Positions 1-64,000 of a stretch of 64,000 bases of DNA are shown here, piece by piece. The position numbers and the translations under genes were made by a program. The notes below the pieces were generated by a model. It made no database searches, was not told where the DNA came from, and was given only the letters and a program-made list of their open reading frames with translations. The DNA is taken from assembly GCF_004010195.1 (NCBI RefSeq), contig NC_057718.1, forward strand, positions 7,560,787-7,624,786, read 5' to 3'. Each line of letters begins with the position of its first letter. Position 1 is the first letter of the stretch. The DNA is from Chiloscyllium plagiosum (taxonomy: Eukaryota).

Positions 1-561
1 GCTCATGCGCTCCTTCTCTTGCTCTCTCACCCTCTTCTTTTGTTTTCTTTTTCTCTCATTTTCTCTCATGCCTTTCTCTATTATTATCTTTCCTTCTCTC
101 TCTCTCTCCTTTTTCTGTTATGTGCACTTTTCTCATTTTTGAAGCATGTTTGCCCCACATTCCTTTTCCATTTAATTTACCGTCCCCCACCACCCCAACC
201 TTCTGTGCTTTGTTCTCTAATGGCCCAAGGTTTGTTGTAACCAGTGAGGAGTTCCTGAACCATCTTGGGCTTATGGAATGGAGACTGGGTTCCACAGTTA
301 GGGAATGAACATTGGCAAATGAAGGAGCAGGGTTTGGGTCAAATCCCATTTACAGTGATAGTGGAAGACCCTTTCTTCAGGAGATAAATGTCCATTGAGA
401 CCTCAATGACAGCATTATTAATATAGGGTTCTATGCTACAGGACCAACACACACGTATCAGCTGCTGCCTGGTATGAGGTAACACATATGTAATACATGG
501 TTCTGGATTAGGGTGGTGCTGGAAAAGCACAGCAGGTCAGGCAGCATCCCAGGAGCAGGAA

Positions 562-596
562 AATTGACGTTTCGGGCAAAAGCCCTTCATCAGGAA
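562..596 (-). ncRNA. Minimal type I hammerhead ribozyme motif (intact core)
   Basis: Minus strand ttc-CTGATGA-a-gggc-tttt-gccc-GAAA-c-gtc-aatt: both conserved core boxes, a 4-bp stem II and a GUC triplet. Helix III is reduced to palindromic ACGT. Confidence 0.7.
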
Positions 597-1157
597 TAGA
601 GAGGTTTTTGATGTTTGAGATGGTGTTGAAATATTGTTTGTTGAGAGTATGAATTCTTCTTTGAATATAGTAAAGGAGGGGCCCTCAGCTGAGGCAGGGC
701 TGACTGTAGAGAGTTAGGAGCCGGCGCGTGGCTGCGAGTGTGGAGCGGAGGATCCTGAAGGAGAACCGTTGCTGGTGTTTTTGAATCTGTGGTCTGTATT
801 GTTTGTCCTGTTCGGTTCCAAACTCTGCTGGTTTAAAAGTGGTCCGGAGTCCGTGTGGGATCAGTTGGCTACTGAGGCAGCAAATGTGGCTGTGGTAGTG
901 AGTCTGTCTCAGGACATGGTTGAGGAGCTTCAGGGCAGAGGAGATGACCTGGGAGTTGCAGTGGGAGAGGGACTCCCTGAGATTCTTGTAGAGAGAGGAG
1001 GAGAACCTCTTCAAGGCAGGCATCCTTGCAAGAGGATTCGCAGTAGGGTTAAAATCAACGAGGCAAAAACAAGGACTGCAGATGCTGGAAACCCGAGTCT
1101 GGATCAGAGTGGTGCTGGAAAGGCACAGCAGGTCGGGCCGCATCCAAGGAGCAGGAA

Positions 1158-1192
1158 AATTGACGTTTCCGGCAGAAGCCCTTCATCAGGAA
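1158..1192 (-). ncRNA. Second hammerhead motif of the same element (stem II closing pair mismatched)
   Basis: Minus strand ttc-CTGATGA-a-gggc-ttct-gccg-GAAA-c-gtc-aatt. Confidence 0.6.
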
Positions 1193-1381
1193 GAGAAGAT
1201 GTAATACATGGTAATGATTAGAATATGTAAAACATGGCCCATTTTTCCATTTTTTTTTTTTAGCTGAGGCAGATTGGTGAGTCCATGTGAGAGAACCATT
1301 TTAAATTGAGGAAGGGCAGTGTTCTGTCACTGGAAGTGAATTATTTCCAGTTGTTGAGAATGAATTTTGAGTCAATGGTTT

Positions 1382-1825
1382 GGGGCTGTTATGGCACAGT
1401 GGTAGTGTTCTTCCCTTTGGTCTAGCAAGCATTGGTTCAACACCCAACTGCTCCAGAGTTGTCGTATCCTCTCTCAACAGATTGATTGGAAAATGTATGA
1501 ACTCTCCAACCCATATTTGGAGATTGGAACTCCAGTTTAAAGGGTTTGGGGGATCTTGTGGCACATTGGTAGTGTCCTTACCTTTTAAAGTAGGAGACCA
1601 TAGTTCACCTACACCAGAGGTGTGTAATAACCTTTCTGATGGGGTTGATTTGGAAAATAACTATACGCTTCAGTTATGGATTCAGAAAATATAAATAGAG
1701 ATTAAATAATGTGGGAGTCCGAAGGCGTGGTGGTGTCCTTGTGTCTGGGTCAGAAGATTCAGGTTCAAGTCCCACCTGCTCCAGACATGGCACAAAGTGT
1801 CTTGAGCTGCTTGATTAAAAATACT
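1382..1825 (+). repeat. Three head-to-tail diverged copies of a short tRNA-like SINE
   Basis: Units start at ~1382, ~1550 and ~1713. Each has tggcacagtggtagtgt (A-box-like), ggttcaa..cc (B-box-like) and ttgatt.gaaaat. Solo copies occur at ~17398-17505(-), ~56860-56975 and ~60140-60245(-). Confidence 0.65.
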
Positions 1826-1989
1826 TTTCTTGAGGTTACTTGGGGGAAACAGCTAGGAACTGTGGGAATCACTGAATCAGATAAACTCAAATCTCTCTGG
1901 GTGAAAGAAGGGTGGTTAAAAGGAAAGATGATTACAATGGGTCACTGTGATTCAAACTGTGATACATTGTACCCTCCTAAAGTCTTAAA

Positions 1990-3000
1990 CAATGAGTTAA
2001 ATCCTTTAAACTTAGAGCTGGACTGATCAGGGGTGATAGCAGGAAGCACCTCTCATGTGGGGCAATCCAGAATGAGAGGTCGTGGTTTTACGGTGAAGGA
2101 TGGCAGATTTAAAACAGACGAGGAGGAATTATTTCCCTCAATAGGTTTGAATCTGTAGAATTCATCAGAGAGCAATGGATACTGGGACACTGAGGAAGAG
2201 CTGGACAGATATTTAGTCAGCAATGGGCTGAGCGATTACGTAGACCTTTCAGGAAGGTGGAGTTGAGGCTAAGATGAGATCATGGTCACAAATGTCTCAA
2301 ATGGCTGAGCCAGGAGTAGGCAATTCAGTCCCTCGGTCTTGTGTTCTAATCAGAAAGACTAATGGAATGTTGGCCCTTATTTCAATGGGTTTGGAGTATA
2401 AGAGTAGGGAAATCTTTCTGCAACTGTACAAGGTGCTGGTGAGACCACATCTGGAGTACCGTGGGCAGCTTTGGTCCCCTTATTTAAGAAAAGATGTTAC
2501 TTCATTGGAGGCAGTTCAGTGGAGGTTCATTAGGATGATCCCTGGTATGGAGGGATTGATTGTCTTATGGGCAAAGGGTAATCTGGCTGGGATTCTACCC
2601 ACTGGAGCTTAGAAGAATGAGAGGTGATCTCATTGAAACATATCAGATTCTGAAGGGTCTTGACAGGGTCAATGCTGAGAGGATGTTCCTCCTCATGGAA
2701 GCGTCTCAGACCAAAGGGCATGGTCTCAGAATACAGGGGCACCAGTTTAAGACTGAGATGAGGAGGAATTTCTTCACTCAGAGGGTTGTGAGCCTTTGGA
2801 ACTCCTTGCCACAGAGAGCAGTGGGGGCACAGTCCTTGTGTATATTTAAGACAGTTTCTTGATCAGTCAGGGAATCGAGGGTGACAGGGAAAAGGCAGGA
2901 ACGTGGAGGTGAGGAATGTCAGATCAGCCATGACCCTGTTGAATGGTGGAGCAGGCTGAAGGCGATAAGTGGCCGCTTCCTGTTCCTATTTCCCAGGGTC
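1990..3000 (+). mobile_element. Two adjacent CR1-type LINE 3' fragments
   Basis: ORF2 C-terminal peptides LYKVLVRPHLEY..WSPYLRKD and LRRMRGDLIETYQIL..TQRVVSLWNSLP, plus 3' UTR gatcagccatga. Confidence 0.85.
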
Positions 3001-3603
3001 AGAAACAGAAACTGTGAAAATCTGGAACTCACTCACTACCTCAAAAATGCTGTCAAAAAATGTGGATTGATTGAACAGTTCCAAAACTGGGATAGTTTTG
3101 TTTCAATTGGTGAAGGGTGTTGAACATGTCATGGCAAGGAGGATAAATGGAGTTAAGCTGTATGAACTAATTGAAAAATGAAACAAAGGGCTGAATGGTC
3201 TCTTCCTGGCCCTGTTGGGGAGGATTGGATGGGCTGAATGGCCTGATGGTGCATTGACACTGTTTGTGGAAGTGATGGTACACTCCTGAACTGAAAGGAA
3301 AAATTGCCCGTTACTGGACAATTGTTCTCAGTGACTAAGAGCTATTAGTTGCTGACTCCAGCATATGTCTGCATGGTGAGTCATAACATTACAAACAGCT
3401 AAAGTAATGTTTGGGGATGGAGATTGGCTCCCATATAGTGCATCACAGACTCTGTGTGTCTGAGTGTGTGTCAGTGTGTGTGTGCATGTGTGTATGGGCT
3501 ACGTCTATGCCTTGTCATCACATACAAACCACCCGCTCTTCCCCAGATCCTCCAACTGCTACCCCATCCCCTTCCCCCTCCTCTGCCCAGCTGCCCTGTA
3601 GCA

Positions 3604-3707
3604 ATAAGTGAGGACTGCAGATGCTGGAGATCAGAGCTGAAAATGTGTTGCTGGAAAAGCTCCTTAGATGCTGCCTGACCTGCTGCGCTTTTCCAGCAAC
3701 ACATTTT
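3604..3707. mobile_element. PLE-derived fold-back mini-element
   Basis: Perfect 22-bp inverted repeat at 3639-3660 and 3687-3708. 13-bp TSD ctgccc(t/c)gtagca at 3591-3603 and 3708-3720. Confidence 0.8.
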
Positions 3708-4214
3708 CTGCCCCGTAGCAGTGACCATCAGAGGGGTAAACATCCATCTCTCTCTCTGGATACACATTGTCTACATGGCCACACATGAGTGATTGCCCCA
3801 GAAATTAGTTAAAAACCCAGCCCTGCTGAATTAGCCGTGCAGGTTCAATGTTATATTCTTCCAAATTCTGCGAATCATCAAACGATGGGGTGTTCCCTTG
3901 AATTTGTGACTGAGAAGAGTTTGTTTTAAATTGAGAGTTTTATTTCAAGTTTTTTTAAATCAAAAAATGGAATCAAAACACTGTCTTCTGTTTTAAAATG
4001 CCAAAGAATCAATGGCCAATTTATTTTGGTTTTGGTTACCTGCATTCCCTACTTAAGTGGAATACCTAGTCAGTACGGAGTCCAGTTAGTATGACCCTTA
4101 CTTGCCCTCTATAATGGCCACAGGTCTGGACCAGGTCAGAATTTCTATTTCCTCCTCGAAAGAAACAGATTGTTTTACCTGTGTAGTAACATTCACAGAC
4201 CATAACCAGTTTAG

Positions 4215-5695
4215 ACAGTATGCAAACACACAGCAAGTGAAGTATAATGTGGATAAATATAAGGCTATCCACTATTGTACCAAAAACTGGAAGGTGAGTT
4301 ATTATCTGAATGCTGGTTGATGGGGAAAGGAGGCGGAGCAATGAGCCCTGGGAGTCCTTGTACACCAGTCACTGAAGATAAATATTCAGGAGCGGCAGAG
4401 GTGAAGAAGGTGAACAGTATGTTGACCTTCATAGTGAGAGGATTTGAGTACAGGAGCAGGGATGTCTTGCTGGAGTTGTACAGAGCCTTGGTGAGACTAC
4501 AGCTGGAGTACTGTGTGCAGTTGTGGTCCCCTTTATCTGAGGAGTGATGTTCTGGCGATGGAGGGAGTACGGCGAAGGTTTACCAGACTGATTCCCGGGA
4601 TGGCGCGGCAGCTTACAAAGAGGGATTGGATCAGTTGGGACTATATTCACTAGCGTTCAGAAAAATGAAGGAGATTTTCACAAAAATCTATAAAACTACA
4701 TAGCTCCTTTAAGGTAGAGTCGCAGGTCGATAGGATAGCGAAGAAGGCATTTGGTATGCTTTCCTTTATTGGTCAGAGTTGGGAGGTCATGTTGCAGTTG
4801 TACAGGACATTGCTTAGGCCACTTTTGGAATATGGCATGCAATTCTGGTCTCCTTCCTATCAGAAGGATGTTGTGAAACTTGAAAGGGTTCAGAAAAGAT
4901 TTACAAGGATGTTGGAAGATTAGAGCTCTAGGGAGAGGCTGAACAGGCTGGGGCTATTTTCCTTGGAGCGCCGGAGGCTGAGGGGTGACCTTATAGAGGT
5001 GTATAAAATCATGGGGGGGCATGGATAGGATAAATAGACAAAGTCTTTTCCCTGGGGTGGGGGAATGCAGAACTAGAGGCCATAGATTTAGGGTGAGAGG
5101 GGAAAGATTTAAAAGAGACCTAAGGGACAATGTTTTCACACAGAGGGTGGTACAGGTATGGAATGAGCTGCCAGAGGAAGTGGTGGAGGCTGGTACAATT
5201 GCAACATTTAAAAGGCACCTGGATTGGTATGTGAATTTGGAGGGATGTGGGCCGGGTCCTGGCAGGGGGACTAGATTGGGTTGGGATATCTGGTCGGCAT
5301 GGACGGGTTGGACCGAAGGGTCTGTTTCCGTGCTGTACATTTCCACGACTCTATGACTAGACTGGGTAAAAACAGGAAGGGAATTCCTGATGACTGGAGA
5401 GATTAGAACCAGAGGTCAGAGCCAAAAGATATAGGGTAGGCCATTCTGGACTGAGATGAGAAATGTCTTCATCCAGAGAGTGGGCAGCCTTTAGAATTCT
5501 TTGCCACAGAAAGCAGTTGAGGCCAAAACATACAATGTTTCAGAAGGGAGTCAGACATAATTCTTGGAGCTAAAGGGATCAAAGTTTGTAGGGAGAAAGT
5601 GGGAACAGGGGACTGAGTTGGATGATCAACCATGATCATATTGAAGGGACAGCAGGCCGGAAGGGCTGAATGGCCTACTCCTGTTTCTATGGCCA
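4215..5695 (+). mobile_element. CR1 LINE fragment interrupted by a HER1-like LINE
   Basis: LLELYRALVRLQLEYCVQLWSP before ~4697. The same element resumes at ~5359 and runs to its 3' UTR. Confidence 0.8.
4698..5358 (+). mobile_element. HER1-like CR1 LINE, 5'-truncated
   Basis: RTRGHRFRVRGERFKRDLR..FTQRVVQVWNELPEEVVEAGTI, followed by 3' end ggtcggcatggac..gaccgaagggtctgtttcc..ctctatgact. Confidence 0.85.
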
Positions 5696-5699
5696 CTGT

Positions 5700-6127
5700 T
5701 CATCCCAGAGTGCTTTGCAGTCAGTAAAGTAAGTTTCCTTTTTAACGTGTAGTCCTTGTTATTAAGGAAACATTGGCAGCCATTTTTTTTCACTGCAACC
5801 TCCCACAGCAGTATTACAAAAATGATCAGATGATCTGTTTTTGTGATGTTGATTTTGAGGGATATATATTAGTCAGGGCACCAGGGAAGAACTCTCCAGA
5901 TCCTTTTTCAAAATAATACCCAGGTGGATCTTTCACAGACACCTGAGAGAAGGGATGAAGCCTCCGTTTAATGTATAATTAGAGAGACAACAACTCTGAC
6001 ATTGCCCCCCTCAGTCCCTCCACTGGCGTCTCCGCTGAGATGTTGCACTTAAAGCCCGGAGTGTGACTCGAACCCAACAATCATCTGACTCCAAGGTGAG
6101 AGCAACACTCACTGAGCCACGGCTGAC
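5700..6127 (-). mobile_element. Deu-domain SINE (SacSINE1/AmnSINE1-like), near full length
   Basis: tRNA-like head at ~6125-6060 on minus. The central region is the reverse complement of cagatcatctgatcatt..gctgtgggaggttgcagtg..tggctgcc..tttcct. Confidence 0.7.
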
Positions 6128-6514
6128 AGGTGTCAGCACACCTACCGAATATCAGCTCTTCACCCTCTGATTGTGTTAAACAGTATTCTGACTCTTCAGC
6201 TGCAATGGGAGGGGGGAGTTAGACAGAGGAAAATTGAGCCCACGTTCTCTGGAATATTGGCCCTTTGACGACACAGCCGTAGCAGTGTTGTTTTGACAGT
6301 GGTGTCACTGTTAAGCTATTCCTGTTTCAGATTTGCTTGTTTTTCAGACAGACTTGCGAGATGACAATTAGAAGTGGAAACTCAGGCTGGTAGAATGTAT
6401 ATTATTTTCCCCTCCTCCATTGTTTTGTTCTGTAAACTTCTCAGCAAGTTAACTTACTGTGCCATGATTAAACAAACCCAATTTGTGTGTGGGGCAGACA
6501 TGCCGTGAGACATG

Positions 6515-8035
6515 TTCCAGCAACACTGGCAGCTGCCCTGCAATGTGGAATATTGCCCTGGTATATCACTTGGCAGGAGAAATCCAACCTGGCCAATTAC
6601 TGCCCATCAATCCACTCTCAATGTGTCATTATCAGTGCTCAGCAATAACCCAAACAACCAGTTTGGGTTATGCCAGGGTCATTCAGCTCCTGACCTCATT
6701 ACAGCCTTGGTTCAAACATGGACAAAAGAGCTGAATTCCAGAGGGGAGGGTAAAAGCCCCTCCCATCAAGATAACTTTTGACTGACTGACATCAGCAAAA
6801 TGGATATCAGGGAACAAACTCTCCGCTGGTTGGAGTCTTACCTGGCACATAGAAAGATGGTGGTGGTGGTAGTAGTAGTAGTAGTATCCGAGGCCCAACC
6901 ATCTTCAGCTGCTTTATGAATGACCTTTCCTCCGTCATAAGGTCAGAAGTGGGATGTCCACCAATGATTGCACAATGTTCAGCACCATCCGCAACTCCTC
7001 AGATACTGAAGCAGTGCATGTTCAAACGCAGCAAGGTCTGGACAATATCCAGGCTTGGGCTGACAAGTGGCAAGTAGCATTGTATGGTGGTTGCATGGCA
7101 TGAATATCCAACCACTATCATATCCAACAAGAGAGAATCTAACCATTAACCTTTGGCCTTCAGTGACATTACCATCGCTGAGTTCCCTACTATCAACATC
7201 CTGGGGGGGGGGGGGGGGCAGGAGGGAGGTTATCATTGACCAGAAACTGAACTGGGCTAGCCATATAAATACTATAATAAGACAAAGACCTGAGGATGTT
7301 GGAAATCTGAAAAACAAAAATTGCTGGAGAAACTCAGTAGGTCTGGCAGCAACTGTCGGAGAAAGCGGAATTAATCTTTCAGTACAGTGACCCGTCTTCA
7401 CTGGAACATGGGTCACTGGACCCAAAATCTTAACATTGCTTTGTTTGCATAGATGCTACCAGATCTGCTGAGTTTTATGCAAATAAAGAGACTGGGAATT
7501 CTGCAGCAAGTAACTCATCTCCTGAGTCCCCAAAGTCTGCCCACCATCTACAAGGCACAAATTGGGAGTGCGATGGATTACTCCCCAGTTGCCTGGATAG
7601 TTACAGCTCCAACAACACTCAAGAAACTTGACACCATCCAGGACAAAGCAGCCCACTTGATTGGCACCGCATCCACTCCCTCCACCACCGACACTCAGTA
7701 GCAGCAGTGAGTACCATCTACAAGATGCACTGCAGCAACTCACCAAGGGTCCTTAGACAGCACCTTCCAAATCCATGACCACTTCCATCTAGAAGCACAA
7801 GGGCAGCAGACACTTGGGAACACCACCCCTCTGCATGATCCCCTCCAAGCCACTCCCCATCCTGACTTGGAAATGCATCGCTGTTGCTTCACTGCCGCTG
7901 GGTCAAATCCTGAAATTCCCTCCCTAAGGGCATTGTGTGGCGGTTCAAGAAGGCAGCACACCACCACCTTCTCAAGGGGCAACTAGGGATGGACAATAAA
8001 TGCTGGGCCCAGCCAGCAACGCTCCAATCCCATGA
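6515..8035 (+). mobile_element. Degenerate LINE RT and 3' end (CR1/L2-group family, here called LINE-Z)
   Basis: NYCPI.., QFGLCQGHSAPDLITALVQTWTKELNSRGE and TIYKAQIGSAMDYSPVAW..TTLKKLDTIQDKAA. The tail is agggatggacaataaatgctgg. Confidence 0.8.
7280..7485. mobile_element. PLE-derived fold-back, second family (longer stem II), nested in LINE-Z
   Basis: Inverted arms aaactcagtaggtctggcagca..cagtgaccc and gggtcactggaccc..tgctaccagatctgctgagttt. Confidence 0.65.
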
Positions 8036-8109
8036 GTGGGTGGCTTCATTTTACTCTTTGACTATCTCATTGTCAGGATTAGAATGTCAGTGCGTCAGGT
8101 GAGAGTTGT

Positions 8110-8310
8110 TTGATTGAGCCATCGTTCGCCCTCACAGGGGGACATAAAACATCCTACAGCTGCTATATTGAAGAAACCCTTATCCCTTAATCAACATCTT
8201 AACACTAAAAATAGCCTCTCATTGATCACATTGTTCTCAGTGGGGACCTGCTGTGCATCAATTGTCTGCGATGTGGCAGTAACTGTAAAAGGGACACTGA
8301 GATCATGAAC
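8110..8310 (+). mobile_element. Deu-domain SINE fragment
   Basis: cattgatcacattgttctcagtggggacctgctgtgcatcaattg matches the Deu core seen at 25640-25800. Confidence 0.5.
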
Positions 8311-10210
8311 AATGATCATTTGAAGGTGTGTGAAGTATCTGCTTGCACATTATAGCTGCCTTGCAGTATAGTTAAATTTTGTCTTTCCACATGTTGGTTT
8401 GTGAGCATTTTTAACACATGATACAAAGATGAATCAATACCTGCATTGAATTTGACCTGACTGGCTTAAATGTGATCTCCTATGGTTTTGTGCACGAAAG
8501 TTTAAAATTGCACTCCTCTTGTCCCCCTGCCGACAAGTAGGGAGTTGTGATTTGACCCCCTTAAGACCACGCATTCTGTCCTTCTCTTGCAAATACATTT
8601 ACTCTTGAGGTGCAACAATGATCACTAGGGAGACAGAGACGGCTGGTGGATAGTGTCTCCTCTGCACAACAACCTGACGAGGTGCCATTGTGGCAGCACA
8701 GTGCCATCTGTGGCTGGAGGATCTCCTCGCAGGCATGAAAAAGTTATGTAGGTCATTTCTACTCAGACAGGAATATATAATGGAAAGTTGACATAAATAA
8801 GAGAATGGAAAGTCATGTTTGGCATCCAGGAAATGTGTGCTAGAATAAGATTGTTTTCAAAAAAAAACTTTCTGTACTGATGCCAGTACTGAACTCTGAC
8901 TGCTCAGCATCTCAACATGTTTGTCTAGTGGATGTTTCCTATCAGAAGCTGGCAATGAAAACACCCTGCCTCCCCCCAGTGCAGAAATGAAAAGAAATGA
9001 GTTTGCTCAATTTCACTGCAGCTTTTAGAGACTGTGTCCACATCTTTTGGACACTTTTGCTCCAAATCTGCTGCTGAGCCTTGTTCTAATCCCAGCTGAT
9101 GTTACTACTGGATTGGTCAGATCCCAGAATGATATCTGGCTTGATATATCGTGTTTTGTAGTCGTGGTGTTCTTTCACGGAAATGCAAGTACACAAGCCT
9201 GCGGATTTGGTTTTAACAATAAAACACAAGTGGATTGCACAAAAGGAGTAAAAATAAATGGAACAAAAAAAATACAAGCTATCTACATCTAACAGTCTGA
9301 AAACTTTCAAAACCCATTGTGAACCAAAATCCCATCTAAACCCCAACACCATCACAGTCTTTTTCTTTTGACTCATACAAATGAAATCTTTGACTTTCTT
9401 ATCTGTGAAGAACCAATGTAGTTTTCTAACCAAACACTCCTGGCCTGTCAAGTTTTTGCCAACTATATTCATTCACTGATGTAACTAATTTCCTTCACTC
9501 TCTGAACAATCTCCTTTTTCTAATAGAGAAAATTCTTGCTTTTGACTAAAGTCAGATCTTCTTTAAGTTGGACTTAAAAGCTTTTGAACTATTCTTTTGC
9601 TCATCTTAGACTTTGCTAAGCCAATAGCCTCATGTTTTCTCTCTCCATTGTAATCAGACTTCTGTTTACACTCCAGGAAGCACATACTGTTCTTAAAAGT
9701 TATGGAAAGACTGATCTCGTTTATAATCCCCTTCACAAACCCATATACCACTAGTTCAAAATCCAAACTCTTAAAATGCTATATATAAATCACGCACCGT
9801 CCATCACAAAATGCTCATTCATAGTTTGTGCCTCCTGACTTAATTGTCCCAATGCCTTTCTGCTTAACCTACCACTTCACATCTTCTCTAAACTTGTGCC
9901 CATCTAGAACTCTGCTCTCAGCATTGCAACTTGCACCCGTTGCACCTCCACCTTTCTAACTTACATTACCTTCCAAACTAGCTGTGCCTCAATTTTCAAA
10001 TCACTTCCAATACCTCCCTGGCCTTATCCCTTCCTATCTGTGTGACCTTCCTCAGGCCTAGAACTGTGTTCCTCGAGTTTGACCGCTTGCATGTTCTTGA
10101 TAGTGATCATTCCATCAGGCATTGCCTTCCTTCAGTTGTCTGGAACCTACTTCGCTCTTGCTTTTGATCAGTTAACAGCACAGGAGCAATAGACTGCAGA
10201 TGCTGGAATC

Positions 10211-11150
10211 ATTAATGATTTGGATGTGAGCATAAGAGGTATAGTTAGTAAGTTTGCAGATGACACCGCAATTGGAGGGGTAGTGGACAGCGAAGAAGGT
10301 TATCTCAGATTATAAGGAAATTTTGATCAGATGGGCCAATGGCTGAGAAGTGGCAGATAGAGTGTAATTTAGATAAATGCGAGGTTCTGCATTTTGGGAA
10401 AGCAAATCTTAGCAGGGCTTATATACCGAATGGTAAGGTCCCAGGGAATGTTGCTGAACAAAGATACCTTGGAGTGCAGGTTCATAGCTCCTTGAAAGTA
10501 GAGTCGCAAGTAGATAGGATAGTGAAGAAGGTGTTTGGTATGCTTTCCCTTAATGGACAGAGTATTGAGTACAGGGATTGGGAGGTCATGTTGTGGCTGT
10601 ACAGGACATTGGTTAGGCCACGTTTGGAATATTGTGTGCATTTCTGGTCTCCTTCCTATTGGAAGAATGTTGTGAAACTTGAAAGGGTTTAGAAAAGATT
10701 TACAAGGATGTTGCCAGCGTTGGAGAATTTGAGCTATAGAGAGAGGCTGAACAGACTGGGGCAGTTTCCCCTGGAGCATTGGAGGCTGAGGGGGTGAGGT
10801 TTATAAACTCATGAGGGGTATGGGATAGGGTTAATAGACAAAGTTTTTTTTCCCTGGGGTGGGGGAGACCAGAATGAGAGAGCATAGGTTTAAGGTGAGA
10901 GGGAAAAGATATGAAAGAGACCTAAGGGGCAACCTTTTCACTCAGAGGGTGTACGTGTGTACAATAGGCTGCCAGAGGAGGCTAGTACAATTGCAACATT
11001 TAAGAGGCATTTGGATGGGCACATGAATAGGAAGGATTTGGAGGGATGTGGGCCGGATGCTGGCAGGTGGGACTGGATTGGGTTGGGATATCTGGTCGGC
11101 ATGGATGAGTTGGACCGAAGGGTCTGTTTCCGTGCTGTACATCTCTATGA
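10211..11150 (+). mobile_element. HER1-like CR1 LINE, 5'-truncated
   Basis: The start encodes INDLD..SKFADDT (RT motif), then LYRTLVRPRLEYCVHFWSP. It ends in atctctatga. Confidence 0.9.
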
Positions 11151-12640
11151 TGTAGTAGTGGGAAGTTGTGTGTGGAGTCAGAGGAGATAGGGGAAGCACT
11201 AAATGAATATTTTTCGACAGTATTCACTCTAGAAAATGACAATATTGTCGAGGAGAATACTGAGATACAGGCTACTAGACTAGGTGGGATTGAGGTTCAC
11301 AAGGAAGAGGTATTAGAAATCCTGCAGAGTGTGAAAATAGATAAATCCCCTGGGCCGGATGGGATTTATCCTAGGATACTCTGGGAAGCTAGGGAGGAGA
11401 TTGCCGAGCCTTTGGCATTGATCTTTAAATCATCATTCTATACAGGAATAGTGCCAGAAGATTGGAGGATAGCAAATGTGGTTCCCCTGTTCAAGAAGGG
11501 GAGTAGAGACAATCCTGGTAATTATAGACCAGTGAGCCTTACTTCAGTTGTTGGTAAAGTGTTGGAAAAGGTTATAAGAGATAGGATTTATAATCATCGA
11601 GAAAAGAATAATTTGATTAGGGATAGCCAGCACGGTTTTGTGAAGGGTAGGTCGTGCCTCACAAACCTTATTGAGTTCTTTGAGAAGGTGACCAAACAGG
11701 TAGATGAGAGAAAACCGGTTGATGTGGTGTATATGGATTTCAGCAAGGCGTTCAATAAGGTTCCCCACAGTANNNNNNNNNNNNNNNNNNNNNNNNNNNN
11801 NNNNNNNNNNNNNNNNNNNNNNNNNNNNNNNNNNNNNNNNNNNNNNNNNNNNNNNNNNNNNNNNNNNNNNNNNNNNNNNNNNNNNNNNNNNNNNNNNNNN
11901 NNNNNNNNNNNNNNNNNNNNNNNNNNNNNNNNNNNNNNNNNNNNNNNNNNNNNNNNNNNNNNNNNNNNNNNNNNNNNNNNNNNNNNNNNNNNNNNNNNNN
12001 NNNNNNNNNNNNNNNNNNNNNNNNNNNNNNNNNNNNNNNNNNNNNNNNNNNNNNNNNNNNNNNNNNNNNNNNNNNNNNNNNNNNNNNNNNNNNNNNNNNN
12101 NNNNNNNNNNNNNNNNNNNNNNNNNNNNNNNNNNNNNNNNNNNNNNNNNNNNNNNNNNNNNNNNNNNNNNNNNNNNNNNNNNNNNNNNNNNNNNNNNNNN
12201 NNNNNNNNNNNNNNNNNNNNNNNNNNNNNNNNNNNNNNNNNNNNNNNNNNNNNNNNNNNNNNNNNNNNNNNNNNNNNNNNNNNNNNNNNNNNNNNNNNNN
12301 NNNNNNNNNNNNNNNNNNNNNNNNNNNNNNNNNNNNNNNNNNNNNNNNNNNNNNNNNNNNNGAGGGGGCATAGCTTTAAATTGAGGGGTGATAGATATTG
12401 GACAGATGTCAGAGGTAGTTTCTTTACTCAGAGTAGTAAGGGTATGGAATGCTTTGCCTGCAACGGTAGTAGATTCGCCAACTTTAAGTACATTTAGTTG
12501 TCATTGGACAGGAATATGGACGTACATGGAATAGTGTAGGTTAGATGGGCTTCAGATTGGTATGACAGGTCGGCGCAACATCGAGGGCCGAAGGGCCTGT
12601 ACTGCGCTGTTATGTTCTATGTTCGATGTTCTATGACTCT
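11151..12640 (+). mobile_element. CR1 LINE ORF2 (RT N-terminal part), assembly gap, then 3' end
   Basis: KSPGPDGIYPRIL..DWRIANVVPLFKKGSRDNPGNYRPVSLTSVVGK..QHGFVKGRSCLTNLIEFFE..VYMDFSKAF, with no stop before the gap. The tail is (tatgttc)n. Confidence 0.9.
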
Positions 12641-13035
12641 AAATGTTTCAAGTCTAGATGACTCTTCATCAGAGCAGATGTGAAGGGGACATATCTCCCC
12701 TTTATTTTAGCTTGTTACATGCTGTTATCATGTCCTTTCACTCACTCTCCTTCCCCCATCCTAGTGGGACTCTCTATCCTTTCCAGTCTGACGAGAGATG
12801 TATCATTGTTCTGCCATTCTCGCATTCCGATCACTTAATCTGATCTATCAACATCTTTTCTCCGTCAGCACCCTGTACCCTTTATCCGCCCACCCCACCA
12901 AACTATACTATAAAATGCTCCCCCCTCCACACTTCACTGTGATGAAGAGTTATCTAAACTTGAAACATTTGTTTGCTCTCTCTCCATGGATGCTATCTGA
13001 CCTGCTGTGATCTCCAGAATTTGTTGTTTTCACAC
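12641..13035. mobile_element. PLE-derived element, third family, with inverted HHR-like arms
   Basis: aaatgtttcaagtctagatgactcttcatca (~12641-12671) is inverse to tgatgaagagttatctaaacttgaaacattt (~12940-12970), followed by gatgctatctgacctgctg. Confidence 0.65.
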
Positions 13036-13124
13036 AGACAAACATCCATTTCTACCAACAATTTTTTTTATCGTAACGGGGTGTGTTTCTACAATGTTAC
13101 TTGAAAGAGAGAGAGAGAGAGAGA

Positions 13125-13335
13125 AATGTTGGTCAGGGCACCGGGATTCTCTGTTTATCTCTGGATTGTGCCTTGAGACCTTTTACAGACAGCTGACAGG
13201 AAGGTGGGAGTCTCTGTTTAAAGTCTGCACCTCTGGCAGTACAGCACTCCCTCTGAACCTGGTCTGGAAGTCAGCCTTCCGTTATCTCTGCTTGAACCCT
13301 GGAGTGAGACTTGAACCCAGCACCTTGTGGAGGTG
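13125..13335 (-). mobile_element. Deu-type SINE 5' half
   Basis: Similar to 5870-6100, with a B-box-like reverse complement gacttgaaccc. Confidence 0.55.
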
Positions 13336-13957
13336 AAAATATGACCAATTTAAGCCTTGATTGATGTCATTAAACCTCTTGGCGTCAACCCCTCGCCTCA
13401 TTTAACATACCGGATAAAAGTTACCTCTATAACTAAGTTCTTGGCCATCTGTCCTGTCTCTCTAAATGGCTCATTCTCAGTTTTAATTGAGAAGTTACTG
13501 TTGTGTAATGCTTTAGGAAGCTTAAAGGTGCCATGCAAATGCAAGTTGTTGCTGCATATTAGTCTGGCACATGTATTGCTGAAAATTCTGTGCAGTGTGA
13601 AATCCTCATTTTTTTTAAAAGATAGGTGCTGTCGCATGTTTTTCCTGACCCTATTCACACATATTCACTCTGTTTCTCTCTCTCTCTCTTTCTGACGTGC
13701 TGATTCTCTCACTTTCTCACCTTTCTCTCTGTGAAACTCTCTCTCTGTCTGACACTCTCTCTCTGTCTCTGTCTCTCTTTCTTTCTCTCTCTCTAAATTT
13801 CTCTCTTTCCCTAAATTTCTCTCTGGTGCACCCATTTCTCTGGCACACACTATGAACCTTTCTCACACTCTGTCTCCCTCTCTGTCTCCCTGTCTCTCTG
13901 ACATGCTCTTTCTCTTTTACACACCCGTATGCTCTCTTTCTCTCTTCTTTCTTTCAG

Positions 13958-14019
13958 ACAACTGTGAGCCGCCACTTCGGCTTCATTCATAGTTGCACTG
14001 CACAGTAAAGGTTGCTGTG
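13958..14019 (+). other. Candidate non-coding (5' UTR) exon, 62 nt
   Basis: Long polypyrimidine tract ending tctttctttcag, donor GTG|gtgagt, non-repetitive sequence, and stops in all three frames. Confidence 0.5.
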
Positions 14020-14264
14020 GTGAGTCACAGTCTTGTTTTCAGATGTTTACAAAATAATTTGAGATAATCTAATCTACAAATAATGCCGACACTGTGCAGA
14101 AGGCATTGTTCTGTGCATAAAGATGATCTGAGACGTCAAGATGTTTGTAATGTAGAAATTTGTCAGATTGTACTCTGGGTGACTGCATGGAAAGTTTTCA
14201 AGATTTAAGAAAGGACTGTTTCAGGTACTGTCATTCTCAAAGGAGTTGTCATGCCATTTGATTG

Positions 14265-14420
14265 TTCCTGTGATGTGGACCTTATTAGCTGAGCCAGCAT
14301 TTCTTGCCCATCTCTTGAGAAGGTGGGGGTGAGCTGCCTCCTCAAACCGCTGCAGTCCATGTGCTGTAGGTAGACCTTCGATGCCCTTAGGGAGGGAGTT
14401 CAGGGTTTGGAGAGGAATAA
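14265..14420 (-). mobile_element. LINE-Z 3' fragment
   Basis: Reverse complement of the 7900-8035 tail. Confidence 0.7.
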
Positions 14421-14741
14421 TCATTCAGGGAAACAGTCAATGTCTTAATTATTTTGGAAGAACAAATGATTTGAGTTCTGGTAGGAAGATGGATGGACAA
14501 TGCCAAGCTTAACTCGAGAGGACATTACTGGCAATTAGTGACTTCTCCTCAGGTTCCCAGGAATTCTTCTCACAGCCATGGATTGTGGGATATGTTTTAA
14601 TTAGCCACTGCAAGTGCCTGAGCAGAGCGTCAGTGAAAGGTGCATGGGTGGCTGATGGTTCCCTCCCCTTAGTCAGGTTGCAGTTGGTAACACACTCACC
14701 TCTTGAGTCAAATTGTTTTTCTGTGCTCATTTCCCATATCG

Positions 14742-15290
14742 TGGCAACAGAGTGGCTCAGTAGTTAGCATTGCTGCCTCACAGTGCCAGGGACCTGGGCA
14801 ACACTGTGGCTCAGTGGTTAGCATTGCTGCCTCACAGTGCCAGGGACCTGGGCAACACTGTGGCTAGCATTGCTGCCTCACAGTGCCAGGGACCTGGGCA
14901 GCACAGTGGCTCAGTGGTTAGCACTGCTCCCTCACAGTGCCAGGGACCTGGACAACACTGTGGCTCAGTGGTTAGCACTGCTGCCTCACAGTGCCAGGGA
15001 CCTGGGCAATACTGTGGCTCAGTGGTTAGCACTGCTGCCTCACAGCACACGTGACCCGAGTTTGATTTCAGCCTCGGGCGACTGTCTATCTGGAGTTTGT
15101 ACATTCTCCCTGTGGGCTTCCTCTGGGCGCTCTGGTTTTCTCCCACAATCCAAAGATGGGTTAAGTTGTATTAGCCATGGGTAATGCAGGGTCATGCGGG
15201 ATAGGATACAGGGTTGGGTCTGGGTGGATACTCTTTGAGGGGTTGGTGTGGGCCAAATGGCCTACTTCCATGTGATGGGAATTCTGTATC
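14742..15290 (+). mobile_element. HE1-like SINE with six tandem 5' heads
   Basis: The 54-bp unit gtggctcagtggttagca.tgctgcctcacagtgccagggacctgggcaacact starts at 14752, 14806, 14860, 14906, 14960 and 15014. The last head continues into the SINE body. Confidence 0.9.
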
Positions 15291-15579
15291 AAGCCAGAGA
15301 TTTTGAACCCAAGATCCACAGCGATATTCCTGGCACTCGAGTGAGGGAGCTGCTCCCTCGGAGGTGATGTCTTTTGGAAAGGATGGGAAGCCAAGCCAAG
15401 GTCCCCCTCTGGTGTGTGTGTTTGTGTGTGTGTGTGTGTGTGTCAGTCTCAACGTGGCCAGGAGCAGACTATCTGCTCGTCATGACAATGCTCACTGGAT
15501 CGCACTGTACCCAAACAGGTGGCCATCTTTCCTGACAGAATTAAGACTGGAGCATCATGTTAGCATGTATTGTTCTGGT

Positions 15580-15740
15580 TTTTTAAATTCATTTGTGGGA
15601 TGTGGGCATCACTGGCTGGGCCAGCTTTTATTCCCCGTCCCTAGTTGCCCATGTGAAGGCAGTGGTGAGCTGCCTTCTTGAACTGCTGTAGTCTATGTGC
15701 TGTTGGTAGACCTACGCTGCCCATGAGGAGGGAAGTTTGA
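15580..15740 (-). mobile_element. LINE-Z 3' fragment
   Basis: attcatttgtgggatgtgggcatcactggctgggccagc..gtggtgagctgccttcttgaac. Confidence 0.7.
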
Positions 15741-16164
15741 ACTTTTAGTTCTGGACCTTCAGTTCTCCTCATTGCTTTTCTCCTCTTTTGTCCTTACTTA
15801 GCTGAGAGCAACAACTTGGTCTTGTCACGGTGGGTGTTGGAGGGTGATTTTGGCCAGAGCTCCCAGCATTGACAAACCTCATGATCCCTCAACTGAAAGT
15901 TCATTCTTGCTAATGGCGCTAATGAGTGAGATGGGAACACATGTTGGTAACCAAGCCCACAAACTCTATCTGATTTTACTGGAATCCTTCCACCAATCCT
16001 ACGCAGAGAAAACAACAATGAGTGTCTTAATGAACTTGATTAATCATCAGTAAGAACTTGGAAAGAAGAAAATGGCATGTATTGGGTCCAGCCTAGCTTT
16101 GGGGGAAGGGGAAGATATTTATAAAGGGTGAATGTGAATGTGTAAATAAAATAATTTTGAATTC

Positions 16165-16975
16165 AGGTAGACTTGGTGATGAAGAAGGCATTTGGCATGC
16201 TTGCCTTCATCAGTCAGAGCATTGAGTACAGGAGTTGGCACGTTATGTTACAGCTGTACAAGACATTGGTAAGGTCACATTTGGAATACGTGTACAATTC
16301 GGTCTCCCTGCTATAGGAAGGATGCTATTAAACTGGAAAGGGTGCACAAAAGGTTTACAAGGATGTTACTGAGACTGGAAAGTCTGAGTTATAGGGAGAG
16401 GCTGGATATCTTCTGTTTCAAGTGTCAGAGGTCGAGAGGTGACCTTGTAGAGTTTATAATATCATGAGGGGCATGGATACTGTGAAGAGACAAGGTCTTT
16501 TCCCCAGGTACAGCAGTCCAAAACTAGAGGGCATAGGTTTATGATGAGAGGGGAAAGATTTAAAACGGACCTGAGGAATAACTTTTCACACAGAGGGTGG
16601 TGTGTGTATGGATCAAACTGCCAGAGGAGGTGGTAGAGGAGGGTACAATTACAACATTTAAAAGACACCTGGCTGGCTACATAAATAGGAAAGGTTTAGA
16701 AGGATATGGGCCAACCGCAGGCAAGTGGGACTAGGTCAGATCAGAGTTGATGAGTGTGGTGTTGGAAAAGCACAGCAGGTCAGGCAGCATCCAAGGAGCA
16801 GGAGAATTGATGTTTCTGGCATAAGCCCTTCATCAGGAATCATCCAGCACCACACTCTTAACTCTAATCCCTAGCACCTGTGGTCCTCACGTTCTCCTAG
16901 GTCAAATTAGGAAACCTGGTCATCATAGACGAGTTGGGGCGAAGGGTCTGTTTCTGTGCTGTATGACACTGTCAC
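16165..16975 (+). mobile_element. HER1-like LINE carrying a PLE fold-back in its 3' UTR
   Basis: Homologous to 4698-5358 and 10211-11150. Confidence 0.85.
16739..16896. mobile_element. PLE-derived fold-back mini-element with a minus-strand HHR-like motif
   Basis: 8-bp TSD ctaggtca at 16731-16738 and 16897-16904. Arms are gagtgtggtgttgga and tccagcaccacactc. Confidence 0.8.
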
Positions 16976-17537
16976 TTACAAAATGGAGTCATAATCAGAT
17001 GATTATTGGGATTGTATCAGTTCAAGAAGGTGACAGATAGCCACCTTCACATGGGTAATTGGGACGGGCAGTTAATGATTCACCAATTATATTGTGAATT
17101 AATATGAAGACTATTTTCTTAACTAGCTTTGTGGCAACAGTGAAGTCTTGACTTGTTAATGTTTACCATGTGTGAACACGAAGGCAGAGTTTGACCCTAC
17201 ATTAAAATCCTCCTGGAGTATATCCCTGTCTCCACACTGTCCCACATACAAGCACAGGGTAGATAATCCCAAGAAGTAAAATCGACCAGTTCTTAAAATG
17301 AAAAGTCTAGCGCTAAAATGTTCTCTGTGAACGTGATCAGAAATCTGTCAGATTGTTGTGAAAATAAAAATGGCCTTTGTGAATGAAAACCGATCCTGAT
17401 ATTTTCAATCAACCTGCTCAGAGATGTTATTACACATCTCTGCAACAGGTGGGACTTGTACCTGTGGTCTTCTGGATCAGAGGTACGGACAGTACCACTG
17501 CCACACAAAGGCCCTGAAACTGGGTCTGGGCTTACTA

Positions 17538-18085
17538 ATAGAGTCGTGTAGCACAAAAACAGATCCTTTGATCCATCCAATCCATGCTGAGCATGACCCA
17601 AACTAAACTAGTCCTACCTGCCTCCGTTTGACCCATATCCCGCAACACCTTTTTCATTCATGTACTTATCCAAATGTCTTTTACACTGTAAACTGTACTG
17701 TATCTGCATCCAACACTTCCTGTGGCAGTTCATTCCACAAACCAACCAGTCTCCAGCTGCCCCTCATGCCCTTATTAAATCTTTCTCCTCTCACCTTAAA
17801 AATACACCCCTGGTCTTGAACTCTCCCCACCCTAGGGGAAAGACACCTGCTATTCACCTTATCTATAACCCTCGTGAATCTATAAACCTCGATAAGGTCA
17901 GTCCTCAACATCTTATAAAAAATGTGCCAGCCTATTCAGCCTCCCCTGATAATTCAAACCTTCTCTTCCTGGCAACATCCTGGTAAATCTCTCCTGAAGC
18001 GTCTGCTGTTTAATGTTATCCTTCCTGTAACAGGGCAACCAGAAAGGGACACAGTATTCCCACACCAAAGTGATTGACCCTTAAC
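17538..18085 (-). mobile_element. HER1-like LINE fragment
   Basis: Minus ORF LRTDLIEVYRFTRVIDKVN..WNELPQEVLDA. Confidence 0.8.
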
Positions 18086-18704
18086 AAACTTCTGAAAGGA
18101 TTTTTTTGGTTGTATCAAACCCTTCCCAAACGATGAAGGGAATTGAAATCTTTCCAACTGGACAGAGTCTGGAACAGGTTAAAAGTAAGACCCTTGTCAA
18201 AGTAGTAGCTAAGAACGGCCAATGAATGTTGGTCCTACCGGGGGTGCTTGCGTTCTGATAAATAGTTTTAAAATAAACAGAAGGTAGTGCCCCATCCCTT
18301 TCCACAATTTGAGGTTGTCAAACTTAACACTGATGTGGCTTTTCCAGGAATTTCACTTTGTAAAGCAGCATCCTTTGTAAGGTCTGCTATGCAAATGCCG
18401 TTCCTGGAAACAGTAGGATCGCTGGAACAAGTCTGGAATTGCAGCCTGACTCGGTGAGATTACCATGAAACCCACAGGATGGGCTTCTACTTGAATTCGC
18501 CAGCTGTGGTTTGACTGAGGCACCTGGATGATGTCCCTTCATGACAGGGGTTGGGGGTGAGGAGGCGGTTGGTGTCTGTGTGTGAGAGTGTGGCTGTGAA
18601 CGTGTGCATGTGTGTGTAATATGAGCGTGGGTGTGTGTACACGTGTGCATGTGCACACGATATAGAGGTCCCGGTTCACTGTTCCAGCTCAGGTCTGCTG
18701 CTTT

Positions 18705-18885
18705 ACCTCATTGAATGTTTTTAGGGCAAAGAAAGATGGATTTTTGAACAGTAAAGGAATTAAGAGTTACAGTGAGAGGGCGGGTAAGTGGAGCTCAGGC
18801 CATGAAACGATCAGCCATGATCTTATTGAATGGCGGAGTAGGCTCGAGGGGCCAGGTTGCCTACTCCTGCTCCTTATGTTCTTTC
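18705..18885 (+). mobile_element. CR1 3' UTR fragment
   Basis: gatcagccatgatcttattgaatggcggagtaggctcgagggg. Confidence 0.7.
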
Positions 18886-19434
18886 CTACTAATCCCAGCA
18901 GCTTTATGGGGCACTAAAAAATTAAAAGCATTTATTTCCGAGGCCACCAAGTTTGAGATACAATGAGATAGACCTTACAGACTTTGGCCAGGGATCTGGG
19001 GCAAACCCCACACCCCTATAATCCGAGCCAGTTACCGGAGATCTTTCACATCCACTGTCAGCGGGTTTTATGAATGCATCGCTGTGCCATTCAAATCCGC
19101 GACAGGAGCATTGGCACTTCCAGCTTCTGTACAGCGGACCGAGCTGCACTAGTGTGTGCGTGTATGTGGGCGTGTGTGCGTGACATCAAAATCCCCCTTA
19201 GCCCCTCAGTGCAGTGCTGGCTGCTTCTGTTGTTGGCTGTGGATTGAGAGTGAGTGACTAGACAAGCTGGTGATCTAACTGAAAGGTGAAAGAAGGTTCA
19301 AGGGGCTGGATGACCTCCAGCTTGTGCTGCTCCTCTGTAACGGTGACGCGTGTGATCACGAACAAGATCTGATCTCGTACCCAGAATGTGAATGAATGAT
19401 TACAGCGGTCCTATCAGCTCATCATTATCCATGA

Positions 19435-19985
19435 CACCCGCACTAACCAACCCCACCGTCCTGTGGCCGAATAGTTCAACTCCCCTTCCCACTCCACCAA
19501 GGACGTGCAGGTCCTAGGCCCTCCTCCATCGCCAGATTCTAACCACCCAACGCCTGGAGGAAGAACTCCTCATCTTCCGCCTCGGGACCCTCCAATCACA
19601 TGGGATCAATGTGGACTTCACCAGTTTCTTCATTTCCCCTCCCCCAATGTTATCCTAGATCCAAACTTCCAACTCGACGCCGCCCTCTTGATCTGTCCTG
19701 ACTGTCCATCTTCCTTCCCACCTTTCCGCACCACGCTCCTCTCTGACTTGCCACCATTACCCCCACCTTCATCGACCTATCACATTCCCAACTACCTTCC
19801 TCCCAAGTCCAACCCACCCCCTTCCAATTTATCTCTCAGTCCCCTTGGGCCTCCCCCACATTCCTCATGAAGAGCTTATGCTCGAAACGTCGACTCTCCT
19901 GCTCCTCGGATGCTGCCTGACCTGCTGTGCTTTTCCAGCGCCTCACTTTTTGACTCTGATCTCCAGCATCTGCAGTCCTCTCTCT
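19435..19985 (+). mobile_element. Penelope-like element 3' part: GIY-YIG C-terminus, pyrimidine-rich UTR and terminal repeat with mutated HHR
   Basis: Frameshifted PVAE*FNSPSHSTKDVQVLG..RLEEELLIFRLGTLQSHGINVDFTSF. The HHR-like motif ctCatga-a-gagc-ttat-gctc-gaaacgtc lies at ~19864-19891. Confidence 0.85.
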
Positions 19986-20420
19986 TTCATCAATATCCAT
20001 GCTAACCCCCTGTTTATTGCTCATAGAATTCCAACAATGGGGAAACAGACCATTTGGCCCATCAAGTCCACACCACCCTCAGAAGAGCATCCCACCCAGA
20101 CCCACCTCTTCCTGTAACTTACAGGAAAATGCCCTTGCATGCGGCTTGAGACAGGCTGAGAATCTCTCTTTAATCTTTGCCCCTCATAATGAAGTGAAAC
20201 TTGGACAGTTACATTTAGACAGCATTGCATCAGAATAATCCTCGAGTGCACTGAAATAATCTGATACTTCCAAATCTAGTTCATGGCTCTGCTGGTCTCT
20301 GATATCAGTGTACATGAAGTAGAGCAGCACTGACCTGTCAGTCCAAAGTCAAGTCAGTTTTGTCTCTTGTTCCCTGGAATTATAATGTTCTGAATTTTCA
20401 CAGGAGGGGGAATCACTACT

Positions 20421-21120
20421 TAGAGTCATAGAGATGTAGAGCATGGAAACAGACCCTTTGGTCCAGCCTGTCCACGCCAACCAGATATCCTAAATTAATC
20501 TGGTCCCATTTGCCAGCACTTGGCCCATATCCCTCTAAACCCTTCCTATTCCTATACCCATCCAGATACCTTTTAAATGCTGTAATTGTACCAGCCTCCA
20601 CCACATCCTCTGGCAGCTTATTCCATTCACGTACCACCCTCTGTGTGAAAACGTTGCCCCTTAGGTCCCTTTTATATCTTTCCCCTCTCACCCTAAACCC
20701 ATGCCCTCTAGTTCTGGATTCACCCACCACAGGGAAAAGACCTTGTCTGTTTATCCTATCCTTGCCCCTCATGATTTTATAAACCTCTATAAGGTCATCC
20801 ATCAACCTCTGAAGCTCCAAGGGAAACAAAACAGTCTATTCAGCCCCTCCCAATAGCTCAAATTCTTCAACTCTGGCAACATCCTTGTAAATCTTTTCTG
20901 AACCCTTTCAAGTTTCACGACATCTTTCTGATAGGAAGGAGACCGGAATTGCACGCAATATTCCAACAGTGGCTTAACCAATGTCCTGAACAGCCGCAAC
21001 ATGACCTCCTGACCCCTGTACTCAATACTCTGACCAATAAAGGAGCTATGAATCTGCACTCCAAGGTCTCTTTGTTCAGCAACACTCCCTGGGACCTTAC
21101 CATTCGGTATATAAGCCCTG
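20421..21120 (-). mobile_element. HER1-like LINE
   Basis: Minus ORFs LRLFRTLVKPLLEYCVQF.. and DLIEVYKIMRG..FTQRVVREWNKLP. Confidence 0.9.
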
Positions 21121-21384
21121 CAGTGTGACTGTAGGTTATGTGTGAATGCAGCTGGCCATGCAGCACCCTGATTAATTTGTTCATGCTGTGATTCTGGCTC
21201 CGATGTTACTCAAATCTGAATTGAGATAGGATCAATACTCCTTCGCTATCCAGGAAACTCTGCTATTGAGCAATCATAAAGTATCGACAGAATTGGCAAC
21301 AGACAGTCCTAGATTGTGAACTGCGATGCACTTCCACTCTGCCTACACTTTTATATGTTTGGTGAATTTTTTGGCAAAAATAAA

Positions 21385-21705
21385 TAAAGGTCCTCAGACA
21401 AACCTACAACCACTTCCGTCTCGAAGGACAAGGGGGAGCAGATACATGGGAGTACCACCCCCCTGCACGTTCCCCACCAAGCCACTCACCATCCCGACTT
21501 GGAATTATATCGCCGTTTCTTTACTGTTGCTGGGTCAAAATCCTGAAATTCCTTCCGTCAGGGAATCGTGGGTCAACCTACAGCACACGGATGCAAAGAT
21601 TCAAGAAGGCAGCTCACCACCACCTCAAGGGGCAGTTAGGGACAGGGCAATAAATGCTGGCCCAGCCAGCGACACCCACATCCCACAAATGAACAACAAA
21701 GAAAA
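21385..21705 (+). mobile_element. LINE-Z 3' end
   Basis: Homologous to 7760-8035, ending gggcaataaatgctggcccagccagcgacacccacatcccacaaatgaa. Confidence 0.8.
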
Positions 21706-21785
21706 AGCTTGATTCTTTCATAGGAAAGAAAAGAATCAATGAGTATTTCTGTAATCAGAGAGGCTAGGAATTTTGTAAGAAATAA

Positions 21786-22092
21786 GGGGTGGCACAGTGG
21801 CTCAGTGGTTAGCACTGCTGCCTCACAGCACCAGGGTCCCAGGTTCAATTCCAGCCTCGGGCGACTGTCTGTGTGGAGTTTGCACGTTCTCCCCGTGTCT
21901 GCGTGGGTTTTCTCCGGGTGCTCCGGTTTCCTCCCACAGTCCAAAGATGTGCAGGTTAGGTGAATTGGTAAATTGCCCGTAGAGTTGTAGAGTTAGGTGC
22001 ATTAGTTAGGGGGGAATGGGTCTGGGTGGGTTGCTCTCTGAAGGGTTGGTGTGGACTAGTTGGGCTGAAGGGCCTGATTTCCCACAGTAGCG
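21786..22092 (+). mobile_element. HE1-like SINE, full length
   Basis: A box tggctcagtgg, B box ggttcaattcc, and a 3' tail (gggctgaagggcctg.ttcc) shared with the HER1-like LINEs. Confidence 0.9.
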
Positions 22093-22109
22093 AAGCTAAA
22101 ACAAAAACC

Positions 22110-22575
22110 TCACCTGCTGACTCAGCAATTTCCTGTCCACCATCTCCAAGGCACAAGTCAGGAATGGGATGGATGGGGATGGCTTGAACAACAACACAAG
22201 AATCTTGACATCTTGGACAAAGCAGCCCGCTTGATTGGCATCCTATCTTCCACCTTAAGCCTTTGCTCCCTGTGCGATTGATTTATGCAGTGTGTGGTGA
22301 TGTGTACCATCTGCAAGGTGCACTACAGCAACTCACCAAGGCTCCTTGGCACAGCACCTTCCAGAGTGTCTCGCAGGACAGTCTTTGGGAAGTGGTGAGT
22401 TACTTGTTACAAAATTCCTAGCCTCTGAGAAGCTTCCTGCCATGCAGAAGGATAAGGGCAGCAGATACATGGGAATACTACCACCTGCACATTCCCCTCC
22501 AGGAGGTATACAGTCTTCACTTGGAACTACATGGCTATTTCTTTACCTTGGCTGGATCAGAAATCCAGCTTGGAG
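22110..22575 (+). mobile_element. LINE-Z fragment
   Basis: Homologous to 7510-7910. Confidence 0.7.
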
Positions 22576-23419
22576 GTCTCATTGTGGGAATGGAATGCAA
22601 AGAAGGAATAGTGGCTGTGTTGAAACACATTTCATTTTTGCCAATCTTACACGAACATTAAAAAGACCAAATGGTAGAGTTGGCGTTCCTTGAGCTTGCT
22701 TCCCCACTTAGTGGGATCGTGGCTGATCTACTGCCTAACCTTCACTTTTCTGCCCTATTCCATGTGCCTTCATTCCCTTAGCAACCACGGTTTTCATTAT
22801 GGTTCTTTCGTCTTTAGCACACTCAATGACCGAGGGCCAACAGCTCTCGCAGATAGAAAATTCCCATAGTTCCCAGTCCTCTGAATGAAGTAATTTCTCC
22901 TCCATGTGGTAAATAATTAATCCCTTTATCGTGGGACTGTGACCCCTTGGTCCAGGCTCTCTGCCAGGAAGAGTAGCGGCAACACATTTACCAGGTCAAG
23001 CTGGTTTAGGGGTTTTTTTTGTGTTTCAGTTAGACCATAACTCATTCATCTGATTTCCATAGAATCAGAACAGAACATGTTACAAATATCCAGAATGCCT
23101 AGCAGAGGAAGAAATGGTTCATGTTTCACTTCTCTGATGCCAGTACAGATCCAAACCGATCCTTCAAACAGAAAACCAAGAGACCACCTTCTTTATAGAT
23201 AGTTTATTAACTCTTCAGTCTTACAGCTCTTTCCACCCCCAGTGTTACATATTGATGTGTTCAGACATTAATAGCCATCTCTTTGTTTACTTAATTAACC
23301 TTAAATACAGTAGACATAAAAGTGATTAGCCAGACCCCAACACGTGAGCTTTCATCAGACTGCAGGGAATATTTCTGAAGATTATGGATTGGTTCTGTTC
23401 CATCTTTCCATGTAGGACA

Positions 23420-23800
23420 TATCTCTATCTCTCGCTCCTCTCTCTTTTTCTCTCTTTTTCTCTCTCTCTCTTTTTCTCTTTTCACTCTCTCTCTCTCTCT
23501 CTCTCTCTTTCTTTCNNNNNNNNNNNNNNNNNNNNNNNNNNNNNNNNNNNNNNNNNNNNNNNNNNNNNNNNNNNNNNNNNNNNNNNNNNNNNNNNNNNNN
23601 NNNNNNNNNNNNNNNNNNNNNNNNNNNNNNNNNNNNNNNNNNNNNNNNNNNNNNNNNNNNNNNNNNNNNNNNNNNNNNNNNNNNNNNNNNNNNNNNNNNN
23701 NNNNNNNNNNNNNNNNNNNNNNNNNNNNNNNNNNNNNNNNNNNNNNNNNNNNNNNNNNNNNNNNNNNNNCTCTCTCTCTCTCTCTCTCTCCTCTCTCAAT
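23420..23800. repeat. (CT)n microsatellite spanning an assembly gap
   Basis: Direct observation. Confidence 0.95.
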
Positions 23801-24704
23801 CTCAATTGAACTCCCTGTTCCCTATAGTGAGACAGCTGTAAACTTTCTTAGATAAGGAGTGCAAAACTGCACACTGCACACCAGGAATGGTCTCCCCAGC
23901 ACTTCATATAATTGCAGCAAGAAGTCCATACTCTGACAAAGCAACGGGAAGTGCTGCCAGGGTCTGCCACTAGTACTTTAAATCAACTTGAGTTGGCTCA
24001 CTTGAGCTTTGAGTTGACCAGTGTCAGCGTGCCCTCCATTTTGCACAGATTTATATAAAAATGATAAAGTCCAGAGGGAGGCCATTCAGCCCATCAAGTC
24101 CACATTGGCTTTATTGAGCAATAATCCACTGCACAATCTGACTTCCAGCTTATTTCTGCATTTCTCTTTCAGCATTTGCTGAATAGCCTGCAAATTAACC
24201 TATAGCTCAGCCAACTCCAAATCGCTCACTTCATTAAACCACTCACGCCTTGTATTTCTATTCTTTTGCCAGTCGTCTCAAACCTGTGCTGTCTAGCTAA
24301 CAGCTCTCCATCATTAGCAACAATTTCTTCTGGTTTCCTTAGACTAAGCCCATCATGAATTTAAAAGCCTCCATTGGGTCTACTTCCTTTTTGTTCAGGG
24401 ACATGCGTGTCGCTGGCTGGACCAGCATTTATTGCCCATTCCTAAGTGCTCCCAAAAAGTGGTGAGCTTGTGATGTAGGGACCCCAATATTGCTGTAAAG
24501 GAGGGAGCCTCAGGATTTTAATCTACTGACACTGATGGATGGAAGGAAACTTCAGAGTGGTGGTGTTCCCATCTATCTGATGGCCCTTCACTTTAATGGT
24601 GGCAGAGCTTGGGAGTTTGGAAGGTGCCTCAGTGAGTTACTACAGTGTATTGTTTACAGTAAGAATAACCTCTCCAGCACATCACTGTCACCCTGCATCC
24701 TTAG

Positions 24705-25048
24705 TATCTTTACAGTGTGGGGGCAGGCTATTCAACCCACACTGCCCCTCCAAAAAGCACCCCATCCAGTGTCTCTCTCCCTCCTCCCCCCCCTCCTCCT
24801 CCTCCCTCCTCCCTTCTCATTTCTCATGATTCACCTCGCCTGCATGTCTTGGGTAATTCAGCATGGCCAGTCTACCCTAACCTGCACATCTTTGGACTGT
24901 GGGAGGAAACCAGAGCACTCGAAGCCCACACAGACACGGGGAGAATGTGCAAACTTCACACAGACAGTCACCTGAGGCTGAAATTGAACCTGGGTCCCTG
25001 GCGCTGTGAAGCAGCAGTGCTAACCACTGAACCATCGTGCTGCCCCTT
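24705..25048 (-). mobile_element. HE1-like SINE
   Basis: Reverse complement of 21786-22092. Confidence 0.85.
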
Positions 25049-25479
25049 ATGCTTAGAAATCTGTCCTGAAGCCTGAATCCTTCTTCCTGGATTCCAGGAT
25101 GGATTTTGGACACACTGGGATTCCATCACTGCTTGAAACACTATCAACATATAATCTTCAAGAAAATTGAAGACCATACAGTCTAAGAAGAGTCAGATTT
25201 TAATTCTTTTTTTTGTTTCTGCAATATCTTGCAAGAATGTGTCAAGTAAGTCTGGTGATGATTACCGGTTGTAATCGTCACATTAGAGTTTTCAATGCAC
25301 TGAATCTCATTTACACTTCACAGTTTGATGTCCAGGTTTCATATGCTGTCGATTAATACACTGTTCACACACATGGTGATGTATTGAAACACCACACACT
25401 GTGCCGTGGACTAATGGCATCTAATTCCTCACTTTCTGTGGTTCTGCCACCCATTCTGTAGTATCGAGTGCAGTGCTAA

Positions 25480-25805
25480 TGGACTGCAGCATTGTTGATG
25501 TTGTCTTTTAGATGGGGCTTGAACCTGAGACCACCCCCCCGCTCCCAGAACCATTTTGATGAGGACCATTGTCGCTCTCTTTGGTGCCCTGACTGTGTTT
25601 TATTTCCCACTCAAACTTCCCAAAAAAAACCAGATGATTTAATCATTATCACATTGCTGTGTGTGGGTGTTTTACTCTCTGCAAATTTACAGCAGTTTTT
25701 CCTACGTTGCAACAGTGATTACACTTCAAAGTACTTCAGAGCTAAGTGCTTTTGGGGCTGTGTGAACATGAAAGGCGCTACTTCAATGCAAGTCGCTTGT
25801 ATCCT
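25480..25805 (+). mobile_element. Deu-domain SINE
   Basis: cagatgatttaatcattatcacattgctgtgtgtggg..ttcctacgttgcaacagtgattacacttcaaagtacttc..gaaaggcgcta..aatgcaagtc. Confidence 0.75.
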
Positions 25806-25904
25806 CTTTTTGATCATTCCCAATTTTGTTTCCCCAGCTCTTTAGACTAATTTTGGTGTCAAAGATGAACAGAGTTGTGTTTCAGCCTGGTCAGGGAGCT
25901 GTGT

Positions 25905-26225
25905 TTAGGAGGCATTGACCTAGTGGTATTATTGCTAGACACAAACCAGCAAACGAGGCAAGGTTCTGTTGACCTGAGTTCAAATCCCACAACGGCAGAT
26001 AATAAAATTTGAACCCCATGAACAAAATTTGAAATTAAGAGGCTAGCAATGACCATGAAACTGTTGCTGATTGTTGGGAAAGCTCATCTGGTTCATGAAC
26101 GTACTTTTAGGGAAGGAAATGGCTGTCCTTACCCTGTCTGGTCGACATGTGACTCCAGACCCACAGCAGTGTGGTTGTCTCTTCCGTGGGATTATGGATG
26201 GGCAATAAATGTTGACACCCAAATT
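25905..26225 (+). mobile_element. tRNA-like SINE partnered with LINE-Z (here called SINE-Z)
   Basis: tgacctagtgg..gagttcaaatccc head, gggaaggaaa..catgtgactccagacccacagc body and gggcaataaatg tail. Confidence 0.75.
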
Positions 26226-26924
26226 CTATGGAGACCATTTGGTTTCTCTGAAAGTACCATTCGATTAGTCCCACACCCCTTCCTCTTTCCCTGAAGCTCT
26301 GCTAATATATCCTCTTCTAAGTATTTGCCTAAATTTCTCCTTTACTTTTACGTTGAATTTGATTCCACTGACTTTTTCCAGGCAGCACATTTCCAATTGC
26401 AACTTATTGTGGACAATAATTCTGCTCATCTCCACTCTCTTTGGTTTCTTTGCCAGGGGTCTGTGCTCTCTGATTTTACTCATCTGCTTACCAGTGCAAT
26501 TACTGTCTCTTCATTTGCTCGACTTAAAATGCCTCATCTGAATGATATTTTTCATGTGGGACCTATTACATGCTGTATTTGATCCCCTAGCTACGGAATA
26601 ACATAGAGAGAATTCTGATGAGAATTCTCGTTTTCTGCGCTACACAGTATTCCAGTCAAGGAGGAAGTGGTGGCATATAATGGTGATGTCACTGGAGGCA
26701 CTCCCAGTTAATGTTCTCTGGAAATGGGATCAAATCCCGCCCCTGTGGCTGGTGGAATCTTGCATTGTGGAGAGACAGTGAATTTATATTCTTGTGGTTT
26801 TCAAACAATGAGAGGGATTTCATTGAAGCGTGCAAAATGCTTAAAAGGAATTGGGGCATCTTGAAGCAGGGAACGCAATTTTTTAAAAAAGGGCAAAGCC
26901 ACTTATCTCTGAGGTGGGAGAAGT

Positions 26925-27195
26925 TAGGGGTGGCACCATGGTTAGCACGGCTGCCTCACAGCACCAGGGATGTGGGTTTGATCCCAACCTCGGGTGACTG
27001 TCTGTGTGGCGTTTGCACATTCTCCCCGTGTCTGTGTGGGTTTCCTCCCACATTCCAGGGTTGCGCAGGTTGGGTGGATTAACCATGGGAAATACAGGGC
27101 TAGGGTAGGGGGAGGAGGTGGTGTGGAAAGCTGTTTGTAAGTTGGTGTAGAATGGAACAAATGGCCTGTTCCCACACTGAGGGAATTCTATGTTA
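26925..27195 (+). mobile_element. HE1-like SINE
   Basis: Homologous to 21786-22092. Confidence 0.8.
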
Positions 27196-28119
27196 TTTGG
27201 TTTGGGAATGTTCAGAATTCTCAACCACAGTGGGCTGTGGAAGTTCTGTTTTTGCGTAATTTTAAGGCAGGGATTGGTAAAGGGTTATGGGGTTGGGTAC
27301 GCAAAAGAATCAAAGTGCTCGATCATGATGCCCAATCTGGATAATTTTCATACTGTTGCAGAGTGGTTGGAAATGAGGTGGAATCCTCCAGGGGTCTTTC
27401 GTCTGTCCTCTGAATTCATTCCTCTGAAAGCAGTGGGTCATTGGGTCATTAAATTCCTCGCAGTGGAATTAAATGGAGATTCAATGGAAAAGGCAGTCCT
27501 AAATTCTGGGCTGCAGACAGAAAGGTAGAGTTGAAGCCTCAACCAGAGAAGCCATGATCATACTGAACAGTGGAGCGGCATTGAAGGGCCAAATGGCCTA
27601 CTCCAGCTCCTAAGTCCTATGTATGTGGCTGTGCTTGTGCATCAGAACTGAAAGTGTTTGTGATGTCCACTTCATTGTCGAGCAGCTCATAGCCTCCTTG
27701 CTTGTGTATGTTGTTGTGTGGGGGACCCATAGCTGAAGCAAGGGCCAGGGAGTGAGGCGGAGCTGAACTCCTCTTGCAAAGAGCTAGCATGAATATGATG
27801 GGTCAAAGGATTTCTTTCTGTGCCATCAATGTTCTATGATTCTATGGGAGGAGGAGTGTGTTTGTCCAGGCTGGCCCACTGTGCCTGTTTCCTGCGTTAT
27901 TGCTGGGTGGTTGTGATGAGGTACTGGACAGTTCATTTGTCTTAATGCTGGAACTGAATTTGGAACCCACCAATGTTTTGTGTGCATAGCAATTATGTGG
28001 TAACAGTAACACTTGTGAAGTTTATTCCAATCTGCTTACCGTAGTGGTAACAATATAAGATGCAATGGAATCTGTTCTCTGAATCCATTGTGGGTTTTGG
28101 CTCCTGTCCATCCAATATT

Positions 28120-28445
28120 TCATTCTCTCCTTGGACATGGACATCGCTGGCTGGGCTAGCATTTATCCCCTGTTGCTAGTTGCTGTTGAGAAGGTGGTGG
28201 TGAGCTACTTTCTTGAACCACTGTAGTCCGTGTGCTGTAGGTTGACCCACAATGCCATTAGGGAGAGAATTCCAGGATTTTGACCTAGCGAATGGCAATA
28301 TATTTCCAAGTCAGAATAGGGAGTGACTTGGAGGGGATCTTGCAGGCGGTGGAGGTCTCATGTATCTGCTGCCCTTATCCTTCGGGATGGAAGTGGTCAT
28401 GAGTTCGGAAGGTGGTGTGTCAAGAGTCATGGTGAGTTCTGTGGG
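28120..28445 (-). mobile_element. LINE-Z 3' end
   Basis: Reverse complement of 21385-21705. Confidence 0.75.
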
Positions 28446-29380
28446 TGCAGTGTTACAGATCTCATCTGTTCATTTACGCTTCTACATAATGGTCAGTCTT
28501 TAAGTCTGTGTAGCAAAAATATCTATCAGTGTTGTGGAACCGGTCTCTGACATCATTTCACATCCACTTACATTTCCCTGTGGGGATTACAGATCAGCAG
28601 TCGGAAATGGGAATGTTGCCATTTGTGGAATCATATGTGCCATCTTGACCAAGTGTTTGGGATTGGGAATCCAAATCTTTGTTGTGGCTTCACTGTGGGC
28701 AGGATGGAGGGGAACAGTGGTGTGTGTGGGGATGGGGGGGTGGGGGGGTGGGTGGTGATGTGAAAAACCAGCTTGCCCGTGTTTTAAGTGATGAGCACCC
28801 TGGGCCCCCAGCTCTGAAATTCCCTCCTTAAGGCCTTCCCATCCTCCACCTCCCTTGAAGACGTCACTGTGCTGACATTGGCTTTCTCTGATGAACTGGG
28901 GAATTGGAAGTTTAAAAAAAACACAACCGGTTGCCCTATGTTTACATGTACCTCGAGCTGCCTCAAACTCAGGACTTCCCTCCCATAAAACCTCTCCGCC
29001 TCTCAGCTTCTTTGTAAGAGACACTCCTTAAAACCACTCTGACCAAGGTTTTGGCTGCTTGCCCCAATATCTCCACCGGGGCTGGGTGCCAAATTTTTGC
29101 TTTGCAATGCTCCTGAGAAAACATTTTATTGTTGCATCAAAGGTGGCGCTGTACACTGTTGTCATCATCATTTGGGCTCTAAGCACGTTATGAAATCCCT
29201 GCTCTCTCTGTCTCTGTCTCTCTCTCCCCCTCTCTCTCTTGTTTTAGCCATGGTGACTAACTGACTGACTGACTGACTGATTGCACAATGCAGTTGTCAC
29301 CTCCTTAGCTGGATTTCTGACCCTCTCTCTCTCCTCATCCCTCTAAGACGATCATTCTCCTCCCACCAAGCTCCCCCCCC

Positions 29381-29418
<38 letters not shown>

Positions 29419-29499
29419 TAACTGCTAGGGTCTCAAGGAATCTGCAACCTTCCCCCTTTGACATTTCACTGTCAACGCCTCATCATCCATTTAATCAGA

Positions 29500-29792
29500 G
29501 AGTCATAGAGATGTACAGCACAGAAACAGACCCTTCGGTCCAACCCGTCCATGCCGACCAGATATCCTAAATTAAGCTAGTTCCATTTGCCAGCACTTGG
29601 CCCATATCCCTCTAAACCCTTCCTATTCATATACCCATCCAGATGCCTTTTAAATGCTGTAATTGTATCAGCCTCCACCACTTCCTCTGGCAGCTCATTC
29701 CATACACGCATCACCCTCAGTGTGAAAAAGTTGCCCCTTCGGTCCCTCTTAAATCTCGCCCCATCTCACCCTAAACCTATGCCCTCTAGTTC
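29500..29792 (-). mobile_element. HER1-like LINE 3' end
   Basis: agagtcatagagatgtacagcacagaaacagacccttcggtcc. Confidence 0.85.
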
Positions 29793-29989
29793 TGCTGCAT
29801 CTCTGCATTCCCGCAGACCTGGAAATGTAACCCCAGCCCAAGAAAGGAGCTGCATTTTTGTAGCACCCTCTCCCGGTCTTAAACAGCTTCCCGGGGCCGT
29901 TTTGGACTATAGCCAGGTGAAAGAACAGTTCTGAGCTGGAACTGCGCGGGTTGGTCAATGGGAACTCAGTCGTGCTGCATGTCAGTAAC

Positions 29990-30115
29990 CTGAGTCACAT
30001 GGAAAAGCGTCGCTCCGAAAGCTAGTGTGCTTCCAATTAAACCTGTTGGACTATAACCTGGTGTTGTGAGATTTTTAACTTTGTACACCCCAGTCCAACA
30101 CCGGCATCTCCGAAT
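29990..30115 (+). mobile_element. Short repeat, probable PLE terminal-repeat derivative (fourth family)
   Basis: ..gctccgaaagctag..taaacctgttggactataacctggtgttgtgagatttttaactttgt. A second, fold-back copy lies at 47965-48070. Confidence 0.55.
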
Positions 30116-30379
30116 AAGTGGGAGTAGAGATTTTAAACCTTTGTACATCAGTGCTGTGGTATCCACTTCTGTAGTTAACCGAGACCAGAGGGGGAAAAAA
30201 ACTGGCTTCCTAGCCCCAGTTTATTGCACCTGGATGTGGTGTCTTTCCCCCTTCCCCCGGTTTGCTGAGTCACTTCTCTGGTTTCCTGACCCCCCAGCAG
30301 CTCCTGTGGGAGGGAGTCACCAGACCTTGCAGTTGATCTGTGTAATGGCAATAGACCAAGGCTCACCTATATGGAGTGA

Positions 30380-31035
30380 GGAAGGGTCTCAAGGGAGTTA
30401 AAGGGGTGGGAGGAGTGGAAGGTGAGAAAGGTTAAAGAGGGGGAGGGATGAGGGGGTGGAAAGAGAGGGAATGGAACAGGGGAGGAAAAGATCTGGGAGG
30501 TTGAGGGGGTGGGCAGGGATGGAAGGTGGGAAGTTGAGGTGNNNNNNNNNNNNNNNNNNNNNNNNNNNNNNNNNNNNNNNNNNNNNNNNNNNNNNNNNNN
30601 NNNNNNNNNNNNNNNNNNNNNNNNNNNNNNNNNNNNNNNNNNNNNNNNNNNNNNNNNNNNNNNNNNNNNNNNNNNNNNNNNNNNNNNNNNNNNNNNNNNN
30701 NNNNNNNNNNNNNNNNNNNNNNNNNNNNNNNNNNNNNNNNNNNNNNNNNNNNNNNNNNNNNNNNNNNNNNNNNNNNNNNNNNNNNNNNNNNNNNNNNNNN
30801 NNNNNNNNNNNNNNNNNNNNNNNNNNNNNNNNNNAGGGAGAGGGAAAGAGACACAGAGGAGGGAAAGAGAGAGCAAAGTAAAGGAGGGAGAGGGAAAGAG
30901 AGACAGTGAAAAGGGTAGAGGAGAAAAAGGGAGAGATCAAGAAAGACTGGGGGGGTGGGGGGTGTGCAGGGTGAAAGCAGAGTGGGGAAGGAAAAAGAAA
31001 AGAAGAAAATGGGTATGCTGGTTAAAGGGGGGAGG
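30380..31035. repeat. GA-rich low-complexity tract with assembly gap
   Basis: Direct observation. Confidence 0.9.
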
Positions 31036-31627
31036 AGCTAGAAGAACTGAAGTCGATCCTTCCGAAAGCTGCTTCCAGTCCCTGGGTATTCTCTAGACAA
31101 TATTTCATTCATGGAAATATGTACATTTAATACTCGAACAAATACTACCCCTAAAATTAAAAATCATGTAAAAGTAGTGCCCCTGAGCTTATCAATGCAC
31201 AGGGGGGTGCTGACTCATATCACATTTATAATTTTGTTATTAATTTTTTAAAAATAAAACTTCCAGGTGTCAGCACTGCTTTTGGGGGAGGGATGTGATT
31301 GTGTGGGTCCCCCCATCGCTGTGCAGCAGGTCGCTTGTCGGTGTAACCCTGAGGAGGGCCCTGTAGCTATTTCTGTGCGTGGATGTGCATCAGCGCTGGG
31401 TATTTTCTCTGGTGAGGAGTTTGTATGAGGAGTGCCTTGCAGGCTGACACTCAGCCCAGTCACAGGTTGCCCTTATGATTGATAGCAGCCCCTGGAGTTT
31501 GCTGCTCGCCTCTCACGAGTGACCTCAGAGGACAAACGAGGAATCTCCTGGATGCCAATGAAATGAATAAAGATTAAAGCCGTCGCTGTGCCTGTAAACA
31601 TAGATTGTCAATTTATCTTCCTTGTAG

Positions 31628-31722
31628 AGAATGCCCTACCCTTGGGTTTTACGATAAGGGGACTCGGAAAGTGCTGTCGCTCCACTGGGCTATGCAAACT
31701 GGCTTTTAATGGAATCTCTAAG
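31628..31722 (+). other. Candidate exon, 95 nt (UTR or start-containing)
   Basis: Acceptor tttatcttccttgtag and donor AAG|gtaatt, inside a ~1.3-kb repeat-free island. Confidence 0.45.
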
Positions 31723-32414
31723 GTAATTAAACGCATTTATGTCTTTTTTTTGCTCGATTCAAGTCTTGTCTGTATGTGTGTGTGTGTGTGTAAGAGATAA
31801 TTGTTTGGTTTTATCAGTCATTTTCTTACAACCTTAGCCAACTTTTGTTTTGACATTTGTTTGACAAGCCAATGTGGGTAGGAGCAGAGTTCTTATTATA
31901 TTTTTTTTATCGCCCCCGAATTTCGTAGTTTATTTTGAACAAGTTGCCCTAATCGTGTTGGAGCTGATATCTATCATGTTCTCATAAGCTGCAACTGTTT
32001 TTTTTTGCGCTGTAAGTCTGCTGAGGCCGGGAGGATATGTGCTAAGTTTCCTCTGATCTGGTTAACTGCAATATTGTCGGTGAAAATGTTTGTCGGTATG
32101 TGTGTTTTTGTGTGTGTGTATTTCGGAGAGGTGTTGAAATTCAGCATTAGTTATCCTTTGTGAAGTTTCACAGACCGAGAGAGAAGACATTAAGACCCTG
32201 TTCGGTGTCGATTTAAACATGTTTCTGCCTCTGACACTCTGTCCTCGTTGTTGGTGTACCTGAAAACTCCGGTCAGCTTTCTCTGAAAATCTTCCCAAGC
32301 TCCCCTCTTCCTGGGATCATTCTCTTACTAGAATCGTGAATGTTGCAGTCTCAGACTCTCTCCAGTGCTCCCTCTTCTGTGTTCCGGCTCTTCCCAGAGC
32401 CAATATCTCACTCA

Positions 32415-32880
32415 TTGTCAGTGTCCAGTGTTCCCCAGGCTCAGTCAGTCAGTATCCATAATATCCCCAGGGTCAGTGTACAGAGTACTCCAGGCTCAGT
32501 CAGCCTGTGTCCATAATATCCCCAGGGTCAGTCAGTATCCATAATATCCACAATGTCAGTGTCCAGTATTTCCCAGACGCAGTCAGTCTGTGTCCATAAT
32601 ATCCCCAGGGTCAGTGTACAGTGTTCCCCAGATTCAGTCTGTGTCCATAATATCCCCAGGGTCAGTCAGTCAGTATCCATAATATCCCCAGGGTCAGTGT
32701 CCAGTGTTCCCCAGGGTCAGTCCATATCCATAATATCCCCAGGGTCAGTATACAGTGTTCCCCAGGGTCACTTAGTTAGTATCCATAATATCCCCAGGGT
32801 CAGTCTACAGTGTTCCCCTGGGTCCGTCTGTGTCTATAATATCCCCAGGGTCAGTCCATATCCATAATATTCTGGGCTCA
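32415..32880. repeat. Composite minisatellite
   Basis: ccataatat recurs at 32456, 32511, 32539, 32594, 32645, 32677, 32728, 32783, 32834 (variant) and 32862. Confidence 0.95.
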
Positions 32881-33574
32881 CTCTTTGTCCAGTGTCTCCT
32901 GGGGTTGGTGCCCACCAAGGGGTCTTTGTCATAAATAAGTTTCTGTCCTGCTGTAGTCTGCCATTTTCCTATCTGATACAGCCCTTTAGCGAATTCTGGA
33001 AGATCAGTAAAACTGAATTTGCTATTAAAATGAAACTGAGTAGCTTTAATAACATGGCAATACTGTGAAATTAATGCTTTAAAAATTTAAGTCTTGGATG
33101 TGTTGAATGAAGTCTCCAATTTTGGAGAGTAAGAATTATTGGTTTATTTAGTACCTCGTATGTAACCTATCAGCTGCTTTAGCAACGTGAAGCCACTGTT
33201 GTGTTTGCTTCATTTGCTTTGCTGCTTTCAATCTCGAATTCCTGTAGTACAGTAATTGGTGCACGGTTCCTTTCCTCTGAGTGGGAGGGACAGTGACAGC
33301 AGCTGTTGTTTCTGATTGATCTGACAGTGATGGACATTGGTCTGTCTGTGTATACAGTGGCATTGTTACCCTCAGTTCACGGCAGGACTTTAGCTTGTTA
33401 GATTGGACAGTGTGCCATCGCAGGAACGATGTTGGGCAGTGTAGCGGGCAGTGGCTGTAAACTGTGCGTCTGTTCTCTCTCCCTCCCACTACCTTGCTCG
33501 TAAGCACTCTGCTCAGTAAATAGTGACACTCCAAAGCCAAGTGCTTTCCTCCACAACAATCTGCATTTTGTTGT

Positions 33575-34320
33575 TTTTTTTAATTAACTTGTGGGATGTG
33601 GGCATCACTGGCAGTGCCAGCATTTATTACCCGTCTCTAGTTGCCCCTTGAGAAGGTGGTGGTGAGCTGCCTTCTTGAACCGCTGCAATCCATGTGCTGT
33701 GGGTTGACCCACAATGTTGTCAAGGGGAGAATTCCAGGATTTTCACCCAGTGACAAGTGAAGGAACAATGAAATATTTCCAAGTCAGGATGATGTCAAGC
33801 TTGGAGGGTAACTTGCAGGGGGTAATGTTCACAATTATCCGCTGCCCTCCTGCTTCAAGAGGACAAGGGTCATGAGTTTGGAAGGTGATGTTGAAGGATC
33901 TTTGGTGAGTTTCTGCAGTGCATCTTGTAGATCGTTCAGTAGCAGCAGTGTGTACTCCGATGGTGGAGGGAGAGGAGATGTTGTGGATGTGGTGCCAATC
34001 AAGCTGCTTTGCCCTGGATGGTATCAAGCTTCTTGAGTGTTGTTGGGGCTGCACCCATCCAGGCAAGTGGGGTGTATTCCATCACACTCCTGACTTGTGC
34101 CTTGTCGGTGGTGGATGGGCTTTGAGGAGTCAGGAGGTGAGTTACTGGCCGCAGGATTCCCAGCCCCTGACCTGCTCCTGTAGCCACTGTGTTTATATGG
34201 TGAGTCTGTTTCAATTACGAGTCAATGGTAACCTCCAGAATGTTGTTAGTGGATGATTCCGTATTTGAATGTTAAGGAACCGCTGATGGATTGTTTTTTA
34301 TTGGGGATGGTCATTACCTG
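33575..34320 (-). mobile_element. LINE-Z 3' region
   Basis: Minus ORF LGILRPVTHLLTPQS..KAQVRSVMEYTPLAWMGAAPTTLKKLDTIQGKAA. Confidence 0.85.
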
Positions 34321-34486
34321 CATTCCTCCCCCCCCGGCCCCCCCTGCCCCCATGACAGTCCTTCACACTCTGCCCCCCCCCAGTTGTCAATAATTGATAG
34401 TTGTGGTAGCTAGGTTCGAGGTTGCGCCTGGGATCAGATGGCCCACACTCCCCATTGGCACCTCCATTCCATCCTATCCTGCTGTT

Positions 34487-35960
34487 GAGTCATAGAAATG
34501 TACAGCCCAGAAAGAGACCCTTCAGTCCAACTCATCCATGCTGACCAGATATCCTAAATTAATCTAGTCCTATTTGCTAGCATTTGGCCCTTATCCCGCT
34601 AAATCCTGCCTATTCATGGATCTATCCAGTTGCCTCTTAAATGTTGCAATTGTACCAGCCTCCACTACTTCCTCTGGCAGCTCATTCCATACACACTGCA
34701 CCCTCTGCATGTAAGGTTGCTCCTTAGGTTCCTTTAATATCTTTCCCCTCTCACCCTAAATCTATGCCGTCTAGTTCTGGACTCCCCCACCCCAGGGAAA
34801 AGACCTTCTCAATTCACCCTATCCATGCCTCTCATGGTTTTATAAACCTCTATAAGGTCACCCCTTCAACTCCGATGCTCCAGGAAAAACAGCCCCAGCC
34901 TGTTCAGCCTCTCCCTATAGCTCAGATCCTCCAACCCTGGCAACATCCTTGTAAATCTTTTCTGGACCCGTTCAAGTTTTATGACATCTTTCCTATAGCA
35001 GGGAGACTGGAAAAGATGCAAAACCTGCTGGTATACCACCCCTCTCACTTCCATCCAGGGCCCCAAACAGTACTTCCAGGTGAGACTGAGGTTCACCTGC
35101 CTCTCTTCCAACCTAGTTTACTGTATCAGGCGTTCCTGATGTGGTCTTCTCTACATTGGGGAGACCAAACATAAACTCAGGGAACAGTTCACTGAGCATC
35201 TCAGCCGGGCCTGCAGGGTCCGACTGGATCCCCCAGTCACCGCCCATTTCAATTCCCCTTCCCACTCCCTTTCCAACATGACCATCCTCAGCTTCATCCA
35301 TTGCCATAATGAACTAGACCACAAATTGGAGGAACAATCACCTCATCTTCTGCCTGTGCAGCCTACAGCCCGGAGGACTCAAGATTGAGTTCTCCAACTT
35401 CAAATGACCTTCCTTCCCATTCCCCGACTCCCTTACCAGCCCCTGCCCCTCCCTTCCACTCCTCCCAGCCACTAACTGGATTCATTCCTCTCATTGACTA
35501 ACCAGGTCATACCCTCTACCTGTCTTCACCTATCCCCACTTCACCATCCTGCCCCCGCCACCCCACTTTATCTGCAGCTCCCCCAATACCCCACCCCATT
35601 CCAAAGAAAAGTTCCACCTGAAACATTGACCTCTCCATCTCCTGATGCTGCCTGACTTGCTGTGTTCTTCCAGTCTCCTGCCTGTCTACCTCAGACTAGA
35701 GTTGGATGCAGTATTGCAAAAGAGGCCTAACCACTATCCTGTACAACCACAACATGACCTCCCAACCTTTATACACAATGCACTGACCAATAAAGGCACA
35801 CGTACCTAATGCCTTCTTCACTGCCCTGTTTATCTGGGGCTCCATTTTCAAGGAACTCTGAACCTGCGCTCCAAGGTCTCTTTGTTCAGCAACGCTCCCT
35901 AAGACCCAGAGTATGTAAACTCCTGCCCTGATTTGCCTTACCAAAATGCAGCACCTCACA
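34487..35960 (-). mobile_element. HER1-like LINE split by a PLE insertion
   Basis: RKDVIKLERVQKRFTRMLPGLE ends at ~35010, and the element resumes at 35693 (LYRIVVRPLLQYC on minus). Confidence 0.85.
35012..35692 (+). pseudogene. Penelope-like GIY-YIG endonuclease relic plus 3' UTR and terminal repeat
   Basis: KRCKTC..TSIQGPKQYFQVRLRFTCLSSNLVYCIRRS*CGLLYIGETKHKLREQFTEHL..HFNSPSHS..KLEEQ/LIF..LQPGGLKIEFSNFK*. Imperfect TSD agact(g/a)ga at 35004-35011 and 35693-35700. Confidence 0.9.
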
Positions 35961-36379
35961 ATTGCTTGTCCGATTTTGGATCTTGGCAAGATACATGATA
36001 CATGTGGTGTAGAGGGAGCCCATCACAACTGGAAGCATTTTGTCATCTCCAGTGAATCTAACCTGCTTTTCATCGTTGGATGTAGTTAAATAATTCTTCT
36101 CTTAATATCAATTTAAACAAACAGTCAGCGTGCAGACTGGAGAGCAATTGGCGGATCCCACTGGTCTCTGCACACACTCTGACATACGCCGAAATGGCAT
36201 TTACAACTCCGAACGTACATCATAAACAGGTACCGATTCATTATAATAGACAGGCTTTGTAGTTCTCACTGCCCAAAAATAGCTTGGTCGTGACAGAAGA
36301 TAGTAGTTAGAAACCAGTTATGACAGGTGCAGAGATTTCGCCAAGCATTGTACAACTTCATTCTTACCAGAAGAATTAA

Positions 36380-36720
36380 AAAAAACTGCATTTGCAAAGC
36401 ACCCTATTCACAACCCCAGAGCAGACAAAATGTGCTTTGCAGCGAAGGGAACACATTTGAAATGTCGTCACTGGTGTTGTGTGGGGGGCGCGGGAGCTGG
36501 AGGGGAGAAAAGAGGCCGCTATTTCAAGCACAGCAAGAGCTCACAACCAATGTGAGAGATTACCAAATTATTTGTATCTTTAGTGATGTTTATTGAGGGA
36601 TGCGCATTATTTAAGACAGTGGGGAATGGGAGTTTTTCACATCTAACTGAGAGGAGAGTTGAGGCCCCTCTGAAAGATGATTCTCATGTTATTTCTCCAA
36701 AGCCCTTCAGCTGGAGTATC
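36380..36720 (-). mobile_element. Deu-domain SINE
   Basis: Homologous to 5700-6030. Confidence 0.6.
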
Positions 36721-37010
36721 GTCAGTAAATCTTGAAGTATCTCATCAATGATGTGACACGAACTTAATCTAAGGAAGAGGATTTTGCCCTGTTACAGTGT
36801 GTACAGCCAACCAGCAGCCCACCCTGACAAAGTGCTTCAACTCTTGGTGGCTCTGGAACACTGTGTGTCCTCCCCTCACTGTCCCTTTCTTTGGTGAGCC
36901 TGCAAACCTGACACTTTTCCAACCTTCCCCCCACCCATCCCCATCCACGCCCACAAACTCTGGGAGCTCCTCCAGTCACACCTGCTGTGACCTTTTGGAT
37001 TCCTCCAACT

Positions 37011-37178
37011 AGGCAAAAGTGAGGACTGCAGATGCTGGAGATCAGAGTCAAGACCAGAGTGGTGCTGGAAAAGCACAGCAGGTCAGGCAGCATCCGAGGA
37101 GCAGGAAAATCGACGTTTCGGGCAGGAGCCCTTCATCAGGAATGGCCTGATGAAGGGCTTTTGCCTGAAATGTCGACC
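37011..37178. mobile_element. PLE-derived fold-back with back-to-back HHR motifs
   Basis: Perfect 11-bp TSD ttcctccaact at 37000-37010 and 37179-37189. HHR cores lie at 37111-37140 (-) and 37146-37175 (+). Confidence 0.85.
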
Positions 37179-37414
37179 TTCCTCCAACTCTAGCCTCTAC
37201 ATGTCCCAGATTCTGATACAAACATTAGTGATGGAGCTGCCTTCAGCTGCCCTATTTCCTCCCTAACCCTTCTGGGTCTCTGCCTCACCCTTCCTCCTTT
37301 TAAGGCACGCCTTCTAAACTTACCTCGGTGTTGTGTATTCTCAGTTTGTGCTGTTTGATGTCAGATTTTGTGTCAGAACACACCTTGAGACATTTAAAGT
37401 GGGATAGGAGGAGA

Positions 37415-38325
37415 GTGACAACCAAGCGGTATAATCGCTAGACTATTAATCCAAAAACTCCGCTAATGTTCCAGGGAGCTGAGTTTGAATCCCACCAGAA
37501 TAGAGGGTGAAATTTTTACCCAATAATTAAAAAGAAAAATCTGGAATTGAGAATCTCTTGGTGACCGTGAATCCAGTGTCAGAAAATAAAAACCCAATCT
37601 GGCTCACTGATGTCCTTCAGGGGAAGAAATCTACCACTTTCACCTGGTCTGGCCTACACATGACTCCAGCCCCACGGCCTTGTGGCTCGGTTGTTTCAAT
37701 CACTACGATGTCTCAACAAAGCAATGAAACCGGAAAAGACAACGGCAGAAACAGCCCTGTCGACCCCGCAAAGCCCTCCTCACTAACATCTGGGGGCGAG
37801 CGCCAACATGGGGAGAGCTGTCTCACAGACTAGCCGAGGAACAGCCTGATTTCGTTGCACTCTCGGACTCCTACCTCACCTACAGTGTCCCAGATTCCCA
37901 CCATCACCATCCCTGGATAGATCCTGTCCCACAGATAGGACTGACCCAGCAGAGATGGCGCACAGCAGTATACCAACATGAGAATCGAGAGTGTGGTGCT
38001 GGAAAAGCACAACAGGTCAGGCAGCATCTGAGGACAAGAAGAATCGACATTTTGGGCATAGACCTTTCATGATGCTATGCCCGAAATGTTGATTTTCCGG
38101 CTCCTTGGATGATGCCTGACCTGCTGTGCTTTTCCAGCACCACTTTCTCTACTCTGATCTCCGGTGTCAGCAGTCCTCACTTTCTCCAACCTGATGAAAC
38201 AGTACCAAACAGTGTCAGCAGCAAGTGTCAGGCAGAGCTAAGCAATCCCACAACCAGTGGATCAGATCTCAGATCTCCAGTCCTGCCACATCCAGCCGTG
38301 AATGGTGTTGGATGATTAACCACAA
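37415..38325 (+). mobile_element. LINE 5' region: SINE-Z-like head followed by an APE endonuclease N-terminus
   Basis: 37415-37690 matches SINE-Z. It is followed by frameshifted LLTNIWG/GELSHRLAEEQPDFVALSDSYL..TITIPG..DR..G..AVY, and later SHNQWIRSQISSPATSSREWCW. Confidence 0.7.
37981..38185. mobile_element. PLE-derived fold-back
   Basis: Long inverted arms gtggtgctggaaaagcacaacaggtcaggca and tgcctgacctgctgtgcttttccagcaccac. Imperfect TSD ccaac(a/c)tga. Confidence 0.8.
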
Positions 38326-38357
38326 CTGCTCTAATGTGCTCCCCCCTCATGTTAGAC

Positions 38358-38660
38358 ATGGGCAGCATGGTGGCTCAGTGGTTAGCACTGCTGCCTCAAC
38401 TCCAAGGACCCGGGTTCAATTCCTGCCTCAGGCAACTGTCTGTTTGGACGTTACCCATTCTCCGCGTGGGTTTCCTCCAGGTGCTCCGGTTTCCTCCCAC
38501 AGTCCAAAAATGTGCAGGTTAGGTGAATTGGCCATGCCAAATTGCCCGTAGTGTTAGATGTAGGGGAATGGGTCTGGGTGGGTTGCTCTTTGGAGGGTCG
38601 GTGTGGACTGGTTGGGCCGAAGGGCCTGTTTCCACACTGTAGGGAATCTAATCTAATCTC
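38358..38660 (+). mobile_element. HE1-like SINE
   Basis: A and B boxes with a (tctaa)n tail. Confidence 0.9.
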
Positions 38661-39134
38661 TACTCCCTGAACAGCAGAAATAGCTTCTCCAAGTCTGCAC
38701 TGTCTATCTCCCTCAATATGTTCCAAAGCTTCAGTCAAATAACTCTGTCAAGTTATACATTTTGCTCTGCGTAATCACTCCGTGGGAATTTTACTGGTAA
38801 ACTTGAGACTACCCTCTCTCCAAGGCCAGTGCGTGAATGATGGGACAGCTATCCTGAGAGAACTCCAGCATTAGAGGGGAACAGAGAGAGGTTTTTTCAT
38901 TGCACTTCCCAGTGTCGAGGAATTCCACAAAAGGCTGTCACTGCAGTCATACGGGGAAACCCGGGCAGCCAATCTGTGTACAGCAAGATCCCACAGAACG
39001 TTTTCAAATAACGAGCAACCCATTGTTCTACTTTGAGGGACTGTTCAAAGACTGTTCGGGAGAGGGCACTGGGGAAAATAACCTGGCTGCTTTTTTTTGT
39101 TTTGCAATTGTGTCATGTGACATTGCAACACAGA

Positions 39135-39848
39135 TGATAGGAGTAGGCCATTCAGCCCCATTCAATATAATCATGGCTGACCATCGAGCTCAATATCCTA
39201 ACCCCGCCCTCCTCTCATATCCCATCATCCCTTAAGCCACAGGAGCTGTATCTACCACCTCCTTGAAAACAATGCTTTGGTCTCAACCACTCTCTCTGTG
39301 GCAGTGAATCCCACAGGCTCCCCACTGTCTGGGTGAAGACCATTCTCCTTATCTCAGTCCTAAAAAGTTTACCCCTTATCCTTAAACTGTGATCCTGGTT
39401 CTGGGACTCCCCTGCCATCAGGAACATCCTTCCTGCATCCAACCTGTCTAATCCTGTTACAATTTTATAGATTTTTATGACATGCCACCCATTCTTCTAA
39501 TCTTCAGTGAATACAATGATATCTGACTCAATTTCTCATCATACTTTAGTCCTGCCATTCCAGGAATCAATTTGGTAAACCCTTGCTGCACTCCCTCTCT
39601 AGCCAGAACATCCTCTGATAAGGAGACCAAAACTGCACGCAGTATTCCAGGTGTGGCCTCACCAATGTACCCGTCCAAAAATGTGCAGGTCAGGTGAATT
39701 GGCCATGCTAAATTGCACTGTAGTGTTAGGTGCATTAGTCAGGGGTAAAGGTAAGGGAGTGGGTCCGGGTGGGTTGCTCTTCAGAGGGTTGGTGTGGACT
39801 CGTTGGGCTGAAGGGCCTGTTTCCACCCTGTAGGGAATCTAATCTAAT
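39135..39848. mobile_element. CR1 fragment (minus, ~39135-39667) abutting the 3' half of an HE1-like SINE (plus, ~39668-39848)
   Basis: Minus peptide HSLRIRGKLFRTEIRR..SLWDSLPQ, then an HE1 tail gggctgaagggcctgtttcc..(tctaa)n. Confidence 0.8.
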
Positions 39849-41049
39849 CCTGAGGGTGAAAAGGAAGATTTTCAAGACCTCATTCAGAAGAGAATCCTTG
39901 CAAAAGTCCAGGAGCCCCTGCAGCACTGAACTGACTGATGTGTCCCTGCTCAGGCTCAATATGGGGCTTTTGAACTATGAAGGCCAAGATAACATGGTTA
40001 CATTGAGACTAATGCACTTTACACAGCACCGACTCTGGCTTTATAATGACATCCATTAATCAATTGTGCTTGTGGCTCATCATTTCATTGGCATCCCAAA
40101 CAGAATTACCATCTTGCTGCTCCGTCCTAACTGCGTTGTCATTCAATAAACAAATTATTGCCATCGTTCCTGTAACGAAAGCAGAGATTCCCGTAAAATG
40201 AGCATTCTGAGTGTGTGAAGATACAGCCAGATAGTGCTGATACTCAGCAGGTGCTGACAGTAACCACAGAGAGAGGAACACAGTTAACTGTTAACCTTCG
40301 GAATTCTGACCTTTTCTGACCAAACTGGGAAATTTTCAATCAAAAGAACAAGGGAGACATTTTGTCTCAGGGCTCACACATTTCATTAATTCTTGTTTCT
40401 CCCAGCGCAGATGCTGCGAGACTTGGTGACTTCAGCATTAACTGGTTTTGTTAATCTGTAGGTTTCCTAGTAGTTTGGCCCTTTTTTTTTTCAGATGAAT
40501 TTTAGGAAAGCTTTTCTCTTCCTGATAATTTGGAGGAGCTGGTAACATGTTGGCTTTACAGGAATTACAACCTTTGAAAGATATTTGGATAGGTACATGG
40601 ATAGGAAAGGTTTAGGTAAATGGGAGTGGTTCAGTTTCGGAAACCTGGTCAGCATGGATGAGATGGGTCGAAGGGTCTGTTTCCATGACGCTCGGACTTT
40701 CAGGTTCGCTAACATCCTTTAGAGAAGGAAATCTGCCATCCTTAGTTGGTCTGGCCTATACATGACTCCAGACCCACAACAAATTAGGCTGATTGTTGAA
40801 AATGGTACAAGTAAGCCATTCAGTTAAAGGGGCAAATAGAGATGGGTAATAAATGTTGACCTTTGCCAGCAATGTTCACATTCCGTTAGCGAATGCATTG
40901 ACTAAGCACCCATGTTCAAATCTTGCAAATCTCTTTGTGGTTATTATTAGAGGCAGTACAAGTCAGTCTCTGTATCTCTAGGTTAGGAGGGGCAGGAATT
41001 CATGACTACCTGCTGATTGCTGTTATTTTAATCAGATCAAGTAACCCCC

Positions 41050-41450
41050 ATTCTCAAACACTCACCCCCACCAACCTTCCGCAGCAGCAGTGTGCACTAT
41101 GTACAAGATGCACTGCAGAAATTCACCAAATATCCTTGGACAGCACCTTCCAAACCCACAACCACTTCCCTCTAGAAGGACAAGGGCAGCAGATACATGG
41201 GGAACACCATCCCCTTGCAAGTTCCCCTCCAAGACACTCCCCATCCTGACTTGGCAATACATCGCCATTCCTTCACTGTGGCTGCTTCAAAATCCTGGAA
41301 TTCCCTCCCTAAGGGCATTGTGACTCTAACTACTATGAAGGATCAAGAAAGCAGCTCACCATCGCCTCCTCAAGGCCAGTTATGGACAGGCAGTAAATTC
41401 TGGCCCAGCCAGCAATGCCCATGTCCCATAAATTAATGTTAAAGAAAAAT
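41050..41450 (+). mobile_element. LINE-Z 3' end
   Basis: Homologous to 7680-8035. Confidence 0.8.
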
Positions 41451-42294
41451 GCCACGTGATAAGGGTATCAAAGTGGCATTAAATTCCCATGGTTGGGTCC
41501 ATTGATCAATTGAATGTTGGAGTATACTCCATCGGCCGAAAGGTCTACTATTTCCTACATCCTTTTGATGTAGGGTGTGGGTGTAAACATGTACACGTAA
41601 ACATACATAGAATTGCTGTCAAGGTAGGTTTAGGTTCTGCCACATGACGGAGTGAATGAAGCTGCGTAGTTGAGATACCAGGGGGTGACGTGCCCGACCC
41701 TGTGACCTTCGAGGAAGCACAGAAGAAGAGAATTAAATAGTATGTTCCCATGTTTCTGCCTCACACACCCAGCCCCCCGGGAGGTGAGAAGGTGACACTT
41801 GTTCAGGCTACGCACATTTTGAAATCCCGATTGGCTCAGCTAACAAGAAGGGACAAGTAGAGACCAAGTCTTAATCCAGGGGTGTGCCTAATGGCACCAC
41901 TCTCTGCTCTGAGTTATTCCTTCCCATCAATGACAAAAATGAGTAAGTCAACAGCAGAATGTGGTTTGAGTGTTGCACACGTGAGAGAATCTTTGTGTAA
42001 AAGATGATTGCCGTACACTAGCTTGATTAATTATTGTCACACACCAAGATGCAGCGAAAAAGTTTGTCTAAATGCTGGCAGATTGTACCATATAAACTAC
42101 ATCAGGGTAGCAGAACAGAGGGCAGAACACAGTGTTACAGCTGCAGAAAAGGTGCAGCAGAGGTGAAGTTTATTTTAAAGTTTTTTTTTATTTTCTCTCT
42201 CTCTCATGAGTCGGAAAGTGAGATTCGATTTGCCAGTTGGTTACATTACTTTGTAATGCATTTTGGGACAATCTACAAGAGCACTAAGTCAATG

Positions 42295-42830
42295 CTCTGT
42301 CAGCTATGACTCAGTTGGTTGCAAACTTGCCTCTGAGCCAAACCTCATTGCAACAACCCCATTCCAGAGACAAGAACACAAAGTCTTAGGTGGGTGTCCC
42401 ACTGTAACACCGAGGGACTGCTGTGTAGTTGGGAGGTGCTGCCTTTCTCGTGAATTGCTCTCTGCTGTCTCACACCTGGATGAAATGGATCCTGAGAGAG
42501 ATGACGCTGTCTGCTTTGAAGAGGAGCTGGGGGGGACTGCTGTGTAGTTGGGAGGTGCTGTCTTTCTCGTGAATTGCTCTCTGCTGTCTCACACCTGGAT
42601 GAAATGGATCCTGAGAGAGATGTCGCTGTCTGCTTTGAAGAGGAGCTGGGGTGTTCCCCTTGTGTGTTGAGGCCAATATTTACTCCTCAATCTATGAGTG
42701 CACAATCATCCTCTGCACAAGTTGCGTTTCCGAAATTGCAACAGGGACTACTGTAGCACTTCAGTGGCTGTGAGACAGACCCAATGTTGTGAATATTGTA
42801 ATGTAAATCCAACTCTCTGTGCAATCTCTT
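42295..42830 (+). mobile_element. Deu-type SINE with an internal 119-bp tandem duplication
   Basis: Head gctatgactcagttgg. Duplicated units at ~42414-42532 and ~42533-42651. Confidence 0.7.
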
Positions 42831-43039
42831 TCATGCCATTTCTAACAGTCTCTCTTTTCCCTACCCACCCCAACCTCTACCACGAGGCCTTGCTTACCTA
42901 TAGTCTTTACTATCCCAGTTCCCATGTTGGCTGGTTTCCCATGTTCTAACCTCCATAAACCTGAGGTCATCCAGAACTCTGGCATCCGTGTATTAGCTTA
43001 CAGCAAGTTCTGTCCCCCTGCAATCCAAGCCCAATTAAG

Positions 43040-43392
43040 AGGGAGTTGATGGCATAGTGGTTTTATCATGACACTGGTTAATCTAGAGACCCAAATGACA
43101 TTCCAGGTCCAAATCCTGCCACGGCAGATGGTGTAATTTGAACTCAGTGAAATCTAGGAGTAAGAGTCTAATGATGAATGTGAATCCATTTTGATTATTG
43201 GGAAAATCCCGTCTGATTCACTAATGCCCTTTCGGGAAGGAAACTGCCATCCTTACCTGGTCTGGCCTAATGTGACTCCAGACCCACAGCAATATGGCTG
43301 ACTCTTGACTGTTCTCTGGGCAATTAGGGATGGGCAATAAATGCTGGCCTGGCCAGGTATGCCCTTATTCTGTGAATGTATTTAAAAAAAAA
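43040..43392 (+). mobile_element. SINE-Z, full length
   Basis: tggcatagtgg head, ggtccaaatcc B-box-like motif, central gggaaggaaactgccatccttacctggtctggcct, LINE-Z tail and poly(A). Confidence 0.8.
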
Positions 43393-43714
43393 CTAACTTT
43401 TTGTTCTTCCTTTCAAATGGCTCCAAGACATGGCACCGATCTCTGTGATCCCCTCCAACACCACAACCCTGTGATTCTTGCCTCTAGTGCACCTTATTAA
43501 CATAGCTCTGCCATTTTTGCCAATGCCTTCAGTAGCCAAGACCTCCAGCTCTGCAATTCCCCTCCCTGTCTGCCTTTGGACCCCTCTACTTGACTTTCCT
43601 CCTTTTTTAAAACCCTCCTTAAAGCTGTCCTCCCTGACCGAGCCAGTATCTCTTTGATATTCTGTGGGACGCTTCACTTGTGGCGCTATATAAATAGAAG
43701 TTGTCGTTCACCCT

Positions 43715-44080
43715 TACTTCTTGTCAGCAGTCCCTTGAAGACCTCCTTCCTCTTTTAGGGTGAGTCTGTACGTGGCTGTACAGACTGATGGGGCTACCGC
43801 TGGCCCTGTTACACTGGGAAGGGATGGCTGGGGCGTTGGTGGGGCAGCGTGTTCCTTACGCCATCTGTGCCTGGCTTCCACCTTTTCCTGACAGCACGTC
43901 TTGAGGTGTTTGACTACTTCTGGGATGCACTTCCTCCTCTTTGGACGGTCTTGGGCCAGTGATTCCCAGGTGTTGGTGGGAATGCTGCACTTCACCAGTG
44001 AGGCCTTGAGGGTATCCCTGAGGCACTTCCCCTGCGGCTGGCCTGCTGGGAATAGAGCACCCAGCTTGACTTAGAACATG
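43715..44080 (-). mobile_element. RTE-clade LINE 3' fragment
   Basis: Minus strand GKCLRDTLKASLVKCSIPTNTWESLAQDRPKRRKCI matches the RTE C-terminal KDTLK..WE..A.DR..WR pattern. Confidence 0.7.
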
Positions 44081-44286
44081 CTCTGAACTATATGAACTCT
44101 CATTTCAAAGGAGGAGGCGTGAGGTCAGCTTACAATACTGCCCCACTCCGTTTTTGAGACTCCAGCCCTGGCAATCACTTCACAAAACCCCCTTTTTGTA
44201 AAATAACTTAACAGTGGTTGACATGCACATTTATGGAGAGTACCCACTTGCAGTGCTCTGTTTACGAGACTTAACCTTGTTCCAGG

Positions 44287-44465
44287 TGAAAATGAGGACT
44301 GCAGATGCTGGAGATCACAGTCAAAAAGTGTGGCGCTGGAAGAGCATCCCTTCTCTCTCACCTCCAAAATTCTTGATGAAGGGCTTATGCCCGAAACATT
44401 GATTCTCCTGCTCCTCGGATGCTGCCTGGCCTGCTGTGCTTTTCCAGCGCCACACTTTTTGACTT
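44287..44465. mobile_element. PLE-derived fold-back with a plus-strand HHR-like motif
   Basis: Perfect 23-bp inverted repeat agtcaaaaagtgtggcgctggaa / ttccagcgccacactttttgact, and core tTGATGA-a-gggc-ttat-gccc-GAAAC. Confidence 0.8.
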
Positions 44466-44585
44466 TACCTTTGTCCCAGTGTACAGAGTTCACTATAATG
44501 TCATACAAGACCAGGGTCTCAGAGTCAATCAATTAATTTGTAATATGAAGCATACAATTGGCAAATTCAAAAAACCTTGCCCCAT

Positions 44586-44940
44586 AGAGTCATTGAGGTG
44601 TACAGCATGGAAACAGACCCTTCGGTCCAACCTGTCCATGCCGACCAGATATCCCAACCCAATCTAGTCCCACCTGCCAGCACCCGGCCCATATCCCTCC
44701 AAACCCTTCCTATTCATATACCCATCCAAATGCCTCTTAAATGTTACAATTGTACCAGCCTCCACCACTTCCTCTGGCAGCTCATTCCATACACGTACCA
44801 CCCTCTGTGTGAAAAAGTTGCCACTTAGGTCTCTTTTATATCTTTCTCCTCTCACCCTAAACCTATGCCCTCTAGTTCTGGACTCCCCGACCCCAGGGAA
44901 AAGACTTTGTCTGTTTATCCTATCCATGCTCCTCGTAATT
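44586..44940 (-). mobile_element. HER1-like LINE 3' end (little diverged)
   Basis: SMDRINRQSLFPGVGESRTRGHRFRVRGERYKRDL..WNELPEEVVEAG. Confidence 0.9.
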
Positions 44941-46084
44941 GTCATGGTTTTAATAAGAATTGATGGGGGGTTAATTGCCTTGATGGAATAGAGGTTTAAT
45001 GATAACAAGGGTTGGTAGAGTGTATAGAGACGGTTTGTTCAAATTATGATGAATAAGGAGAAATTGAATGGAACTATCAGAATCAATCACCAATGGACAT
45101 TGGCTTCAAGATTATAGATAAATGAGCAAAAGTGTAAAGGGGGAGACCTTTAATTCTGCAAGCTGGGATGATGTGGAACGCGTTGCCAGAGAGGGTGGTG
45201 GAAGCAGATTTAAGCTGATTTAACTTTCAAAAATGAAATTAGGTATGTTCTTGGAAAAGGAATTAAAGCTGTTGGGAAGGAACTGGGAGGAGATGGGTTG
45301 AATGGCAGTCTCCTATGCTGTAAGATTCAGAGATTGAAGGTAACACCCCCCCGCCCCCCCCGAATCCTGTCCCTCCCCTGTGCAGTCATCATATCTTAAA
45401 GATAGTGGAATCTACCTGTAGCAAGACACAGAGCAATGATGACAATCAGGGTCACTCACCATTTGGGGCTGCCCTGGGGTTTGATCTCCTGGACACTGCT
45501 GTAAACAAGCTAGTGAGGAAGCCTTATGGAGGCAGTGAGAGAGGCCATTCAGCCTATGGAGTCCATGCCAGCTCAGTCCAGTCTATCCAGATCCCATTCT
45601 GTGCTGGCTTTCCTGTTCTTTGGTCGCTTGTTCCTCATTAATTACGAATCATGTTCAATGAAATGATGGTTGAAAATGGTCCAACCAGAAATACGAGGTT
45701 TACCATTGACAGTGGAAGGTAGTGAGTCACTGGAATGGACATAGCAGCTGAATAATACCAGGTGATTGTAGGTGAGGGGGGGTGGTTCATGTGATGAAGG
45801 GCCTGGTCATTGGAGGAGAGAAGTCACATCAGAAAGGGTGTGGTGATTGGAGGAAAAAGCATTGTAAGTCTGTGAGAAATAGGAACAGGAGTAGGTCATT
45901 CAGCCCCTCAAGCCTGATCCGCCATTTAATAGTTGATCCAACATTCTTTGCATCCACTTTCCTGCCTTGATTTCCCAACTGATGAAGAATCTATCTCTCT
46001 CAGCCTTAAATACACACAAGGACTCTGTCCCCACAGACAAGACATTCCTAAGACTCCCAACCCTCTCAGAAAAAGATTGTGAAG

Positions 46085-46432
46085 ATTGAGTCATTGAATC
46101 CCTACAGTGTGGAAATAGGCCATTTGGCCTGACAAATCCACACCGACCCTTCGAAGAGTATCCCACCCAGATCCATTCTTCTACCCTGTTACTCCATGTT
46201 TCCCCTGAATGATGTACCTAACTTACACATCCCTGAACACAACGGGCAATTTAGCATGGCCAATTCACCTGACCTGCACATCTTTGGACTGTGGGAGGAA
46301 ACTGGAGGAAACCCACACAGACACGGGGAGAGTGTGCAAACTCCACATGGACAGTCGCCCGAGGCTGGAATTGAACCTGGGTCCCTGGCGTTGTGAGGCA
46401 GCAGTGCTAACCATTGAGCCACCATGCCGCCC
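46085..46432 (-). mobile_element. HE1-like SINE nested in a minus-strand CR1 fragment (~45875-46560)
   Basis: Reverse complement of 21786-22092, with CR1 sequence on both flanks. Confidence 0.85.
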
Positions 46433-47964
46433 CATCTCAGTGAGAAGCTGTCGCCCCTTTCTTCTGAGACGATCGCCTCTGGTTCTCGACTCTCCTATGA
46501 GAGGAAAACATCCTCTCAGCATTGGCCCTGTCAAACCCCTTAAGGATCCAATATTTCATGATGAAGTTTCTTTTTATTCATTGGACAAGAGTGTCACTGA
46601 CTAGACCAGCATTTATTCACCAGAGGGCAGTTAATAAGCAACCCCATTGTTGGAGGTCTGGACTCACAGGGAGGTTTTTATTGAATTCAAATTGTGGCTG
46701 CGTTTGTACCTGCCCTCCCAGAACATTCCCAGGTCTCGCTGGAATAACAATCCAGCGATAATACCACTAGGCCGCTGGTGCTTGGAGGAGAGCAGTTGTG
46801 AGAAAGGGTGTGTTGACTTGGAGGATTTGGGGACACATGGTGAAACCTCTGGGAACATGGCGATGGAATATTGACACCAACCTGTGGTAATAGAGGATGT
46901 GTAACACAGTGGGGAGCGTCCCTGCCTCCGAGGTAGAACCTCTTGGCTTGAGTCCTACCCCAGGCCTTGATAGTCAGGGCAGGTGCATTTTGAAACACTA
47001 TAAAACATAAGAGCTGAGGCAAGCCATTCAGCCCATCGAGTCGTCAGCCACACAGGTCGACTGTCAAATGCTTCCAGTCGGGCTGGGTGGAGTTCTGGGT
47101 AAGCAATGCTTGATGTTGAGTGCTTCAAGATATAGCTTTTGGCTTCTGACAAGTCAACTTTTCCCGGGGGCAAGAAATGGGAACGTGCTGCAGGAAGAGA
47201 CATCAGCATGTGCTTTATCTGTCTGATGGAACTGTGGGTGTGGGCAGTCTTCAGAATCTAAGCTCTTAGACTGCAGTGAGTCAGCTGATCGAGGGCGTTT
47301 TATTGTGTAATGACAGAATCTGTGCCTGTGCGATCGGGCACTGACGACATGTATTTGTGTTATTTATAGAACTTTGAGGTAATATGAAGCCTTTAAGTTC
47401 AAAGATCACGTCAGCTGAATGGAAGGCTCAGCAGATTCAGTGTGCACGTGCGAGTTGTGGTGTTCTGAAGCAAACTTTTTACTTTCCACTTCCTTACCAA
47501 ACCAATGTCACTTGCGGCATGAAAAATGGAAATTTCCTTCCATCTCCAAAAAAACTAATGCGTTACAGGGTCTCAGAATGTTATGTAAAAAGTTCCTGTC
47601 CCTTCCTCATTTTGATTTCAGATGATCAAGTGTGACTATTTTCTTAACCCTTTTTCTCTCTCCTCGCATATTGTGTAATCTGATGATGTAACGAATCTTC
47701 AACACTGGCACTGGTTCAGAGTGACATAAACCATCCTCTAGCTCCATGCTTTAATCAGATCCCCCTATCCCAGAGCCAGGACCATGGGCTAGAGTTTCAA
47801 TGATAATTTATCATTCAGAAATGCCTTTATCTTAATCGCAGAAACAAAACCTCCAAGGTGTCTCATGTTTAAAAAGTAAAACATGACACCAAAGGCTGGG
47901 TGAGAGAGGAGTGAGAGTGGGGCAGAACGGCTGCCTCCTCTTTCTGCACCACCATTGTGAAGGA

Positions 47965-48070
47965 ATGATGTGGAGTCTCTGGTGTTGGACTGGGGTGGAC
48001 AAAGTTAAAAATCACACAGCACCAGCTTATAGTCCCAACAGGTTTACCTGGTGTTGTGTGGTTTTTAACA
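47965..48070. mobile_element. Fold-back copy of the 29990-30115 repeat
   Basis: gttaaaaatcacacagcaccag is inverse to ctggtgttgtgtggtttttaac. Confidence 0.65.
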
Positions 48071-48281
48071 TGGTGATAGAAGCAACTGGATAATCCTGAC
48101 ACTCAGTGTATTCGACACACACATCAATGCTTTCTGATTTGGTAAAGCTCCTTTTTGTTTACTCTTTATCACCCTGGTGGTTGCATGCTACACAGATGTC
48201 AGTTTGTTTATCGACAAGGGAGTCAAGCGACTATGGGGCAGGGGGGTGGTGGGGGGGAAGACAGGACAAGAACACAACAAG

Positions 48282-48405
48282 GCAAAAGTGAGGACTGCAG
48301 ATGCTGGAAACCAGAGTTGAGATCAGAGTGGTGCTGGAAAAGCACAGTAGGTCAGGCAGCATCCGAGGAGCAGGAAAATCAATGTTTCGGGCAAAAGCCC
48401 TTCAT
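48282..48405 (-). mobile_element. Solo PLE terminal repeat with HHR-like motif
   Basis: TSD-like 15-mers caagaacacaacaag (48267-48281) and caagaatacatcaag (48406-48420). Confidence 0.8.
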
Positions 48406-49754
48406 CAAGAATACATCAAGACCAGCCATTATTCTCTTGAGGGGTGGAACAGGCTCAAAGCTCGAGGTGGTCTGGTCCAGCTCTTCACATCCGATGGCCC
48501 TCTGTACCAATAATGGATGCTTTCTACCAGGCGTATATCCCTGGTGTGCAAGAGTCATTGGGAAAGAACAGTGGAGATTGACAAGGTGGTACTCAGGGAT
48601 TGTCACTTCAAGATTAGCTTGGAAAAGTTGTTCTTTTCTCCTTTGGAGTGAGGGAGATTGAGGAGAGGGGTTTGATGGACAGGCTCCCACAATGTAAACA
48701 AAGGAAAGCTTTTCTCTTTAGTGGACTGCCCATTGACGGATGGGCAAAGATTTGTGGGTTTTGGGGAAGAGATGGACTGGGGATGTGGTGAAAAACTTTG
48801 TAGTGAGTGGTAATGGCCTCTTGATGGAGATGGCGAACGATTCTGGAAGGATGCTTGCAGGGGAGAGAGCAGGAGTATGAACCGACTGGACTGCCCTGTA
48901 GAGAGTCAGTATGGGTGGGTGTGCCAAAGCACCACTTTCCATGCCATAACCATCACTGAACCTTGGTAGCACGTGCCCCCTGGGTTGGATGATTGTGCAC
49001 ATGCTGGTGGGGATGCCAGTGGAATCCCAGTTGTAATCTGACTTTCTGTATCCGCTAACCAGTGTGATAGCCTGAGGTGACTTTCTTCTGGCTGGTATTG
49101 GCTAATTTGGCACAAATCAAAAGTTTAATCAGGACTCTTGCTGAACCTTGTGGCTTTGGCTGTCTGACTGTGTAAAACCACCTCCTCCCTACCTGAGCCA
49201 CTGGAGAGTTGCTGCTGGCAATGCTGAGGCAATCTGGGAACGCTCACTCTTCTCCATCACTTGTTAGTGGTTTGGCATTATCAAAACAACCAAATTTTAC
49301 ACATTGACCTTAAAAACCGTCTGTTCAGATGTTAACATAAAGAATTGTTCTTTCCACAGTATATGCCACTTGAAATGGAAACTATTAGCAGCATGTGAAA
49401 TAGATTTGTTTTCCAGAAAGTGCAGATCACAACAAATTCCATGGTCGAGAGCACGTTTGCGGTCGAATGATGCTTTAACCCCCACCCCCCGGCCTTCCAA
49501 TTCATTACTCTTCTTTCATTTGATTCTCTAACTGCATTCTCAGGCACTGTTGAGCACATGAAACACTGGGCATCTCAACAAAAGAAACAAGAGCAGAGTA
49601 AGACCATTCAACCCCTCGAATCTCCTTCAGTAAGATCATGTTGTCCCAAATTCCGCCTTCTCATCTCTGCCCAACCCCGTGCCTAATGAGAATGTTCCCA
49701 CCTCTGTCATAAAAATATTCACTCACTCTGCCTCTGAGGCGGAGTTCCAAAGAT

Positions 49755-50020
49755 TTCGATTTGATTTATTCTAGTCATGTGTACCCAAGTACAGTGAAAT
49801 GTTTGTTTTGTGAGCAGTACAGGCAGAACATGGCAAACGAGGACATCCAGATCATAAGGTGCTTAGACAGAGTGAGGCATACAGGGTCAGGGCTGCACAG
49901 GAGGTGCACAAAGTAAGATCAACATTAATTGAAGTTAGAGAGGTCCATTCAGCAGGGAAGAAGCTGTTCCTAAACCTCTTGGTATGTGTGTTCAAGCATC
50001 TGTATCTTCTGCCTGACAGA
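49755..50020 (-). mobile_element. Probable Rex1/Babar-type LINE 3' fragment
   Basis: (gattt)n tail and gggaagaagctgttcctaaacct..ctgtatcttctgcctga. A related fragment lies at ~42020-42180. The clade is assigned by recognition only. Confidence 0.45.
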
Positions 50021-51379
50021 GGTGGTCTCACGACCCTCTGAAAGGAAATAAAATCTCTTCATCTCATCCCATCTCCATCTTGAAACAGTGCCCCCAATAG
50101 TTTTGGACTGACTCACAGGAGGAGATATCCTTCCCATGTCCAACTTGCCAAGGCCATTCAGGATCTTAAACCCTTCGATCAATCACCCCTCACTCTTCTA
50201 AACTCCTGTGAAAACTTTACAAAGCTTTCCTTGTAAGGCACCCCAATCATTCCAGGTATTAATCTAGCAAATCAACTCTCAGCTGTCGCCAACGTTTTTG
50301 CATCCTACCTCCATGAAGGGGAGACCAAGATAGCATCCAAGGACCATACGACTTGGCAGATCGTATCTGAACTGTATCTCCCTTGACCAGCACTCCTGAA
50401 AATTACAGTCAACCAACGATTTTTGCTGTTTGTCTTTCGTGTGCAAACTGGCTGCCTCATTTCCTACACCCTACACCAGTGCCTACAAAAGTACCCCATT
50501 GGCTGGGACGCACTTCAGGGATGTACTGGCAAATTTGTTTTTTTTTGTCAGAATGAGGTGCCCGGGTACACTCTGAGCAACGCGAGTGGCTGTCTATACA
50601 CCTCCCTCAAGTGTGCCCTACGCTGGAGGGCTGGACTTGTCATGGCACCTTCTCACCCACCCCTGACGACCTCAGAATATTTGGGCTTGGGGTAAGTTGG
50701 AGCGAGAGTTGGACAGACACTGAAACCCATAACCCACCCATCATGTGGAAGTCAATAACTAAGAGTCTGTTGCGCTTGTTAAATATTCCAGAGAGTGGGA
50801 GTCCCTCAGTGAGAAGCAGTCCCAGTCTGCATTCATATAGCCCACAATACAACACATTGAGACTCCAGTGAGGGGGGTGGGGGCGGTATTTTTGACCTGT
50901 GGCCTGGGAGATCTGTGTCTCCCGTTCCCTCCCCTACCCCCACCACCCCCACATGAGACTCTGTCCTTGATCTGAAGGAGAATGGACTCATGCCGACATC
51001 ATGGTATTCAGCTTCCTTTCAAGGGTGTCCATAGTATCATGGATTCGTTTGTAAAAGGCAGTTCCTGTCATGTTTCTCTGCCAATTGTAGACCTCCTCCC
51101 CCCTTTAGAATTGTAGAAGAATTGAGTTTTGCAGCACAGAAGGAGGCCATTGGACCCATTATCTCTGTACCAGCTGCCAAAAGAGCCACCAAGCTAGTTG
51201 CACACTCTAGCCTTGTCTCCATAGCCCCCCTCACCTCATCCCTTTCAAATGTATATCCAGCTCTCTTTTGAAACCTTCTATGGAATCTGCCTCCAAATCC
51301 CACATCTCTGAGTACAGAAGTTTCTCCTCATCACGCTCCTAGCTTGCTTATTGACAATCATGATATTGTGAACCCTAGT

Positions 51380-51602
51380 GAGGTACGGCGCTGGAAAAGC
51401 CCAGCAGGCCAGACAGCATTCGAGGAGCAGGATAATTGATGTTTTGGGCATAAGCCCTTCATCACAATTGAGACATTTCCAATGAAGAGCTTATGCCTGA
51501 AATATCGATTCTCCTGCTCCTCAGATGCTCCCTGACCTTTTGTGCTTTTCCAGCACCACACTCTCGTCTCTGATCTTCAGCATCTGCAGTTCTCACCTTC
51601 TC
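51380..51602. mobile_element. PLE-derived fold-back with two decayed inverted HHR motifs
   Basis: ~75-bp inverted arms running gctggaaaagc..ttcat and atgaa..gcttttccagc. Confidence 0.8.
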
Positions 51603-51789
51603 GTAGTTACTGACATACCAACTAGTGGAAACAAAGTCGTTCTCACGCTCATACTCTCTCTCTCTCGCACCCTCGCTGTCCTTCCCCAACTACTGTTGAC
51701 GTGTTCACAGAGGGAAGGGGGGGTTCACTTTTTGCATTGTTTCCCTGAGTAATCAGAAGGGCAGGAAACTGCAAATGCAGTGAGGTCAT

Positions 51790-53985
51790 AACAAAGAACG
51801 AAGAAAGTTATAGCACAGGAACAGGCCCTTCGGCCCTCCAAGCCTGTGCCAATCCAGATCCGCTATCTAAACCTGTTGCCTATTTTCTAAAGATCTGTAT
51901 CCCTCTGCTCCCTGCCATTCATGTATCTGTCTAGATACATCTTAAATGACGCTATTATGTATGTCTCCACCACTAGCAACACGTTCCAGGCCCCTACCAC
52001 CCTCTGTGTAAAGTACTTTCCACGCATATCTCCCTTAAACATTTCCCCTCTCACTTTGAACTCATGACCCCTAGTAATTGATTCCCCCCCCTCTGGGGGA
52101 TAAAGCTCCTTGCTATACACCCTGTCCGTACCTCTCATGATTTTGTAGGCCTCAATCAGGTCCCCCCTCAACCTCCTTCTTTCCAATGAAAATAATCCTA
52201 ATCTACTCAACCTCTCCCCACAGCTAGGGGCTACCATACCCGGCAGCATCCTGGTGAACCTTCTCTGCACCCTCTCCAAAGCACCCACATCGTTTTGGTA
52301 AGGTGGCGACCAGAACTATACACTGCATTCCAAATGTGGCCGAACCAAAGTCTTATATAACTGTAACATGACCTGCTAATTCTTCAACTCAATAACCCAT
52401 CCAATTAAGGAAAGCATGCCTTATATCTCTTTGCACTCTATCGACCTGCGTTGCACCTTCAGGGAACAATGGACCTGAACACACAGATCCCTCTGTACAT
52501 CAATTTTCCCCAGGGCTTTTCCATTGACCGTATTGTTCGTTCTTTAATTGGATCTTCCAAAATGTAGCACTTCACATTTGCCTGGATTGAACTTCATCTC
52601 TCCAATTTCTCCGCCCAACTCTCCGCCCAACTCTCCGCCCAACTCTCCAATCTATCTATATTCTGCATTCTCTGACAGTCCCCTTTACTATCTGCTACTC
52701 CACCAATCTTAGTGTCATCTGCAAACTTGCTAATCAGACCACCTATACCTTCCTCCAGATCATTTGTGTATATCACAAACAACAGTGGTCCCAGCATGGA
52801 CCCCTGTAAAACACCACTGGTCACAGGTCTCCATTTTGAGATACTCTCTTCCATTACTACTCACTGTCTCCTGTTGCCCAGCCAGTTCTCTATCTATCCA
52901 ACTAGTACACCCTGAACTCTATGCGACCTCACTTTCTCCATCAGCCTACCATGGGGAACCTAATCAAATGCCTTACTGAAGTCCATGTATATGACATCTA
53001 TAGCCCTTCCCTCATCAACCAATTTTGTCACTTCCTCAAAGAGTTCTATCAAGTTGGTAAGACATGACCTTCCCTGCACAAAATCATGCTGCCTATCACT
53101 GATAAGCCCATTTTCTTCCAAATGTAAATCGATCGTATCCCTCAGTATTTTCTCTAGCAGCTTCCCTACCACTGACATAAGGCTCACTGGTCTATAATTA
53201 CCTGGATTATTCTTGCTACCCTTCTTAAACAAGGGGACAACATTAGCAATTCTCCAGTCCTCCGGGACGTCACCTGTGTTAGAGGATGCTGTAAAGATAT
53301 CTGTTAAGGCCCCAGCTATTTCCCCTCTCGCTTCCCTCAGTTACCTGGGATAGGTCCCATCTGGACCTGGGGACTTGTCCAGGTTAATGCCTTTTAGAGT
53401 ACCCAACACTTCCTCCCTCCTTATGCCAACTTGACCTAGAGTAATCAAACATCTATCCTGAACCTCAACATCCATCTCTCCTCGGTGAACACGGATGCAA
53501 AGTACTCATTAAGAATGTCACTCATTTTGTTTGACTCCACGCATAACTTTCCTCCTTTGTCCTTGAGTGGGCCAACCCTTTCCCTAGTTACCCTCTTGCT
53601 CCTTATATAGAAATAAAAGGCTTTGGGATTTTCCTTAACCCTGTTTGCTAAAGATATTTCATGACCCCTTTTAGCCCTCTTAATTTCTCATTTCAGATTG
53701 GTCCTCCTTTCCCTATATTCTTCCAAAGCTTCGTCTGTCTTCAGTCGCCTAGACCTTTTGTATGCTTCCTTTTTCCTCTTAGCTAGTCTCACGATTTCAG
53801 CTGTCATCCATGTTTCCCTAATCTTGCCATTTCTATCCCTCATTTTCACAGGGACATGTCTGTCCTGCACTCTAATCAATCTCTGTTTAAAAGCCTCCCA
53901 CATATCAAATATGGATTTATCTGCAAAAAGCTGCTCCCAATCCAAGTTCCCCAGCCCCAGCTGAATTTTGCTATAGTTGGTCTTC
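51790..53985 (-). pseudogene. CR1 LINE ORF2 (reverse transcriptase), ~2.2 kb, disrupted
   Basis: NNPGNYRPVSLMSVVGK..YMDFSKAFD, SGVLQGSMLGPLLFVIYTNDL..SKFADDTKIGG and LERRRLRGDLIEAYKI, with several frameshifts. Confidence 0.92.
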
Positions 53986-54347
53986 CCCGAACATTAAGAA
54001 CAGGGGAGGGGAAGCCCCAGGCCTGTTACCATAATTGGTTCTAATCATGGCCAAACGCCCCCTCAATTCAATGTGCCCGCCATTGCTCCCTATCCCTTTG
54101 TGCCCCTGTCAGAACAATAATCGTTTGACCTTTGTCATGAAAGGCCTTGATGGAGAAAGTGGGAAGAGGATACAGAGGTGGACGGTCAGCCATGATCCTA
54201 TTCAATGGCACAGCAAGCTGGAAGGGCTGAATGGCCTACCGCCTCTCCTATTTTCTCTTTCTGTGTGAATATGTAATCTATTGCACAAATTCTTTGGGCC
54301 GTCCTGACCTGAAAAGGTGACCCCGCACCCCCCTTCTCAATTTGTAA

Positions 54348-54791
54348 AGACTTTATTGGTCAGAGTATTGAGTACAGGGGTTGGGAGGTCATGTTGCGGT
54401 TGTACAGGACATTGGTTAGGCCACTGTTGGAATATTGCATGCAATTCTGGTCTCCTTCCTATCGGAAAGATGTTGTGAAACTTGAAAGGGTTCAGAAACG
54501 ATTTACAAGGATGTTGCCAGGGTTGGAGGATCTGAGCTATAGGGAGAGGCTGAACAGGCTGGGGCTGTTTTCCCTGGAATGTCAGAGGCTGAGGGGAGAC
54601 CTTATAGATGGTGGAGGCTGGTACAATTGCAACATTTAAGAGGCATTTGGATGGGTATATGAATAGGAAGGGTTTGGAGGGATATGGGCTGGGTGCTGGC
54701 AGGTGGGACGAGGTTGCGTTGGGATATCTGGTCGGCATGGACGGGTTGGACCGAAGGTTCTGTTTCTATGCTGTACATCTCTATGACTCTA
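54348..54791 (+). mobile_element. HER1-like LINE with an internal deletion
   Basis: gaccttatag joins directly to atggtggaggctgg at ~54608, skipping about 180 nt present in the 4698-5358 copy. Confidence 0.85.
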
Positions 54792-55297
54792 AGTTGAACG
54801 ACGATATAAAAAAACGGTTATTTTAAAGGTCACGGTGGAGAGGTATTTGGGAACCATGCCCTGGGATCTGATTATTCCGCGTTGATTGAAGCACAAGGTG
54901 AGGTGGCTGTCACCAGTTTTCAAGACACTATGACTCGACAGTGCATTAGGAGAGCATCTGTCAGTTCAGCTTGTGCTGATAATACCTCTGCTGGCTTCTC
55001 CTCCCCACCAGGCTAAGCTAGAACCAAGCCGGCACAGAGAGGGAAGATGGTGAGTGAGATTTTGCCTGGAGTTTTTTTTTTCTAAATTGGAGCTTTGCTG
55101 CTCGTTGGCCATAGCTGTGAGACTGGCAGAGGCTGTGGAAATTCTAGGATTGTAGCTCGACCTTTCTGTTAGTCCTCCCGGGTCTACAGTTAACAACGAG
55201 GCCAAGAGAGGGAGGAATACATCGACATTTTAGTTTCTAACTCCTGCTATTCAGCCCGAGAGGGTCCAACATGAAGAGAGTGTTCTTGATTGTCTCC

Positions 55298-55760
55298 TCT
55301 AGATTAGAGTATAGCTGGAAAAGCACAGCAGGCCAGGCAGCATCTGAGGAGCAGGAAAATCGACTTTGCTGGCAAAAGCCCTTCACACGTAGCCACCGCT
55401 CTAATTGCCCACAAAAACAGAAGTTGCTAGAGAGACTCAGCAGGTCTGGCCACATCTGTGGAGAGAAAGCAGAGTTCACGTTTCGCGTCAAGTGACACTT
55501 CCCCAGGATCTCTTATTGCCTCCCTATTTAAGGGATGGAGGTTTGACCTGGCTGACCGTTTGGACTTGAGCAGAAATTGCTGGAGAGACTCAGCGGGTCT
55601 GGCAGAGAGAAAGCAGAGTTAAGGTTTCAGAACTGAAGAGGGGTCACTGAACCTGAAATGTTGACTCTGCTTTCTTCCTGTCGGTGCTGCCAGATCCTGA
55701 GTTTCTCTGGCAATTTCTGTATTACTTCCGGATTTCCAGCATCCATAATTAGTTTTGTTT
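55298..55760. mobile_element. Cluster of PLE terminal-repeat derivatives (first and second families)
   Basis: Arms at ~55298-55385 and ~55410-55505, and a fold-back at ~55570-55760 containing CTGAAGA-ggggtcactgaacct-GAAAtgtt. Confidence 0.7.
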
Positions 55761-56094
55761 GGGCTTGAATGGTGTTCGCAAAGTTTGGACCTGTGTAATT
55801 GTTGAATGATCTGCGTGAGTGGTGCGTTTGAGTGAAGCTTTCTGCTCTGCTGAAGGTTATCTGAATTGTTCCCTGAGGCTCCAGGTTCCAGCCCCACCCT
55901 GTACAGCACTGAAGGGATGCTGCACGTTCAGAGGTACTGTCTCTTGGCTGAGATGTTGACCCAAGGCTCTGTCTGCCCTGACTTGAGTAAACATGAATAT
56001 CCCACAGCCCTATTTTGTCAAAAACAGTAGCTGCTACTGCTCCGTTTCACCAGCCAATGCCAGTGGACGACACGGTGGCTTCGAATGTATTGAT

Positions 56095-56505
56095 TGGAGA
56101 GAGGGTGCCGAGGACGTTCATGAAAATGATCCCAGGACGAAAGGCTTCATACATGAGGAGCGTTTGAAGACTTTGGGACTAGACTCGATGGAGTTTAGAA
56201 GGATGAGGGGGGGATTCTGATTGAAACTTTAAGAATACTGAGCAAGTGGACGTTGGGAAGGTGTTTCCACTGACAGGAGAGTTGAGGACCCGAGGGTACA
56301 GCCTTAGAGTAAAGGGAAAACCCTTTAGAATGGAGGCAAGGAGAAACCTGTTCAGCCAGAGAGGGGTGAATCTGTGGAATTCATTGCCACAGAAGGCTGT
56401 GGAGACCAAGTCTTGGAGTATATTTACGACTGAGATAGATAGGTTCTCGATTGTCAAGGGGATCAAAGGTTACGGGGAGAAAGCGGGAGAATGAGGTTGA
56501 AAAGC
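56095..56505 (+). mobile_element. CR1 LINE 3' fragment
   Basis: ELRTRGYSLRVKGKPFRMEARRNLFSQRGVNLWNSLPQ. Confidence 0.85.
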
Positions 56506-56507
56506 CT

Positions 56508-56785
56508 CAGAGCTGAAAATGTGTTGCTGGAAAAGCGCAGCAGGTCAGGCAGCATCCAAGGAACAGGTCAGTCAAATCCCTCGAACTCAGCACCGCCTTC
56601 CTAACCTGCAATCTTCTTCCTGACCCTTCCGCCCCCACCCCACTCCGGCCTATCACCCTCACCTTGACCTCCCTCCACCTATCGCATTTCCAAAACCCCT
56701 CCCCCAAGTCCCTCCTCCCTATCTTTTATCTTAGCCTGCTGGAGACACTTTCCTGCTGCGCTTTTCCAGCAACACATTTTCAGTT
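56508..56785. mobile_element. PLE-derived fold-back enclosing PLE 3' UTR
   Basis: Perfect 32-bp inverted repeat ctgaaaatgtgttgctggaaaagcgcagcagg / cctgctgcgcttttccagcaacacattttcag. Confidence 0.8.
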
Positions 56786-57502
56786 TTAATGTAATTTTAC
56801 TTGGTTTGGAAATGAATTGAATGCACATAAGTAATTTAGGGGGTCAGATATGCTCTGGGACTCTTGTTGCACAGTGGTAGTGTCCCTACCTCTGATCCAG
56901 GAGGCTTTGGTTCAAATCCCACTTAATCCAGAGGTGCGTCATAACATCACTACAAATTGGTTAATTGGTACATATCTCCTGGCATTGGCATTGGTGTAGC
57001 TCACCAGAGGGTCTGGGTTAATAATCCAGAGAGTTCACATTAGCCCAATGTGAGGTTTGACCATTGAGAATCCAGATTTAAAAACAAATCTGATAAAAAT
57101 TTTTTTGAAAAATGCCTGAGGTCAGTGAAAGTGAGTGGGAAGCTGCTGCCTTGTAATGATCTGATTGGTCTGTTGCTGTTCTTTGGGGCAGGAAATCTGC
57201 CGTCTTTACTGCACGTGGGCTTAGATATGACTCAGCCATGCGAAACACTGAGCTCGTCATGATGTCAGTGCATTACAAATCAGAGCCTCTCGTTTTAACA
57301 AAATTCACAATTTTGAGTACTTGTCTTGCTCTCGCTCTCTCTTTCTCGCTCTCTCTATCTATGTTACATTCTCTCCCTCTGTGTCTCTCACACATCCCCC
57401 TCCCCCACCTCTCACCTCCTTCCTTTCTCCACCTACCTCTTTTCACCACCCGCGCTCTCTCTCTCTCCCCCAGTCTCTCCACATCTCTACCCCTCTTTCC
57501 AC

Positions 57503-57922
57503 TCCTTCCACACTCTCTCCTTCCACACTCTCTCCTTCCACACTCTCTCCTTCCACACTCTCTCCTTCCACACTCTCTCCTTCCACACTCTCTCCTTCCA
57601 CACTCTCTCCTTCCACACTCTCTCCTTCCACACTCTCTCCTTCCACACTCTCTCCTTCCACACTCTCTCCTTCCACACTCTCTCCTTCCACACTCTCTCC
57701 TTCCACACTCTCTCCTTCCACACTCTCTCCTTCCACACTCTCTCCTTCCACACTCTCTCCTTCCACACTCTCTCCTTCCACACTCTCTCCTTCCACACTC
57801 TCTCCTTCCACACTCTCTCCTTCCACACTCTCTCCTTCCACACTCTCTCCTTCCACACTCTCTCCTTCCACACTCTCTCCTTCCACACTCTCTCCTTCCA
57901 CACTCTCTCCTTCCACACTCTC
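57503..57922. repeat. 15-bp minisatellite (tccttccacactctc), ~28 perfect units
   Basis: Direct observation. It is followed by a gap and (CT)n. Confidence 0.97.
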
Positions 57923-58400
57923 TTTGTCCTTCCACTGTCTTTCTCCTTCCACTCTTCCCCCTCTCCCCTCCATTCTGTCTTCTCTCACCTCTCTCTNNNN
58001 NNNNNNNNNNNNNNNNNNNNNNNNNNNNNNNNNNNNNNNNNNNNNNNNNNNNNNNNNNNNNNNNNNNNNNNNNNNNNNNNNNNNNNNNNNNNNNNNNNNN
58101 NNNNNNNNNNNNNNNNNNNNNNNNNNNNNNNNNNNNNNNNNNNNNNNNNNNNNNNNNNNNNNNNNNNNNNNNNNNNNNNNNNNNNNNNNNNNNNNNNNNN
58201 NNNNNNNNNNNNNNNNNNNNNNNNNNNNNNNNNNNNNNNNNNNNNNNNNNNNNNNNNNNNNNNNNNNNNNNNNNNNNNNNNNNNNNNNNNNNNNNNNNNN
58301 NNNNNNNNNNNNNNNNNNNNNNNNNNNNNNNNNNNNNNNNNNNNNNNNNNNNNNNNNNNNNNNNNNNNNNNNNNNNNNNNNNNNNNNNNNNNCTTCTCAC

Positions 58401-58443
<43 letters not shown>

Positions 58444-58453
58444 TCTCTCTCTC

Positions 58454-58491
<38 letters not shown>

Positions 58492-58534
58492 CTCTTCCTC
58501 TTTCAACATCTCTCTACTCCACGTAGTTTTTTAG

Positions 58535-58587
58535 TGGATGAGCATCAGTGGAGCTGAACAACGGTGTGCTGGCTTTCAGGTTGGAAG
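58535..58587 (+). other. Candidate small exon (acceptor position uncertain)
   Basis: Consensus donor AAG|gtgagt at 58588 after a long pyrimidine tract. Possible acceptors give 61, 53, 39 or 8 nt. Confidence 0.4.
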
Positions 58588-59264
58588 GTGAGTGGTTACT
58601 GCTGAGTCTCTGTGGAGGAGCTGCTCCTTAGTAACTAGCAGCTTTTATGTCTCTCAGTCCTTGCACTCCGCGTTTGTACTGAGACCTGGCTGATCAGGTG
58701 TTCACTGAGGACCACTCTCGCTGAGGCAACTTCAAAGACTCCCATTCAGTAATACAACCTGTGGTCTTATTCTAATGGCCCTCAATTAGCTGTTAGCCAG
58801 CGGTAAGTGTTTTCAGATGGCAGTCCCTCACAGCCTCCAATACCTGCTTTAGATTGTTCCTCAGGCTCTGCTCTGATATCTGACTCACTTTGCTAACATC
58901 CTGTTCCCTTGAAGTGTTGAAACTAAAATTCATTGCACTATTACTCACCCTTTCATTACTAAGAGCCTCTGGACTTCAGAACATCTGAGCTCCTTCACTT
59001 CTCCCTTCCTTTTATGGATGTTTAAACCCACCACACATTGATGTCAGCTGACTAATCCTTCCGGATTTACCTGTTGCAGGAGAAATCCAACCAGCACTTG
59101 GATCACGTGCAGACAGGTGGGATTAGTTTAGAATGGCACCATGCTCAGCACAAATATAGTGGGCCGAAGGGCCTATTGCTGTGCTGTTCCGTTCTGCGAC
59201 CTCTTGTTTGTTTTCTGATTTTGGCCATGGATTAGCACGAGAGATTACAGGATGATGGGCTTTT

Positions 59265-59600
59265 TAAAGTTTTTCATTCATGGGATGTAGCTATTACTGG
59301 CTAGACCAACATTCAATGCCCATCCCTAACTGCCCAGAGGGCAATTGAGAGTCAACCACCTTGCTGTGGGTCTGGAGTCACGTGTAGGCCAGATCGGGTC
59401 TAGATAGGCATTATTGAATGCTGAAGAGTTTTAGTGACAATTGACAATCATTTCATAGTTATGATTAGGTCTCTAATTCCAGATTTTATTTTTAAATTGA
59501 GTATAAATTCCATCTTCGACTATGGTGGGATCCGAACTCAGGTCCGCAGACGTTAATGGAGTTCCTGCATTGACAGTCCACTGATAATGCCATCACCTTC
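59265..59600 (-). mobile_element. SINE-Z
   Basis: Reverse complement of 43040-43392. Confidence 0.75.
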
Positions 59601-59603
59601 CCA

Positions 59604-59822
59604 ATTTGGCAGAAGTGAGTACTGCAGATGCTGGAGATTAGAGTCAAGATTAGAGTGGTGCTGAAAAAGCACAGCAGGTCAGACAGCAGGAAAATCTACA
59701 TTTCAATAGACAATAGGTGCAGGAGTAGGCCATTCTGCCCTTCGAGCCGCCATTATGATCATGGCTGATCATCCTCAATCAGTAAATTTCGATTTGATGA
59801 AGGGCTTTTGCCCAAAAAATGG
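59604..59822. mobile_element. PLE-derived fold-back enclosing a CR1 3' terminus
   Basis: TSD accttccca at 59595-59603 and 59823-59831. The CR1 tail segment lies at ~59705-59785. Confidence 0.7.
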
Positions 59823-60369
59823 ACCTTCCCAGTGTGCGCAAGGGAAGCCAAGAAGGAGCTTGTTTTTATGTAACGACTTCTGTGACCTCAAGAAGTCCTG
59901 GACTCATTCTGAATTGGAGTGTTTTCTGACAGGATGCCACGGGTCATGAGGTAGGCAGTGCGAGAGGCCGGCTTGTGCACAGCAAGACCCCACAAGCAAC
60001 AGTGGCTGCTGAAAACCCGAAATCTAAACAAAACTCTGGGAAATGCACAGCGGCCTGCGAGGAGAGGGAACGGTGGCAGAGTTGTTGCGTTACTGGATCT
60101 TTTCCAAAAAAAAATCCTTGAAGGTTCTTTTCAGAACTTTCTAATCAACCTGCTCAGAGATGTTGCTATCCATCTCTGGAGCAGGTGGGACTTGAACCCA
60201 GTTTTCCTGGTCCAGAAGTAGGGACAGTAACACTGTACCACAAAATCTTGTTGGCGATTGACCCTGAGACCCTTACTATTGCTGCTCAGGGAGTTTACTT
60301 CAAAATGTTAAAGAAATCTGGAATCTGAGAGCGAGAAACAGCAATTGTGACATGAAATTGAAATCTTTA

Positions 60370-60815
60370 TAGTCACACAGCACAGAAACAGCCCCTTCGG
60401 TCCAACCAGTCCATGCCGACCATAATCCCAAACTAAACTAGTCCCACCTGCCTCCTCCTGACCCACGTCCTTCCAAACCCTTCCCATTCATGTGTCTATC
60501 CAAATGTCTTTTTTCACATCGTAACTGTACCCACATCCACCACTTTCTCAGGAAGTCCATTCCCCATGCGAACCACCCTCTGTGTAAAACATTTCCCCAT
60601 CCTGTCTTTTTAAAATCTTTCTCTTTCACCTTAAAAATGTGCTCTCTAGTCTTAAAATTCCCCAACTGGGGAAAACAAACACCTACTATTAACCCTATCT
60701 GTACCCCCTCATGATGTTGTCAACCTCTATAAGGTCACGTCCCAACCTCCTACATTCCAGTGAATCAAGTCCTAGCCTATCCACCCTTTCTAACTCAAAC
60801 CTTCCAAATCCTTCT
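60370..60815 (-). mobile_element. HER1-like LINE 3' fragment
   Basis: Minus strand SLECRRLGRDLIEVDNIMRG and the HER1-type 3' UTR. Confidence 0.8.
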
Positions 60816-62379
60816 CTTCTGGATGTGACAATAGACCCTTCTTGATGCGGTTGGCTCTGAAATGGCCTGACGAAGATGTGTTCAGGAAAGCAGCCCAATG
60901 ACTGTTTGGGGCTGGCACGGTGCTAGATTTGGAACAATGCCCACATCCCCTGAATGAGGGCAAATTGACCAGATTTTTCTGCTTTCAGCATCAGCTAAGT
61001 GTGAATATTAAGTATGTATGTCAGGGCACCAGGTTCAACTCCCGGAAATCCTTTACACCCTTTGGAAAGGGCAAGCAGTTCCTTGTTTCAATGTCTCAAT
61101 GGAAGATGATGCTTGCAGTGATGCTGCCCGACCTGGCACTGTCGAAACAGCAGCCTAGACTAACAAAGAGGACAACAGTTTGACTTTATCCATTCATTCA
61201 CGGGATGTGGGCATCATTGGCTAGGCCAGCATTTGTTGTCCATTCCTAATGCCCAGAAGGCAGTTAGCAGTCACCACCTTGCTGTGGGTGTGGAGTCACA
61301 TGTAGGCCAGACCAGGTAAGGATGGCAGATTTCCTCCTCAAGTGCAGTAGTGAACCAGATGGGCTTTTCCCCATTGGATGGCAACAGTCCTGGGTTATTG
61401 AAGTTTGACTTTAACTGTGGGCTTTCTATATTTCTACAACGTGATGTAGTTGTCATTTCTTTATTGTCTTTGTCCATTTTACTCTGCTCCACAGTACATA
61501 AAGCTGCTGAAATGTATCCAATCCGATCACTTACTGATTCATGGAACCATAAAGGACATTAGTGAACAAGTCCATGGTGCCAAAATGTTTCTGGAATTTA
61601 AGTTTCTTTGGTTTCAAACCAAAGATGAATTAAATTTCCTTGAAGTGCTGTTGGTTGCGATTCCAAAGTCAGACTCTCTGGATTACGAGCCCCTCCTGAT
61701 CCATTAACGGAGCCAGTTCATCACAGTTTAAGAATTTGAGTGCAGTCCAAGGAAAACAAAAATCTGGAAGTAAAATTTCTCTGGCCCAAAGTAACTTTGC
61801 AGTTGGAGGATTGCAGTTTAAGAAATCCCCAACTGATTGATTGGTGTCCCACAGGGAAGGAAATCTGCCTCCCTTACCCGGGTCCAGACGTCCAGGTGAC
61901 TCCAGTCCCACACAAGCCACCCTCGGAAATGATCGACCAATGACCTTGATTATTCTGGGGCTGACCAAATAAATGCCAGTGGCATGTACACTCTGAAAAT
62001 TAATGCAGAAAACAAAGAGATGGTAAAGTCAGTTGTGGCAACTCATTCGCCCACTTGGTTTGAGTGTTCCATGCGCAGAACAATGTCTGATCACATTATT
62101 CAGGTGACAACTATGTTGCTTGCTAGGGTCTCTCTCTAACTCAGTAAATAGGTGACTTTGACTCTAATTGACATAACTTGAGAATTTCCTCAGGTTTAAC
62201 AGGATGGTAACCATGTCCTGCATATCGTTCTGAGCATCCCAAGAGGCTTTTTTTGGGAGCATGCAGGTGGTGTTTCCATTTTATTTGGCAACTGCGCTCA
62301 ATCTTTGCCAAGTGGACTCCATTTCCAAGGCTGGAGGTTTGAATCTGTTGAAGAACATTGTTAGCCGCTGGTAAGGCAA

Positions 62380-62832
62380 TGGCCTTGAGGTAGAGCATTA
62401 ACCCTGTGACCCTGGGGGTCCCATTTTCAAATCCCACCACGCAGATGGTAAAATTTGAATTCAACGAGAAAAGATCTGGAGTTAAGATTTTAGTGATGAC
62501 CACAAAATCATTCCTGAATGTTAGGAGAAAACACATCTGGTGATCTCAAGAAGGAGGTTTTGTGGCTAAAGAGATTGTGGGACATGAGGGGAAGCAGAGG
62601 TAATGGAATTGAGTTTGATGATCAGCCATGATCATATTGAATGGGGGAAGCAGGCTTGAGGGTTGAATGGCCTAAACCTGCCCTTTTGGGAAGGAAATCT
62701 GCCATCCTTACCTGATCTGGCCTACATGTGACATCACATGCACATCAATGTAATTGACTGTTAACTGCCCTCTGGGCAATAAATGCTGGCCCAGCCACTG
62801 ACATCAACATCCTGTGAATGAATAAAGAAAAA
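62380..62832 (+). mobile_element. SINE-Z interrupted by a CR1 3' UTR fragment (~62550-62685)
   Basis: Head at ~62380-62545, body and tail at ~62687-62832. Confidence 0.7.
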
Positions 62833-62891
62833 GGAGTCTTTCTGTTTTGTTATCTTCCATCGTGTAGCTCCATACCAGTAGCAGCAGTATG

Positions 62892-63545
62892 GAGTCATAG
62901 AGCCGTACAGCATGGAAACAGACCCATTGGTCCAACTTGTCCATGTTGACTAGATATCCTAAATTAATCTAGTCCTGTTTGCCAGCACTTGGCCCATTTC
63001 CCTCTAAACCCTTCCTATTCATATACCCATCCATATGCATTTTAATTGTTGTCATTGTACCAGCCTCCACCACTTCCTCTGGCAGCACATTCCATACACA
63101 CACCACTCTCTGCGTGAAAAAGTTACCCTTAAGTCCCTTTTAAATCTTTCCCCTCTCCCCTTAAACCTATGCCCCGCTAGTTCTGGACTCCCATGACCTG
63201 GGGAAAAAAAGACCTGGTTATTCAACCTATCAATGCTCCTTATGATTGTATAAACCTCTAGAAGGCCACCCCCTCAGCCTCTGACAGTTCAGGAAAACAC
63301 CCTTTCTCTAATCAAGGATAAGAGGCCAGCACAACATTGAGATTCGAAGGGCCTGTACTGTGCTGTACTGTTCTATGTTCTATCCAGCCTCTCCCTATAG
63401 CTGAAACCCTCCACCCTGGCAACATCCTTGTAAATCTTTCCTGAACCCTTTCAAGTTTCACAACATCCTTCCTACAGCAGGGAGACCAGAATTGCACGCA
63501 ATATTCCAACAGTGGCCGAACCAATGTCTTGTGCAGCCGCAACAT
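62892..63545 (-). mobile_element. HER1-like LINE with a small plus-strand CR1 tail insert (~63313-63383)
   Basis: Minus ORF LRLHKTLVRPLLEYCVQFWSP..LERVQERFTRMLPG. The insert ends gaagggcctgtactgtgctgtactgttctatgttcta. Confidence 0.85.
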
Positions 63546-64000
63546 GTAGTGGAAAAGTCTCGATCAGTTAGATGCTATAAACTTCCATAAACACAGAGAT
63601 GTTTTATTTTAAGTGATAACTAAAAGTTTTTATTGTTTTGGGACGAGTCTCTACTTGGTGTAACTTCAGAGTCCACCACCTGGACTTTTAGCCGCAATCC
63701 GTTCCCTTATCAATCCCAGCATCTCCGATGCCCTTGATGTTGGCAGCGCTGACTCCAGTTTGCTTTCTGATATCGGTTTCAGAAGAATAATTCCTTACAT
63801 CTGTTGTCTTTTTGCAGTAAAACATCTGCCACTTCACAAAACTGCTTTGCAAAGATTCTCACATGGAAACGAGATGATGTGTTTGTGATGGTTACAGAAA
63901 AGTTAGCAAATTTCTTTTCACTTGGGAGATGTGGAGACCAGAACAAGGGGTGTCATCTGAAAATCACTGCTGAGAGATGATGTTAGCAAGCGGAAGGCAG

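Follow-up and report, generated by a model that had tools for sequence, protein, structure and literature searches.

The window analyzed, a 64-kb stretch of Chiloscyllium plagiosum DNA, contains an insert of 697 nucleotides (nt) at positions 502 to 1198, whose component features lie on the minus strand (Table 1). The two copies of the target site duplication (TSD) that flank it are identical at 14 of 14 positions. Among 3,000 random pairs of positions set 697 nt apart, the best flank match was 10 nt, apart from a single 14-nt draw that proved to be this site itself; under a looser null, in which the position pairs were unconstrained, 1 of 3,000 reached 25 nt. Chance does not explain the perfect 14-mer flanks of the insert. 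The A+T content of the TSD (71%) and of the right flank (85%) indicates an AT-rich target, and a third copy of the TSD 14-mer (86%) at positions 1225 to 1238, 26 nt downstream, places this target inside a short local duplication. There is also a 6-nt word just inside the 3′ end of the element that is repeated just to the right of the TSD.

Within the TSD copies, the insert carries direct repeats of 99 bp (502 to 600 and 1098 to 1196) that are 91% identical, with differences at 9 of 99 positions, and are spaced 596 nt apart. The leader sequence up to position 1056 is common to longer stubs at 37006 and 48275. Judged from its sequence, the insert is a pseudo-LTR (pLTR) end, a leader, an open reading frame (ORF) stump, and a second pLTR end of a Penelope-like element (PLE). 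An initial annotation of this DNA had described a 697-bp insertion with a perfect 14-bp TSD, bearing two same-orientation hammerhead motifs 596 nt apart that enclose only the N-terminal part of a Penelope-like ORF, and had considered it to derive from a PLE and to bear a minimal type I hammerhead in each terminal repeat; our analysis agrees on each of these points, and the unit holds no piece of a reverse transcriptase (RT) or GIY-YIG endonuclease.

Table 1. Features of the insert and its flanks
Feature	Positions	Strand	Description
Left TSD copy	488..501	.	14 bp; A/T at 10/14
Downstream (3′) terminal module	502..600	-	pLTR end with hammerhead plus ~64 nt of sequence behind the cut site; element 3′ end = 502
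Minimal type I hammerhead, 3′ copy	566..593	-	Core intact; 4-bp stem II (pairing probability 0.99); ACGU palindrome
Internal junction	598..604	-	ORF homology ends at 604; six pyrimidines, then the ATTC that precedes the core
Penelope-like ORF, N-terminal part, decayed	604..1023	-	Homologous to family codons 1-153
Tail / 5′ leader, between upstream repeat and ORF start	1024..1097	-	
Upstream (5′) terminal module	1098..1198	-	Element 5′ end 1198, 9 nt upstream of the core
Minimal type I hammerhead, 5′ copy	1162..1189	-	Core intact; stem II pairing probability 0.11
Right TSD copy	1199..1212	.	Identical to left copy

The homology of the ORF begins at 1023 and stops at 604, which corresponds to codon 153, and the intervening sequence has decayed: it lacks four codons near 880 and 1 nt near 714, has another deletion near 686, and contains one stop. 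The frameshifted stretch shows a net loss of 9 codons, and 27 nt are missing from 657 to 880 relative to one contig. Read from 1023, the frame matches predicted carpet shark proteins, with 81% over 92% of the query for P0001 of Chiloscyllium punctatum and further matches in Stegostoma, Hemiscyllium, and Rhincodon and, more weakly, Heterodontus. One of the homologs from whale shark (P0009) runs on into a region that is 60% identical to P0012, a protein that carries RVT_1 and several of whose relatives carry PF01541. Among the RT-bearing relatives of P0012 (n = 119), 74 match a profile built from six N-termini, and the window ORF itself aligns with the full-length protein P0024 (31% over 109 amino acids; pairwise E = 1e-11), full-length relatives being ~800 to 1100 amino acids long. 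A CX2-5CXXC motif precedes the YIG motif in 70 of the 80 relatives of at least 750 amino acids, and this motif is described as the Neptune/Nematis linker, situated between RT and endonuclease (Craig et al. 2021, PMC8557442). The ORF family is probably a Neptune-type PLE, although the linker is shared by Nematis and the present copy is truncated before it.

By homology, then, the insert is a fragment of a PLE: its ORF is related to RT plus GIY-YIG polyproteins, and direct pseudo-LTRs with hammerheads accompany it. It lacks the intact RT and GIY-YIG of an autonomous PLE, its homology ending at codon 153. A tblastn search with the RT protein P0012 returned no match in the window, hence none in the unit, and Pfam recognized no domain in the ORF fragment. 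No relatives of the ORF were found in viral contigs, and a distant metagenome match (L001, 29%) was dropped because it had neither the hammerhead pattern nor an RT match. Pieces of the ORF of this element also occur in host gene models (P0008 and P0011): in Chiloscyllium punctatum, the end of a CMRF35-like Ig-domain protein matches the N-terminal domain at 77%, a possible exonization or an annotation artifact.

Each repeat contains one minus-strand hammerhead core (569 to 593 and 1165 to 1189), and the core pattern is found five times in the window, against 0.51 expected (at least five in 0 of 100 shuffles). Both copies have the layout of minimal hammerheads (min-HHRs), with CUGAnGA and GAAA, an extra base before stem II, palindromic 15.2-16.2, and an NUH triplet. 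Both copies lack a proper helix I: C2.1 stands opposite A1.1, so that there is no pair beside the cut, and the remainder amounts to 1 to 2 scattered pairs at most (pairing probability of ≤0.001). A weak helix I of 1 to 3 bp had been noted as a caveat in the initial annotation, which was correct as to the weakness and understated it, the first pair beside the cut being absent from both copies. Position 1.1 is A in both copies, compared with G in 72 to 81% of the family depth and in 9 of 11 other copies in the window. The G10.1-C11.1 pair that closes stem II, reported to be highly conserved in min-HHRs (PMC4209133), is present in the 3′ copy and replaced by G opposite G in the 5′ copy; the mismatch previously reported in the upstream stem II is thus real, and it is graver than supposed in sitting at this closing pair. 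Both motifs are damaged where the family mostly keeps its letters, and the hammerheads are, from their sequences, probably passengers that are inactive by now. Rfam gave no match at gathering score over the whole window, and within 400 to 1300 its hammerhead models found nothing up to E = 10. Elsewhere, at 12645 to 12672 on the minus strand, lies another hammerhead core, whose stem II differs and which probably belongs to a second Penelope-like family.

Contigs from two organism A runs cross from unique flank into the element at both ends with 0 to 2 differing letters, and the organism B run also crosses both flank junctions (11 of 214 and 6 of 224 differences, plus gaps). Since these junctions are common to organisms A and B, the insertion predates the A/B split, the organism B evidence consisting of the flank junctions. 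No empty (preinsertion) site was present among the joints listed for the three DNA runs. Of the sites listed within 604 to 1023 in run X6, 19 of 23 are positions at which ≥90% of the family depth carries another letter, which puts private change over this interval at 4.5% or more. This is about half of the 9/99 divergence between the repeats, a proportion at which the two could have started out identical when the element inserted. Decay alone accounts for the nine differences; origin from two source subfamilies was also considered. At such divergence, a 14-bp TSD stays perfect with a probability of 0.26.

At site 728, letters other than that of the family reach a depth (10.9 in X6 and 3.0 in X1) equal to that of the single-copy flank (10.6 to 11.9 and 3.7 to 4.2, respectively), and we read this as no sign of descendants of this copy. 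Residual depth is higher at other sites (X6/X1, 17/11 at 719, 29/32 at 799, and 13/37 at 869) and in organism B (52 to 87, with 52 at 728, versus 10 to 14 in the flank); these values include third alleles, and depth is not copy number. The private alleles exclude descendants, not siblings. The feature is real, of a known kind, and probably dead, and the insert is most likely an old, broken, and shortened Penelope-type copy, an ordinary fossil rather than a circular-RNA element that still works.

The proposal that the insert is a retrozyme-like unit supposes that a double hammerhead released a 596-nt monomer, which circularized and was copied for more than one round to yield 596 + 101 nt. The spacing and orientation of the cores agree with this scheme, the predicted cuts (after 1162 and 566) giving 596 nt, and the divergence of the repeats is compatible with their identity at insertion. 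Cervera and De la Pena (PMC4209133) propose that circles serve as the templates from which PLEs are copied for more than one unit, and animal retrozymes are described as related to pLTRs (bioRxiv 10.64898/2026.07.22.740005). The damage to the motifs could postdate insertion, but the presence of A1.1 in both copies would mean that a single shared source circle already lacked the pair beside the cut. In a double hammerhead, each core cuts its partner's site, and the 3′ cut would therefore rely on the damaged 5′ core, which is without G10.1-C11.1. The ends of the unit coincide with none of the predicted cut sites, a circle offers no reason for copying to stop at the stub edge unless the endonuclease trims there, and the length is only 1.17 units. 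Minimal hammerheads are reported to cleave poorly in vitro, even as dimers (PMC4209133), and cleavage was recorded for one of nine Xenopus dimers (bioRxiv 10.64898/2026.07.22.740005). We consider this origin very unlikely.

The initial annotation had further suggested that the palindromic ACGU halves pair to form the double hammerhead. In the 697-nt RNA, the one RNA folded in this way, the predicted pairing probability of the intercopy ACGU helix is 0.000, and a forced double hammerhead lies 12.2 kcal/mol above the best fold; the suggested pairing is not borne out. The 3′ core is sequestered in a predicted hairpin about one-third of the time. The fold cost is weak on its own because an intact natural copy is likewise predicted to fold without the active shape, because min-HHRs are poor cutters, and because the hammerhead of a lizard PLE requires protein (PMC11167929). 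What survives of the retrozyme-like reading is that the unit is a PLE derivative with a true TSD; processing to a 596-nt monomer or circle is not supported, given the damaged motifs, the ends lying off the cut sites, the 1.17 units, and the lack of any sign of descendants.

The outer 5′ end of the insert lies 9 nt upstream of the 5′ core, and the internal junction lies 4 to 10 nt upstream of the 3′ core. Both breakpoints thus fall in the zone where stubs of the family start, positions that a compound insertion predicts and that a random deletion would rarely produce. This location of the junction, at the upstream edge of the ribozyme, speaks for an origin during transposition rather than a random deletion afterward. 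Our preferred reading, which we hold with slightly more confidence than doubt, is that of a single, old, one-off compound insertion that combined two modules, each starting at the edge; the machinery of an abundant Neptune-type PLE would have made it in trans, and it has decayed since. The endonuclease would have nicked the AT-rich site, and the RT would have started inside the element tail, at a distance of ~96 nt behind the ATTC edge, and continued as far as that edge, immediately upstream of the hammerhead; this step alone would yield the common stub of this genome. Copying would then have resumed at ORF base ~+420 of the element RNA, either because the RT jumped to a new position, on that RNA or on a different one, or because the template was already a stub-in-ORF chimera. 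The second run would have reached the same edge and been joined there to the target, leaving two same-direction hammerheads that flank an ORF stump, with neither ribozyme cleavage nor a circle being involved.

A lizard Poseidon element is reported to nick AT-rich DNA in vitro, to initiate internally without homology to the target, and to insert equally well with a dead hammerhead (PMC11167929), behavior that fits both the 3′ end at 502 and the dispensability of cleavage. The template jump in PLE copying is our inference: the searched text of PMC11167929 makes no mention of a PLE template jump or switch, and in PMC3846280 template jumps are proposed, for another feature only.

A later event could have produced the same arrangement if a full-length pLTR-ORF-pLTR insertion with its TSD had lost more than 2 kb (RT, endonuclease, and 3′ untranslated region [UTR]) by ordinary deletion. 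The copy is old, it has three other deletions, and its full-length relatives encode ~800 to 1100 amino acids. There is a precedent in Adineta, where a PLE derivative flanked by a TSD lost internal sequence through a microhomology deletion (PMC3846280), and minority alleles at 1101, 1157, and 1161 are common to both repeats, as if from one source element. Under this explanation, however, the downstream breakpoint must fall within ~10 nt of the family's usual 5′ edge, for which the chance is estimated, with the UTR length assumed, at ~0.4% over a 2.4-kb span or some 5 to 10% when the count is limited to deletions taking out all of the RT and endonuclease, and microhomology could not be demonstrated at the junction. 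We regard a later deletion as unlikely while allowing it some weight. The three other small deletions mark a copy that was deletion prone or came from a deleted source, and they count against the one-off compound insertion.

The two same-direction hammerheads are the normal ends of the element brought close together, and repeats of this kind are common here. The window contains 16 further matches to the pLTR end, none with ORF sequence, and no second copy of the ORF part or of the junction. Among the other window copies that reach stem II (n = 11), five keep ATTC before the core and each diverges beyond it; one of the five, at 19860, may read into true upstream sequence. Contigs matching the stretch number 65,594 to 106,797 in the three DNA runs, with depth peaking on repeats, and the ORF part is likewise highly repeated in these contigs. 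Loose contig ends at 597 number 759, 1,455, and 1,358 in the three runs, with an agreement of only 0.33 to 0.34. Same-direction joints recur from 597 to 513 (1, 17, and 12 contigs) and from 597 to 1072 (2, 7, and 7 contigs), the sequence between the partners of these joints not being given. An edge-to-ORF joint with another breakpoint, from 601 to 810, occurs in one contig of run X6 and represents a second ORF-stump derivative, its mean depth of 104 being possibly inflated by repeat words. Opposite-strand joints at 597 also recur, matching the head-to-head (inverted) pairs of the pLTR end that form the commoner compound arrangement in the window (3611 to 3702, 37006 to 37183, 37990 to 38144, 44289 to 44456, and 51387 to 51593).

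Rather than being a one-off, the insert could belong to a small nonautonomous family resembling R2 SIDEs, in which a master locus is copied in trans as linear RNA to give sibling insertions, cleavage being unneeded. The unit retains both cis ends and the 5′ region of the ORF, and in the lizard element the first 172 nt of the ORF are reported to carry RNA needed for insertion (PMC11167929). Nonautonomous PLE derivatives are on record, including Chlamys/MRC1 (PMC8557442) and capture between pLTRs (PMC3846280), and private alleles are compatible with siblings. But siblings are not in evidence in the window, which is without a second ORF part or junction, and among the joints listed for the three DNA runs no contig bridges the internal junction. 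The exact junction is also absent from metagenome contigs, a weak point in that the family hammerhead pattern itself has no matches in viral contigs or in prokaryote genomes. Such a family strikes us as quite unlikely.

The insert resembles several known systems in part (all comparisons being with the systems as described in the sources cited). It is like the endonuclease-positive PLEs whose pLTRs carry minimal hammerheads (Cervera and De la Pena 2014, PMC4209133) in its two direct repeats with a minimal type I core, the extra base before stem II, the palindromic 15.2-16.2, and the match of the N-terminus of its ORF to full-length RT plus GIY-YIG proteins. Unlike those PLEs, its ORF ends at codon 153 and its cores are 596 nt rather than ~3 kb apart, and helix I, of 4 to 5 bp in those elements, is shorter here with its first pair broken. 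Deleted or capture-type PLE derivatives of the rotifer Adineta vaga (Arkhipova et al. 2013, PMC3846280) are similarly incomplete, TSD flanked, and pLTR bounded, with TSDs of 8 to 10 bp and some mobilized in trans; deleted PLE derivatives flanked by TSDs are already in print for rotifers (PMC3846280). Compared with these, the present unit has direct repeats only, a 14-bp TSD, and a junction at the hammerhead edge at which no microhomology was demonstrated.

Metazoan non-LTR retrozymes (Cervera and De la Pena 2020, PMC7229834; Li, Clavereau, and Pollet 2026) share with the insert direct type I hammerheads, a TSD of more than 4 bp (14 bp here, which is not specific because PLEs make TSDs too), derivation from pLTRs, and a unit length within the range of 51 to 972 bp. 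In contrast, their hammerheads are canonical type I, with a normal helix I and loop 1-loop 2 contacts, whereas those described here are minimal and damaged; they form tandem arrays of at least two units, compared with 697/596 = 1.17 from our repeat map; and the remnant of an ORF inside this unit sets it apart from them. Retrozymes of this kind also form multicopy families and yield abundant monomeric and circular RNA, traits that are putative for this unit. We do not class the insert as a retrozyme, given the noncanonical hammerheads, the 1.17 units, the ORF remnant, and the putative status of those traits; in its manner of insertion it behaves as an endonuclease-positive PLE, of which it is a fragment. 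The LTR retrozymes of the plant type differ in having a type III hammerhead, a 4-bp TSD, and LTRs of ~350 bp, as opposed to type I, 14 bp, and 99 bp here. R2 SIDEs, short internally deleted elements (PMC6765202), are alike in being ribozyme-bearing retroelements without an ORF core that could be copied in trans, but they belong to another element class with an HDV-like ribozyme, and their propagation has been demonstrated, that of this unit being putative. Our literature search found no description of this shark unit; related shark units may be listed in the supplements of the 2026 preprint, which lay outside the search and which screened one chondrichthyan genome with a mean unit of 363 bp (bioRxiv 10.64898/2026.07.22.740005).

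A single decayed copy is of little importance alone, and the useful point is that its junction sits at the same edge upstream of the hammerhead where many stubs begin. If head-to-tail joints prove to be systematic at this edge, they would provide a route from PLE pseudo-LTRs to tandem or retrozyme-like units that needs no cleavage. Neither the circle proposal of 2014 nor the preprint of 2026 settled the question of such a route, and one locus cannot show it. A bolder possibility, which we rate as distinctly unlikely, is that the unit is a fossil of the birth of a retrozyme from a PLE, in which the RT, on reaching the hammerhead edge, rejoins the template's 3′ end and copies more than one unit into a product that can spread. 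Were this so, there would be same-direction, hammerhead-bounded units of arbitrary length spreading as linear or circular RNA, sharks would harbor an ORF-stump-bearing nonautonomous family, and the edge-to-copy joints that recur among the contigs would have arisen in this way as well.

No host gene was identified around the insert: Pfam searches of the 120 longest of 273 open frames returned only two RT fragments above the cutoff. These RVT_1 fragments, at 11151 to 11771 (plus strand) and 52963 to 53340 (minus strand), are unmatched by the Penelope RT P0012 and are probably from LINEs. The read data came from 4 of 24 listed runs, three of DNA and one of RNA. RNA run X22 (single-cell polyA, ~6% read) placed 0 reads on the stretch and is too shallow to count against expression. 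A candidate exon at 442 to 478 was rejected, having a weak acceptor score and three differences in species B, two of which change a residue in either open frame. Several frames at 57160 to 57997 are open on both strands up to an N gap, in what looks like a low-complexity repeat. On the plus strand, 51 nt to the right of the TSD, lies a candidate 13-nt micro-exon (1264 to 1276) with a poly-T acceptor and a GTGAGT donor, which has the fourth-best crude splice score; if it is real, the element would be antisense in an intron, and the host transcript would carry the nonribozyme strand.
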